DNA of 64,000 bases, taken from NCBI GenBank assembly GCA_951406725.2, contig OX597814.1, positions 86,180,001 through 86,244,000 on the forward strand. The letters are read 5' to 3'. Origin of the DNA: Octopus vulgaris (lineage: Eukaryota). Each line of letters opens with the position of its first letter. Position 1 is the first letter of the stretch. Below the pieces are notes generated by a model, which made no database searches, was not told the DNA's origin, and worked only from the letters and a program-made list of their open reading frames with translations. Below, piece after piece: positions 1 through 64,000 of this stretch. The position numbers and the translations under genes are program-made.

Positions 1-580
1 TTTTCACATGGAAGCTACACTTGGAACTCTTTCGCTTGAGAACATTTGATGGACATTCCCGATGCAACATCATATTGACATTCCATCTTCACTGATACCT
101 CCTTTCCATCTTGAAACTTTTCCCCAGCTCCTCACTTACAACCCCCAGATTTTCTGGAAAGAAATCCAAAAGGGCATGTAGAAAATTAACTTTAATGCCC
201 ATTTTACATCGTAAGAACCCGATCTTTTCCAGCAGATACGTTATACATACGTGACTTTGTAAAGCACGTCTTTTTCTCTTCAGTGCTTACGGTTAACCAA
301 AGTTAGTGATGCAGGCACCATTCTTTGTAGCTGAAGTGGTTTAAACGTTATTAGATGCTTACTTTTCAAAATTACGCTTTTAGTTATACTATCAAATTCT
401 ATTTGAATATAGCAGTTAATAGTAATAATAAAATACAATAGCAAAATGCGGGCATAATGATAAAATGCAAAGATCGATTTTGTGAAAAAATTTACGTAAT
501 AGGACAAATTCTCTGTAAGTTTTAAAATCAGCGAGTAAAAGTTGATCAGTTTCACCCAATTTTTTCATCGCAGATCTGTG
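1..580 (-). mobile_element. Degenerate, internally deleted DNA transposon, probably Chapaev3-like
   Basis: Minus strand of about 100-230 reads ...CKMGIKVNFLHALLDFFPENLGVVSEE, resembling the HFLHSHLDFFPENLGAVSDE transposase motif; candidate terminus CACAGATCTG at 580. Confidence 0.45.
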
Positions 581-651
581 TCATAGTTCCAGGCGGAGCA
601 ATGCCTTGTGAGTGAATTCCGCAGAAACTGTGTGAGCTCGTCGGAGATGTG

Positions 652-691
<40 letters not shown>

Positions 692-838
692 CGCGAGTTT
701 CTACTCGCCGTCACTTAATAACGGTGTTGGTTTGTTTACATTCCTTGTCAGTATATATAAATGTGTGCTTAAGCGGCTTTAAGGATTTTAACGCTTATTT
801 CTAGCAATACAGGTGCTATTAAGCACCCTCAGTCACAA

Positions 839-887
<49 letters not shown>

Positions 888-1106
888 TTAGTGTAGGATC
901 AGCAAAAACAGTATGTATATATGTGTGTGTAAATGTTTGTGTATCGGTGGTGGTGTGTTTACGTCCCTGTAACTTAGCGGTTCGGCCAAAGCACCAATAG
1001 AATAAGTACTAGGCTTACAAAGATTAAGACCTGGGATCGATTTGCTCGACTAAAGGCGCTCTTATTTTAATATTATATACAATTTTAATATTGTGTACAG
1101 TAAATG

Positions 1107-1214
<108 letters not shown>

Positions 1215-1538
1215 CAGCGGACAGGCCGGAGGCAATGAGGGTAATGGATTTTTGGAACTAGAAGTCACCTTAAAGATCGTGAAGATGAGCGTAGGAAAAA
1301 AATTGGAGACGATATAAGCACCCTACCAACAATGTTGAACTAATAAGAAAACGCCACCCCTAAGTTCCCCTATTTCCATCATTGAGTGGGTGTTTTATCT
1401 ACATGTATGTATGTATGTATGTATGTATGTATGTATGTATGTATGTATGTATGTATGTATGTATGTATGTATGTATACACGCACACTCAATTATACCGAT
1501 ATATATATATAAATATATACAGCGAGAAAGAGTGAGAA

Positions 1539-1596
<58 letters not shown>

Positions 1597-2160
1597 CAAA
1601 GGATGAACGGACGAGCTAATGGAGAAACATCACTATCATATCAAAGAGCGCGCGTGCACACGCAATGCGCGCGTGCTCGCATACGAATGGCATTCTACTT
1701 ATTGAAGCATATACCCGTACATTAATATTTTCCCTTCTAGTAAAAGCAGTAGCAGCAGCAAAATTATCAGTTCTTGGGATGGTGGAGAGTGTGGCTGATG
1801 GTGGTGATGGTGGTGATGGCGGTGGCGTTGTTACCGTTGTAATTTTAACATCATTCGTAAAAAGCCGAGATTCAGATTCCATTAAGTTGTGAATATTTAA
1901 AGAGTCGGTGCATCAAATGAAATTCAATGAAAGTCAGCAGCCAATCAGCTTCCACGACCTATATGTGTGTGCGTGTGTGTCTGTGTCTGTGTGTGTGCGT
2001 GCCTGCGTGCGTGCGTGGGTGTGTATGTGTGTGCCTATTTGTGTGTATGCTCGTGTGGTGTGTGAGTGTATGTATGTGCACTTGTGCATGTGTGAGTGTG
2101 TACGTCAGCTTTGATGTTTGTTCATTTCTATGTATGTCAATGGTTTTCAGTGTGTGCATG

Positions 2161-2235
<75 letters not shown>

Positions 2236-2502
2236 ATGTATCTATATCTATATAATATTTATATTTACTTGTTTTCTATATATATACATATATATATAAC
2301 ATGTAAATATAAACATTATATATATATACACACAGACACAGTATATACAAATAGGCACATATATATACAAAATGTAATACATAATATATACATATGTGTG
2401 TGTACACGTGCGTGTGTATGTATATATAATGGTTGCATTAAGTATATGTGTGTGTGTGCATGTGTGCATATACATGTGTCTGAAGATCCTGTGTATGTAT
2501 GT

Positions 2503-2644
<142 letters not shown>

Positions 2645-2793
2645 GAATTATTATTGTGGAAGTATTATTTTGCGGAAGTGTATGCGGATATTATGTTTGT
2701 ACGTTATTGTAAATGAATGTGTGTTGGTTGTGCGTTACTTTGTGTCTGTGCGTTAGCTTCTGTGTTTGTGCATATGTGAGATGTGTGTGCGTA

Positions 2794-2857
<64 letters not shown>

Positions 2858-3216
2858 GAAACGCTTCACTACTCAGTCCTCCATGTAGTATTAAAATACA
2901 AGTTTCGGGTGGGTGGGGCCTTGCAATTTGAAAAGAAGTAAACAGTAAATAAAGACGAAAAGAAAGAGTGAATAAATGACAGAATAAATGATTGATAGAT
3001 TGAATAAAAGAAAGGAAACAAAAAAACAAAAAAAACGAACATCACCGCCATAACTGTTATCTCTACCAACGCCGCTGTCGACCCAGCAGTGGTGTGGTAA
3101 TCAGTTTATCTGTGTATTTCATCTGCCGGCAACTTAGTGTTGACGACACATGCGCCCTCTGGCAGAACAATATAGTACTAGCATCTATAATGATTGAATT
3201 GTTTCAAGTAGTTGTG

Positions 3217-3265
<49 letters not shown>

Positions 3266-3277
3266 TCTCTCTCTCTA

Positions 3278-3309
<32 letters not shown>

Positions 3310-3559
3310 TCCTCTCTCTCCCTCCTTTCCCTGTAATATTTTAATATTGTTGTTCTTTATTTCATATTCGAGCTCAGAAGCAACATAATAAAATGGAAAT
3401 TCTACAGACGCACACACATGCACACGCATGCACACACACACACACACACACACATACATGCACGTACGCACGCATGCACACACTCACTCGCAAACAGATA
3501 CATACATGCATACATACATACATACATACATACATACATACATACATACATACATACAT

Positions 3560-3590
<31 letters not shown>

Positions 3591-4541
3591 GTAAACAGTA
3601 ATATTTAATGATTATAATAATAATCTTTTCTACTATACGTACAAGGTCAGAAATTTGAGGTAGAGGGCTGGTCGATTGCATCGACCCCAGCTTTCAACTG
3701 GTACTTATTTCATCGACCTCAAAAGAATGAAAGGCAAAGTCGAATTCACAACGTAAAGTGCCTGAAGAAATACAGCATGATCGTTTCTGACTTAGGTACA
3801 AAGCCATCAATTTTCAGGAGTATATTATTTTATCGATGCACTCTCTTTAAAAATAAGGACACATTGGATAATACGGTCCTAAATGCATTTGTCTGAAAAC
3901 GACAAAATATAAGACATTGATTACTAGAATATTGACCTCTGGCTAAAGAACTGCAGATCGTCGATTGACCTGGGGCTAAACAATTTCAACAATTTATCTA
4001 GTAACGAAAGAGTTTTTACGTAGTCGTTTGATCGGCTGGAAATAGCAGTCAAATCTTGAACCTACACTATGCAATTAAAACTATAAAGAATGTGTTGGGG
4101 GCATGTTTTCCCATAGACTGTCTCTGAAAATGAAAGAACGTGATAGTCACGACTGGAATGCGATTGGTCATAATCTTGCACAAACATGTCTGCCCTGTTG
4201 GTTAAACAACAAAACAATTGTAACAACATTATTCTGGTCAACTCGAAACCTTATATGTAACGTTGTATTGTATATTGTCAGGCATGCTACTGTGAAATTA
4301 CCTCCCCTCCCAATTATTGATACGTGTTCCCTGCACTCGCCATCATCTCACAAACCGGTCAATTCAAATGCAGAATCAACCTTCACATTGACATCCACCA
4401 CAAGCACACTTGAAACCTAGAAGCCATACTAAACTGTTCGTCCAAATAATTAGTTTATATATATATATATTAAAGCAATTCTTCTGACATACCAGACATG
4501 ACATATCAGACACTCTCCCCCTCTCTCTTTCTTTCTTTCTT

Positions 4542-4600
<59 letters not shown>

Positions 4601-5075
4601 ACTCTCTCACTGTTTCCATCTGACAGACTGTCACAGATTATAATGGCATGAGACAGAAAGTGAGGCTGATCAAGAGGATATGACAGCTTTTGACAGTATA
4701 TGATATAATGTCGGAGAAAGCAAGAAAAATGTCACAGATGATTATGTAATTGAGAAAATAAAGGAAACATCTGAGATATCGAGAAGTAAGAACGGAATAA
4801 TCTAGTGCGAACATGTCCGAATTCTGAAATTATTGGACACGAATTTTCAGTGTACAAACTCATAGTTGTTTATATGATGATGATGATAGTGATGCTGATG
4901 CTGATGATGATATGTGTGTGTGTGTGTGTGTATACTTTTATTAAAGCTGCAAAATTTTCACAAAAGTGTTACTCAATAGCTTCACGTTCCGTTCGTCGGA
5001 CAGTCGTGATGAATACAACTGGCCGACGAACGGGAACGTGAAACTTTGTATGTGTGTGTGCATGTGTGTGTGTGT

Positions 5076-5133
<58 letters not shown>

Positions 5134-5453
5134 GCGCGTGAAGTTTTGTGGCCTAGTGAAGTTTTGTGGCACACGCGATCACAAGATCATGGTTTCGATT
5201 ATAGGACCAGGCGGTGTTTTGTGTTCTTTAGAGTATACTTCGTTTTACGTTGCTCAACAAACATTGTGACATCTGACAAATAGCCCACCGTGCACATGTG
5301 CAGTCAACGTCGATTTGATGGAAGAAGAGAGAGGCACATTTCATCATGTACAAGCATGAACATGATCATACTTATTGACATGCCGACTAGATCTGTTTGA
5401 CTCACGCTGATAATGATGTTTCTTTATCTATAAATAAGCTAATCTTCTTCATA

Positions 5454-5937
5454 CAGTGATCCTTCGTTACTTCGCGGTTTCACGACTTCGCGGATTTTAA
5501 AAATATATATATATGAACGCCTAAAATTTTTCATTACATCCATTAAAATATTAATAATAAATATTATCTCCTAGTCTAGGAACAACAAAACAAGCGTAAA
5601 ATAGCAAAAAAGCAGATATATGGATATTTGAACTTAAGACGGGCTGTGATTGGTGCAATGGAGAGAGACGACAAATCACAGCTTTCTATTTTGTAATCTG
5701 GCCTGTGTAACAGTAACAATCTTTATTTTCTTTAAATCTAAAGTGCTATTGCTTAACAGTTGTCCTTGTTATTAATAGACTACTGTAATGGGTGGCTTGT
5801 TAACAGTACAGGGAGGGTTTTAAAAGTCCAAATACACGTTAAATAAATACTGTAAATATGGTGTCCCTACTTCGCGGAAATTCAGTCATCGCGGCCGGTC
5901 TCGGAACCAATCTACCGCGATAAACGAGGGATCGCTG
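5454..5937. mobile_element. Tigger/pogo-type MITE
   Basis: TIRs CAGTGATCCTTCGTTACTTCGCGG / CCGCGATAAACGAGGGATCGCTG with TA on both sides. Confidence 0.8.
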
Positions 5938-6879
5938 TATATGCAAACACGCGCGCGCACACATATATGTAAGTGTGTGTATATGTATATATGTGTGTCG
6001 CTTCTTACAGCATTAAGAGTTTTTAACTCTTATTTCTTGCAATATAAGTGCTTCAACAGCCTCTGTCACAGTTAGTGACGATACATTTTTTCCTTTGTGG
6101 TATCATATTGCGCCTAGCTGTTTATATTAATTTTTAATATACTCATTAAATTTATAGATGCAAATACATAAAGTATTTATAGATGCAAGTATTTATAGAT
6201 GCGAGTACATAATGTAGATTCGTAATTCACCTGTATTACAATACTTTAAGTAAAAACCCAATAACTTTTGTTTATAAAGTAAGATAAATAGTCTTGTCAT
6301 CTTTTTATTTCAATAACTGCAAGCCCAATAAATATTTTTGATATAAGACAAGAATTTTCTTACAGATTTCGTGTTTTTCTAATTCACCATCCAATTGTCA
6401 CGATTACAAGTTACACATGCACGCATGCATGCATGCATGCGTCCATCCACCCATTCATCCATCCTCCATACATACATACATACATACATACATACATACA
6501 TACATACACACACGTGTATGATATATAATATATATATTATATACATGTATGTATATAATTGTATATATATATATATAATCTTTATTCTTTTATCCTTTTA
6601 TTTGACTGCGGCCATGCTAGAGCACTGCCTTTAGTCGAGTAAATCGACCTCAGGACTTGTTCTTTGTAAGCCTAGTACTTATTCTATCGGTCGAACCGCT
6701 AAGTTACGGGGACGTAAACACACCAACATCGGTTGTCAAGCGATGTAAAAAGCGCGCAATATGTATATATATGTATGTATGCATACGTATATACATACAT
6801 ACACACACACAAGCAAACATATATATATACATACATACATTCATACATACATACATACATACATACATACATACATACA

Positions 6880-6911
<32 letters not shown>

Positions 6912-7232
6912 CACATACATACATACATGCATACATACATATATGCGTGTGTTTGTATATATAAGATTAACTCATATGTGTGTGTGTGCATGTGTGTGTG
7001 TGTGTGTGTGCACGCGTGTGTGTGTGCGCATGTGTGTTTGTGTGTCTGTGTTTGCCCCTACCCTCCCACAAGCTTCGCTTGACAACCGATGCTAGTGTGT
7101 TTACGTCCCCGTAACTTAGCGGTATGGCAACAGAAACCGATAGAATAAATCCTGGGGGCGATTTAATCGACTAAATGTGGTGCTCTAGCATGGCCGCAGT
7201 CAAATAAATGAAACAAATAGAAGTATAAAAAA

Positions 7233-7281
<49 letters not shown>

Positions 7282-7394
7282 TGCAGGCGTGGTAAGAAGA
7301 AAAAATTTAATATACGTTGTTTTTCACGTGGAATTAGCGTCTCGGTCACAAAGTACCGCGGGTCAGTGTTTTCCTATGATTACTAAGCCAATAC

Positions 7395-7546
7395 CAGAGG
7401 CGTAGCTAGTGTTTGTGCCGCCCAGGGCAGCTCTTAAGTTTACCGCTTCCATCCCAAGCGCTATACAGGGTTATATAGCAGACCCAAAAGTCCCAACCCT
7501 ATAAAACCACCACCTGGGGTAGTCCGTCCCATTAATTACGCTACTG
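7395..7546. mobile_element. Small MITE
   Basis: Imperfect TIRs CAGAGGCGTAGCTA / TAATTACGCTACTG. Confidence 0.5.
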
Positions 7547-7635
7547 AACCAGCACGGTGACATATTAGAATAAAACTAGTTATTCACCATCCAAACTTTA
7601 ATTAACACCTGTCTCTATTAACATCTCTACTTCAG

Positions 7636-7792
7636 GCCTCTTTCTACCCATATCCTTCGGCGATGTATGAAGAAGACTTGATCAGTCAACGAGCGAGAGC
7701 CTTCCCTTTGAGCCATGGACTTATGTCAGCACCTCAAGCTTTCTCATTCGGTTTCTCCGTGCATCCAGCACATGACCCGATGTCCTTGACAG
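7636..7792 (+). CDS. T-box gene, N-terminal exon (possible start ATG at 7663)
   Basis: ttcag acceptor, open frame ASFYPYPSAMYEEDLISQRARAFPLSHGLMSAPQAFSFGFSVHPAHDPMSLT, ends in phase 1 at G|gtaagt; phase matches the next exon (G+TT = Val). Confidence 0.75.
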
Positions 7793-7959
7793 GTAAGTTA
7801 AATACTCTTTTCCCATGAAATTTTATATCAATTCTATCCATCCATCCAAGATCTCTGCCAAATATTCCTAGGTGGGATTCGTTGCAGGGGTAGAGATTTT
7901 TGGCACCTCTCCAAAAGGTCTTATCAGAAGCAACCATCATTAAACTTTCCTAATGGATC

Positions 7960-8770
7960 CCCGTGTGTGACCAACTGTGACTATGGATATTATCTAACCG
8001 TTTCCCTTTTTGTCTACCCCTACATCTCCTGTCTGTTGGCTCGGCTTCAGGAATCCATCTTGCGATTCTTCCTGCAACATCCTAATCAGGTAATTCTCAA
8101 ACATATTTCAGTATATATATTAGTAGCTAAATATCATTTGGAAGCTAAACGATACCTTTTTGAACTCATTCACTTCTTTTGAGGATTTCATTACTTGCAA
8201 GTTTGAAAACTGAAGTAGTTACTACATTTCTTGCGCAATTTATCCATTGACCAAGAACATCACAATGGAACAAACCTCGAAGTTTTCAATCTTTATAAAA
8301 CTTTTGTTGAAACTTCGATAATAGTTGGTATCTTAATTCGACAAGGTATCTTATATTTAGTATTAGACGGTCGTGGTGGTAGAGCCCTCAGGCACGTCTT
8401 CCATAGAGTCATATCAGAAGTAATCATTACACTTTCCTGGTGCTTTCCCAAATTTGGCCAGATGAAACTATGGATATTATCCAAACATCTCGTTCTTCAT
8501 CTACCACTAGGTCTCCCTCCAGTTGGCTCGGCTTGAAGAATCCGTCTTACGATTCTTTCCTGTGACATCCTAATATCTGTAGCTGTGACCGCTCATTGCG
8601 GTGAAGTAACGGCTCAATCTAGAGAGACTTCCTGATCTCCGAGCTACGCACCCTGTCGGATAACGTTACTTCCTTCGGAGAAATCCCATCTCAGCTACAT
8701 GTGTTCACGATCATGCACTTTTGGTCATTACCCAGTATGCATGGCCATACGTGAGAATAGGCACGAAAAC
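7960..8770 (-). mobile_element. Two decayed RTE-type LINE 3' fragments (about 7960-8090 and 8360-8770)
   Basis: Minus strand shows PILTYGH..., AEMGFLRR, RMSQERIVRRILQAEPTGGRP with stops; 7990-8090 repeats the AEPT region. Confidence 0.6.
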
Positions 8771-10276
8771 TTTATCTTTTTTTTTTTTTACTAGCCTCTC
8801 ATCTTCTAAAGATTGAATAAAAGTAGTGTGTCGTGAAGTGTATACGTTTGAAAGGTTTCTTTATTGCCTTCTTTCAAATGGTGAAGGAACTGACTGTTAG
8901 TTACTACATCAAACGGAATCTAGGGGCATAAAAAAATTATAATATAATAATAATGATATAAAAAACAGAAAAAGTCACGGGAAAAATTCAATAAATAACT
9001 GATTCAACGTGAGGTGAGGCTTTTTCTTGTTGCATTTTTTTTGTTTTTTATAAAACGTGATTTTTTTTCTTTTGGTTCACATACGCGTAATGGCGGCTAT
9101 TGTATAAATTGTGTTGTCATTGTGCACAAGTCAGGAATTGCTAGTTAATAAACGGCTTAAAATATTTGTTTAATTACTTTATTATTTATGGGATTTAAAT
9201 GAAATGTGACATTTTCTTTCTGTCATTTCTTTTTGTCCTAACCAAAATTATGGCGTATTCTGAGTGACTTTATTTCCGTTCATTATTAAACCATCCCTGA
9301 GATGCTACGCCATTTTGTAAATGCAATGCACATTTAATGAACGGCGAACTCGTTGTTGTTGTAGTTGTTGTTAAAAGGCTTGAACAAGCAGATCTATGAC
9401 CAAAGGCATTCAAGCCATGAACATTCCGTTTATTATTTCGGGTATAGCATATATAGAACTACATTATCCAACGTGTCCATTTTAAAATACTAATGTAATT
9501 TTAGCGTGTTTTAGCTGCTATTTCTTGCAGATCCAAAAACCACATCGGGACTTCCACGTTGCCTTACGAATGATAGAGCTGCGTAAAGTGTAGAACGAGT
9601 CACTGTGAAATTAATACTCCTTAGTTGCATGTAACAGTTAAAATGGCAACATGTTTCAATACCTCCCTTAACTGTGTCACAATGGGGCAAAAACATGATT
9701 TAAAATGCAAACACAAAATTACAGGCTTTTATTTCTCTATCTCTAAAATGTAAGGCCCTCGTCACTAGTTTTAAAAATAAACTATTGTTTAAAAGTTGCA
9801 TTAAGATGGCGAGATGGTGCGCTTAACAAAATGCATATTGTTATTTCTTCCGATTCTTTACGTTCACAATTCAAAAATTCTCTGAAGTTCCAAATTCTTC
9901 TTTCGGGATCGATAAAGTATGTACCAGTTGATCACTGGGGTCAATGTAATTGACCTACATCAATTTCTAAAGTTTCAGGTTTTGTGCTTATACTAGAATT
10001 TACAGGCTACATTCACTTTATCAAAAGTGCGTACCTGCTGACAGTCGAACCAGTCTTCTCAGTTTACACCTCAAAAAGCGAAAACAATGAATATCTCTCA
10101 GTTGAAGAAGTGTCAATTCCTATTCAGTCGGAAGAATTGCCTGGCAGAAAACACTGAAGCCTACCCTTCGGTATTTTAGACTTACTTTCTTATAGAATTG
10201 ATAGAAAGATGATGGGAGAGTATCCATAGACACGCACGTGCACACATACACACACATACACACACATGCGCAAATA

Positions 10277-10328
<52 letters not shown>

Positions 10329-11494
10329 TTCTCTTTTTCTCTCTCGCACATCATCCACAAAAGTACAATAGGGTTCCGCTAGGATACACTTGAAAACATG
10401 CACATATACCTGTTTCAAATTTTGGCAGAAGACCAGCAATTTAGAGGTAGGGGCTAGACGATACAATTGATTTCACTACTTTACCGGTACTTAATTTTAT
10501 CGACCACGAAAAATGGAAAGGCAAATTTTGCCAACCTCGGTGGAATTAAAACTCAGAACGGAAAAAGTCGGAAAAAATACCGCAATTTTTGTTCGACACA
10601 CAAACGACTCTGCTAGGTCCCTGCCTTTTTTTTCTTTCAAATTTTTACACAAGGCCAGTAATGTTAGGAGAGAGGCTGAGTTAATTACATTGAGCCTATT
10701 GTTCAGTTCGTACTTATTTTATCGAACTCCAAAGGATAAAACGTAGAACCAAGATCGGCGGAATTTGAACTCAGAACACAAAGAGCCAGAAATGCTGCTA
10801 AGCATTTTCTATGCCTGTCTAACGATTCTGCCAGCTCGTCGCATACATGTACACATATAATAAACACACAAGACTTGCACACATGCAAACACAGATACAA
10901 GAACAAAGATACATAGATAACACTTCCACACACACAGATAGAAGAATTGAAACACATACACACACAAGTGGAATACTGCATTCACACACACACACATACA
11001 CACAACTGAGAAACACAAATATTCTTATAAGCCTGCATCACACTCATATAAATATTCAAATGCACATGTGCGTACGCATGTGTACATGAAAGTACATGAA
11101 AGTGCACGCACATGAGATGCATACACATGCACACAAGATATATAGAGACACAACACTCACACAAACCGAACATATATCACAAGCACAGAGAGAGAGAAAA
11201 TAAGCTCACATAATACAGATACAACACACACACACACATACACACACAATACATTCAAGCAGACACACGTACAAGAAAAATAAATACATACATACAATTC
11301 CATACAAAGAGAAAAGCACACGCAGGGCAAATGGACAAGATATTCGCAATCAGGAAAAGGAAGAACGCACGCATAGAGAAAATCATACACACTACACGAA
11401 AAAGAGTCTAACAAACGGCATAAAATACACACATACACACACACATACAACATGCACGAGCAAAAATCTAATAGACAACGCAAAACACACACAT

Positions 11495-11529
<35 letters not shown>

Positions 11530-11742
11530 TGCACATAGACGCTGTGCTCATATCTTCAGTCGGCTGCCGTCAAATATACAGCGGCCATCGATCATATTTG
11601 AACCATTCTTGCTCGAGAAAACAAGATAAATGGTGCAAAAACTGACGACAATGAACAAAGGCAACTGTTGTTCCAATCATGGCCTCTTTACTGATACGCA
11701 TTGGCTTGGTTTTAGTTTTATTGACGTTGCTATTTGATTTAT

Positions 11743-11806
<64 letters not shown>

Positions 11807-12213
11807 ATACATGTGTGTGTGTTTTGTAAATTGTTAAGCTATTCCACTTCACTTCATTGGAGAGTTACTCTCTCGCTCTTTCTCCCTTTTCTCTCCTCCT
11901 CCTCCTTCTTTCACTACTAGACTGACACCATTTCAATACACGTATGGCCTTTCTTTATCCATGACTCTCTATCTCTCTCTATTTCTATCTCTCTCTATCT
12001 CTATCTCTATCTATCTATCTGATTTCAACTGGACTATTTATTATTGCTGCCTGGAGCTGGCACGCCAATCGTCGTAAAGTCGATCGGTCGAAGTCTGATA
12101 GGTCGTAAGTCGATGACGACCTGTATATACACATTGAAGTTTTACTATAGCGTCGTAAATGTATCGATTGCTACTTCCAGTAAACATTGGAGCATTGTTG
12201 TACCACTACCCTA

Positions 12214-12253
<40 letters not shown>

Positions 12254-12389
12254 GGTAGTGGTACAACAATGCTCCAATGTTTACTGGAAGTATCAATCGA
12301 TACATTTACGATTCTATATAATAAAACTTCAATGTGTATATTTACAGGTCGTCATCGACTTACGACCTATCATATATACATATACATAC

Positions 12390-12576
<187 letters not shown>

Positions 12577-13037
12577 GGTCATGATAACCAGCTCATCCGG
12601 TCAACAGAACAACCTAATTGTGAAACTAACGCGCAAGTGGCTGAGTATTTCACAGACATGCGTACCGTTAATGTAGTTCTCTTGGGAATTCAGTGTGACA
12701 CAGAATGTGACATTGCTGTCCCTTTGAATTAAAAGTACAACTCGTTTGTGCCAGCTGAGTACGTATACACCCCCCACACACACACACACACATGCACATA
12801 CACTCATACATATATACGTTCATACATGTATTATGTTCATAATATACTTACACATTTTTATATACATATATTACATACTCACAAACACACACTCGCACAT
12901 ATAGGCACAAGCATGGCTGTGTGGTCCGACTGTGTGGCACTTTGGAAATAATGAGTTGTAATGTAGCCTCGGGTCGAGACTATAGCAAATTTAGTAACTC
13001 TTTGGAAATCAATCTAGTATATTTCTGAGTGTGTGTA

Positions 13038-13134
<97 letters not shown>

Positions 13135-13571
13135 CATTTTACGCATGCTCTCCGTTAGAAGCGGTATTGCTTGGTTATGTCCTGCACCGCACCTTAGCAT
13201 TCCGACAAATAGGTTTCGATACAATAAGTACCAGGTTTGAAGGTACGTGCAGGGATCGATATGATTGACTAAACCAGTCACGAGCAACCTACAGCCTACG
13301 GGACTTTCTGAATGGTACGCCTATCGAAACATTAACTTTAAGTTGTTTTTTGTTTATTTTATATATTTTGGGGGTGAGTGTGGCCCGTCTGATGATAATC
13401 CATATCTTATTCTCGAAATATGGTTGCTCATGCTTAGATTAAATACATGAAGGCATTACCTAAGATTGTCCGCAGTCCAATAATTCAAACCAGTAAATGT
13501 GTGTGTGTATGTTAAATGCATGAGTGTGTTTTAGCTTTTATCTTTTCTATTATAAAACCCATCTTTATTAT

Positions 13572-13671
<100 letters not shown>

Positions 13672-14676
13672 ATGTATGTATGTATGTATGTATACATATG
13701 TCTGTATATATGTCAATATATACGTATATATATAAATATAGATATATATACGGGTGTGTGTGATAGTGTATAGAAGAATATATTAATAAAACGGATTCCA
13801 ACCTTGTCTGATTTTCACGTTTTATTTACAATCTTATAATGATATAATATAAGATATTATAATAAAATAAAATAAAATAATAGAATGTTAAATGTTCATT
13901 CTGATTGAACTAGTACTTTCATGCATTAAATTCTGCAATCTTCAGGTTCAAGTAGTAGTGGTGACAGTCATGCTTCACAATTTTTGACTGATATATACAT
14001 ATATATATAAATATATATATATATCTGTATATATATATGTGTGTGTGTGTATATATGTATGTATATATATTCTTATATATTATATATATACATACATGCA
14101 TATATATATATATGTGTGTATGTGTGTGTGTGTATGTATGTATGTATGTATGTATGTATGTACATTGTTCTTAGTCTATATTTCTTATCTCTTCGATATG
14201 GCACACACACACACACACACACACACACATCTTCCACTGTCTTCGTTACTCTGTAACGAACGAGCAATCTCGGCCGTAAATTTTCAAAAGTTCTCCCCAT
14301 CCCTCCTTCCTCCTCTCCTCTTTCTCTTCCTCCTCCTTCTTTTCCTCCTACTTCTTCCATTTCTGCTCCCTTCCACTCCAACCTTTCTATTTCTCACCGA
14401 CTTTGATTTTCTTATTACTCTCTTATTTATTTACTTATTTACTTTCAACGTCAGCATCATTATCACCACCACCACCACCATCAACAACAACAACAACACT
14501 TTCACTACCACCATTGTAATCAGCGCAACAATCATCATCACCTTTATCATCAATCATCATATTCATTGTCGTGTGCGCTTTTAGTCCCTTTTCACGTTAT
14601 TTTAAGCTTCAACACACACACACAGACACACTCACACACACACTAATACAATGATATACATACACAGTCACATACT

Positions 14677-14722
<46 letters not shown>

Positions 14723-15183
14723 TTCGCACACATACACACACACGAATACAATGACATACATACAACTGTCACGTACTCTCTCTCACTCACTCATACACAC
14801 ACGCACACACACACACACACACACACGCACGCACACACATACTTACTAGCAGCAGCACCTGCAGCAGCACCACGAAAAACAGTTAAAATAGCAGCAACAA
14901 CAACAACAACAACACAGGTAGCGGCATCAAGAAGAGACAATGAGGGATAATGCGCAATCGTTTGGCCTGCTAGAAATAGCAGCTAAATTGCCCTTAATAT
15001 CCTCACAGAAACTTCTTCAACTCATACCCTACCGTCTTAAATAAGCACAAGCTTTTTGCCAATGTCGTTAATCTAAGGATGTATTCTTTTCCTACTTTCT
15101 TCCCTTATTCCTGCCTTCCTTCCACGAATCTGGGAAGACCTGGAAAGAATTATTTGGCGCTGAGGTTCTCCCTCTATCTAAGT

Positions 15184-15365
15184 CAGTGCTTCTTAATATG
15201 GCCCTTGGGGGTCCGTTTAAGATTTTGTTGTTGAAATTTATCTACAATAAAACTGGTTATGCTTCTATAATACACAAAATATTTCAACAAATTATATGGG
15301 GATCCAGTAGAGTAAAACAGGAATCAGAAAGGTCCATAGGCAAAACAAATGGTTGGGGACCACTG
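15184..15365. mobile_element. hAT-like MITE
   Basis: Ends CAGTGCTTCTTAA ... GGTTGGGGACCACTG with typical GGGGTCC subterminal motifs. Confidence 0.5.
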
Positions 15366-16007
15366 CTCAAAGTCATTAAAGAAAAATTGTAATGTAGAGC
15401 TGAATTTATACGATAATAAAATTTTCTTTTTATAATTTTTCATACCTCCTGCCTAATTCTAAAAGTTCCACTCTTTTACCGATTTCGATTTTTTTTTTAA
15501 ATCAGAGTTTAAAATACTGAGAGTTCGAACTTTTTGCTTAAATCCCACCCTTGGGTGTATCATCAATCATTTAATGGTCCTTACAGGGAGAAGAATATTG
15601 AAAAATATCAAAACGTGTCAGAATGACAAAGAAACGTGGAAGGTATCGGCTGATCGTGAGATGTGCTAAACATAACAGCTAAATCGCCCTTCATTCCTTC
15701 ACACAAACCATTTTTGTGCATAATAGTATGAATTTCCGTATGTGGAACACAAATTCGCAAAAATGTTTTGAAAATTCCAAAAAATAACAAAGTTGTGAGG
15801 GTACAGTTCTATATTTAAGAGATGAGGAATTATGTACATTATTTTTACATTATTTACATTATTCACATTTGACAGATATTTGTCCTCATTTTGTTTGTTG
15901 TTAACACAACTTTTCGGTCGTTATACTCTCCAGCCTTCAACAGGTGCCTTGGGGAAATTTCGAACCTGGATTTTCATTCCTCAGGTATTTTTTCGATATT
16001 ATTATTA

Positions 16008-16062
<55 letters not shown>

Positions 16063-16063
<1 letters not shown>

Positions 16064-16597
16064 GAGTGAGAGAGCAGTGCATGCCATCAAAGTGACACTG
16101 GGGTAAAATATACGAAGCCCAATATACCCATCATGACTACCCGTCTGATAAGGGTACACCAGGCACATGCATCACAACCATATGTGCGCGACATGGTGAT
16201 CTCATATCAAGATAAACAGCACATGACCTTGCAGGTGGGGCCCAGTTAGAATTTTCTTCAGGTTGAGTAGCCCATCCCGCTCAAAAGGTCCCTGAATAAG
16301 GGTTGTTTAAGGATGTTGAAAGAACCACCCATGTTTCCAGAGGTGAATTATTCAAACCCCAAAGAATCCCTCTCAACACATGGCTATGATGCTCCCCCAC
16401 TACTTCTGCTTGTGATCAGAGATGCACATATCGTCAGCCACTAAGGGACATGCTCAACTGGTTAAGGTCAAACAACTGACAAGCAAATCTGTGGTATTGA
16501 GCAGAATATTTGCTGTAGCCCATCTTTTATACCAAGACAAAACAATGTACATGATAACACTTCCAATCAGTTAAGAACAGAAGCCATGAGAGCCACT
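16063..16597. mobile_element. Non-coding insertion within an (ATT)n tract, probably the 3' UTR of a microsatellite-targeting LINE
   Basis: About 535 bp of complex sequence with (ATT)n on both sides; it has no counterpart in the mirror arm of the fold-back element. Confidence 0.5.
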
Positions 16598-16606
16598 TTA
16601 TTATTA

Positions 16607-16669
<63 letters not shown>

Positions 16670-16797
16670 TCACTGCTTGGGATCGAACTTGGAATCTTGG
16701 GGGTTAATAACCTGCGCTCTTAAGCACTATGCCCACGGGCATATGGCGTAGTGGTTAAAACCCCAATATTCCGAGTTCAATTCCAGGCAGTGATCTC

Positions 16798-16849
<52 letters not shown>

Positions 16850-16895
16850 TCGAAAATATACCTAAGGAATGAGAACCCAGGTTCGAAATTTCCCC

Positions 16896-16943
16896 AAGTT
16901 ACCTGAAGAAGGCTGGAGTGTATATCAGCCGAAACGTTGTGTT
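16896..16943 (+). ncRNA. Minimal type-I hammerhead ribozyme motif
   Basis: ac-CTGAAGA-a-GGCTG(gagtgtatat)CAGCC-GAAAC-GTT-gtgtt; core intact, helix I imperfect. Confidence 0.7.
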
Positions 16944-17211
16944 ATCAACAAACAAGATGAGGACAAATATCTGTCAAATGTAAATAATGTAAAGTTATGA
17001 GGGGTTAGTTATATGGGGTGCTTAAACCAGAAATCCGCTGTTTATTTAAGAATTATTCATAGTTGAATTGACACTACGGCCTCTTTTCAGTTATCACTCA
17101 ACTCTAAGACCTCATTACAAGCTTACGTCTATTCTGTAACTTTACCTCTACGTAAGAAAAAGTTTTCCAATTCTTTATTCTCTGATATTTTGTTCAATTA
17201 ATCATGTTGCA

Positions 17212-17324
<113 letters not shown>

Positions 17325-17368
17325 GAGCACTTAGAGAGCGCCAAGAGATGATTTTTAAAATGAGAATA

Positions 17369-17744
17369 TCTCTCTCTATATAAACGGCAGTTTGTCTGTG
17401 CGTGTTTCTGTGTGTCTGTTTGCTTGTACCTTCACCCTGACCACGGCTTTCAACCGATTCTGATGAAACTTGACACACACATAGCCCAATGTCATAATTT
17501 AAAACTAACACAGCGAAAATTTTGAAAAGTTCCCCCAGTTCTTAAAAAAATCGATAAATTCGACATGGGGTCCAGAATCAGAAACACAAACTGTCTAGGG
17601 GACGCAACTCCACCTTTTTTAACTAAAAAAAAAATTTACCATAATTTTTTTCCATTTTTTTGCTATTTTTTGGCTATAACTCTCTAAAAATGCTTTATAG
17701 TTATTTCCCTTTCAAACCCGAGCAACGCCGGGCGATACTGCTAG
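17369..17744 (+). mobile_element. Non-autonomous Helitron
   Basis: A|TC 5' end, 3' hairpin CCCGAGCAACGCCGGG followed by CTAG|T; nested in a Helentron/HINE-like element (17320-17890, terminal hairpin ACCTCCGCCTTCGCTAAGGTGGAG). Confidence 0.75.
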
Positions 17745-17898
17745 TCTGAAATAAACTCGACTGCTCTCACAAACGAGAATACTAAAAATGAACCCGACCG
17801 CTCTCAAAAATTTAATTAACAAAAAAAAAAAAATGGAAACAAACAAACACGACTGAAAACAATACCTCCGCCTTCGCTAAGGTGGAGATAATAATAAT

Positions 17899-17963
<65 letters not shown>

Positions 17964-17966
<3 letters not shown>

Positions 17967-18787
17967 GCAAAAGAAATAGACAAAGAAAAATCCCAGCAAT
18001 GGTTGAGAAGCTCAGGACTCAAAGCAGAAACAGAGGGATTTTTAACTGCAGCACAAGACCAAAGCCTCCCCACCAGAAATTACCAAAAACATGTAATGAA
18101 AAGAAATATTACAAGTAACTGCAGAATATGTGGAGATGGACAAGAAACAATAAATCATATTATCTCTAGCTGCCCAGTCCTGGCTAAGAAGGAATATATT
18201 CACAGACACGACAGAGTTGGAACCTACATACATTGGAAGCTATGCCAACATTATGAAATAACAACAGAAAAAAGATGGTATAGGCACACACCAGAAAAGG
18301 TCACAGAAAACGAGAAAGCAACCATACTCTGGGATATGCCGATACACACAGATAGAGAAATTAAGGCCAACAGACCAGATATAGTTGTCAGAGATCATGA
18401 AGAAAAAAATGCTTTCTAATTGATGTATCAATACCGGCAGATGACAACGTGTCTCTAAAAGAAATGGAGAAACTCTCAAAATACAAAGACCTGGAAATAG
18501 AGGTAACTAGAATGTGGAACCTGAAAACAGAAACAATTCCTATCATAGTAGGTGCATTAGGCATGATAAAAAAATATTCAGACAAATACATAACAAAAAC
18601 ACTAGGACTTACAAACACATATAACATACAGAAAATTGCACTACTAGGCACTGCACACATCCTACGCAGAACACTTTCCATACAATAACCATCAGAGCAT
18701 CACAACAAATCACAGCACATACCCAAGGCACACAGAGCTGCGCTCGGTAGTGAAGTGAAAGCACGCTATAAAAATAAAACTACGGAA
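17964..18787 (+). mobile_element. 5'-truncated R4/Dong-type non-LTR retrotransposon (CCHC knuckle + restriction-like endonuclease)
   Basis: AAQDQSLPTRNY, CRICGDGQETINHIISSC, RHD, NRPDIVV, LIDVSIP, EKLSKYKDL, IPIIVGALG; single frameshift in the A-run near 18405; flanked by (AAT)n on both sides. Confidence 0.92.
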
Positions 18788-18833
18788 TAATAATAATAAT
18801 AATAATTATGATAACGATAACGATGACGATGAC

Positions 18834-18866
<33 letters not shown>

Positions 18867-18927
18867 AATGATGATGATGATGGTGGTGGTGGTGGTGGTG
18901 GTGGTGGTGATAATGATGATGATGATG

Positions 18928-19115
18928 ATCCTTTCTACTATAGGCATAAGGCCTGAAATTTGGGGGAAGGGGCCAGTCGATTAGATCGACCCCAGTACAC
19001 ATCTGGTACTTAATTTATCGACCCCAAAAGGATGAAAGGCAAAGTTGACTTCAGCAGCATTTGAACGCAGAACGTAAAGGCGGACAAATTGCCGCTATGC
19101 ATTTAGCCCGGCGCG
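18928..19115 (-). mobile_element. SINE family B (Nin-domain-like)
   Basis: Contains GGTACTTAATTTATCGACCCCAAAAGGATGAAAGGCAAAGT, shared with 24667-24900. Confidence 0.7.
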
Positions 19116-19246
19116 GTGACCTTAAATGGTAAACCTACCTTCTCGAGTCATGTCGGTTTCTATGGCGTATAAATTCCCCACGTGGATAGGACGCTGGTCT
19201 GTCACAGGATTACTCATTTTTGTCAGGTGAGTGGACTGGAGCAACG

Positions 19247-19550
19247 AGTGGAGGCACATGGCCTAGTGATTAGAGCAGCGGACTCACGATCGTGGAATCG
19301 CAGGTTCGAATCTCAGACCGGGCGATGTGTGTGTTTATGAGTGAAACACCTAAGCTCCACGCGGCTCCGGCAGAAGGTAATGGCGAACTTCTGCTGACTC
19401 TTTCGCCACAACTTTCTCTCACACTTTCCTCCTGCATCTTGCAGGTCACCTGCGACGGACCGGCGTCCCGTCCAGGTGGGGAACCTATACGCCAAGGAAA
19501 CCGGGAAACCGGCCCTTATGAGCCAGGCATGGCTCGAGAAGGAACAAACA
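19247..19550 (+). mobile_element. tRNA-derived SINE family C, full length, nested in an older SINE
   Basis: A box TGGCCTAGTGA, B box GGTTCGAATCT; TSD actggagcaacg at 19235-19246 and 19551-19562; near-identical to 48209-48515. Confidence 0.88.
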
Positions 19551-19853
19551 ACTGGAGCAACGTGAAATGAGGTCTTTTACTCGAGAACACAACTCATCGT
19601 CCGGTTCAGGAATCGAAATCACAATCTTACAATCTGTTATATTGCAAATATACAGCTGTATTTAAGAGATGTCTAAACCATATAATCTCATTTCAAGTTT
19701 GAATTTATTTTATGGCCTCACTTAAGTCGTGGCTCATTACAAGTTTACGACTGTTGTAACTTTCTCTCTTATGAAAACTGTAATCCCAATGTCATCTCTA
19801 CTGGTGTTTTGTTCTTGCTATTCTTTCTATCCTTCTGTCTCCTGGTTACTCAG

Positions 19854-20043
19854 TTGGTCAAGGGCAGCAGTTCAGTACCTACCCACATCTAGCAACCCAC
19901 GATCACAAGCGAATGATCAGCGGACCGGGTGGCGGTCAGGTGGAGACCAGTGACAAAACAATAAAGATTGTTTTAGAAAACAGAGACTTATGGCAGAAGT
20001 TTCACACTCTGGGTACAGAAATGATTATAACCAAGACTGGACG
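19854..20043 (+). CDS. Tbx6: T-box transcription factor (Tbx6/Tbx16-like), exon with start of T-domain
   Basis: Pyrimidine tract + cag acceptor; translates GQGQQFSTYPHLATHDHKRMISGPGGGQVETSDKTIKIVLENRDLWQKFHTLGTEMIITKTGR, CG|gtaagt donor at the conserved T-box intron position. The symbol is a class-level call. Confidence 0.93.
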
Positions 20044-20203
20044 GTAAGTATTACCTTCTGAATATTATTGTTTATTTTAATTATTAGTAGGCCTCCTTAC
20101 TGAATATCTGCTTCATTTCATTGGTTAAAAAAAAAAAACACGTTGTAAACCTCATCATATTTCTAAGCAGCAACGTCTATATGTTTCTTAATAGATCTTT
20201 AAA

Positions 20204-20432
20204 CCCTTCAGCATTCACATTATTCTATCAAAAGTAACACTTATTTATTAACATTGTTTTGACTTAATCATGCATTATTTTGTTGCTTTGAAATTTTGAT
20301 GATGCAACAATTTTTTTTTTTTTTTTTTAGAATGACATTGTAGGTTAGGTGTGAGAAATCACGTCTGGCCTGTTTGAACATAGAACAGGTAGAATATTTT
20401 TACCGGATATGGCTGGTTTAAATGCTAAAGGG
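20204..20432. mobile_element. piggyBac-type MITE
   Basis: TIRs CCCTTCAGCATT / AATGCTAAAGGG followed by TTAA. Confidence 0.7.
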
Positions 20433-20860
20433 TTAAACAAATATCTGTCATCCTAACTTGTGATCTAATACGCATGTAAGGATATCAGATAACATTGATA
20501 TAATGTGTGTTGCCTTATAAGGATTAAGAAACTTCGAGGGAACGGAAATAATTATTTTTGGGAACGGTGAAACATAAAGCAGATGAAGCTGTTAATAAAA
20601 GCGTGGATAAAAAAAAATACAGTTGGCAACCTTCGACTTTTTCCAAAAGTATTTTTTAACCCAATATCTACACGCTATTATTTATAGCTTTATCTACTTC
20701 GACCTCACCATTCCAAAAACAAGATATTTCTATAGACAACGTGCGCGCTTTCAGTTTCCGTCTACCAGCTCCTCTCACAAGGGTTTGGCTGGTCCAAGGT
20801 GCGTCGCAGTGGGACTGTAACCGGAACTTCTTAAAATAGTCATGCCTGCACCTCCACACA

Positions 20861-20910
<50 letters not shown>

Positions 20911-20913
<3 letters not shown>

Positions 20914-21613
20914 TTTTATTCTTTTTACATGTTTCAGTCATTAGACTGCAGTCATGCTGAGACACCGCTTTGAAAACTTGTAGTCTAAGAAATTGACCCC
21001 AGTTCTATATTTAAGAGATGAGGAATTATGTACATTATTTACATCCCGTTTAACCACTATGCCATATACCTGTGGGCATATGGCGTAGTGGTTAAGAGCG
21101 CGGGCTACTAACCCCAAGATTCCGAGTTCGAATAATAATAATAATAACACCGAAAAATACCTTAGGAATGAGAAACCAGGTTCGAAATTTCCCCAAGACA
21201 CCTGAAGAAGGCTGGAAGTTATATCAGCTGAAACGTGTTAACAACAAACAAGATGAGGATAAATATCCATCAAATGTAAATACTGTAAATAATGTAAATA
21301 AAATTGACCCCAGTTCTTTTTTTTAATTTTTTAAAGCCTGGTACTACTCTATCGGTCTCTTTTATTTGCCGAACTGCTAAGTTACGGGGGTGTAAACACA
21401 TCAACACCGGTTGTCAAGTGGTGGTGGGACACACAAACACACACACATATGCGACGAGCATTTTTCAGTTTCTATCTACCAAATCCACTCACAAGGCTTT
21501 GGTCAGCCCGAGGCTATAGTAGAAGGTACTTCATAAGGTGCCACGCGGTGGGACTGAACCCGGTACCATGTGGTTGGGAAGCAAGCTTCTTACCACACAG
21601 CCACGCCTGCGCC
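20911..21613 (-). mobile_element. SINE family A copy interrupted by the tRNA/hammerhead element
   Basis: SINE A tail 20911-21000, body and head 21301-21613. Confidence 0.75.
21001..21300. mobile_element. Second, internally deleted copy of the fold-back tRNA/hammerhead element
   Basis: Same left end (agttctatatttaagagatgagg), same central hairpin, tRNA head, (AAT)n and CTGAAGA...GAAAC module; TSD aaattgaccccagttct at 20990-21006 and 21301-21317. Confidence 0.8.
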
Positions 21614-21685
21614 TCTGTGTGTGTGTGTGTGTGTGTGTGTGTAACAAATACTTACAGATACCCGCCCAAACAGATAGATAGATAT

Positions 21686-21766
<81 letters not shown>

Positions 21767-21803
21767 TAGACAGACAGACAGATAGACAGACAGACAGACA
21801 GAC

Positions 21804-21947
<144 letters not shown>

Positions 21948-22167
21948 GTTTGTATATAAAATCGAAGGGGAATACTCTGGCGATCTTTGTGTTAAACGTG
22001 CTACTTTCACTTTGCCCTGACTTCAGTTAGTATCGATTCATTTGACGGCCGCAAGAGAATTTCATTTTGCTTTATATTTGCTTTTTGTTTTGTTTTTTTA
22101 TACTTTTTGCGCTGCGGCCAACTTGTTTGTCATAGGGAATATTTTTAATGTGATTAAGCATTATTAT

Positions 22168-22287
<120 letters not shown>

Positions 22288-23150
22288 TGTGTGTTGTTCT
22301 AGTTAATTATTCTTGTATTTGGACTCATGGAATATATATTAATTGAAAAATTTTGTATTGTTTTTCCCTTGTGAATTCAACCTCTTATATGCAGTCGCTC
22401 TACCCGCTAGAAATAGCAGTTAAATCCCCTTATAATAATAATTACACCCACCATCGGAGAAGAAGAAGAAGAAGAAGAAGAAGAAGAAGAAGAAGAAGAA
22501 GAAGAAGAAGGGGGAGGAGGAGGGGGAGAAGAAGAAGAGGAGGAGGAGGGGATGAGAAAGGAGAAGAGGGGAGAAAGAAGGAGGGAGGAAGAAGAGGAGG
22601 AGACAACGAAGATGACACCAACGCTAACACAAAAGGGATACTCAATAACAAAACCACTTTAAAATAATTCCAGATTGCACCCAGTAAATATCCACCTATG
22701 ACAAACAAACTGGCCGTAGCATTGTGCCCAATAAAAGAAGGAGGTTCTTCCGATGCCGCAAAGCAAGCAGATTATTCGCTAAAGTTTGACTAAGTGGACG
22801 TGGCACGCTAAACTCTAAGATAGCCTAATGATTCATTCGAATCTAAACTTTCTGTTCGATACCAACCTCGGGTGCATTGAACGACGTTGTAAGAGGTGGT
22901 GGGAGAGCTCTAGTTGTGGGCCTGGCTTTTCATTAACAAATCCCCACTTAGTAGCTAATGGTCGCCAAGCAGCCGCATCCAACCAATGACAAGAGAGTCG
23001 GGAGAAAAGATTGAAATTTGAGTGGAACAATGAAACAAGCTAAAGAGAAAGTAGTCACTGAGTGGTCGCGCAACATGCTAGAAATAGTAGAGCTTTCTCG
23101 CTCAAATTTCATGCCCAGCAGTCTTAATAAAGAAAACGTAACGTTTTGAC

Positions 23151-23818
23151 CAGCGCTGCACAACCGGCGGCCCGCAAAACCATTCTACGAATATTTTCTT
23201 AGTTTAATGAATAACTGAAAATTAATATAGCGAACTGCTTGTACCACAATCACACACTGAAAACACACATACTCTTTTACTTGGTTTTACTCTTTTACTC
23301 TTTTACATTCTAGAGCACCGCCTTTAGTCGATCAAATCGACCCCAGAGCTTATTCTTTGTAAGCCTAGTACTTATTCTTTCGGTCTCTTTTGCCGTAAAC
23401 ACGCCAGCATCGGTTGTCAAGCGATGTTGAGGGGACAAACACAGACACACAAATATATTCACACATATACATATATATATATATACATATACGACGGGCT
23501 TCTTCCAGTTTCCGTCAACCAAATCCACTCACAAGGCTTAGGTCGGCCCGAGTTTATAGAAGAAGACACTTACCCAAGGTACCACACAGTGGACTGAACC
23601 CGGGGCCATGTGGCTAGAGAGCAAGCTACTTACCACACAGACACTCCTGCGCCTAATAGTATTTATTAATCAACTTTTATTATTATTATATTTCTTTTCT
23701 ATACTATTGTTTTTGTATGTTTCCTCATCATCCAAATTATCTCATATACTTTGCGGTCCGCCTTGAGTGATTGGATTCACGATTTGGCCCTCTGGGCGAA
23801 AAAGATTGCGCATCCCTA
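23151..23818. mobile_element. hAT (Charlie-like) MITE carrying a nested SINE
   Basis: Ends CAGCGCTGCACAACC / GATTGCGCATCCCTA; 8-bp TSD gttttgac / gtttagac. Confidence 0.7.
23270..23653 (-). mobile_element. tRNA-derived SINE family A
   Basis: Reverse complement of 23933-24325, (AAAAGAGT)n tail. Confidence 0.85.
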
Positions 23819-23932
23819 GTTTAGACAATGAACTCCGTTAATATACAAAATAGCGGCGCTAAACAACAACGTTATCAATAAAGTAAGCGGATTAGCGAAT
23901 TAGCGATAAAAAAAAAAAGAAAGAGAAAGTAT

Positions 23933-24119
23933 GGCGCAGGAGTGGCTGTGTGGTAAGTAGCTTGCTTATCAACCACATGGTTCCAGGTTCAGTCCCACAG
24001 CGTGGCACCTTGGGCAAGTGTCTTCTACTATTGCCTCGGGCCGACCAAAGTCTCGTGAGTGGATTTGGTAGATGGAAACTGAAAGAAGCCCGTCGTATGT
24101 ATGTATGTATGTATGTATG

Positions 24120-24173
<54 letters not shown>

Positions 24174-24325
24174 TCTCCCCACCCCCACAACATCGCTTGA
24201 CAACCGATGCTGGTGTGTTTACGTTCCCGTAACTTAGTGGTTCGGCAAGGGGTCGATTTGCTCGACTAAAGGTGGTGCTCCAGCATGGCCGCTGAAACAA
24301 GTAAAAGAGTAAAAGAGTAAAGAGT
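23933..24325 (+). mobile_element. tRNA-derived SINE family A, full length
   Basis: GGCGCAGGAGTGGCTGTGTGG A-box head, GGTTCAGTCCC B box, internal microsatellite, GTAAAAGA-repeat tail; more than 12 related copies in the window. Confidence 0.88.
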
Positions 24326-24666
24326 ATGCTAAGGCTTTTTCTCTTCCTTCTGACCACGCACGAGCTCGCGCGCACATACGTGCGGCTTTTGTATGTTTTG
24401 TGAGACAATAGATAACTCCCGTTCCAAGCAACAGGACTGGGCGACGTTCTCTTTAAGGAAGATCAATACTCTGCACAAACATACAAGTCTTCTTTCTCAT
24501 TGGTTCCTTTGTTATCCAAGGAAACAATAAAAAAAACCTTGCTTTCTCTTGGACAGCAACGGTGGCCAGCCAGGCACTAGCATGTGTGTGGTTCTCCGTG
24601 TGTTTGTAGCTCAAATAGACTCCAACACTGTTTTTCATCTTTTATTAATTCTGGTACTTATTTGAT

Positions 24667-24900
24667 CTATTTCTTTACTACCCACAAAGAGTCTAAACAC
24701 AGAGGGGACAAACAAGGACAGACAAACGGATTAAGTCGATTATATCGACCCCAGTGCGTAACTGGTACTTATTTAATCGAAGCCCGAAAGGATGAAAGGC
24801 AAAGTCGACCTCGGCGGAATTTGAACTCAGAACGTAACGGCAGACGAAATACAGCTACGCATTTCGCCCGGCGTGCTAACGTTTCTGCCAGCTCGCCGCC
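24667..24900 (-). mobile_element. SINE family B (Nin-domain-like), full length
   Basis: Head GGCGGCGAGCTGGCAGAAAC, B box GAGTTCAAATTCC, core GCCTTTCATCCTTTCGGG; imperfect TSD ctggtacttatttgatc / ctagtacttattttatc. Confidence 0.85.
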
Positions 24901-25299
24901 TAGTACTTATTTTATCGCCTCTTTGAACCGATCAACTAGGTTAGGTAGTCGTAAACAAACTGACAGCATTCAGCAAGCGGCGAGAGACGGACACACACGC
25001 GCGCGCTCACGCACGCATATAGACATACATCCGTACACACACACACAGGCAATATTGACTTTTAAATGGTTTCCATCTACCGAATCCCTTCACAAGGTAG
25101 TGGTTGGCCCGGGGCTATTGTTGTCCAAGGTGTTGCTGCGCAATGGGACTGAACCCCGAAACCACATCACTGCAAAGAAAACTACTAAAACGACACAACC
25201 ATGCCTGCGTCAATGTATGTGTTGTATGTGCGTATGTGTGTGCACATGTATGTGTAAGTATGTGTGCGCACACACACATATATATATATATGTGTGCGA

Positions 25300-25396
<97 letters not shown>

Positions 25397-25397
25397 C

Positions 25398-25466
<69 letters not shown>

Positions 25467-25966
25467 AGTGTGTGTGCATACAGGTGTATGAGTATGTGTG
25501 TATACATACGAGCGTACGTATGTAATAAATGTATGTATGTATGTATTTATGTCTATCTGTCTGTATGGATGTATGTATGGAGGTGGGCGGAACAAAGAAA
25601 GGAAATTAAAATACAAAACAACACACCCACTAACCATCTCTCCTCCCACTTATCAAACCTGTTATTACGGATTCAAGTTTCTGTAATTACTTATCTAATC
25701 TCTATTTACTGTCGTGAGACTAATTGGTGTGGGTGCAAGAGTCTCTCAAAACAACGATTTGACTAAATTGCACGTGTGTATGTATGCGCGCGCTGTGTGT
25801 GTGTATATATGAGTACGTGTGTGTGTGTGTGTATGTGTGTGCATGTTTGAGTGTGTGTGTTTGTATGTGTGTGCATGTCATGTATGAGTGTGTGTGTGTG
25901 ATACATAGGAGTGGTAGCTCCTATACGTATCGCCCAATCGGTTCGTTTTTTTGTTTTCTCTCACTT

Positions 25967-26012
<46 letters not shown>

Positions 26013-26321
26013 CGTCTCTGTCTATCGATCTTTGACTGTCTCTTACCTACTTTCCCTCCCTGTCTCTCTCTCTCTTCAATCTTTCTCAATGTATACACTG
26101 ACCTATCAACCGTTAAATAAAGGGCAGGAGCTGTGAAATAAATAGGGCGTGTCTCACAAATACGGCCCCTCTCCAACGGAGCAGCGCATGCTTATTATAT
26201 ACATACATTCAGACATACATAAACACACACACATCATACGGACTGAACGAATTCAGACAGAAGTACGATAACTACACACTTTCACAAACGTACAGAAAAT
26301 AGTGCGATGGTGCACGTGTGT

Positions 26322-26369
<48 letters not shown>

Positions 26370-27209
26370 ACACACACATAAACACGCAGAATAAACATAC
26401 AAATGTACACGGTCATGGCAACCCATACATATGACAAATACCATATAGATTCATGTTATTAGCATTCTGGTTTCTGAATCCAGCGATCTGAGTTCAAGTC
26501 TTGAGAGAACCTAATACACAATGTTTTATAGGCAGAGGCATGGTTGTGCGGCTTAGAAACTCGCTTTGCAACCACGTGGTTCCAGGTTCAGTCTCACAGC
26601 GCAGCACTTTGGACAGGTGTCTTCCTCTATAGCCCCGGACTGACTAAAGCCTTGTGAATCGATTTGGTACATGAAAACTGAGCAGGAGCCCGTTGTGTAT
26701 ATATTATATGTAAATATGATACACGCACATATACAAACACACAGATACACAAACGCCAATTCACTCACTTACACACACAAACACACACACACAAAGACAT
26801 ACACACACAAATAATAAAAGTAGTACATACAGAGAAGCACCTGCACACATACACATATATATATATATATATTACACACCACATATACTATAAACATACA
26901 TACGTACATACATTACACACAAGCATTACAGATATACGCACATACATGAACACATACATGCTATTACTAGCAAACAGGCATTGGTCGGATATACGACGCA
27001 TGTATTATACACATAAACACACACATTACACACATACATTGCACGCATATACACATACACAGCACACATGTACGTATACACTATACACATACACACATAC
27101 ATTACACACATACATTCACCCATAAACACATACACAGCCAGAGATTCATTGTCTTTGGTTAAAACTCTGCTGTATCAAGTCTAACCAAGGGTTAAACATG
27201 AACCATACA

Positions 27210-27246
<37 letters not shown>

Positions 27247-27593
27247 TGATGCACACACTCACACACACACACCGGTTTGGAACTACACTTACAATATTTT
27301 GCCACGACGCAAAGAGTCGATCTTCGTCGAACAGAACCGCAGATCAAAAGACTTTCTACCCTTGTCTTTTTACATCTTCCAATGTCTCCATGGCCTAGTG
27401 GTTAAGGTGTTGGGTTCCCTATCAGAAGGTCGTAGTTTCGATTACTAGACTGACAGTGTGTTGTGTCTTTGAAGAAAGGTCGTCGTTTCCGTCTACTTAG
27501 CTGATATATGATATCCATACCTACGACTACACAGTGCAGTACGTTCTTTTATCCCTCTTTATAATATATACATTACGCAGTATGTCTCTAAAT

Positions 27594-27812
27594 TGGTTTC
27601 AAATTTGGTACAAGACCAGCAATTTCGGAGGAGGGGCTAAGTCGATTAAATTGACCTCGGTGGTCAACTGGCGCTTATTTTATCGACTCCGAAAAGATGA
27701 AAAGCAAAATCAACCTCGGTGAAATTTGAACCCAGAGCGTAAAGTCAGACGAAATACCGCTAAACATTTAAACATTTTGCCCGGCGTGCTAACGGTTCTG
27801 CCAGCTCGCCGC
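27594..27812 (-). mobile_element. SINE family B
   Basis: Homologous to 24667-24900. Confidence 0.75.
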
Positions 27813-27926
27813 TTTGAATAATGCCCCTATATTGCCTATACTTTAATTTCTGCTGTTTTTAATTTAATTTTATCTTATTTTAAACAAAATTAAGTGTGTG
27901 TTTGTGTGTGTGCGTTTGTAATTATG

Positions 27927-27971
<45 letters not shown>

Positions 27972-28017
27972 CAGAAGTGAAATACTTTTCATGTCCCCTT
28001 TCTTTATCCTTTTTCAG

Positions 28018-28285
28018 GCGGATGTTCCCAACGCTTAAGGTCAGTCTAGAGGGACTTGATCCTCACACCAAATACATATTGCTTATTGATGTTCTCCCCG
28101 TCGATGACTGTCGCTACAAATATCACAATTCCGAATGGGTGGTCACAGGCAAAGCTGAACCCCACATGCCAGGACGTCTGTACGTCCACCCGGATTCCCC
28201 AGCATCAGGCTCTCACTGGATGAAGCAACCAGTCTCATTCCACAAACTCAAACTCACTAACAACAATTTGGATCAAAACGGACAT
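28018..28285 (+). CDS. Tbx6: T-box transcription factor, T-domain exon
   Basis: ttttcag|G acceptor; [89 protein letters not shown]|gtgagt. Confidence 0.97.
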
Positions 28286-28523
28286 GTGAGTAGAAGTCTT
28301 CATATCATTGATTGTTCGTCTGACTATTAGATGATTGTTATGATTATATCATGATTTGATCTTGCATTCTATCTATCTCTTCCTGTTCCTTCAATTTTCT
28401 CTTTTCGCTTACTGTCTTTCTGTCGCTTTCTCCCATTTTTCTTCTCTCCTTTTTGCTCTATTTATTCAAGCACACACAGATGCCTTCCATATACATACTA
28501 AATATATATATATATATATATAT

Positions 28524-28572
<49 letters not shown>

Positions 28573-28889
28573 TACACGAGCGTGTGTGTGTGTGTCTGTA
28601 GAATGTAAAAAGAGAGAAAATAGACAGTTTCTGACAATGCAGAAAGTTTGATAAAAACCTTTATATTCCGGGCTCGAAAGCCCATCTACGAAAGAAAAGA
28701 ACAGTCTAAGAAAGTCCAGTTATGTAGGATCCGTTAATCCACTCAAACTCTCTACTGCTTATATAACAGCAGCAGTCGCTCTCCAAACCTAGGTGTAATC
28801 TAAGTCCCACGCATTGGTATAAACCAGTGGTTCCTAAACTTTTTCGGGCTGCCACACCCTTAGCACTCAGGCCACTTTCTAGCGCTGAC

Positions 28890-29503
28890 TAGAAGAAGTT
28901 ATTATTTGGTTTGGGTTTCAAAGTTCAAAGTGGACTAAACCTTTCATATCCCAGCAAACATATAACAACACTTTAGCCAGGGGTACCTGTGTTTCTCATT
29001 TCTCTACCCACTGTCTGCAGCATTAGACATTTTCATAGAGAACCCATTTCTCATCACCAGTCACTATTCGGTCCTAAAAAGATACATTCGTGAGACATGA
29101 CTGCAAAGAAGAGCGCACATTCACTTTCTGCGCGTGATTAGACTCGGAAAGTTTGTGAAGAACCCATTGACCAAATTTGCTGACTTTTCCAATGGCACAC
29201 AGGTGTCGATGAATGGCTGCATGACCAAATCTAAGCTTCTCTGCTAGTTTCTCAACAGTTATGATGGCACTTTGTTCCACCAGGGTTTGCAGGACATCCT
29301 CAAAGCTCTACAGATCTTCCAGGACGAGGCTCATCTTCTAGGCTGTAGTTTCTAGCTCGGAATTTCTGGAAGTACTGCTGACACTGGCTTACGCTTATTG
29401 TCCGATCCCCATATACTTGCACCATCCATTGTGTTGTTGTCTTTATTGAACTCATAAAGCAAAATTTGCCGAATATGCTCCTTTGTCGTAGTAGAAATGG
29501 CAT
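28890..29503 (-). mobile_element. Mariner transposase relic
   Basis: VYGDRTIS...FQKFR...SLEDEPRPGRS (HTH), GQWVLHKLS (WVPHEL-like), DRIVTGDEKWVLYEN; stops and frameshifts. Confidence 0.85.
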
Positions 29504-30002
29504 AGTTTCCTAAAGGAAAACAGCTCACTGGTGTTTCTTAATCTGCAAATCCAAGAGAATCCCACACAGAGCGAAACTCTTAGCGTTGCGTAATATAATA
29601 ATAAAAAGACAGAGGAAGGGATTTTATGGTCTCGCTACGATCATCTAATGAAACATTTTAGCGAACACGCAGACGCGCAACTTAAAATCTGCAAATTAAG
29701 CTAATAATCTATAACGTAAAAAAAGATCAAACGAAAAGTGTAAGTAAAAACTAAAAGCTACACAAAGAAAATGTATTAAATCCCGTACACTTTGGTGGGA
29801 AAACCCTCAGTCACTGAGTTAGCATCATATGTTACGTAGTTTCGTATATTAGTATGTGAGGGAAGAGCTATTGTAACTGAGGAAGAAATGAATGCTTCTA
29901 GTATTTAGGGTGAGAATACTGGTATTCAGGCATGCGATAAAACTTTACCGCTTCATGTAGTTCATTGATATACAGGAGGCAGATATCATATATTATTTAT
30001 GT

Positions 30003-30004
<2 letters not shown>

Positions 30005-30071
<67 letters not shown>

Positions 30072-30232
30072 CATACATACATACATACATACATACATAC
30101 ATACATACATACATACACACACACATACATACATACATACATACACACATACATACATACATACATACATACATACATACATACATACATACATACATAC
30201 ATACATACATACATACATACACACATACATAC
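30005..30232. repeat. Compound (TA)n-(TACA)n microsatellite
   Basis: Direct reading; representative of dozens of compound microsatellites in the window. Confidence 0.95.
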
Positions 30233-30350
30233 AACCAAACAAAGATACCCTGTTGTTGATGTTGAAATTCCAATGAAGGAACCTTGGATCTAGGGTAGAA
30301 ACCAGTTCTTTCTCTATTGGCAAGAAATCTTTAAATAAACTGAATAATGA
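30233..30350 (+). mobile_element. Solo 3' end of the (TACA)n-associated LINE
   Basis: Reverse complement of 32215-32322; embedded in (TACA)n. Confidence 0.7.
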
Positions 30351-30355
30351 CATAC

Positions 30356-30657
<302 letters not shown>

Positions 30658-30904
30658 TATACGTATATATGTATATATATATATGACATAACATATACAT
30701 GACTAAAGAAAGAAATACAGTAAGACATGCTGTGTTTGTATGTGTGTATACATATACGTATATGTATATATAAAATGTTTGTACATATGTATATACGTAT
30801 ACACATATATGCATATGTATGTGTATATGTTTGAATGTACACATGTATGTATGCATATATGTCTGTGTGTATATATATGTGTGTGTATGTATGTATATAT
30901 ATAT

Positions 30905-30990
<86 letters not shown>

Positions 30991-32214
30991 CATACATACA
31001 CACACACATATATATACATATATGTATGTATGCATATATGTATGTAAGCAATAGCATGGCAGCATTGATATTGGTCGGGCTGAAACTACAGTTTGCAGGT
31101 ATGGTAAGTGTGAAACAACGATGGATTGTTCGTGACTCATTCATTTTATCTTGGCTACTTGACATATCTATATATCATTATACCTTCAGTTTTTCTCCTA
31201 ACCCCTCTCCCCTGTCTGGCATCTGCATAACAAGAATTTCAATGTTATCTCTTTCACTGCTAATTAAAACAACCGTATCGCATCCTTTCGCCAATATCGA
31301 TCCTCGACATCAAGGACATAAGCATTGCTCTTTTCTTACTGATTTTAACACTTCAGCTTGTTACTTACTGCCTGTTCTTTTTTCTTCCTTTTCTTCTTGT
31401 TCGTATTTCTTTTATTGCTGTTTTATTGTTGTTTTTGTATGATTCCTTCTACGAACAACCCTACACCATCTAAAATAAAATGGTACATATACATATATAC
31501 AAACAGAAAAACGAGAAAAAAAAATCAAACAAACACGCATCATTTCAAAGCATCATGGGAGTCAGTAGGTTTAGATACAAGCAAACAACGCTCTCTATGA
31601 GTAAACAGTTGTATTACTGCGTAAACATTTATTACTGCGTTTCGACTCTTGTTTGCCGTCTTTTACTGAGTCTCCTGGGTAAATGTTTTTTACTGGTGTT
31701 AAGGAATAGAATTAAGCCGATTAGAATAGAAAAAAATGTTGGCAGAGAAGACAGATTTATTCAATAATAATTTAGGTTAGATTACATTTCATTTTTTTCT
31801 CATATTTCAGTCTCTACAACACAATTGACAACATCTGCGGCAGCCATCTTAATTTCGCTTTTTACCAACTTCCTTCCATCTTTTCTCCGCTGCCTGCTTT
31901 CATTTAACATCTCGTTTATTCTCACATAAAGCGATCAGTTATAGTAAATTCCTCACTTATTATTTACTATTCCCTCATATTTAAATCTGCATACCGTTCG
32001 CAACATTTGCTTATGTTCTTATTATTAATAGTATTAGGCGCAGGCGTGGCCGTGTCGTTAAGAAGCTTGCTTACCAACCATGTAGTCTTGGGTTCAGTCC
32101 CACTGCGCTTACCTTGGACTAGTAACTTCTACTGTAGCCCTGGGCCAGTCAAAGTCTTCTGGGTCGATTCGGTTGACAGAATCTAAAAAAAAGCCCGTCC
32201 TATATGTATGTATA

Positions 32215-33965
32215 TCATTATTCAGTTTATTTCAAGCTTTCTTGCCAATAGAGAAAGAACCGGTTTCTAACCTAGATTCAAGGTTCCTTCATTGGAACTT
32301 CAACATCAACAATAGGGTATGTTTGTTTGTATGTATGTATGTATGTATGTATGTATGTATGTATGTATGTATGTATGTATGTATGCATGTATGTATGTAT
32401 GTATGTATGTATGTATGTATGTATGTATGCATGCATGTACGCGAGCAAATTTGTATGTTTTGCTTTATGTATGTATTCTCATGCATATAGTTGTATATTT
32501 AGACATGCTCATATATATTTAAATGATAAACTTCTGGAGAGTTTTACAGATTTTTACAGTTCCAGTGATGGATTTGATCTGTAGTCTTCGAATTAGCTTT
32601 CTTTTTTCTGGTTTTGAGAAGCCCAATTTCTCAAGATTGGTATTTACGTATCCCAGGGCCCTAATAATTACAGGTATAAACCTGAACTTGTAATCTGTAA
32701 CTGCAAATTTCTCAATAGTTCATAGTAGGTATTCTCTTCTTCAGCTTTATGCTAACATCCGCTGGACAGCTAATTTCCACAGTTGTACACAGTTTCTCTT
32801 CTCTATCCCAAATCATTATATCAGGTCTGTTGTGCTTACATTTTATTGAGGTTTTCACTGGAACATTCCACCAGTACTCCTTTTTATTATGAGTGGCTTT
32901 GGCTTCTACCATACTGTGGGTTCTTATTTCTTTGTCCTCGGGATTATCCTTCCGACAGATTTCGCTATAGAGTGTCCTAGCTACATCATGTCTTATCGGT
33001 AGATAATACCGTGCTGATATTTTCGGACAACTGCTTATGATGTCTGTGGTATCTTCGGTGTTAACTTCACAAAGTCTGCATCGGTTGTCACATTCTACTG
33101 CTTTTCCTATATTTCTGTCCCTTTTGTGCATCGGGTATTTGGATGATATTTCCTGTTCCTGGATTGCAAATGCATACTCTTCAAAGTGGAAGGTAGTAAT
33201 CCGGCTATTAGTCCATGAAAGACTGTTTCGATGATCAATGTTACTATCATCTCGTAGTTTTCTAACATGTCTTCTGCTCATATATGCTCATCCTTTCATC
33301 TGATGATACGTTGCGGTTGAGTCGTGTGACTTCTTTGGGCATGTATTTAAGGTTATCAGACAAGGAATGTTGCTCAAGGAGCTTCCAAGTATTATGATGT
33401 TAGCAGCCTCATGTATGCAAACTTGGTCAAGGGATGCACTTCAACACTTGGTGGTCAAAAGATGTTGCCAAAGGGATATGATACGACATTCAAAGGCATT
33501 TTGGATCGATGTTAAGCCTCGGCCGCCTTGTTTTCGTTTTAGGCAGAGGCGGTTTACGTCACTTTTGATGTGGAAATTATGCGTGCTTGTTAGTATTTTT
33601 CGGGTTTTCACATGAATGTCTCGAATTTCATCAAGCGTCCAACCAAGCAGCCCAAATGTTGGTATGAGTACTGCCACTGCAAACACGCTGTCAGCCACTG
33701 TTTTATTGAATGCAGAGAGTTCTAATGTCCAAATTTTCTTTATTCGGCTGTAATATTCTTTAGTGACACGTGCTTTTCTGCAGGTGCCACTGTAAGATAT
33801 ATTCCTCGTCAGATATAGGGGAAACAGTTAAGTCATTGATGGAGATGTTGTTTGTCTGGTTCACAATGTTCCCCTTTTTCACAACCATATAACATTTATC
33901 CTGATCAAACTCCCACCCTACATCCTTTGAGAATGTTGTAACTAGGTCAAGACTCTTTTTCATTT
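32215..33965 (-). mobile_element. R4/Dong-type RLE LINE, 5'-truncated and degenerate (RT C-terminus + endonuclease + 3' UTR)
   Basis: FSKDVGWEFDQDKC, RLCLKRKQGGRGLTSI, FAIQEQEI, CRLCEVNTED...IISSCP, RHD, HNRPDIMIWD, VEISCPAD; flanked by (TATG)n. Confidence 0.88.
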
Positions 33966-35798
33966 CGTACATATACTTTGCATAAAGTTTGCTTGTATGT
34001 ATGTATGTATGTAGGTAGATAGGTAGGTACATATGTGTGTGCATGTATGTATGTATATATGTAGGTATTATGTATGTATGTATGTATGTATGTATGTATC
34101 TATGTATGTATGTAGGTAGGTAGGTAGGTAGGTACATATGTATGTGTATGTATGTATGTATATATGTAGGTAGTATGTATGTATGTATGTATGTATGTAT
34201 GTATGTATGTATGTACCTATGGGTATGTGTCTTTGTGTCTGTGTCTATCCCCCACCACCGCTTAACAACCGGTTAATTAACGATTCGGTAAGTTAGCAAA
34301 ATGCACCGATAGGGTAAGTATCAGGTTTAAAAAAAACGAAAAAGAAGTACCGAGATCGAATTATTGAACTTCAAGACGGTAGTAAGAGATAAAAGATGAA
34401 AGCTGAACTAAATAAGCAGGCTCATGAATTTTAGGGAATGTGGAGTTAGTGACGGTTGGTAAATTAATGGTAACAAAACCCGGATGATAAACGAGGGCGA
34501 ATTCATGTTCTTCACCAAGTGCTTACTTTTAAGCGTAATATATACATGTGTATGAGAGCCTAAGATACCTGAGAAATATTGAAGGTATACGGTGTTCAGT
34601 CCAGCATCAGAACCAATCGTAGCAAAGTTTCTTAAAGGAAAAACTGATGTTGGTGATGTTGTTTAGCCCTAGGTTAGACATGGTTAACTAAATTTTTGAA
34701 CAAAGATTTCCAGACGTGACTGTGGTGACGTCTTTTTCTTTAAATATGGCATATCTTGGATAACATTGTCCAATGGGTATTTTGTTTTGAGGAGGTGGAG
34801 TGGGGGCAAGGTGGGAAGTTCTAAGTCGGTTGAGTGTGATTTGAAGTAAATTTGACAGCTATTTTTAGCAGATTTAGGCCCCCTTCGTTGATTTGGAAGT
34901 TATAATACCGTTTATGGTGGTGGTGGTGGTCTTGAAAGCAATGCTACTCCTGTGGCTGGTGACTATGATTATGATAATATTGATATTGGCAAAATCAGTA
35001 AAGCAATCAGAGAAACTACCTGGTAGTATTCTTTTCTTTACGTTCTGAATTCAAATCCCTCTGAAATTAATTTTGCCTTTCATCCTTTCGCGATCGATAA
35101 AATAAAGTACCACTCAAGTACTGGAATCGATTATATTGAACAAGACACTCCCACAAATTTCAGGACTTGTGCTTATACTAGAAACAGTTACTATTGAGAT
35201 TGATGGATTAACAGAATTCTTAAAACGACATTTTTTTTTCTGAATCTTTGTGTTCTGAATTCAAATGCCACCGAGACTAACTTTTCCTTCTAACTCATCC
35301 CGGGTTCATATTCACCTTCACACATTTCATGCCTTGTGCGTATATTAGAAACCACTCCTCTCCCTTGTCCTCCTCTTCATCATCATCAGCTTCATCATCA
35401 TCATCAACTACAGCAGCAACAACAACAAAACCAACATGTATGTCTGCGCATGTGCGTGCCAGTATAAATGAAAAGTTGTCTACAAGTGAAAGGTGCATCA
35501 ATAATAAACGAATGTGAAATTGAGGCCTTTAAACAAATTGTTATTGTTATTGTTGTTTTACCTGCTCTTAAAATGATCGTACTATTAATGTTTTATGCAT
35601 TTAGGTTTTGTTCATTTTTTGTTTGTTTTTTTTAACTTTTTTGTTTGTTTATTTTTTTTTTCACGACAGTATATTACAATATAATGTGCCTGAATCTTCT
35701 CACAGACAGATATATAGAGATAGACATACAATAATAACTTTTGCCAGCCCTGTCTCTCCTTCTTCCTCACATTCTCTTTCCGCTTCATTCTTCTTCAG

Positions 35799-35945
35799 AT
35801 TATTTTGAACTCCATGCACAAGTACCAACCACGAGTTCACGTCGTACAGGCCAACGATGTATTCACTATGCGTTGGGGATCATTCTACACCTACGCCTTC
35901 GAGGAAACAAAATTCATTGCAGTGACGGCTTATCAGAACGAACAG
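35799..35945 (+). CDS. Tbx6: T-box transcription factor, T-domain exon
   Basis: ttcttcag acceptor; [49 protein letters not shown]|gtaaaa; 147 nt, phase 0-0. Confidence 0.97.
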
Positions 35946-36341
35946 GTAAAAAAAAATACACACATTCAATTTTATTTATTCCTCCTTTATCTCTCCAACC
36001 CTTGCCGACAGTCCATCGAGTCTGTAAGGCAGGAAAAGGAAACCAGTAGTTTAATGTTCATTGACATACATTATCAATTAATTTCTTGTCTGATCAATTT
36101 CTAATAAGAAATTCGTTACATGTCAATTTAACATGTAAAACTTTGTAACTCCTATTAGCTAATGAAACACGTGTAATGGTGAATAGATAATACCAAACCA
36201 TTTCTAATTTCTTTTGTTATATTTGTTATATATTATATATAAACACACAAATACACGCGCGCGCATGCGCGCACAAATACATACATACATGCATACATAC
36301 ATTCATACATACATACATACATACATACATACATACATACA

Positions 36342-36373
<32 letters not shown>

Positions 36374-36415
36374 CATATACATATGGTATTGATTTTGTTT
36401 TCACTATCATTTCAG

Positions 36416-36483
36416 ATTACACAATTAAAGATTGATAACAATCCATTCGCAAAAGGTTTTCGAGACAACGGAATGGGCAGGCG
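36416..36483 (+). CDS. Tbx6: T-box transcription factor, exon ending the T-domain
   Basis: tttcag acceptor; [22 protein letters not shown] + CG|gtaagt. Confidence 0.96.
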
Positions 36484-36738
36484 GTAAGTACAACACAATA
36501 TTGAATCGGTGGATAAATATTTCAATGATCTCGACGAATGAGAGACAAAAATCTACCACGGGACATAGAAGCTAAACTACAATAAATATTCAAATTGTTT
36601 GTATGTATGTATGCATGTATGTATGTATGTATGTATGTAGTCAAATCGAATAATCGAAGATTAAAAATAACAATAACAAATCAACAAGAGGACGTGTCCG
36701 GGGAATGTATCAGTTTGACGTTCGGTAAAAAGAGAGGG

Positions 36739-36775
36739 CTTTTGACGTTTCGAGCATAGCTCTTCGTCAGAAAGG
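36739..36775 (-). ncRNA. Minimal hammerhead ribozyme motif within a short repeat (about 36640-36830)
   Basis: Minus strand: ccttt-CTGACGA-a-GAGC(tat)GCTC-GAAAC-GTC-aaaag; canonical core and GUC triplet. Confidence 0.75.
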
Positions 36776-37616
36776 AAAACGAAAAAAGTCCAGAGAAGGA
36801 AAAATATCACCAGCAGCATGAGTGTGGTTACATGTCTATAATTAGCTATCCCTATGTATGTATGTATGTATGTATGTATGTATGTATGTATGTATGTATG
36901 TATGTATGTATGTATGTATGTATGCATGTATGTATGTATGTATGTATGTATGTATGTATGTATGTATGTATGTATGTATGTATAAATGTATGTATGTACA
37001 TGGTCTCTCTTTTAATTTTTGAAATGATATAAACAAGGCGCTGGTTTCTGAGAAACAAACCCCAATCGCTTGAATTTAGATAAAAAAAAAAAAACAATAA
37101 TGATGCACATGGTGATTTGCTGGTTTCTTTCTTTGATTGAAAATCCAATGTTTTCGAGATTATTACTTCAACATTTAATACAAAAGCAAGTGCAGAAATG
37201 ATCACGCGTATAAATGTTCGTTTATAATATTTTCATTTTTTTTTTAATTTCTCATTTTCCTAATTCAACTACAACTGTCTTTTCTCGTCAAATTACTCAT
37301 AAACATATACATATGGACACAGTCATGCTCAGTATATAACCACAAACACACACGCACACAGACACAGACACACACACACCAACACGAATAGTCACACACA
37401 GGCACACATATTCACTGCGACAACTGCTTACTCGTATTCAATTCACATTTTACATATATTGTAATACATATAGTGAGAAATGGACATCTGTATAAGAACG
37501 TGCGTATAATTAACTATCGCACACCCACTGAACCGCCGTACATTTATAAGTCCAATTCAGGCACGTACCGTTAACAAATAGCTTTATAACTTTGAGACAA
37601 TGTATGTGGGTGCGTA

Positions 37617-38029
37617 TACTCTTTACTCTTTACTCTTTTACTTGTTTCAGTCATTTGACTGCAGCCATGCTGGAGCACCACTTTTAGTAGAGCAAATCGA
37701 CCCCAGGACTTATTCTTTGTAAGCCTAGTACATATTCTATCGGTCTGTCTTGCCGAACCGCTAAGTTACGGGACGTAAACACACCAACATTGGTTGTCAA
37801 GCGATGTGGCGGGGGACAAACACAGACACACAAGTATATACACATACATATATATATACATATATACGACGGGCTTCTTTCAGTTTCCGTCTACCAAATC
37901 CACTCACAAGGCTTTGGTCGGCCCGAGCCTATAGTAGAAGACACTTGCCCAAGGTGTCACGCAGTGGGACTGAACACGGAACCATGTGGTTCGTAAGCAA
38001 GCTACTTACCACACAGCCACTCCTACGCC
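37617..38029 (-). mobile_element. SINE family A, full length
   Basis: Homology to 23933-24325. Confidence 0.88.
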
Positions 38030-38402
38030 TATATGTATATGAATGTTCTTTTTCTCTTTTTACTTTAGAATATATTTTGACGAGCTACCTTCTTGGTAGC
38101 AAGTTTGGGAAGGAAAATATCTTGTTTCAACCATCATCCTCTAAATCTTATGGTCTTGTAGGTTTTTATAGACCTATGTATGTATGTATGTATGTATGTA
38201 TGTATGTATGTATGTATGTATGTATGCATGCATGCGTGTATGTATGTATGTATGTATGTATGTATGTATGTCTGTCTGTCTGTCTGTATGTATGTATGTA
38301 TGTATGTATGTATGTATGTATGTATGTATGTATGCATGCATGCATGTATGTATGTATGTATGTATTTATGTACGTATGTATGTATGTATGTATGTATGTA
38401 TG

Positions 38403-38435
<33 letters not shown>

Positions 38436-38567
38436 CTAAATCTTATGGTCTTGTAGATTTTTAAAGACCTATGTATGTATGTATGTATGTATGTATGTAT
38501 GCATGTAAGGATGTAAATATGTATTCATGTATGTAAGTATGCATGTATACATGCATGCATGTATATG

Positions 38568-38797
38568 CAGGGTTGGCCAAAAGTCACCTGACAGTAAATC
38601 AAAACCATTTAATTCCAAGATTTATTTATGTTTAACAACTGAATGAATTTAATAAAAGCATCTAAATATGAAACATCATGGAAATTGTTCAAATCGAAGT
38701 CCTTCCTAAGCGACACTTTTCCATTCGAGTCAATACATAATTACAGATAGTATTTATGGAGGTTTGATTTACTGTCGGTTGACTTTTGGCCAATCTG
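38568..38797. mobile_element. Tc1/mariner-type MITE
   Basis: TIRs CAGGGTTGGCCAAAAGTCACCTGACAGTAAATCAAA / TTTGATTTACTGTCGGTTGACTTTTGGCCAATCTG. Confidence 0.8.
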
Positions 38798-39961
38798 CAT
38801 GTAAGTATGTAGTATGTATGTACGTATCTAAGTATAGGTGTGTAGGGCAACGAACGAAAATAGAATTTATATTTTATTGTATTAACAGTTTGGCTCAAGA
38901 TCGCATTCCTTCAAGTTTCACAGAGCTGAGAGTAAACACACCTGATTATTCTGAAGCAGTTGCTCAAACGATCAGAAATGTTTTTCTCACTTTTGAGAAA
39001 CTACAAGTAATGAGATTAAGTGCTAAACTGTTAATGCGCGCACGCGCACAGATTTATGGGGGTATGAGAATAAAAAAGATTGGATGGGTTGTAAACAAAC
39101 ATAAATACAACATACTGGATTTATATATTTTGTAGTTTTTATAGTTGTATTGAATTGTACACATATATAGTCCCTCACGCGCACAGATATATGTATATAT
39201 ATACACACACACTATATTATACATGTATACACATAGTGTACATATATATATATGTGTGTGTATGCATATATATGTGTATATACATATAGACATACATACA
39301 TACATACATATTATTCTGATAATGTTGCGGTTTAACATCCAAAATCAATTTGAAATATCCAGTGTAAAGCTTGGAAATAACCACAATGATGAAACACACG
39401 TCGAGAACAAATGCTATAAACTTAATTTTACAGTAATTTTCTTATATGATATGATATTATATTATGTTATATTATATTTTACACACACACACACACACAC
39501 ACATGCGCGCACTCACACACACACACATATGCGCGCACGCATATATGTGTGTGCTTGTATCTATATGATATTCACCAATACTACTTTTAACACTCATGTG
39601 AACTAAATCATCTCTTATATTAACTTTTACTCTGTCACAAACCAACAGAGGTAATATAATTCCTTCCTCCATATCAACTATATTTTATGTATTATCAAGC
39701 TAAGCTGACAACATGTACGATTAGCAGGATAGAGCTATGACTAAATTAAACTTGAAATGCAGAGGAAAGTTTGACAGCTTAGCATCGAAGCAGTAATGAT
39801 TGGCTTAATTATGCATAAAATATTAGGCATTCAATTAGCATTCCTTCATAACGAATGGAAAATATTTACCTTTTTATATTCAACGAATAAAATCTATAGT
39901 GTGAATCAACCTACCTTGCGGAGTTTCTGAAGAGCCATTGGCGAAGCAGGATATATATATA

Positions 39962-40148
39962 TAGATCGTTAGCTCCTACACGCATTTTTTTCTCTCCTTG
40001 TTTTTTTCTGTGTATCTTTCTGTTGAAGAGCGTAGGCTCGAAACGTAAAAGACTTGTTCTATTTCTATTCCTGAGCGCCATACTAATACATTTGTTTGTT
40101 TGTACTCTACCTGCCTTCGTCTTTTGTTTATTTTCGTAAACCTTCCCG

Positions 40149-40150
<2 letters not shown>
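39962..40150 (+). mobile_element. Penelope-like terminal-repeat fragment between (TA)n tracts, with hammerhead variant at 40015-40052
   Basis: tcttt-CTGTTGA-a-GAGC(gtag)GCTC-GAAAC-GTA-aaaga; same family as 46548-46750 and 56990-57160. Confidence 0.7.
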
Positions 40151-40196
<46 letters not shown>

Positions 40197-40273
40197 AATC
40201 CAAACGGGAAAACAAAAAAACAACAACACGTGGAACAATTACAGTATTATTATTAATAGGCGCTCAGGAAATA

Positions 40274-40316
<43 letters not shown>

Positions 40317-40534
40317 CGGACGAACGATTATGGATTAAATCTTCTTTTAGTCACCCTCAGACTTATCTTGGGATGCTTTATTCTAAGTGATTGGACGTTT
40401 TTTTCTCTTTCAATTTGTCCCGCCCTATATATATATATCAAACAAATAGTGAGGGATTATTAATCCGGGAAAAATATTTACCCTTCCCCATACAATATCC
40501 ATTTCTTCAGTGCTCTGCTTGTTGTAACCAGAAA

Positions 40535-40641
40535 TAGCTCTGATGAAGGTAGCATCAATTTTACTCGATTGATCGACTGACCACTTGAGTAAACGTATCA
40601 GTAATGAACCTATAATCAATACTGGAAACAGCTGTAAGCCA
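40535..40641 (+). ncRNA. Hammerhead-like motif with extended stem II
   Basis: tagct-CTGATGA-[about 78 nt incl. TTTACTC/GAGTAAA hairpin]-GAAAC-agct-GTA-agcca; palindromic helix III ACAGCTGT. Confidence 0.6.
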
Positions 40642-40984
40642 AATTTGCTCCAATAAAGGGAAGATATGTTATGACCATTATTTTTAATGCATTTGTGTGT
40701 TCTTATGGTATGTGTGTTGTGTGTGTGTGCGCGTGTGTGTGTGTGTATGTGTGTGCGTGTGTGTGTGTGTGTGTATTCTCGACAACCGTCATTGGTGAGT
40801 TTGCATTCCTGTAACTTAGAGGTTCGGCAAAAGAGAACTGATAGAATAAGTACCAGACTTTAAAAGAAAAATGGTAATGGAGTCAATTCATTCTACTAAA
40901 ATTCTTCAACGCGGTGCTCCAGCAGGGCCGCAGTCTATTGAACTGAAGAAGGTAAAAGATACATGTAATTATATTCATAGATAG

Positions 40985-41055
<71 letters not shown>

Positions 41056-41062
41056 TTAGAGA

Positions 41063-41136
<74 letters not shown>

Positions 41137-41276
41137 ACGGTCTTCTTCAATTTCCAAGGACCAAATCCACTTACATGGCTTTAGTCGGCCAAGGTTATAG
41201 AGGAAGACTCTTGCTCAAAATGTTACGCAGTGGGACTGAACCTGGAACTATATGGTTGGGAAGCAAATTTCTTACC

Positions 41277-41348
<72 letters not shown>

Positions 41349-41420
41349 TGTGTGTGCGTATGTGTGTCTGTGTCTGTATATATATGTATACATATATATG
41401 TATATATATGTATATATGTT

Positions 41421-41486
<66 letters not shown>

Positions 41487-41899
41487 TATATGTGTGTGTG
41501 TATGTATGTATGTATGTATGTATGTATGTATGTATGTATGTATGTATGTATGTGTGCTATGTACTACATATATAATATCAACAGAGAATGCAAAAGAAAC
41601 TGAAAGGATCAGAGAAGTTAGATTAAACTTCATTAAAAACATAATCTATCTCCGTGGAAAATCTTGAAAGATTTCTATAATTCTTCCTTAGTAAGAAATA
41701 TTGTGTCAGAAGTTGACACTATGCAGCCACCTAGAGAGAAACGGTGCAAAGTTTCTTGTGACATCTAACGCCATCAAGCGGCTGCTGTCAGACATATAGG
41801 TATCATGTAGGTATATAGCGCAGGATTAATGTCGAGATGCGTTCGGCTATTCAATCTAAGAGCTTCGCTGTGATTGCAATCAAACAAGAAGCTTAGAAG

Positions 41900-42158
41900 A
41901 GAAGAGAAGGTGTGGGGAGTAGTGTTTTGGGTGGTGGTCGTGATATTACTGTTGTTGGTTGTTGGTGGTGCTGGTGGTGCTGGTGGTGCTGGTGGTGAGA
42001 GGGGGTAGGGTGGAGAGGCAGTTATAGACCAACGAAGGATGGGAGCGAAGACGGTGAGAGGATGATTAGGAGACCATCATTGGTGCATATTCGGGTTTCA
42101 TTGTCGGTTGCGGCGGCGGAGGTGGTGGTGGTGGTGGTGGTGGCGGCAGTGGCGGCTG

Positions 42159-42193
<35 letters not shown>

Positions 42194-42500
42194 GTGCGCG
42201 TGGTAATGTGATGTACGTTGATGATGGTTGTGATTGAGGTATGTTGTTGTCGGCGATGGTGGTAGTGGCGGGGTTGTTGGTGGTGGTGGTGGTGGCGGGG
42301 GATGTTGGCGGCAGTGGTGGCGGTGGGGTTGATGTTGGTAGTGGTGGTGGTAGTGACGTTGGTGATTGAGATGATAGTGGTTGCGAAAATGGTATCTGTG
42401 ATGTGATGATGATGGTTATTATTACGATATGTTGATGGTGGCGGTGATGATGGTTGGGGTGATAGTTGTAGTTGTGGTTGCGATCATGGTAGTGTAAAGT
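41900..42500. repeat. Degenerate (GGT)n low-complexity tract
   Basis: GGT/GAT/GGC triplets, no long ORF in the supplied track. Confidence 0.8.
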
Positions 42501-42945
42501 GATATAATAGGGTAGGATTCTATCGTTGGTGAGCCCTGATCGGGCAGACCTATGATCAAAGGCATTCCAGCTGTGACCATCCCATCTTTTACATGTTCTA
42601 ACGGTCTATATTATCAGAATTTTTTTTTTTTTTTAACGTTATATTCAGATTAGGGAGATTTCGCTGCTATCTTTAGCATGTCGAGCGATCAGGTGCAGGC
42701 TCTTCGTTGGCTCGAGTCATGGGATATGATGTACAATTAAACTTGATGGTTTTGCTTGTTGAAGGCTTTGAATGTAATATCTTGATGACGGTGACAATGG
42801 TGGTGGTGGTGACTGACGCGGCCGTTGTGATATGTCATCGCAACAGCTACATCGATAAGAGTCTGTTTAAAATGATTGTTTATTGTATATGTATTGACAT
42901 GTTTATGCAAGCGCGCGTAAGTATGCGTATGTATATGTATGTGTG

Positions 42946-43049
<104 letters not shown>

Positions 43050-43207
43050 TAGATATAGATATAGATATAGATATAGATATATACATACATACATTATACA
43101 TATACATATTTATATCTACATATATATATATATGTATATACATATATGTGTATATATATATACATACATACATTATACATACATATATACACATACATAT
43201 TTATATC

Positions 43208-43271
<64 letters not shown>

Positions 43272-44188
43272 AGTGTATGTGTGTGTGTGTGTGTGTTCGT
43301 ATGCTTGTATGCATTTGTACATTTGCATACGTGCATATGCATGAATAAGGGAGAGATACAGAGTGTGAGAGAGAGAGGGAGTGGAGAGAGTTCATCATTT
43401 GAAATTCTTTGATTGAACTAATTGACGATAAAACTGACGACACACGGCGATGATTAAAACACGGTTGGGAGAGTGAATACCTGACAGGATGGGGGAAGTG
43501 GTTAGGGAAGATACCGACAATGACGGAGATGATGCCGGCGTGGTGTTTGCCGTATAAATGGTGTAAAATCAGATGCCAGTAGTGAATTTCAGGTGAATCT
43601 AGCTTTCCAATCTGAACATATCACTCATTTCGTTATTGTACGTATGTATATGTGTCTGGCTGTGCGTGTGTGTGTTTGTATATGAATGTGTATGTTCGTG
43701 TGTGTATTTGCATTTTAGTATAAGTGTGTATGATTCTGTTTGCGAGCATTGTGCATTTGTGTGAATGTATGTGTGTGAATATATGTGTGAGTTCGCATTT
43801 TTTTGTATACGTTTGTGCTTATAGGTGTCTGTGTATGCGTGCATGTCTGTCAGTGTAAGTATATATGTCATTACGTGTTAATGTGGGAGCGTGTGTATAC
43901 CTCTGTATATGCGTGTGTGCATGCATCTATGTGTGGAGGCGCGTGGCTCAGGAGGTCGGGAGTTGAACTCATAATCGTAAGATTGTTGTTTCGATTCCCG
44001 GCTCGGACGATTCGTTGCGCTTTTGAGCAAAACACTTCATTTCCTGGTGTTCCAGTTCACTCAACTATTAAAACAGAATCATCCAGCCACAGAATCCAGA
44101 AAACCGGCCTTATGAGCCAATGGTTCTAGAAACCCTTTGATTTTTTTCTGATGCGTCAATGCGTCAATGCGTCAATGTACACATCTGT

Positions 44189-44240
<52 letters not shown>

Positions 44241-44748
44241 ATTGCATCGATAACCAGCTGGAGGAGGTTCCTCCTGGGGTTAGAAACGGTAGTGCTAGCA
44301 AAGAAGTTGTTGCAAGTACTATCGTACAATTTTTCGTTGTGATTGTTTAACTATTTATTACATTCTAATTTTTTCTGTTTCTTATCTTTGAATTTTGTTC
44401 ATATATTTTCTTCTTGTTTTTTTTTTTAAATTTTATTTACTTGAATTTCAAAAATTATCTCATCATTTTCTTTGCGAGTCGTATCCAGCACTACTTCTTC
44501 GTCTAATATTTTTTGTTGCTCTGCTAGAGGTAGCAGCCACATTAAATAAATTGTAAACACAAGGAATATTTTAGGGAAAAAAATTAAATAATGTATATAA
44601 AAGACTGACCTTTCATCTGCCTCGGGTATTGAAATATGTGCCCAAACATTTCGAAATCATTTGTTCGCAAATTAACCAAAAAAACCCAAAGTTTTTCGGC
44701 CAGTAAAATTGTAATCATAGCGCTCACGAGAGACACATCCACACACAA

Positions 44749-44827
<79 letters not shown>

Positions 44828-45689
44828 CCTTTCTACTAAAGGCACAAGATCTGAAATTTTGGGGGAGGGGACTAGTCGATTTCATCGACCCCAGTGTTTC
44901 ACTGGTACTTTATTTATCGACCCCGAAAGGAAGACAGGCAAAGTCGACCTCGGCGGAATAATAATAATTATAAGTATAATGATAAGCACAAGAACACCAT
45001 AGCATAGAAGAAATCAAGATTCCAGAAGTAAGTATACAAATAACAAGAAAATAGTATTACATTTCAGTTCTGCATAGAACCATGTCTATATATCAATATA
45101 TCGACCACACACACATAAGACAATACTGCATGCACCTGAGACCTATGGAGGTGAGCCTTGGTGTTTCAGGGTAAAATGAATTTTAAAAAAACACATTGAA
45201 ACGGAAAATGACAGTAAGATTTCAATGTGATACTATGAATATTTTTCATGTTTTGGAATTTGAGAATTATACAAAATATTTAAAAAAAAACATCCAGTAT
45301 TTTCATGCAGTCATTTGTCGGTTTATGTTTAATGTGACTACTTACTTTGTGTGTTGTTCGGTTACCTTACAGACTTGATGAGAGAAGTATTCTTCCGCCC
45401 AAAGACGTAGTCTCTCCTGATGTGACAGAGCAGGTCTCATTAAAACTACTTTCAACTAAAACAGACAGTTCAGGGTAGGTATTTCAACAGCTAATTTTAG
45501 CCTTACACTAGCGAACTGGCGAACTGAAAATGACCACATATCAACGAGTCTCTGTTTGACAAACGATGTGACTGTAGTATTCGGTTCGCCATTTGGCTTT
45601 CTCTTTGTAATATAACTAACCTAAGTATCAGATATTGACGGTAGCGTTGACAGCTGATCCGAAGTTAGCTTCTTTTCATGTCTATATTT

Positions 45690-45914
45690 TGTTTCTTTAT
45701 TACCCACAAGGGGCTAAACATAGAGGGGACAAACAAGGACAGACACACGGATTAAGTCGATTACATTGACCCCAGTGCGTAACTGGTAGTTAATTTATCG
45801 ACCCCGAAAGGATGAAAGGCAAAGACGACCTCGGCGGAATTTGAATCAGAACGTAAAGGCAGACGAAATACGGCTACGCATTTCGCCCGGCGTGTTAACG
45901 TTTCTGCCAGCTCG
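45690..45914 (-). mobile_element. SINE family B
   Basis: Near-identical to 24667-24900. Confidence 0.85.
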
Positions 45915-45985
45915 ATATTAAAATGAAAATATATGCACACACATACACACACATACATACATACATACATACATACATACATACA

Positions 45986-46016
<31 letters not shown>

Positions 46017-46490
46017 CTATCTATTGCGCGGAACAGTGGGGTAAAGTGAGATGCAAGATAGCATGTTTCGACAACCGCTATGTAATTATTATAGCATTTT
46101 GTTGAAACACGTGTACTTTCTATAAAACATTGGATGCCTTCCTTGTTTTCTGTAAATGATATACAAACACACACACACACACACAATCACACATATATAC
46201 ACACACACATATATATAGTGTAAACAGAGTTAACGGTTATAATAACCGACTAAGGGATAAAATATCCGTATGTGCTATCGGTATCCGTTACCCGTATTAT
46301 CCCCGGGTATTGGTGTGCAGGCAGACCAAGTCCGTAGAGTGCAGGTAACAACAGGATAAACAAGAGTTTATCAGGAACCAATACAAATAATCAGAAAATG
46401 GAGAAAACCTCAGATTAACAAACACGTCGATTGGACCACAGAAATAAGCTATAAATGTGGTTGTTAATCTGAGGTTTTCTCCATTTTCTG

Positions 46491-46547
<57 letters not shown>

Positions 46548-46551
<4 letters not shown>

Positions 46552-46750
46552 AGAGTTTACAAAAAATAAACAAAAGACGAAGACAGGTAGTGTACAAAAC
46601 AAACAGATGTATTGGTATAACACTCAGGAAAAGAAAAAAGTATTTTACGTTTCGAGCCTACGCTCTTCTACAGAAAGGGACACAGAAAAAACAAGGAAAG
46701 AAACAAGGAGAGAAAAAAATGTGTGTAGTGACTAACGATCTATCATGGCG
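46548..46750 (-). mobile_element. Penelope-like terminal-repeat fragment abutting (TA)n, hammerhead variant at 46643-46677
   Basis: Reverse complement of 39962-40150; core CTGTAGA...GAAACGTA. Confidence 0.7.
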
Positions 46751-47114
46751 TATGGATGGATGGATGGATGTGTATATATTAATGTAGGTATAAGCAAGTT
46801 AGATCTAAATATAAAGTTTTACTATATTAATACATGAAATACAAGAAATATATACAAAAAATGTATATATGTTAACATACAGAAAAGGTCCGACTTACAT
46901 AGAATACAAATGAAATAGAGAATTAAAGGGGTTAAAGAAAAGTATCGCAAAATCTAATAGCTGTTTCCATCTTTGAACTTCTTTCCTTTAACACCTCAAA
47001 TGTAAAATCTCTTCCCTGAAGACGGAAGCTCGTCTCATCCAATGATTGAATCAATCTACAAGCATTACTTTTGACAACCGAACCCCAGTAACAGCTGTTA
47101 GTTTTGTAATACTT

Positions 47115-47491
<377 letters not shown>

Positions 47492-48041
47492 GATACCGGT
47501 AGTGTTGGCAGTTAACGATGATGATGGCAATAATGAGGAAATAATGAAATGATACATGGGTTCTTCTCAAAGCAGGTACGTGAGGTTTGTAAAATCGTTG
47601 AAATTTTGAAGTAATTGCAAATAACTAAACGCAACTTGTGCTTTTAGAAAATGTTGTGAAAGCCTTTTTGGCTGTTCCCATCCACATACCGTTGTGAACA
47701 AGGGTTTTCTACAATGTTTATAACCAAAAACAAATTTTGTATGAGACTGTCGATTGAGAATGATATGCGAAACCATGTCTAGAATTGAGTTACTTGTTAG
47801 AAAATGTCAGGTTCAACCTTCTCATAAATAATTTAACATTAAATTAAATTTGATTTATCTCTTATATAGGCATAAGGCCAGAAATTTGTTGGGGAAGAGA
47901 ACAGTTGATTATATCAACTCCAGTACTTTTTTTTTGCCGAACCCGCTAAGTTATGGGGACGCAAATACACCAACACCAGTTCTTAAGCAGTGGTAGGAGA
48001 GAAACACAGATACAAAGACACACAAACATATGCGCGCGCAT

Positions 48042-48074
<33 letters not shown>

Positions 48075-48126
48075 TACATACATACATACATACATACATA
48101 CATACATACATACATACATACATACA

Positions 48127-48158
<32 letters not shown>

Positions 48159-48208
48159 CGACGGGCTTCTTTCAGTTTCCATCTACCAAATCCACTCACA
48201 ATGCTTTG

Positions 48209-48515
48209 TGGAGGCACATGGCCTAGTTGTTAGAGCAGCGGACTCGCGGTCGAGGGATCACGGGTTCGAATCTCAGACCGGGCAGTGTGTGTGTTTATGA
48301 GCGAAACACCTAAGCTCCATGCGGCTCTGGCAGAATGTAATGGCGAACTTCTGCTGACTCTTTCGCCACAACTTTCTCTCACTCTTTCCTCCTGCATCTT
48401 GCAGCTCACATGCGACGGACCGGCGTCCCGTCCAGGTGGAGAACATATACGCCAAGGAAACCGGGAAACCGGCCCTTATGAGCCAGGTGTGGCTCGAGAA
48501 GGAACAAAAAAAAAA
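48209..48515 (+). mobile_element. SINE family C inserted in a minus-strand SINE A (47930-48639)
   Basis: A and B boxes, A-rich tail, TSD acaatgctttg at 48198-48208 and 48516-48526. Confidence 0.88.
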
Positions 48516-49755
48516 ACAATGCTTTGGACGATCCGAGGTTATAATAGAAGTCACTTGCCCAAAATGTCACGCAATGGAACTGAACCTGAAACTATGTGGC
48601 TGGGAAGCAAACGTCTTACCATACTGCCACGCCTGCGCCTGAGCAAGATTTGAATTCATCAAATTAAATTAAATTAAATTAATAGTAAATGATGTACGTC
48701 TGTTGTCTGTTCTTTTGTATCCAATCATTTTACACTACATTCCACACGGGGGATACGCCAATACTACCGACCATGATAAAAGGGTTCGCCAGAAGAAAGC
48801 GTTTGAGAGCGAACACCTAAACTAGGAAATATTAATTGCCTCGTTCTCTATATTTCTAAATGGATTTGTTTTATTTGTCTGATATCATTATTTTGCATTT
48901 CATGTGAACCGTTAGCATGCCAGACAAAATGCTTCGCCGCATTTCGTCCGTCTTTACGTTCTGAGATCAAATTCGCCGAGGCTGACTTGCCCTTCATACT
49001 TTCGGAGTCGATAAAATAAGTACTAGACCCCCCACCCACCCACTTCTCTAAAAATATGCTAGCCGTGTGCCAACATTTAAAACTATAATTCTGTATTTCA
49101 TGAATATAAGTGGTGTACGTGAGTGTGCAAGTATGTGAGTATATGTGTGTGAGAAAGACAAAAAGTACATAAAATTTAAGGATAACATCATATCCAGTTA
49201 CATAGGTGCGAAAAATTTAGTTTGTATTTGTAAATATTTGTGCCTGTGGGAGCGTGATAACGCTGTAAAAGATGATGAAGTTGTGAATGAAATGTCAAAA
49301 TATTAGTGTCATAAACTGAAATACTGTATATTTTGTGTATTTCTGGAACGTCGCGTCTTCAGTAAACACATGTGAATCGTTGGTGATTTCTTTTTTTCTT
49401 CCGTCTTCCTTTTCTATTGGACTTTCCTCTGATTCTGAAGAAGAGCTATGCTCGAGGCGTAAAACCACCTTTCTTTCCTTCCTTGAGTGTCTGCTAATAT
49501 TTTACATGTACCAGGTCCTCGCTTTGTTTTTCATTTTTTTTTTTGTGGGGGGGTTATATATATATATATATTTATTTATTTACATATATATATACTTATG
49601 TATGTGTATGTTTGTAACTCCATAGGTAGCATTATTAATGAAATGCAATAAACACATATGGTTTGATGACTCGCGTCGTACCGCACTAGATATAGGAGTG
49701 AAATATGGAACGTACTACTGGGCCTGGAAATTGGTTACGTGTTACGCTTCACCTC

Positions 49756-49792
<37 letters not shown>

Positions 49793-50311
49793 TGTCTGTC
49801 TGTCTGTCTGTGTGTATGTCTGTGTGTGTGTGTATGTGTGCGTGCGTGCGTGCGTACGTGCGGATATATATATATATATATATATACTATATTCATTAGT
49901 ACATACACTATAGATGTGTGTGTGTGTGTGTGCATAATGATTGACTCCCCCATCAATTATGACGTAAGAGTGTTCAGTTATGCTGAACTACCCGCACGGA
50001 TAATATGTTTAATGTGACCAAATGTATTTGCTGTACATTAGCTGACTTCCTCTATCAAATCGACATTACCCGTACAGGTACACAAGTGTGCCACAAGTCA
50101 GGTGTCGAAATAGTCACAGAGCAACGTAAAATGAAGTGTTTTCCACAAAAACAAAACACACCGCCCGATTGCAGATTCGGACCTACGACCTAGTGATTAT
50201 GAGTGCAACGCCCTAAACACTAAGCTACGTGCCTTCACTACATATTATGTATGTATGTATATGTGTATATATATATATATGTATGTGTGTATATATATAT
50301 ATATATATATG

Positions 50312-50353
<42 letters not shown>

Positions 50354-51279
50354 AATTCAAAATCTGTGTGTCCTCCCACAATTTTAGCAAAAACGGTGCA
50401 GCTATAAAATGTTTCAACAGAAATAATATTAGCCCCTGGTGTCTAAGATACCTTCCCTATTATTTCTGATTTTGGAACCTTGAAAACCATTCTTTTATTA
50501 TTATCATTATTAATTTATAAATGTTTATTATTGTATAAACATAGAAAAGTAATATTCAACACATACGCTCACTTGCTCAGTAACAAATAGACACGCAGGC
50601 GCACGCGCGCACGCATACACTCTCACACACACACACCTACACACACACACGCGCGCGCATACACACACCTACGCACACATACGCATGTACACCCATAAGC
50701 ATTCACCACTTATACATACACACGCAAATACACGCATAAGCACACACACTTACACATACATACGCATATACACACACACCTACAGACACATACGCATATA
50801 CACGCATAAACACACACACACTTACACACATACGCATATACACGCATAAGCACACACATATCGTAAAAAAAGTGTTGTTAGAGTAAAAAAAATGTTTCTT
50901 TTGTGCTTTGATGTTCACAAAACGATTTGGTTAGGTGTGGAGGTTACTGGTCCATATGTTTCTGTCCAGGAGTTCATTGTTCTATAAGCAATTTGATTAG
51001 TATATAGAGATTTTTAACCCTTGTGCTTTATGAAGGCTGAGTTTGTGGACTGTGTTTAAAAATATTTCTTCAGTTCTGTTTCAAACGTAGGTATTTTATA
51101 ATGAATTACTTTTTGTATAAAAGGGATGTATATCTTCATTTACAAAAATGGTAGAGGGGGGATATTGAAAATAAAAAAAATTTAAAAGACAGAAAGAGAA
51201 AGATTAAAAAGGATTATGAAAGAAAATGGTCTTACAACTAGTTGAAAGAAAATGGTCTTACAACTAGTTGGAGGAACAT

Positions 51280-51314
<35 letters not shown>

Positions 51315-51859
51315 AAAATATTTTCTGATCTCCCACTTTCATACAATATATTTTATTGAGCCTCATCGCAGTTTATTCATTTTCGTTCAGCGCCTGGCGG
51401 TCGTCTAAGAGGCGCCCTGTGTCAAAAAATATCATTCGTAGCAGAGGTTCTCTCGACATCGTTCACACGCGCCTGAATCGGGCTCAGAAGTTACAGCCCG
51501 AGTTGTTATCTATTAAAAATAATTCAAAAATTAAAAGTAATTCAAATTCAATTTTCTCTTGAAATAATAAATTTCTATTGACATTAAGATTTAAATTCCA
51601 ATCTATGAATAGTTTCCATTCTACGATATCCTTAAAGGAACGAAAAATTATCCTGTAAGTCGGGCTAATACGAACGAGCCTGGTAGGTGTATAAGACTGA
51701 CTGGCATCTTTTGTCAAGAGTACAGGCGACAGTCAGATCGTTGATGTTCGTTGTGCACTCTGCTGTCGTTATTTGATTGCTGTGATTCTGTGCGTCTGTG
51801 TGTATTGTTCCTAAATAGAATTATAAGACTTCGCCGTATATTGACAGTAGAAAATGGTC

Positions 51860-52266
51860 TCATACTAAGTCTACTTACAAAATTTCAATCACCACCGTTT
51901 CCTAATTCACGCAGAATTCGCACGTCACTGCAATACTCCAAAAGTCCCAGCTCTCCTATCTAGAGTAAGGACCATGTACTGCAATAGCTTGGGATTCAGG
52001 GACCCATAGCTATTTAACGCCTTGCCAAAATATCTGAGGGATTTTCATGGAGTGGTGGTAGATATTTTCAGGAAACCACTTGACCTTTTGCTATCCAAGA
52101 TCCCTGATGAACAAATATCAAGGCAGGAAACTCAAAAGAGGGCAGCAGTGTGAAATTCCTTCCTTCACCAAAAACCAGTCACATAAAATTGGCCATTGGA
52201 AAGGTGATTACACTGGCGGTTCCCCAGCATGACCACAGCTTTAGGGCTAAAACCTATAAAAGAATA
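51860..52266 (+). mobile_element. CR1/L2-group LINE 3' end, degenerate
   Basis: YCNSLGFRDP*LFNALPKYLRDFHGVVVDIFRKPLDLLLSKIPDEQ, a typical RT C-terminal tail, then 3' UTR. Confidence 0.6.
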
Positions 52267-52274
52267 TATATATA

Positions 52275-52425
52275 GGAGCACTCCATCGGTTACGACGACG
52301 AGAGTCCCAGCTGATGCAATCAACGGAACAGCTTGCTCGTGAATTTAACGTGCAAGTGGCTGAGCACTCCACAGATACATGTACCCTTAACGTAGTTCTC
52401 AGGGAGATTCAGAGTGACACACGAT
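52275..52425 (+). repeat. Dispersed repeat family, also at 12580-12765 (+) and about 60700-60840 (-)
   Basis: Shared AACG(T/C)GCAAGTGGCTGAG...CACAGA...GTAGTTCTC...GGA..TTCAG.GTGACAC. Confidence 0.65.
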
Positions 52426-52514
52426 CGTGAGCCACGCGCCTTCACAGACACACACATGCATGTATGTATATGTATATATATGTATGTGTGTATATATATA
52501 TATACATACATACA

Positions 52515-52915
<401 letters not shown>

Positions 52916-53403
52916 TACTCATGGCTAGTAGTATTCTTGATAGGTCTTTCCACTTAGAGTTGACTGGGTTAAACAAGAACAAGAGAAGCGAGTGGGAAAA
53001 TTCTAGAAGGATGAAGCATCAGAGTCTTCTTGATAGTTCTAATCTGATGCAAAACAAGTGATATTGGGAGAGAAAATCAACCAATCAATAGACTTGGTAT
53101 CGATTATTCCATCTACCTATTGATCTGCACGTGAAAGCCATAATTAAACAATGGAACAATGAAAGTGGATAATGGATGTAAGCGGCCATTTTTGCTGGTA
53201 TAACGCAAAGAGACTCCCTAATGTTCCATAGCTGTATTGCTGTATTCATATACGTATGTATGTATGTATGTATGTATGTATGTATGTATGTATGTATGTA
53301 TGTATGCATGTGTGTGAGAGTGCTTGGGAGTGTTTGACTGTTACCTTTTCTTTATGTATAGAGAAATTGTATAGGAACAGACGTTACAAATATACAAATG
53401 CAA

Positions 53404-53463
<60 letters not shown>

Positions 53464-53746
53464 TCATATGCGCGCGTGCATATGTATGTGTATTGAGTAT
53501 ATTCGTGTAATATGCTAATACACATTGGATCCGCACAGAGAACCACTTAACTGTATATGTGTATTATGTGAATAGACATATGTGAGTGCACGTACACAGA
53601 TATGTGTTTGAAAGTGTCCTCATATGTGTCATCTCTTAAATACAGTTATGGATGATTATTTTAGTAGTATTTTCAATCAATTACTTCCCTCAATCTTGCA
53701 CACAGAAAATGTGTGTAAGTCTGTGTATGTATATATACATGTTTTT

Positions 53747-53826
<80 letters not shown>

Positions 53827-53881
53827 CTGCATGTGTATGTGTGTGTGTGTATGTATGTATGTATGTATGTATGCATGCATG

Positions 53882-53927
<46 letters not shown>

Positions 53928-54092
53928 CATATAAAAATATATCAAATAAAATATATGTACATATATATGCATATATATAAATATAAATGTGTGTGTGTGT
54001 ATATATGTACGTACACACACACACTCTCACTCACAGGCACATATATTTTGACATGTATGTGTACATGTTTATTTATTATACACACAAACGCC

Positions 54093-54140
<48 letters not shown>

Positions 54141-54237
54141 TGTGTGTGTGTGTGTGTATATATGTATGTATGTATATATGTAAGTATATGCACATGCATT
54201 CATATTTATATGTGTGTATATGCATATATAGTCTATG

Positions 54238-54304
<67 letters not shown>

Positions 54305-54417
54305 ATGATACAGAGATGTCTTCGTATATACGTATACATACATTCAAACATTTATCTGTAATTTCCTTTGATGTCTACATAACAATGCATTAATATGTCT
54401 TTCGGTTTTCGTTTCAG

Positions 54418-54479
54418 GGACCATAGGTTAGCACTGAAGCGCCCGGGTGGCGATGAAAATGACGCCGACTTCAAAAAAG
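54418..54479 (+). CDS. T-box gene, short exon after the T-domain (62 nt)
   Basis: gtttcag|G acceptor completes CG|G (Arg) in phase 2; reads (R)DHRLALKRPGGDENDADFKK, G|gtgaga donor; GC-rich island amid microsatellites. Confidence 0.72.
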
Positions 54480-55568
54480 GTGAGAACCACTCAGACAGTT
54501 TCTCTTAGCTATTGCATTAACTCCAACAGCCGACGTCACTGGTGATATCTCGGCAAGCCGAAACGAGATTTGGCGAGAGTTTCGCAGTTACCTTGCTAAA
54601 ACCGACACCTTTCGACAACCGGGTGAATGGAAAAATCCATGTCCTCTCGGGCCGAAACGTAAAAGTGGCATTCGATTTAAGAGCACTCACTTCTTTTTGT
54701 TATTATTGGCTACGTTGTTATCGTTGTTGCTGTTTTATTTATTTATTTTTAATATTTCCACATCTCTCTTTCATTTTCTTTTTCTCTTTGTATTTTTTTA
54801 TAAGATTAGAGTATTTTCTTGAAATATTAATGACCTTGGTAATTAAATATAAAGAGTTCTTGTCGGCACTATCATTAAAAAAATATCGTCACCAAGTCTC
54901 TTTACACTTCGTCAGGCCTTTAATTTAATTTACAATTCAGTTAAGGCGGGTGCACACCTGTTCCCCGGGAACTAGCTTTTGGTAGACACCGCTTTGCCAC
55001 AAAATTATCGTCTGTTAAGGCACAGCCATATATATAAACAGAGACAAAACTTTCATCTTTTCCTCTCCCTTTCTCATCTATTTACTCTTCTTCCTGGATG
55101 AATATTTGTACCAAGCGAGATCTCTGGCAGCTGTTCACAGAAATTAATACTTGTATTTGTCTATATAATTATGTATGTACGTATGCGTCTGTGTTAGTTC
55201 ATTTGTGTATACGAGTTTTGTGTGTTGATCTGTGTTTCTGCATGTATATAGAAACATTACTTACGGTACGTACATATGTGTGTTTCTATGTATATGTGTG
55301 TGTGTGTGTGTGTACACATACATACGCACACGCACACACATATGACACAAATACATTATAGTGATCAGATATATATTAGCTTACGTCGTATGCATGCATA
55401 CGTATATGTATGTATGTGTGTATGTGTGTATGTATATATGTATGTATGTATAGATAGATAGATACATACATACATATATACATACATACATTTCATACAT
55501 ACATAAATACACGCACACACACTTATATACATACATACACACATACATACATACATACATACATACAT

Positions 55569-55609
<41 letters not shown>

Positions 55610-55611
<2 letters not shown>

Positions 55612-56020
55612 CTCTCTCTTTTACTCTTTTACTTGTTTCAGTCCTTTGACTGCGGCCATGCTGGAGCACGCCTTTAGTCGAGCGACTCGACCCCGGGACT
55701 TATTCTTTTTTTGTAAGCCCAGTACTTATGCTACCGGTCTCTTTTGCCGAACCGCTAAGTAACGGGGACATAAACACACCAGCATCGGTTGTCAAGCAAT
55801 GCTAGGGGGACAAACACAGACACACAAACAAACACACATACATATATATACACATATATACGACAGGCTTCTTTCAGTTTCCGTCTACCAAATCCACTCA
55901 CAAGGCATTGTTCGGCCCGGGGCTATAGCAGAAGACACTTGCCCAAGATGCCACGCAGTGGGACTGAACCCGGAACCATGTGGTTGGTTAGCAAGCTACT
56001 TACCACAAGCCACTCCTGCG

Positions 56021-56022
<2 letters not shown>
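55610..56022 (-). mobile_element. SINE family A, full length
   Basis: Homology to 23933-24325. Confidence 0.88.
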
Positions 56023-56100
<78 letters not shown>

Positions 56101-57307
56101 AGATACATACCCATATATACATTACCATATATATTCACACTTATATTTTGCCTGTATATGTTTGTATATATGTATGTATGCATATATCAACGTTTGTATG
56201 TTTAGTGTATATATGTAAGTATACGTTTGTGTGTGTGTGTGTATGTATAAATGTTTTGTATACGTTTGTACGTGTGTTTATTTGTGTAAGTGAATATTTT
56301 TGTATTACAAACAGACATATTTTTTTAATTAAATTTATCTTACCATTAATTTACTCTGAGTATACATGTATTTTTCACTTAACTAAAGTTAATTTTGATA
56401 TAAGGTTTTTTTTTCCGATTTCACCTAATATGATTTTTAAATCGTAATTTTAATTTTATGTAAATCACCGGTTCTTAAATAAGACCGTTAGTTGAAAGTT
56501 TTTGTTCCATTCTCAACCAAAAATGTCCTACAATCGAGAACGTGAAACTCTGAGTAACAGTTTTTTGTGATGATTTTGCAGCTTTAATAATACAGTGCAC
56601 ACACACATACATACACACACACACATACACACATACACACGCGCACGCACACACACACACACGCACACACATATACCGTTTGTAGAAAAACATAAATCCG
56701 GAGAGTACACTCTAAGAAGTAGAGCAGCTGATATGATAGTGGTGGGGGCGGTTTATGGGGTTACCCTGGGTTTCTCGTCCATAAGGGGTTTAGCGTTACT
56801 GCGCAGCGTCAGACCCTGCCCTTAAGGAGGAGAAACCCTGGGTAACCTCATAAACCGGACTCCCCATCCACACGCACATACACGCTTTCATATACATATG
56901 CATGCACATATTCGTTTTGAAATCAACACTACTTTATTATCTCCACTTCTTCTTAGCTCTCCTGTGTGACCCCTCTGTCCGGCATTCACCATGATAAATC
57001 ACTAGCCACTAAACCCTTTTTTTATTTTCTCTCCCTGTTTATTTCTGTGTTCCTTTCTGTCGAAGAGCGTAACCTCAAAACGTAAAAGACTTTCTCACTT
57101 CCCGAGCGTTAAACAAATACATCTGTTTGTTGTTTACACACCCGTCTTCGTCTTTTGGTTTCGAATTGGTTTCTTTACATTCTTGTTACTCAGCGGTTCG
57201 ACAAAAGATGTACGATACAAGTACCAGGCATAAAATTTGGGGTCGAAGTGATCGACTAAATCATTCAAGGCGCCAATTTGGCTGCAGTCCAATGACTGCA
57301 AAATAAG

Positions 57308-57394
<87 letters not shown>

Positions 57395-57466
57395 CAGACA
57401 AACATCCTGGCAGGCAGAGATTATATATGTGAATATAGACAAATAATCATATGTATAAGTGTCTAC

Positions 57467-57516
<50 letters not shown>

Positions 57517-57534
57517 GCACACACTCACACACAC

Positions 57535-57616
<82 letters not shown>

Positions 57617-57648
57617 ATTATATATATATATATATATAAAAATAAAAA

Positions 57649-57745
<97 letters not shown>

Positions 57746-57854
57746 TATATGTGTGTGTGTGTGGCTATGTAGTGTATGTATGTATGTATGTATGTATGTA
57801 TGTATGTATGTATGTATGTATGTATGTATGTATGTATGTATGTATGTATGTATG

Positions 57855-58830
57855 AGCACTGCTGGTCCTGATGATGAAATTTCATACAGAATCAGCAGGG
57901 CTAGTAGTGCTTTTGGTAAACATGTTAGGCGTCTGTGGAAGCAAAATAATATATCTTCACAAATTAAAGTTAAGGTATATAACACATGCGTCCTCCCATC
58001 TTTGCTATATAGAAGTGAGGCATGGGTTGTTTACTGTAGGCAGGTAAGGCAACTGGAACGATTTCATCAACACTGTCTGAGAAAAATTTTGGGATAAACT
58101 GGAAAATGGCCATTAGTAATGTAGAGGTGCTTGAAAGGAATGGCAGTAGAAGTATAGAGTCAATGATTTTGCAAAGACGTTTGTGGTGGTGGAGGACATT
58201 TGGTAAGGATGAGTGATGAGCGACTGCCCAAGCAGTTATTGTATGGTGAGCTGGAAGATGGCAGGAGACCAGCGCCTAAGCCTAAACTAAGGTTTAAGAA
58301 TTGCCTTTAAAATGCTCGAATATAGACAGGAATTGCAGCTGGTAATTGGGAGAGGGAGGCACAAGACCGTGATGGATGAAGATAGTACATGGTGGTTGTT
58401 CAAGGTTTGAGAGGGAGAGAGTGAAGCATGAGAGAATACGAGGGGACTTAGAAGGGGGAAACCTGTAGAAAGTGAGATAGTGTTGTTGTTTATGTGTGTG
58501 GTTTGTGGGTGGAGGTGTTTGAGTTGTGCAGGCCTGGTGAGCCAGCAAAATTCTCATAGAAATCAACCCATGATAAACAATGATGTGGCTATCAAAATTC
58601 ATAACAGAACGTGTGTAAAATGTGGAAGGGTATGCCTCTCAGTTGGAGGTCTAAAAAGACATGTTAAGAGAGGGCATATGGTGGCACCTGTTTCTCCTGC
58701 CAGCCAGCACAGTTGTCTAGTATGTAATAAAATGTGTAAAAGCTTGGCCGGGCTTAAAAGTCATATAAGAGTATCACATGGCAACAATCATGAATCGTTT
58801 CAGTAAGTCTTCTTGGCAATGGCTTTGCAG
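57855..58830 (+). mobile_element. RTE-clade LINE 3' fragment with C-terminal zinc fingers
   Basis: [17 protein letters not shown]...LWKQ...[20 protein letters not shown]...[30 protein letters not shown]; frameshifted; CxxC..GL..H motifs at 58490-58770. Confidence 0.88.
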
Positions 58831-58879
58831 TTGTGATGCATATATGTATTTGTGTATGTGTGAGTGTAACGAAAAAGAG

Positions 58880-59103
58880 AGATTATCTACACAAAAGTCG
58901 ACCGCGTGTATACCGTTGGCGATTTTTTCCTCTGTCTTCCCTTATCTGGATCTTTCCTTCTCCTATGTTTCCGACGAAGAGCTCCGCTCGAAACGTTAAA
59001 CCCTCCTTCTTCCCTTCCTTCCTGAGCGTCCAATAATACTATATTTGTTCTACGTCCTCGCGTTTTTGTGTTTTCTCTTTGTGTTTTCATGTTTGGATTA
59101 ACT
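58880..59103 (+). mobile_element. Penelope-like terminal-repeat fragment ending in (TA)n, hammerhead variant at 58967-59001
   Basis: gttt-CCGACGA-a-GAGC(tcc)GCTC-GAAAC-GTT-aaac; related to 49360-49555, 36640-36830 and 40190-40272. Confidence 0.7.
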
Positions 59104-59270
59104 ATATATATATATATATAAATAAAGCATTTAAGCCTTTTCAGATCTGCGCAATATACATGTGGGGTGGAGTAAAGAGTAGATAGATATTAAAGTGTGA
59201 AAATTCTGAGAAATACTGAGAAATTCTTAGAGAAAAGTGGGGGAATATAAATGGAAGAAAACTGTGAGAG

Positions 59271-59325
<55 letters not shown>

Positions 59326-59497
59326 CTCTCTCAGTGAAGAGGGCGACGAAGATGCATATAGAAATAAGAGATAGAGATGAAAGGTAGGGGAGAAGTTGAG
59401 AGAATAATAAACTTGGATTAGGATAAACTGAAAGATAGGGTGACAGAAAACTTGGTCAGATAGAGTTGCTACAGAGAGAGGGGGGCAGGCAGGCACG

Positions 59498-59541
<44 letters not shown>

Positions 59542-60352
59542 CGGTAAGCAGGTAGGGCGGCTGGTAGACAGACTATCAAACAGAAGAGAGGTGACGCTGA
59601 AAGAGAGAATGAAGGAAAGAAGAGAAGAAAGAAAGAGATGGAGAGAAGAGAGATGAGGGAGAGAAGGAGAAAGAACGATTTCCCGTCCGGCATTGCTGGC
59701 AGCATAGTTTAATAAGTGAGCTGGTGACACTTAGTTGTAGGATGTCCAGCGGCCATCTTATCACTTTGATAGGAAATCAGAAGGAGGTTCAATATGAAAA
59801 GCAGCGGGTGTGTGAGGTGGCGGCGGCGGTGGTGAGTAGCTCGGTTCATAGTAAAACTAGATTGTATGAAGAAAAAGATGAAGAGATAATGAAGAAAAGC
59901 TAATTAAATCATGTGAAAAGAGGAAGGTTAATTGAAGAGAAAATGATATTAAGAAGTAGTGATGAGGGAATATTGGAGAAAATGTGTTAAATAAGTGAAA
60001 AGATGAGTGGCTTATGGGATATATGTGTGTATGTGAGCGTGAGTGTGTGTGTGTGTGTTTGTGTGTTCGCGCGCGTTTGTATGGTGGGTATTTGTGTGTA
60101 GGTTTTTATGTATAAATGCTCTTCTGTACTGTTTGTGTGCAGCAAATCTGTTTGTGCACGTATGTGTGTGTATGAGAGAGAGGAGAGGAGGAGGAAGTAT
60201 AGGAAGAGGGGAAAGAGTCAAGGCGCGGACCTTATGTTTCTATATTGGAGTGTTTTGTATGTATGTATATTAAGACATACGTGTTTCAGCATGTGCATTA
60301 TGCGTGTGCCTGTTTGTTCACCTATCCATGTATGCATGTGCATGTGTGTGTT

Positions 60353-60460
<108 letters not shown>

Positions 60461-60923
60461 GGGGGGTGTACGTGCACTTGACTACTTATCAACACCGGGC
60501 ACGTATTCCATGTATGAATATGGATATGTCGCCTAACAATCAAAAGGTCGCGAGTTCCATCTCAATGCACGGTGTCTTGGACAAATTTTATTTACCATTA
60601 GCTGGCGGGTGGGGTAACCCAAATCTTGGGTAGACGGAAGCTGTAAAAAAAAAACCCCACGGTATAGACTACACCAGCAATTCAAAAGACCAAACATGTA
60701 AAACTGAGTCACGCTGATTCTGCCAAAGGATTACTTTAAAGATATCAATGTCTGTGGTGTACTCAGCCATTAACACGCTAATTCAAAGACTTGTTAGTCC
60801 TATTGAGCAAATCAATGGAATATTCATCGTCTAAACCGACGATAAAACATTTACATTTTTACATGCCGCTTTTTTGATACTATAAGCCTGTATGTATGTC
60901 AAACTGTGTGCATATGTGTGAGC

Positions 60924-60974
<51 letters not shown>

Positions 60975-61242
60975 AGCGTTTGTGTGAAACGCATATATCC
61001 ATAGGAACACTTCTATCTTATCGTGCGTATGTATAAATACATACACATACATACTTAAAAACATACATACATGCATACATACATGCATACATACATACAT
61101 ACATACATACATACATACATACATACATACATACATACATACATACATACATGCATACATAATGTTCGTGCGATCACATCTAAGTATGTGATTACATATA
61201 ATGTATATGCATAAGTGGGCATGCATGCGTGCTGCAGCTGCC

Positions 61243-61282
<40 letters not shown>

Positions 61283-61643
61283 TCAGCAGCAGTTTTTTTT
61301 GTTGTTGTTGATGTTTTTGTTGTTGTTTTAGCTAACGTATATGAAAATGTTAGTGCCCTAGCGTTAGCATATATGTGAGCGCGTGTAATAAGTACATGCG
61401 TATGTATATCTGTCAGAGGAAGAGAGAGAGAGAGAGAGAAGAAGACAATCAATAAAAGAAAAGGGAGAGAGAGGGAGAGAGAGAGGTAAAGGGAAAGAGA
61501 GAAAGTCTGTGGTGTTCTTCTTTTCACTGATTAGCTGGTTGACATTGTCAATCATTTTATTGAACTTAAAGGATGGAGGTGTGAACTTGTATGTGTGTCT
61601 GTACTCGCGGATAAAGTGCGCCTACGTGCGTGCGTGGGTGCTT

Positions 61644-61699
<56 letters not shown>

Positions 61700-61753
61700 G
61701 TATGTATATATATGATGTATTTATATATATATATATATATGTATGTATATATA

Positions 61754-61797
<44 letters not shown>

Positions 61798-61811
61798 ATA
61801 TATATATGATG

Positions 61812-61874
<63 letters not shown>

Positions 61875-62784
61875 ATATTTATATACATATATGTATGTGT
61901 ATATGTATATATATATATATATACACATATATTATGTATATAAATATATATTATATTATATTACATTATATCATATTATATTATGTGTGTATGTCTGTGC
62001 ATGTGTGTGTGTCGATATAGAGGTGGTTGTGTACATTGTACTTGAATAAGAGTACGCGTGTGTGTTTATATGTATAGATAGATGCGTGTCTTTATGTGCG
62101 CGTATGTGTGTTTGCGAGTGTGCATGCGTGTGTCCGTGCGTGAGCAAGAGAGAAGGTGTATGTGTGTGTGTGGCAGAGCGCAGAATAAATGTTTATAAGA
62201 GTGGAGTTAGTATTAAGAGTAGGGCGGAGGAAGAGGAGGAGGACGACGACGACGACAACGATAATGAAGAGGACGAGGACGACGACTAGAACGAGAAGGA
62301 GGAGGAGAGCTAAGTAGAAAGAGAATTAAGATCGAGAGGGAAAGGTAAACAAAACAGTCAAAGGGTGTGAAGAAGGAGTTAGAAGGCGGAGATTGTTGGA
62401 TGACGAAGAAGAGCAGGGAAGATATGAGAACCAAGAAAATGGTGCGAGAACGAGAGAGAGAGGGGGGGAGAGAGAGAGAGTGCATCAGAGAGAGGCCGAC
62501 AGACAGACTAACAGAGAGTGACAAAGCTGGGGAGTTGATAGCTAACATCAGATAATGAAAATTTTCTTAAGGACTTCAATGGTTTCGCTTGATGCTCTCT
62601 CTCATTTCGCCTAGAACAGGGGTTCCAACCAATTTTAAGCACCACGGACTGGTTTCATGCATGACAATTTGTTCCACGATCTGGGGATCAGGTACATAAC
62701 ACAATAAAGTGCGTAATATATAATTTGATTATTACATATATAAAACATATATGTTAAACATACACTTTACACATGTAATACATA

Positions 62785-63141
62785 TACTCTTTTACTTGTT
62801 TCAGTCATTTGACTGTGGTCATGCTGGAGCACCGCCTTTAGTCGAGGACTTATTCTTTGTAAGCCTAGTACTTATTCTATCGGTCTGTTTTGCCGAACCG
62901 CTAAGTTAGGGGACGTAAACACACCATCGTTTGTCAAGCGATTTTATATATACATACATATATATATATATATATACACGACGGGCTTCTTTCAGTTTTC
63001 GTCTACCAAATCTGCTCACAAAGCTTTGGTCGGCCCGAGGCTATAGTAGAAGACACTCGCCCAAGGTGCCACGCAGTGGGACTGAACCCGGAACCATGTG
63101 GTTGGTAAGCAAGCTACTTACCACACAGCCACTCCTACGCC
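62785..63141 (-). mobile_element. SINE family A
   Basis: Homology to 23933-24325. Confidence 0.85.
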
Positions 63142-64000
63142 TATACATAATTTTTAAAATCTTTTACTAGTCGACTCCAGTATTTTTTCTTAAAGTCTAG
63201 TTTCGATCGGTCTCTTTTGCCGAACCGCCAAGTTACGGGGACGTAAACACACTAACACCGGTTGTCAAGTGGTGATAAAATGACGATATTACAGTTTACA
63301 TATTTGGAAGACTGCAGCTCCTACATTGACAAGCATTGGAGACCACATCCAAATATGGTTACCAGACTAATGTACCAAGCCTCACTCACACATGACAACT
63401 GATAGCCCGCTCGTCATACAGTTATTATGCTCTCCCTCCTTCTCTCTTTTTCACTATCTCTATCTCTCCCTTTTTCACTATCTCTATCTCTCTCTTTCTC
63501 TCTGTTTCTTTTCTCTTCCTCTCTCTCTTCCTCTCTCTCCCCTCTCTCACTCTCTTACTCTCATTTCTTTATCGCTGTTACATCATTTTATGGTCCTCTA
63601 ATAAAGATGTATACCCTGAGCAAGTATCTACTGCCATAGACTCGGGTTCGAGTCTATGGTAGAAGATACTTGCCTAAGGCGCCGTGCAGTAGGATTGAAT
63701 CTGGAAATACGTGGTTGCAAAGAACTGTATTGTGTCCTACGTACGGAAAAAGGTAGAACCAAGTTCTGAGTTCTAACCCCAACAAAGTCGACTTTGTTTT
63801 GTTTTTTATTTTGGGGGGAATTAATAAAATAAGCACTAGTCCAATACTTGTTACCTTTTACCTGTATTAAAACCTTTGTTGTTGGTATTTAGATTTGGTG
63901 AGACTGATCAGGTTTATTTATGAATGTGTATATTTTGTTTGATAATGACAATTTAATTAGTTTCTAATACAATAATTTTTTTTCTTTTTGTTTTGTTTTT

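Follow-up and report, generated by a model that had tools for sequence, protein, structure and literature searches.

Paired terminal repeats of a decayed Penelope-like element carrying a tRNA-like head in the Octopus vulgaris genome

Here we report that a fold-back locus in a 64,000-nt stretch of the Octopus vulgaris genome (contig OX597814.1; hereafter the window) is one insertion in which two decayed copies of a Penelope-like element (PLE) terminal repeat stand head to head. Each arm, consisting of a tRNA-like head, an (AAT)n tract, a hammerhead and a tail, is almost certainly, as judged by comparison with other copies, the terminal repeat (pLTR) of a decayed PLE encoding a reverse transcriptase (RT) and a GIY-YIG endonuclease. 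The explanation that we favor, and consider reasonably likely, is that such a pair arises from two short RNAs made by Pol III, one copied at each nick. Inverted pLTRs, target-site duplications (TSDs) of 8-10 bp, a one-sided tail, first codons lying within the pLTR, and junction palindromes have all been described in PLEs (PMC3846280, PMC8557442), so that the inverted arms, one-sided tail, TSDs and palindromic junction are published hallmarks of this group. The inverted dimer, which the preliminary description took for the form of a SINE possibly undescribed in cephalopods, is an insertion pattern known from PLEs and no new architecture. What appears to be new, in that we did not find it in print, is the promoter module within the pLTR, the open reading frame (ORF) devoid of T runs, and the signal of two templates; our literature search found no report of a tRNA-like promoter in a pLTR, of an autonomous retrotransposon transcribed by Pol III, or of twin priming by a PLE.

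The fold-back locus and its parent element

The palindrome of the window is centred on GCCCACGGGC at position 16731. From there the left arm runs from 16734 to 15804 on the minus strand and the right arm from 16737 to approximately 16993 on the plus strand, the two being complementary at 91% over 196 nt (Table 1). The palindrome, the A and B boxes of the right arm, the (AAT)n tract, the CTGAAGA and GAAA-CGTT motifs and the 13-bp TSD with one mismatch had been noted from the sequence alone, and all of them were found in place. The left arm had been taken for a mirror image of the right one; it is indeed inverted with its long end at 15804, but a 534-bp insert had been overlooked and its A box is damaged. 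With the left (AAT)n tract interrupted by this insert, one arm is no simple mirror image of the other. Of the two hammerheads claimed, the right one has its motifs in place, the core and stem II are broken in the left one, and Rfam models score neither.

Table 1. Features of the fold-back locus (window positions)
Feature	Position	Strand	Remarks
TSD, left copy	15789..15801	+	13 bp, one mismatch relative to right copy
Left arm body	15804..15996	-	5' UTR, PLE ORF start, hammerhead, long 3' end with PLE tail
Degenerate hammerhead, left arm	15903..15948	-	core and stem II mutated; N7 of the T lineage
Left-arm (AAT)n, 3' part	15997..16063	-	
Later insertion foreign to the PLE	16064..16597	-	5'-truncated copy of another abundant repeat
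Left-arm (AAT)n, 5' part	16598..16665	-	
Left tRNA-like head	16666..16734	-	B box retained; 7 nt of A box deleted
Imperfect palindrome uniting the arms	16730..16741	.	12 nt; native to the 3'UTR/head border of the autonomous element
Right tRNA-like head	16737..16797	+	A box 16744-16754, B box 16773-16784
Right-arm (AAT)n	16798..16849	+	
Right-arm PLE ORF start	16869..16993	+	41 codons, frame intact; short 3' end without tail
Minimal type I hammerhead, right arm	16898..16943	+	N7 of the A lineage; palindromic helix III
TSD, right copy	16991..17003	+	

The right-arm hammerhead comprises the CTGAAGA core (16903-16909), a 6-bp stem II, GAAA at 16931-16934 within GAAA-CGTT (16931-16938), a predicted cut after 16938, and a stem I of 3 pairs only; the head preceding it has a 14-nt deletion in the anticodon arm. 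In the left arm, the ORF starts with the ATG at 15977 and its frame is now broken by a stop. The two arms differ at 16 of 138 sites and belong to different lineages at hammerhead position N7 (T and A). Rfam searches gave no tRNA or hammerhead match at the locus at E<=5 or E<=10, and ARAGORN gave nothing credible for a tRNA, relaxed settings included; the tRNA-like heads and hammerheads were therefore identified by motifs and comparison. The repeat inserted at 16064-16597 is at least 550 bp long and also occurs at loci L003, L033, L057, L263 and L270. In 26/26 matches, duplicates included, its 3' end borders on (AAT)n, and it is frequent in the (AAT)n tract of the octopus PLE family; it may have an (AAT)n-targeting LINE partner.

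The preliminary description proposed a link to Penelope elements and a search for an autonomous GIY-YIG element sharing the tail. Such an element was found, confirming the link, and it includes the head as well: the whole unit is contiguous within an autonomous RT and GIY-YIG element, rather than a SINE in its own right with only the tail in common. Endonuclease-like coding sequence runs into the tRNA-like head at two loci, and in 24 of 29 further endonuclease matches the head comes straight after the ORF, normally 23 nt past the stop. Among 20 RT loci, 14 have the order ORF, head and tail, and 10 have an upstream inverted arm. The protein is represented by a 569-aa open frame (L217), which matches RVT_1 weakly (E=2.7e-6, under the curated cut-off) and has 2,923 homologs at E<=1e-20, with an RVT_1 match in 28 of 29 aligned members. 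Across 101 aa, its C-terminus and the GIY-YIG region of P0121 are 35% identical (E=3e-17), with no GIY-YIG Pfam match on L217 itself. The ATG at window position 16869 starts a frame that continues through the hammerhead into the ORF in the natural copies L271, L282 and L286, so the hammerhead sits within the first codons of the ORF, and homolog P0006 (55% identical) has the same N-terminal motif. The short unit is about 270 nt long and ends inside the PLE ORF, and the central palindrome includes bases of the 3'UTR. The ORF-adjacent heads, the frame through the hammerhead and the native palindrome together identify each arm as a PLE pLTR. All RT copies examined were interrupted or partial and about 84-92% alike, and the family thus looks extinct.

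The family has the features of endonuclease-bearing PLEs, namely RT, GIY-YIG, a pLTR extending over the first codons, a tail with TSD and a minimal hammerhead; the label Penelope/Poseidon-type is one that we assume from this anatomy and from known motifs. In common with SINEs, the unit has a tRNA-derived head with A and B boxes and is short, non-coding and apparently mobilised in trans, as the mixing of lineages suggests. It behaves like a SINE yet departs from SINEs, which are elements in their own right whose 3' end is LINE-derived or poly(A), in being contiguous with the PLE; nor does it form the head-to-tail tandem units of non-LTR retrozymes and SM-alpha. It is quite possible that repeat catalogues already list the family, as a SINE or as a Penelope element. 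Four internally deleted copies that keep both ends (L268, L281, L283, L291) are candidate non-autonomous derivatives.

Two other octopus families were considered as partners and rejected: the P0001 family, which is the commonest GIY-YIG family of the genome and has a 781-aa frame, and a P0002-like family have no terminal sequence in common with the unit in the loci compared (L071-L116, a set apart from the P0002-like flanks L147-L176). Searches for a head-less family of this type within the genome, as a control, for a solved PLE structure, and for relatives in viral contigs all came back empty. Several other PLEs were observed as well. Loci L101-L116 (e.g., L104:244-5460) hold a young family with many intact 781-aa RT and GIY-YIG frames, an overlapping upstream frame of ~480 aa, and direct repeats of 300-500 nt that are 99-100% identical; a pattern search found no hammerhead in it. 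Another PLE-like family (G000:C1:119516726-119524747 and L147-L176) is rich in intact frames of ~899 aa, which in some cases stand in tandem, 3.6 kb apart. PLE-like RTs, some with hammerheads, are also encoded by thirteen contigs binned into prokaryote genomes (L447-L459); these contigs are probably host DNA contamination.

Copy number, pairing and lineages of the arms

The 2.8-Gb genome assembly (227 contigs) was searched for further members of the family. Sampling of 60 arbitrary 10-kb stretches gave 7 loci, which together had 10 arms; 3 of these loci were fold-back pairs and none of the 7 contained ORF sequence; extrapolation from these stretches gives ~33,000 insertions genome-wide (range 13,000-67,000). 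Short copies are thus more numerous than ORF-bearing ones. In a survey of 95 arm matches, combining the best matches with those of 40 arbitrary stretches, 70 formed 35 divergent pairs, so that the fold-back arrangement is common in the family, as had been claimed, and not unique to the locus. No true head-to-tail tandem neighbours were present among the 95 arm matches, same-strand neighbours being split matches. The 3' ends were long/short in 30 pairs, short/short in 5 and long/long in none, with one arm stopping at the distal site and its partner ~40 nt earlier. A flanking direct repeat (score of at least 9) was detected in 19 of the 30 long/short pairs versus 1.5% of 870 mismatched flank pairs. 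The TSD is therefore beyond chance and a pair is usually a single insertion event, which upholds the proposal of one insertion with a TSD. The TSDs are 10-16 bp long across the family. Arm junctions often lie at the native palindrome just 5' of the head, and 5' truncation can hit either arm; as both junctions and truncations vary between copies, a transposing palindromic master was rejected. The window itself holds another insertion of the family at 21000-21304, made of a 41-nt long arm, an inverted piece of head and a full short arm with a 10-bp TSD.

At position N7 of the hammerhead, A and T are about equally frequent and show linkage with position 123 (26/30 versus 55/6), so that N7 marks source lineages. 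We compared the twin arms of 48 distinct pairs at this position; two with a third base were dropped and 46 were scored. In ORF-bearing pairs the arms were concordant in 18 of 19 and discordant in one, whereas in short pairs 16 of 27 were concordant and 11 discordant, with independence predicting 51% and 49%. The difference in discordance is significant (Fisher p=0.008), and would widen if L277 and L283, which were scored as short yet adjoin an ORF, were reassigned. Twin arms overall had slightly more variants in common than random arms, which suggests that some short pairs are single-source. Because self-priming is unable to mix arms, the discordant short arms indicate that two RNAs were copied, and we conclude, from one marker in 46 pairs with most short pairs picked by likeness to a window arm, that short fold-backs probably copy two separate RNAs. 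The short non-autonomous RNA postulated in the preliminary description is likewise probable, given the pair structure and the mixing of lineages.

The tRNA-like head and the hammerhead

When aligned to tRNAs of the host genome, the head scored best with tRNA-Arg (z 7.2-7.8), closely followed by tRNA-Thr (7.1); neither the tRNA covariance model nor ARAGORN gave a score for the head. Its A and B boxes are spaced by 45 nt, only about 12 nt separate the B box from (AAT)n, and the box pair is present in 14 of 29 decayed copies of the element itself versus none of 39 relatives. Copies L276 and L286 begin at the head. L275, L284 and L288 are partial tandems of near full length, demonstrating that read-through RNAs exist.

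Over the sense strand of the element there are no TTTT (T4) sites common to its copies, versus 12-21 in two other PLE families of the genome; freedom from such runs is what a template of Pol III would require. Its 2,556 coding nt hold no inherited T4, where 5.4, 4.5 or 3.1 were expected (p=0.001, 0.009 and 0.037, the last using the element's own codons), in a post hoc test that constitutes moderate evidence. With T content matched, the chance of zero T4 is 0.004-0.016, the upper figure taking account of variation between relatives, and it rises to 0.11 when estimated most leniently. None of the 52 relatives of at least 1.5 kb lacked T4 altogether, one having just a single T4 in 2,346 nt; on single decayed copies the deficit was not significant. 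The homologs P0004 and P0006 (68% and 55% identical) are also phenylalanine-poor, at 2.2% versus 2.9-4.7% in ten others.

In three RNA-seq runs, possibly from a related species, read depth was about 1 : 2.5 : 4 over the ORF end, head and hammerhead, the ~2.5-fold rise from the 5' border of the head being one that may merely mirror copy number. Both directions were equally represented, fold-back joints were present where the head begins, and transcript starts or ends did not pile up; these runs neither demonstrate nor exclude Pol III transcription or cleavage. Judging by its sequence, we consider it fairly likely that Pol III makes short RNAs from the tRNA-like head, and possible but doubtful that it transcribes the full element. 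As a tentative scenario, an autonomous PLE may have given up its Pol II promoter in favor of a Pol III promoter captured from a tRNA-derived sequence, and purged T-run terminators over a ~2.9-kb RNA, each inserted end now being a source of SINE-like RNA and a dimeric enzyme integrating two at once.

The minimal hammerhead that had been claimed is supported by its palindromic helix III and by a core that is intact in 63 of 79 arms. Among genomic copies, core columns vary at 3.3% versus 4.6%; such copies decay neutrally and covariation among them is uninformative, hence relatives were used instead. The core motif follows the ORF in 19 of the 39 relatives with sufficient downstream DNA, and these have, in differing sequences, a stem II of at least 4 bp (17/19) and a stem I of at least 3 bp (18/19). 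Processing by the ribozyme found no support, because insertion ends lie ~55 and ~100 nt downstream of the predicted cut, away from where hammerhead-defined ends should be, and RNA reads do not pile up at any end; ends set by the hammerhead were rejected. Minimal hammerheads of this sort are known from PLEs, where their cleavage is weak and takes place in dimeric form (PMC4209133); one PLE could do without cleavage in vitro (PMC11167929). The dimeric hammerhead did not form in minimum-free-energy dimer folds. We regard the hammerhead as an inherited part of the pLTR that likely cleaves only as a dimer or when aided by protein.

Origin of the pairs and relation to known elements

In the mechanism that we propose, the A and B boxes would direct Pol III to begin transcription immediately 5' of the head, and any copy keeping head and tail would yield a short RNA with all cis signals. 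The PLE protein, probably dimeric, would nick both strands about 12 nt apart and prime reverse transcription internally on two RNAs, one per nick (twin priming), after which the palindrome or microhomologies would allow the two cDNAs to anneal. Insertions with an ORF would use one RNA or one source (cis preference) and short ones RNAs from a pool, in trans; the hammerhead would not set the insertion ends. In another PLE, both strands were reported to be cleaved and extended; two internal RT start sites, which account for the tail, and a predicted dimer were described as well (PMC11167929). The formation of inverted PLE ends has been called undefined (PMC8557442).

An unlikely but serious alternative is that the pairs are PLE insertions of the ordinary 5'-truncated kind, copied from long RNA of Pol II or read-through origin; the palindrome would bring about snap-back self-priming, and the head would be a captured SINE fragment that has no promoter role. 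Truncation, inverted pLTRs and junction palindromes are indeed standard for PLEs and self-priming has been proposed for them (PMC3846280), and an internal promoter without a TATA box is described for the Penelope of D. virilis (PMC2377424). In the octopus family, the partial tandems, the partly inverted head pieces that resemble snap-back at some junctions, and the first ~22 nt of the head, which are similar to other SINE-like heads of the genome, fit this reading too. However, snap-back should give identical arms, but 11 of the 27 short pairs differ at N7; the truncated arm can be either one; and the whole sense strand lacks T runs, whereas 16 of the 19 relatives have a T4 just upstream of the hammerhead.

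An independent chimeric SINE, in which a tRNA head joined a borrowed PLE end (perhaps a described octopus SINE) and came to lie beside ORF copies secondarily, would explain why short copies prevail in arbitrary loci and why short pairs act as if mobilised in trans by the PLE. This account is improbable and largely refuted by the fixed site of the head behind the ORF, by the 3'UTR bases in the junction palindrome, and by the lack of a head-less family of the same type in the genome. Two independent insertions, or mixing of the arms after insertion by gene conversion or recombination, would fit the abundance of copies and the differing lineages of the window arms. We hold this to be highly improbable, since both arms lie within a single TSD, pairs point away from each other and combine a long with a short end instead of being randomly oriented, and conversion would have mixed the ORF-bearing pairs as well, yet these are nearly all concordant.

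The octopus SINEs OK/OR1/OR2 of Ohshima and Okada 1994 are reportedly of tRNA-Arg origin. They possibly have the same tRNA-Arg-like head, and the short unit may be one of them. OR2 has been classed as a CORE SINE (PMC4758252), from which the octopus unit differs in the short distance between B box and (AAT)n.

As described in the available accounts, the family resembles Poseidon of Anolis (PMC11167929) and Pen2/Pen3 of Adineta (PMC3846280) in its RT followed by a C-terminal GIY-YIG, its pLTR over the first codons with the hammerhead overlapping the ORF start, its optional tail at one end, inverted 5' copy and TSD, and its palindrome at the inverted junction. Unlike these elements, which have TATA/Inr-like or TATA-less promoters, the octopus pLTR carries a tRNA-like A/B module and (AAT)n; its element lacks T4 runs on the sense strand, its TSDs are longer (10-16 versus 8-10 bp), and pLTR-only fold-backs form the bulk of its copies. 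Schistosoma SM-alpha is likewise a short repeat with a Pol III-type promoter 5' of a hammerhead, but in head-to-tail tandems freed by cleavage, whereas the octopus unit is head-to-head, retains a promoter per copy and is part of an autonomous PLE (PMC6765202). Animal non-LTR retrozymes are also non-autonomous, hammerhead-bearing and related to PLE pLTRs; they are defined as tandem arrays, and a tRNA-like promoter, fold-back or two-template insertion is not described in the portion of the report available (bioRxiv 10.64898/2026.07.22.740005). Helenus, Ajax and Cassandra also have a small-RNA-like sequence inside a terminal repeat, but are non-autonomous LTR elements, whereas here the module is borne by an autonomous PLE (PMC10886601).

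The lineage markers of twin arms provide a test that uses the genome only, and for short insertions they speak for two RNA templates and against self-priming. Should the long RNA be a Pol III product as well, the element would be a retrotransposon that encodes its protein on an uncapped Pol III transcript, and would offer a route for a SINE-like family to arise inside its own partner. Tens of thousands of apparent tRNA SINEs in the octopus are in practice ends of a PLE, and many of them are fold-backs that would yield double-stranded RNA.
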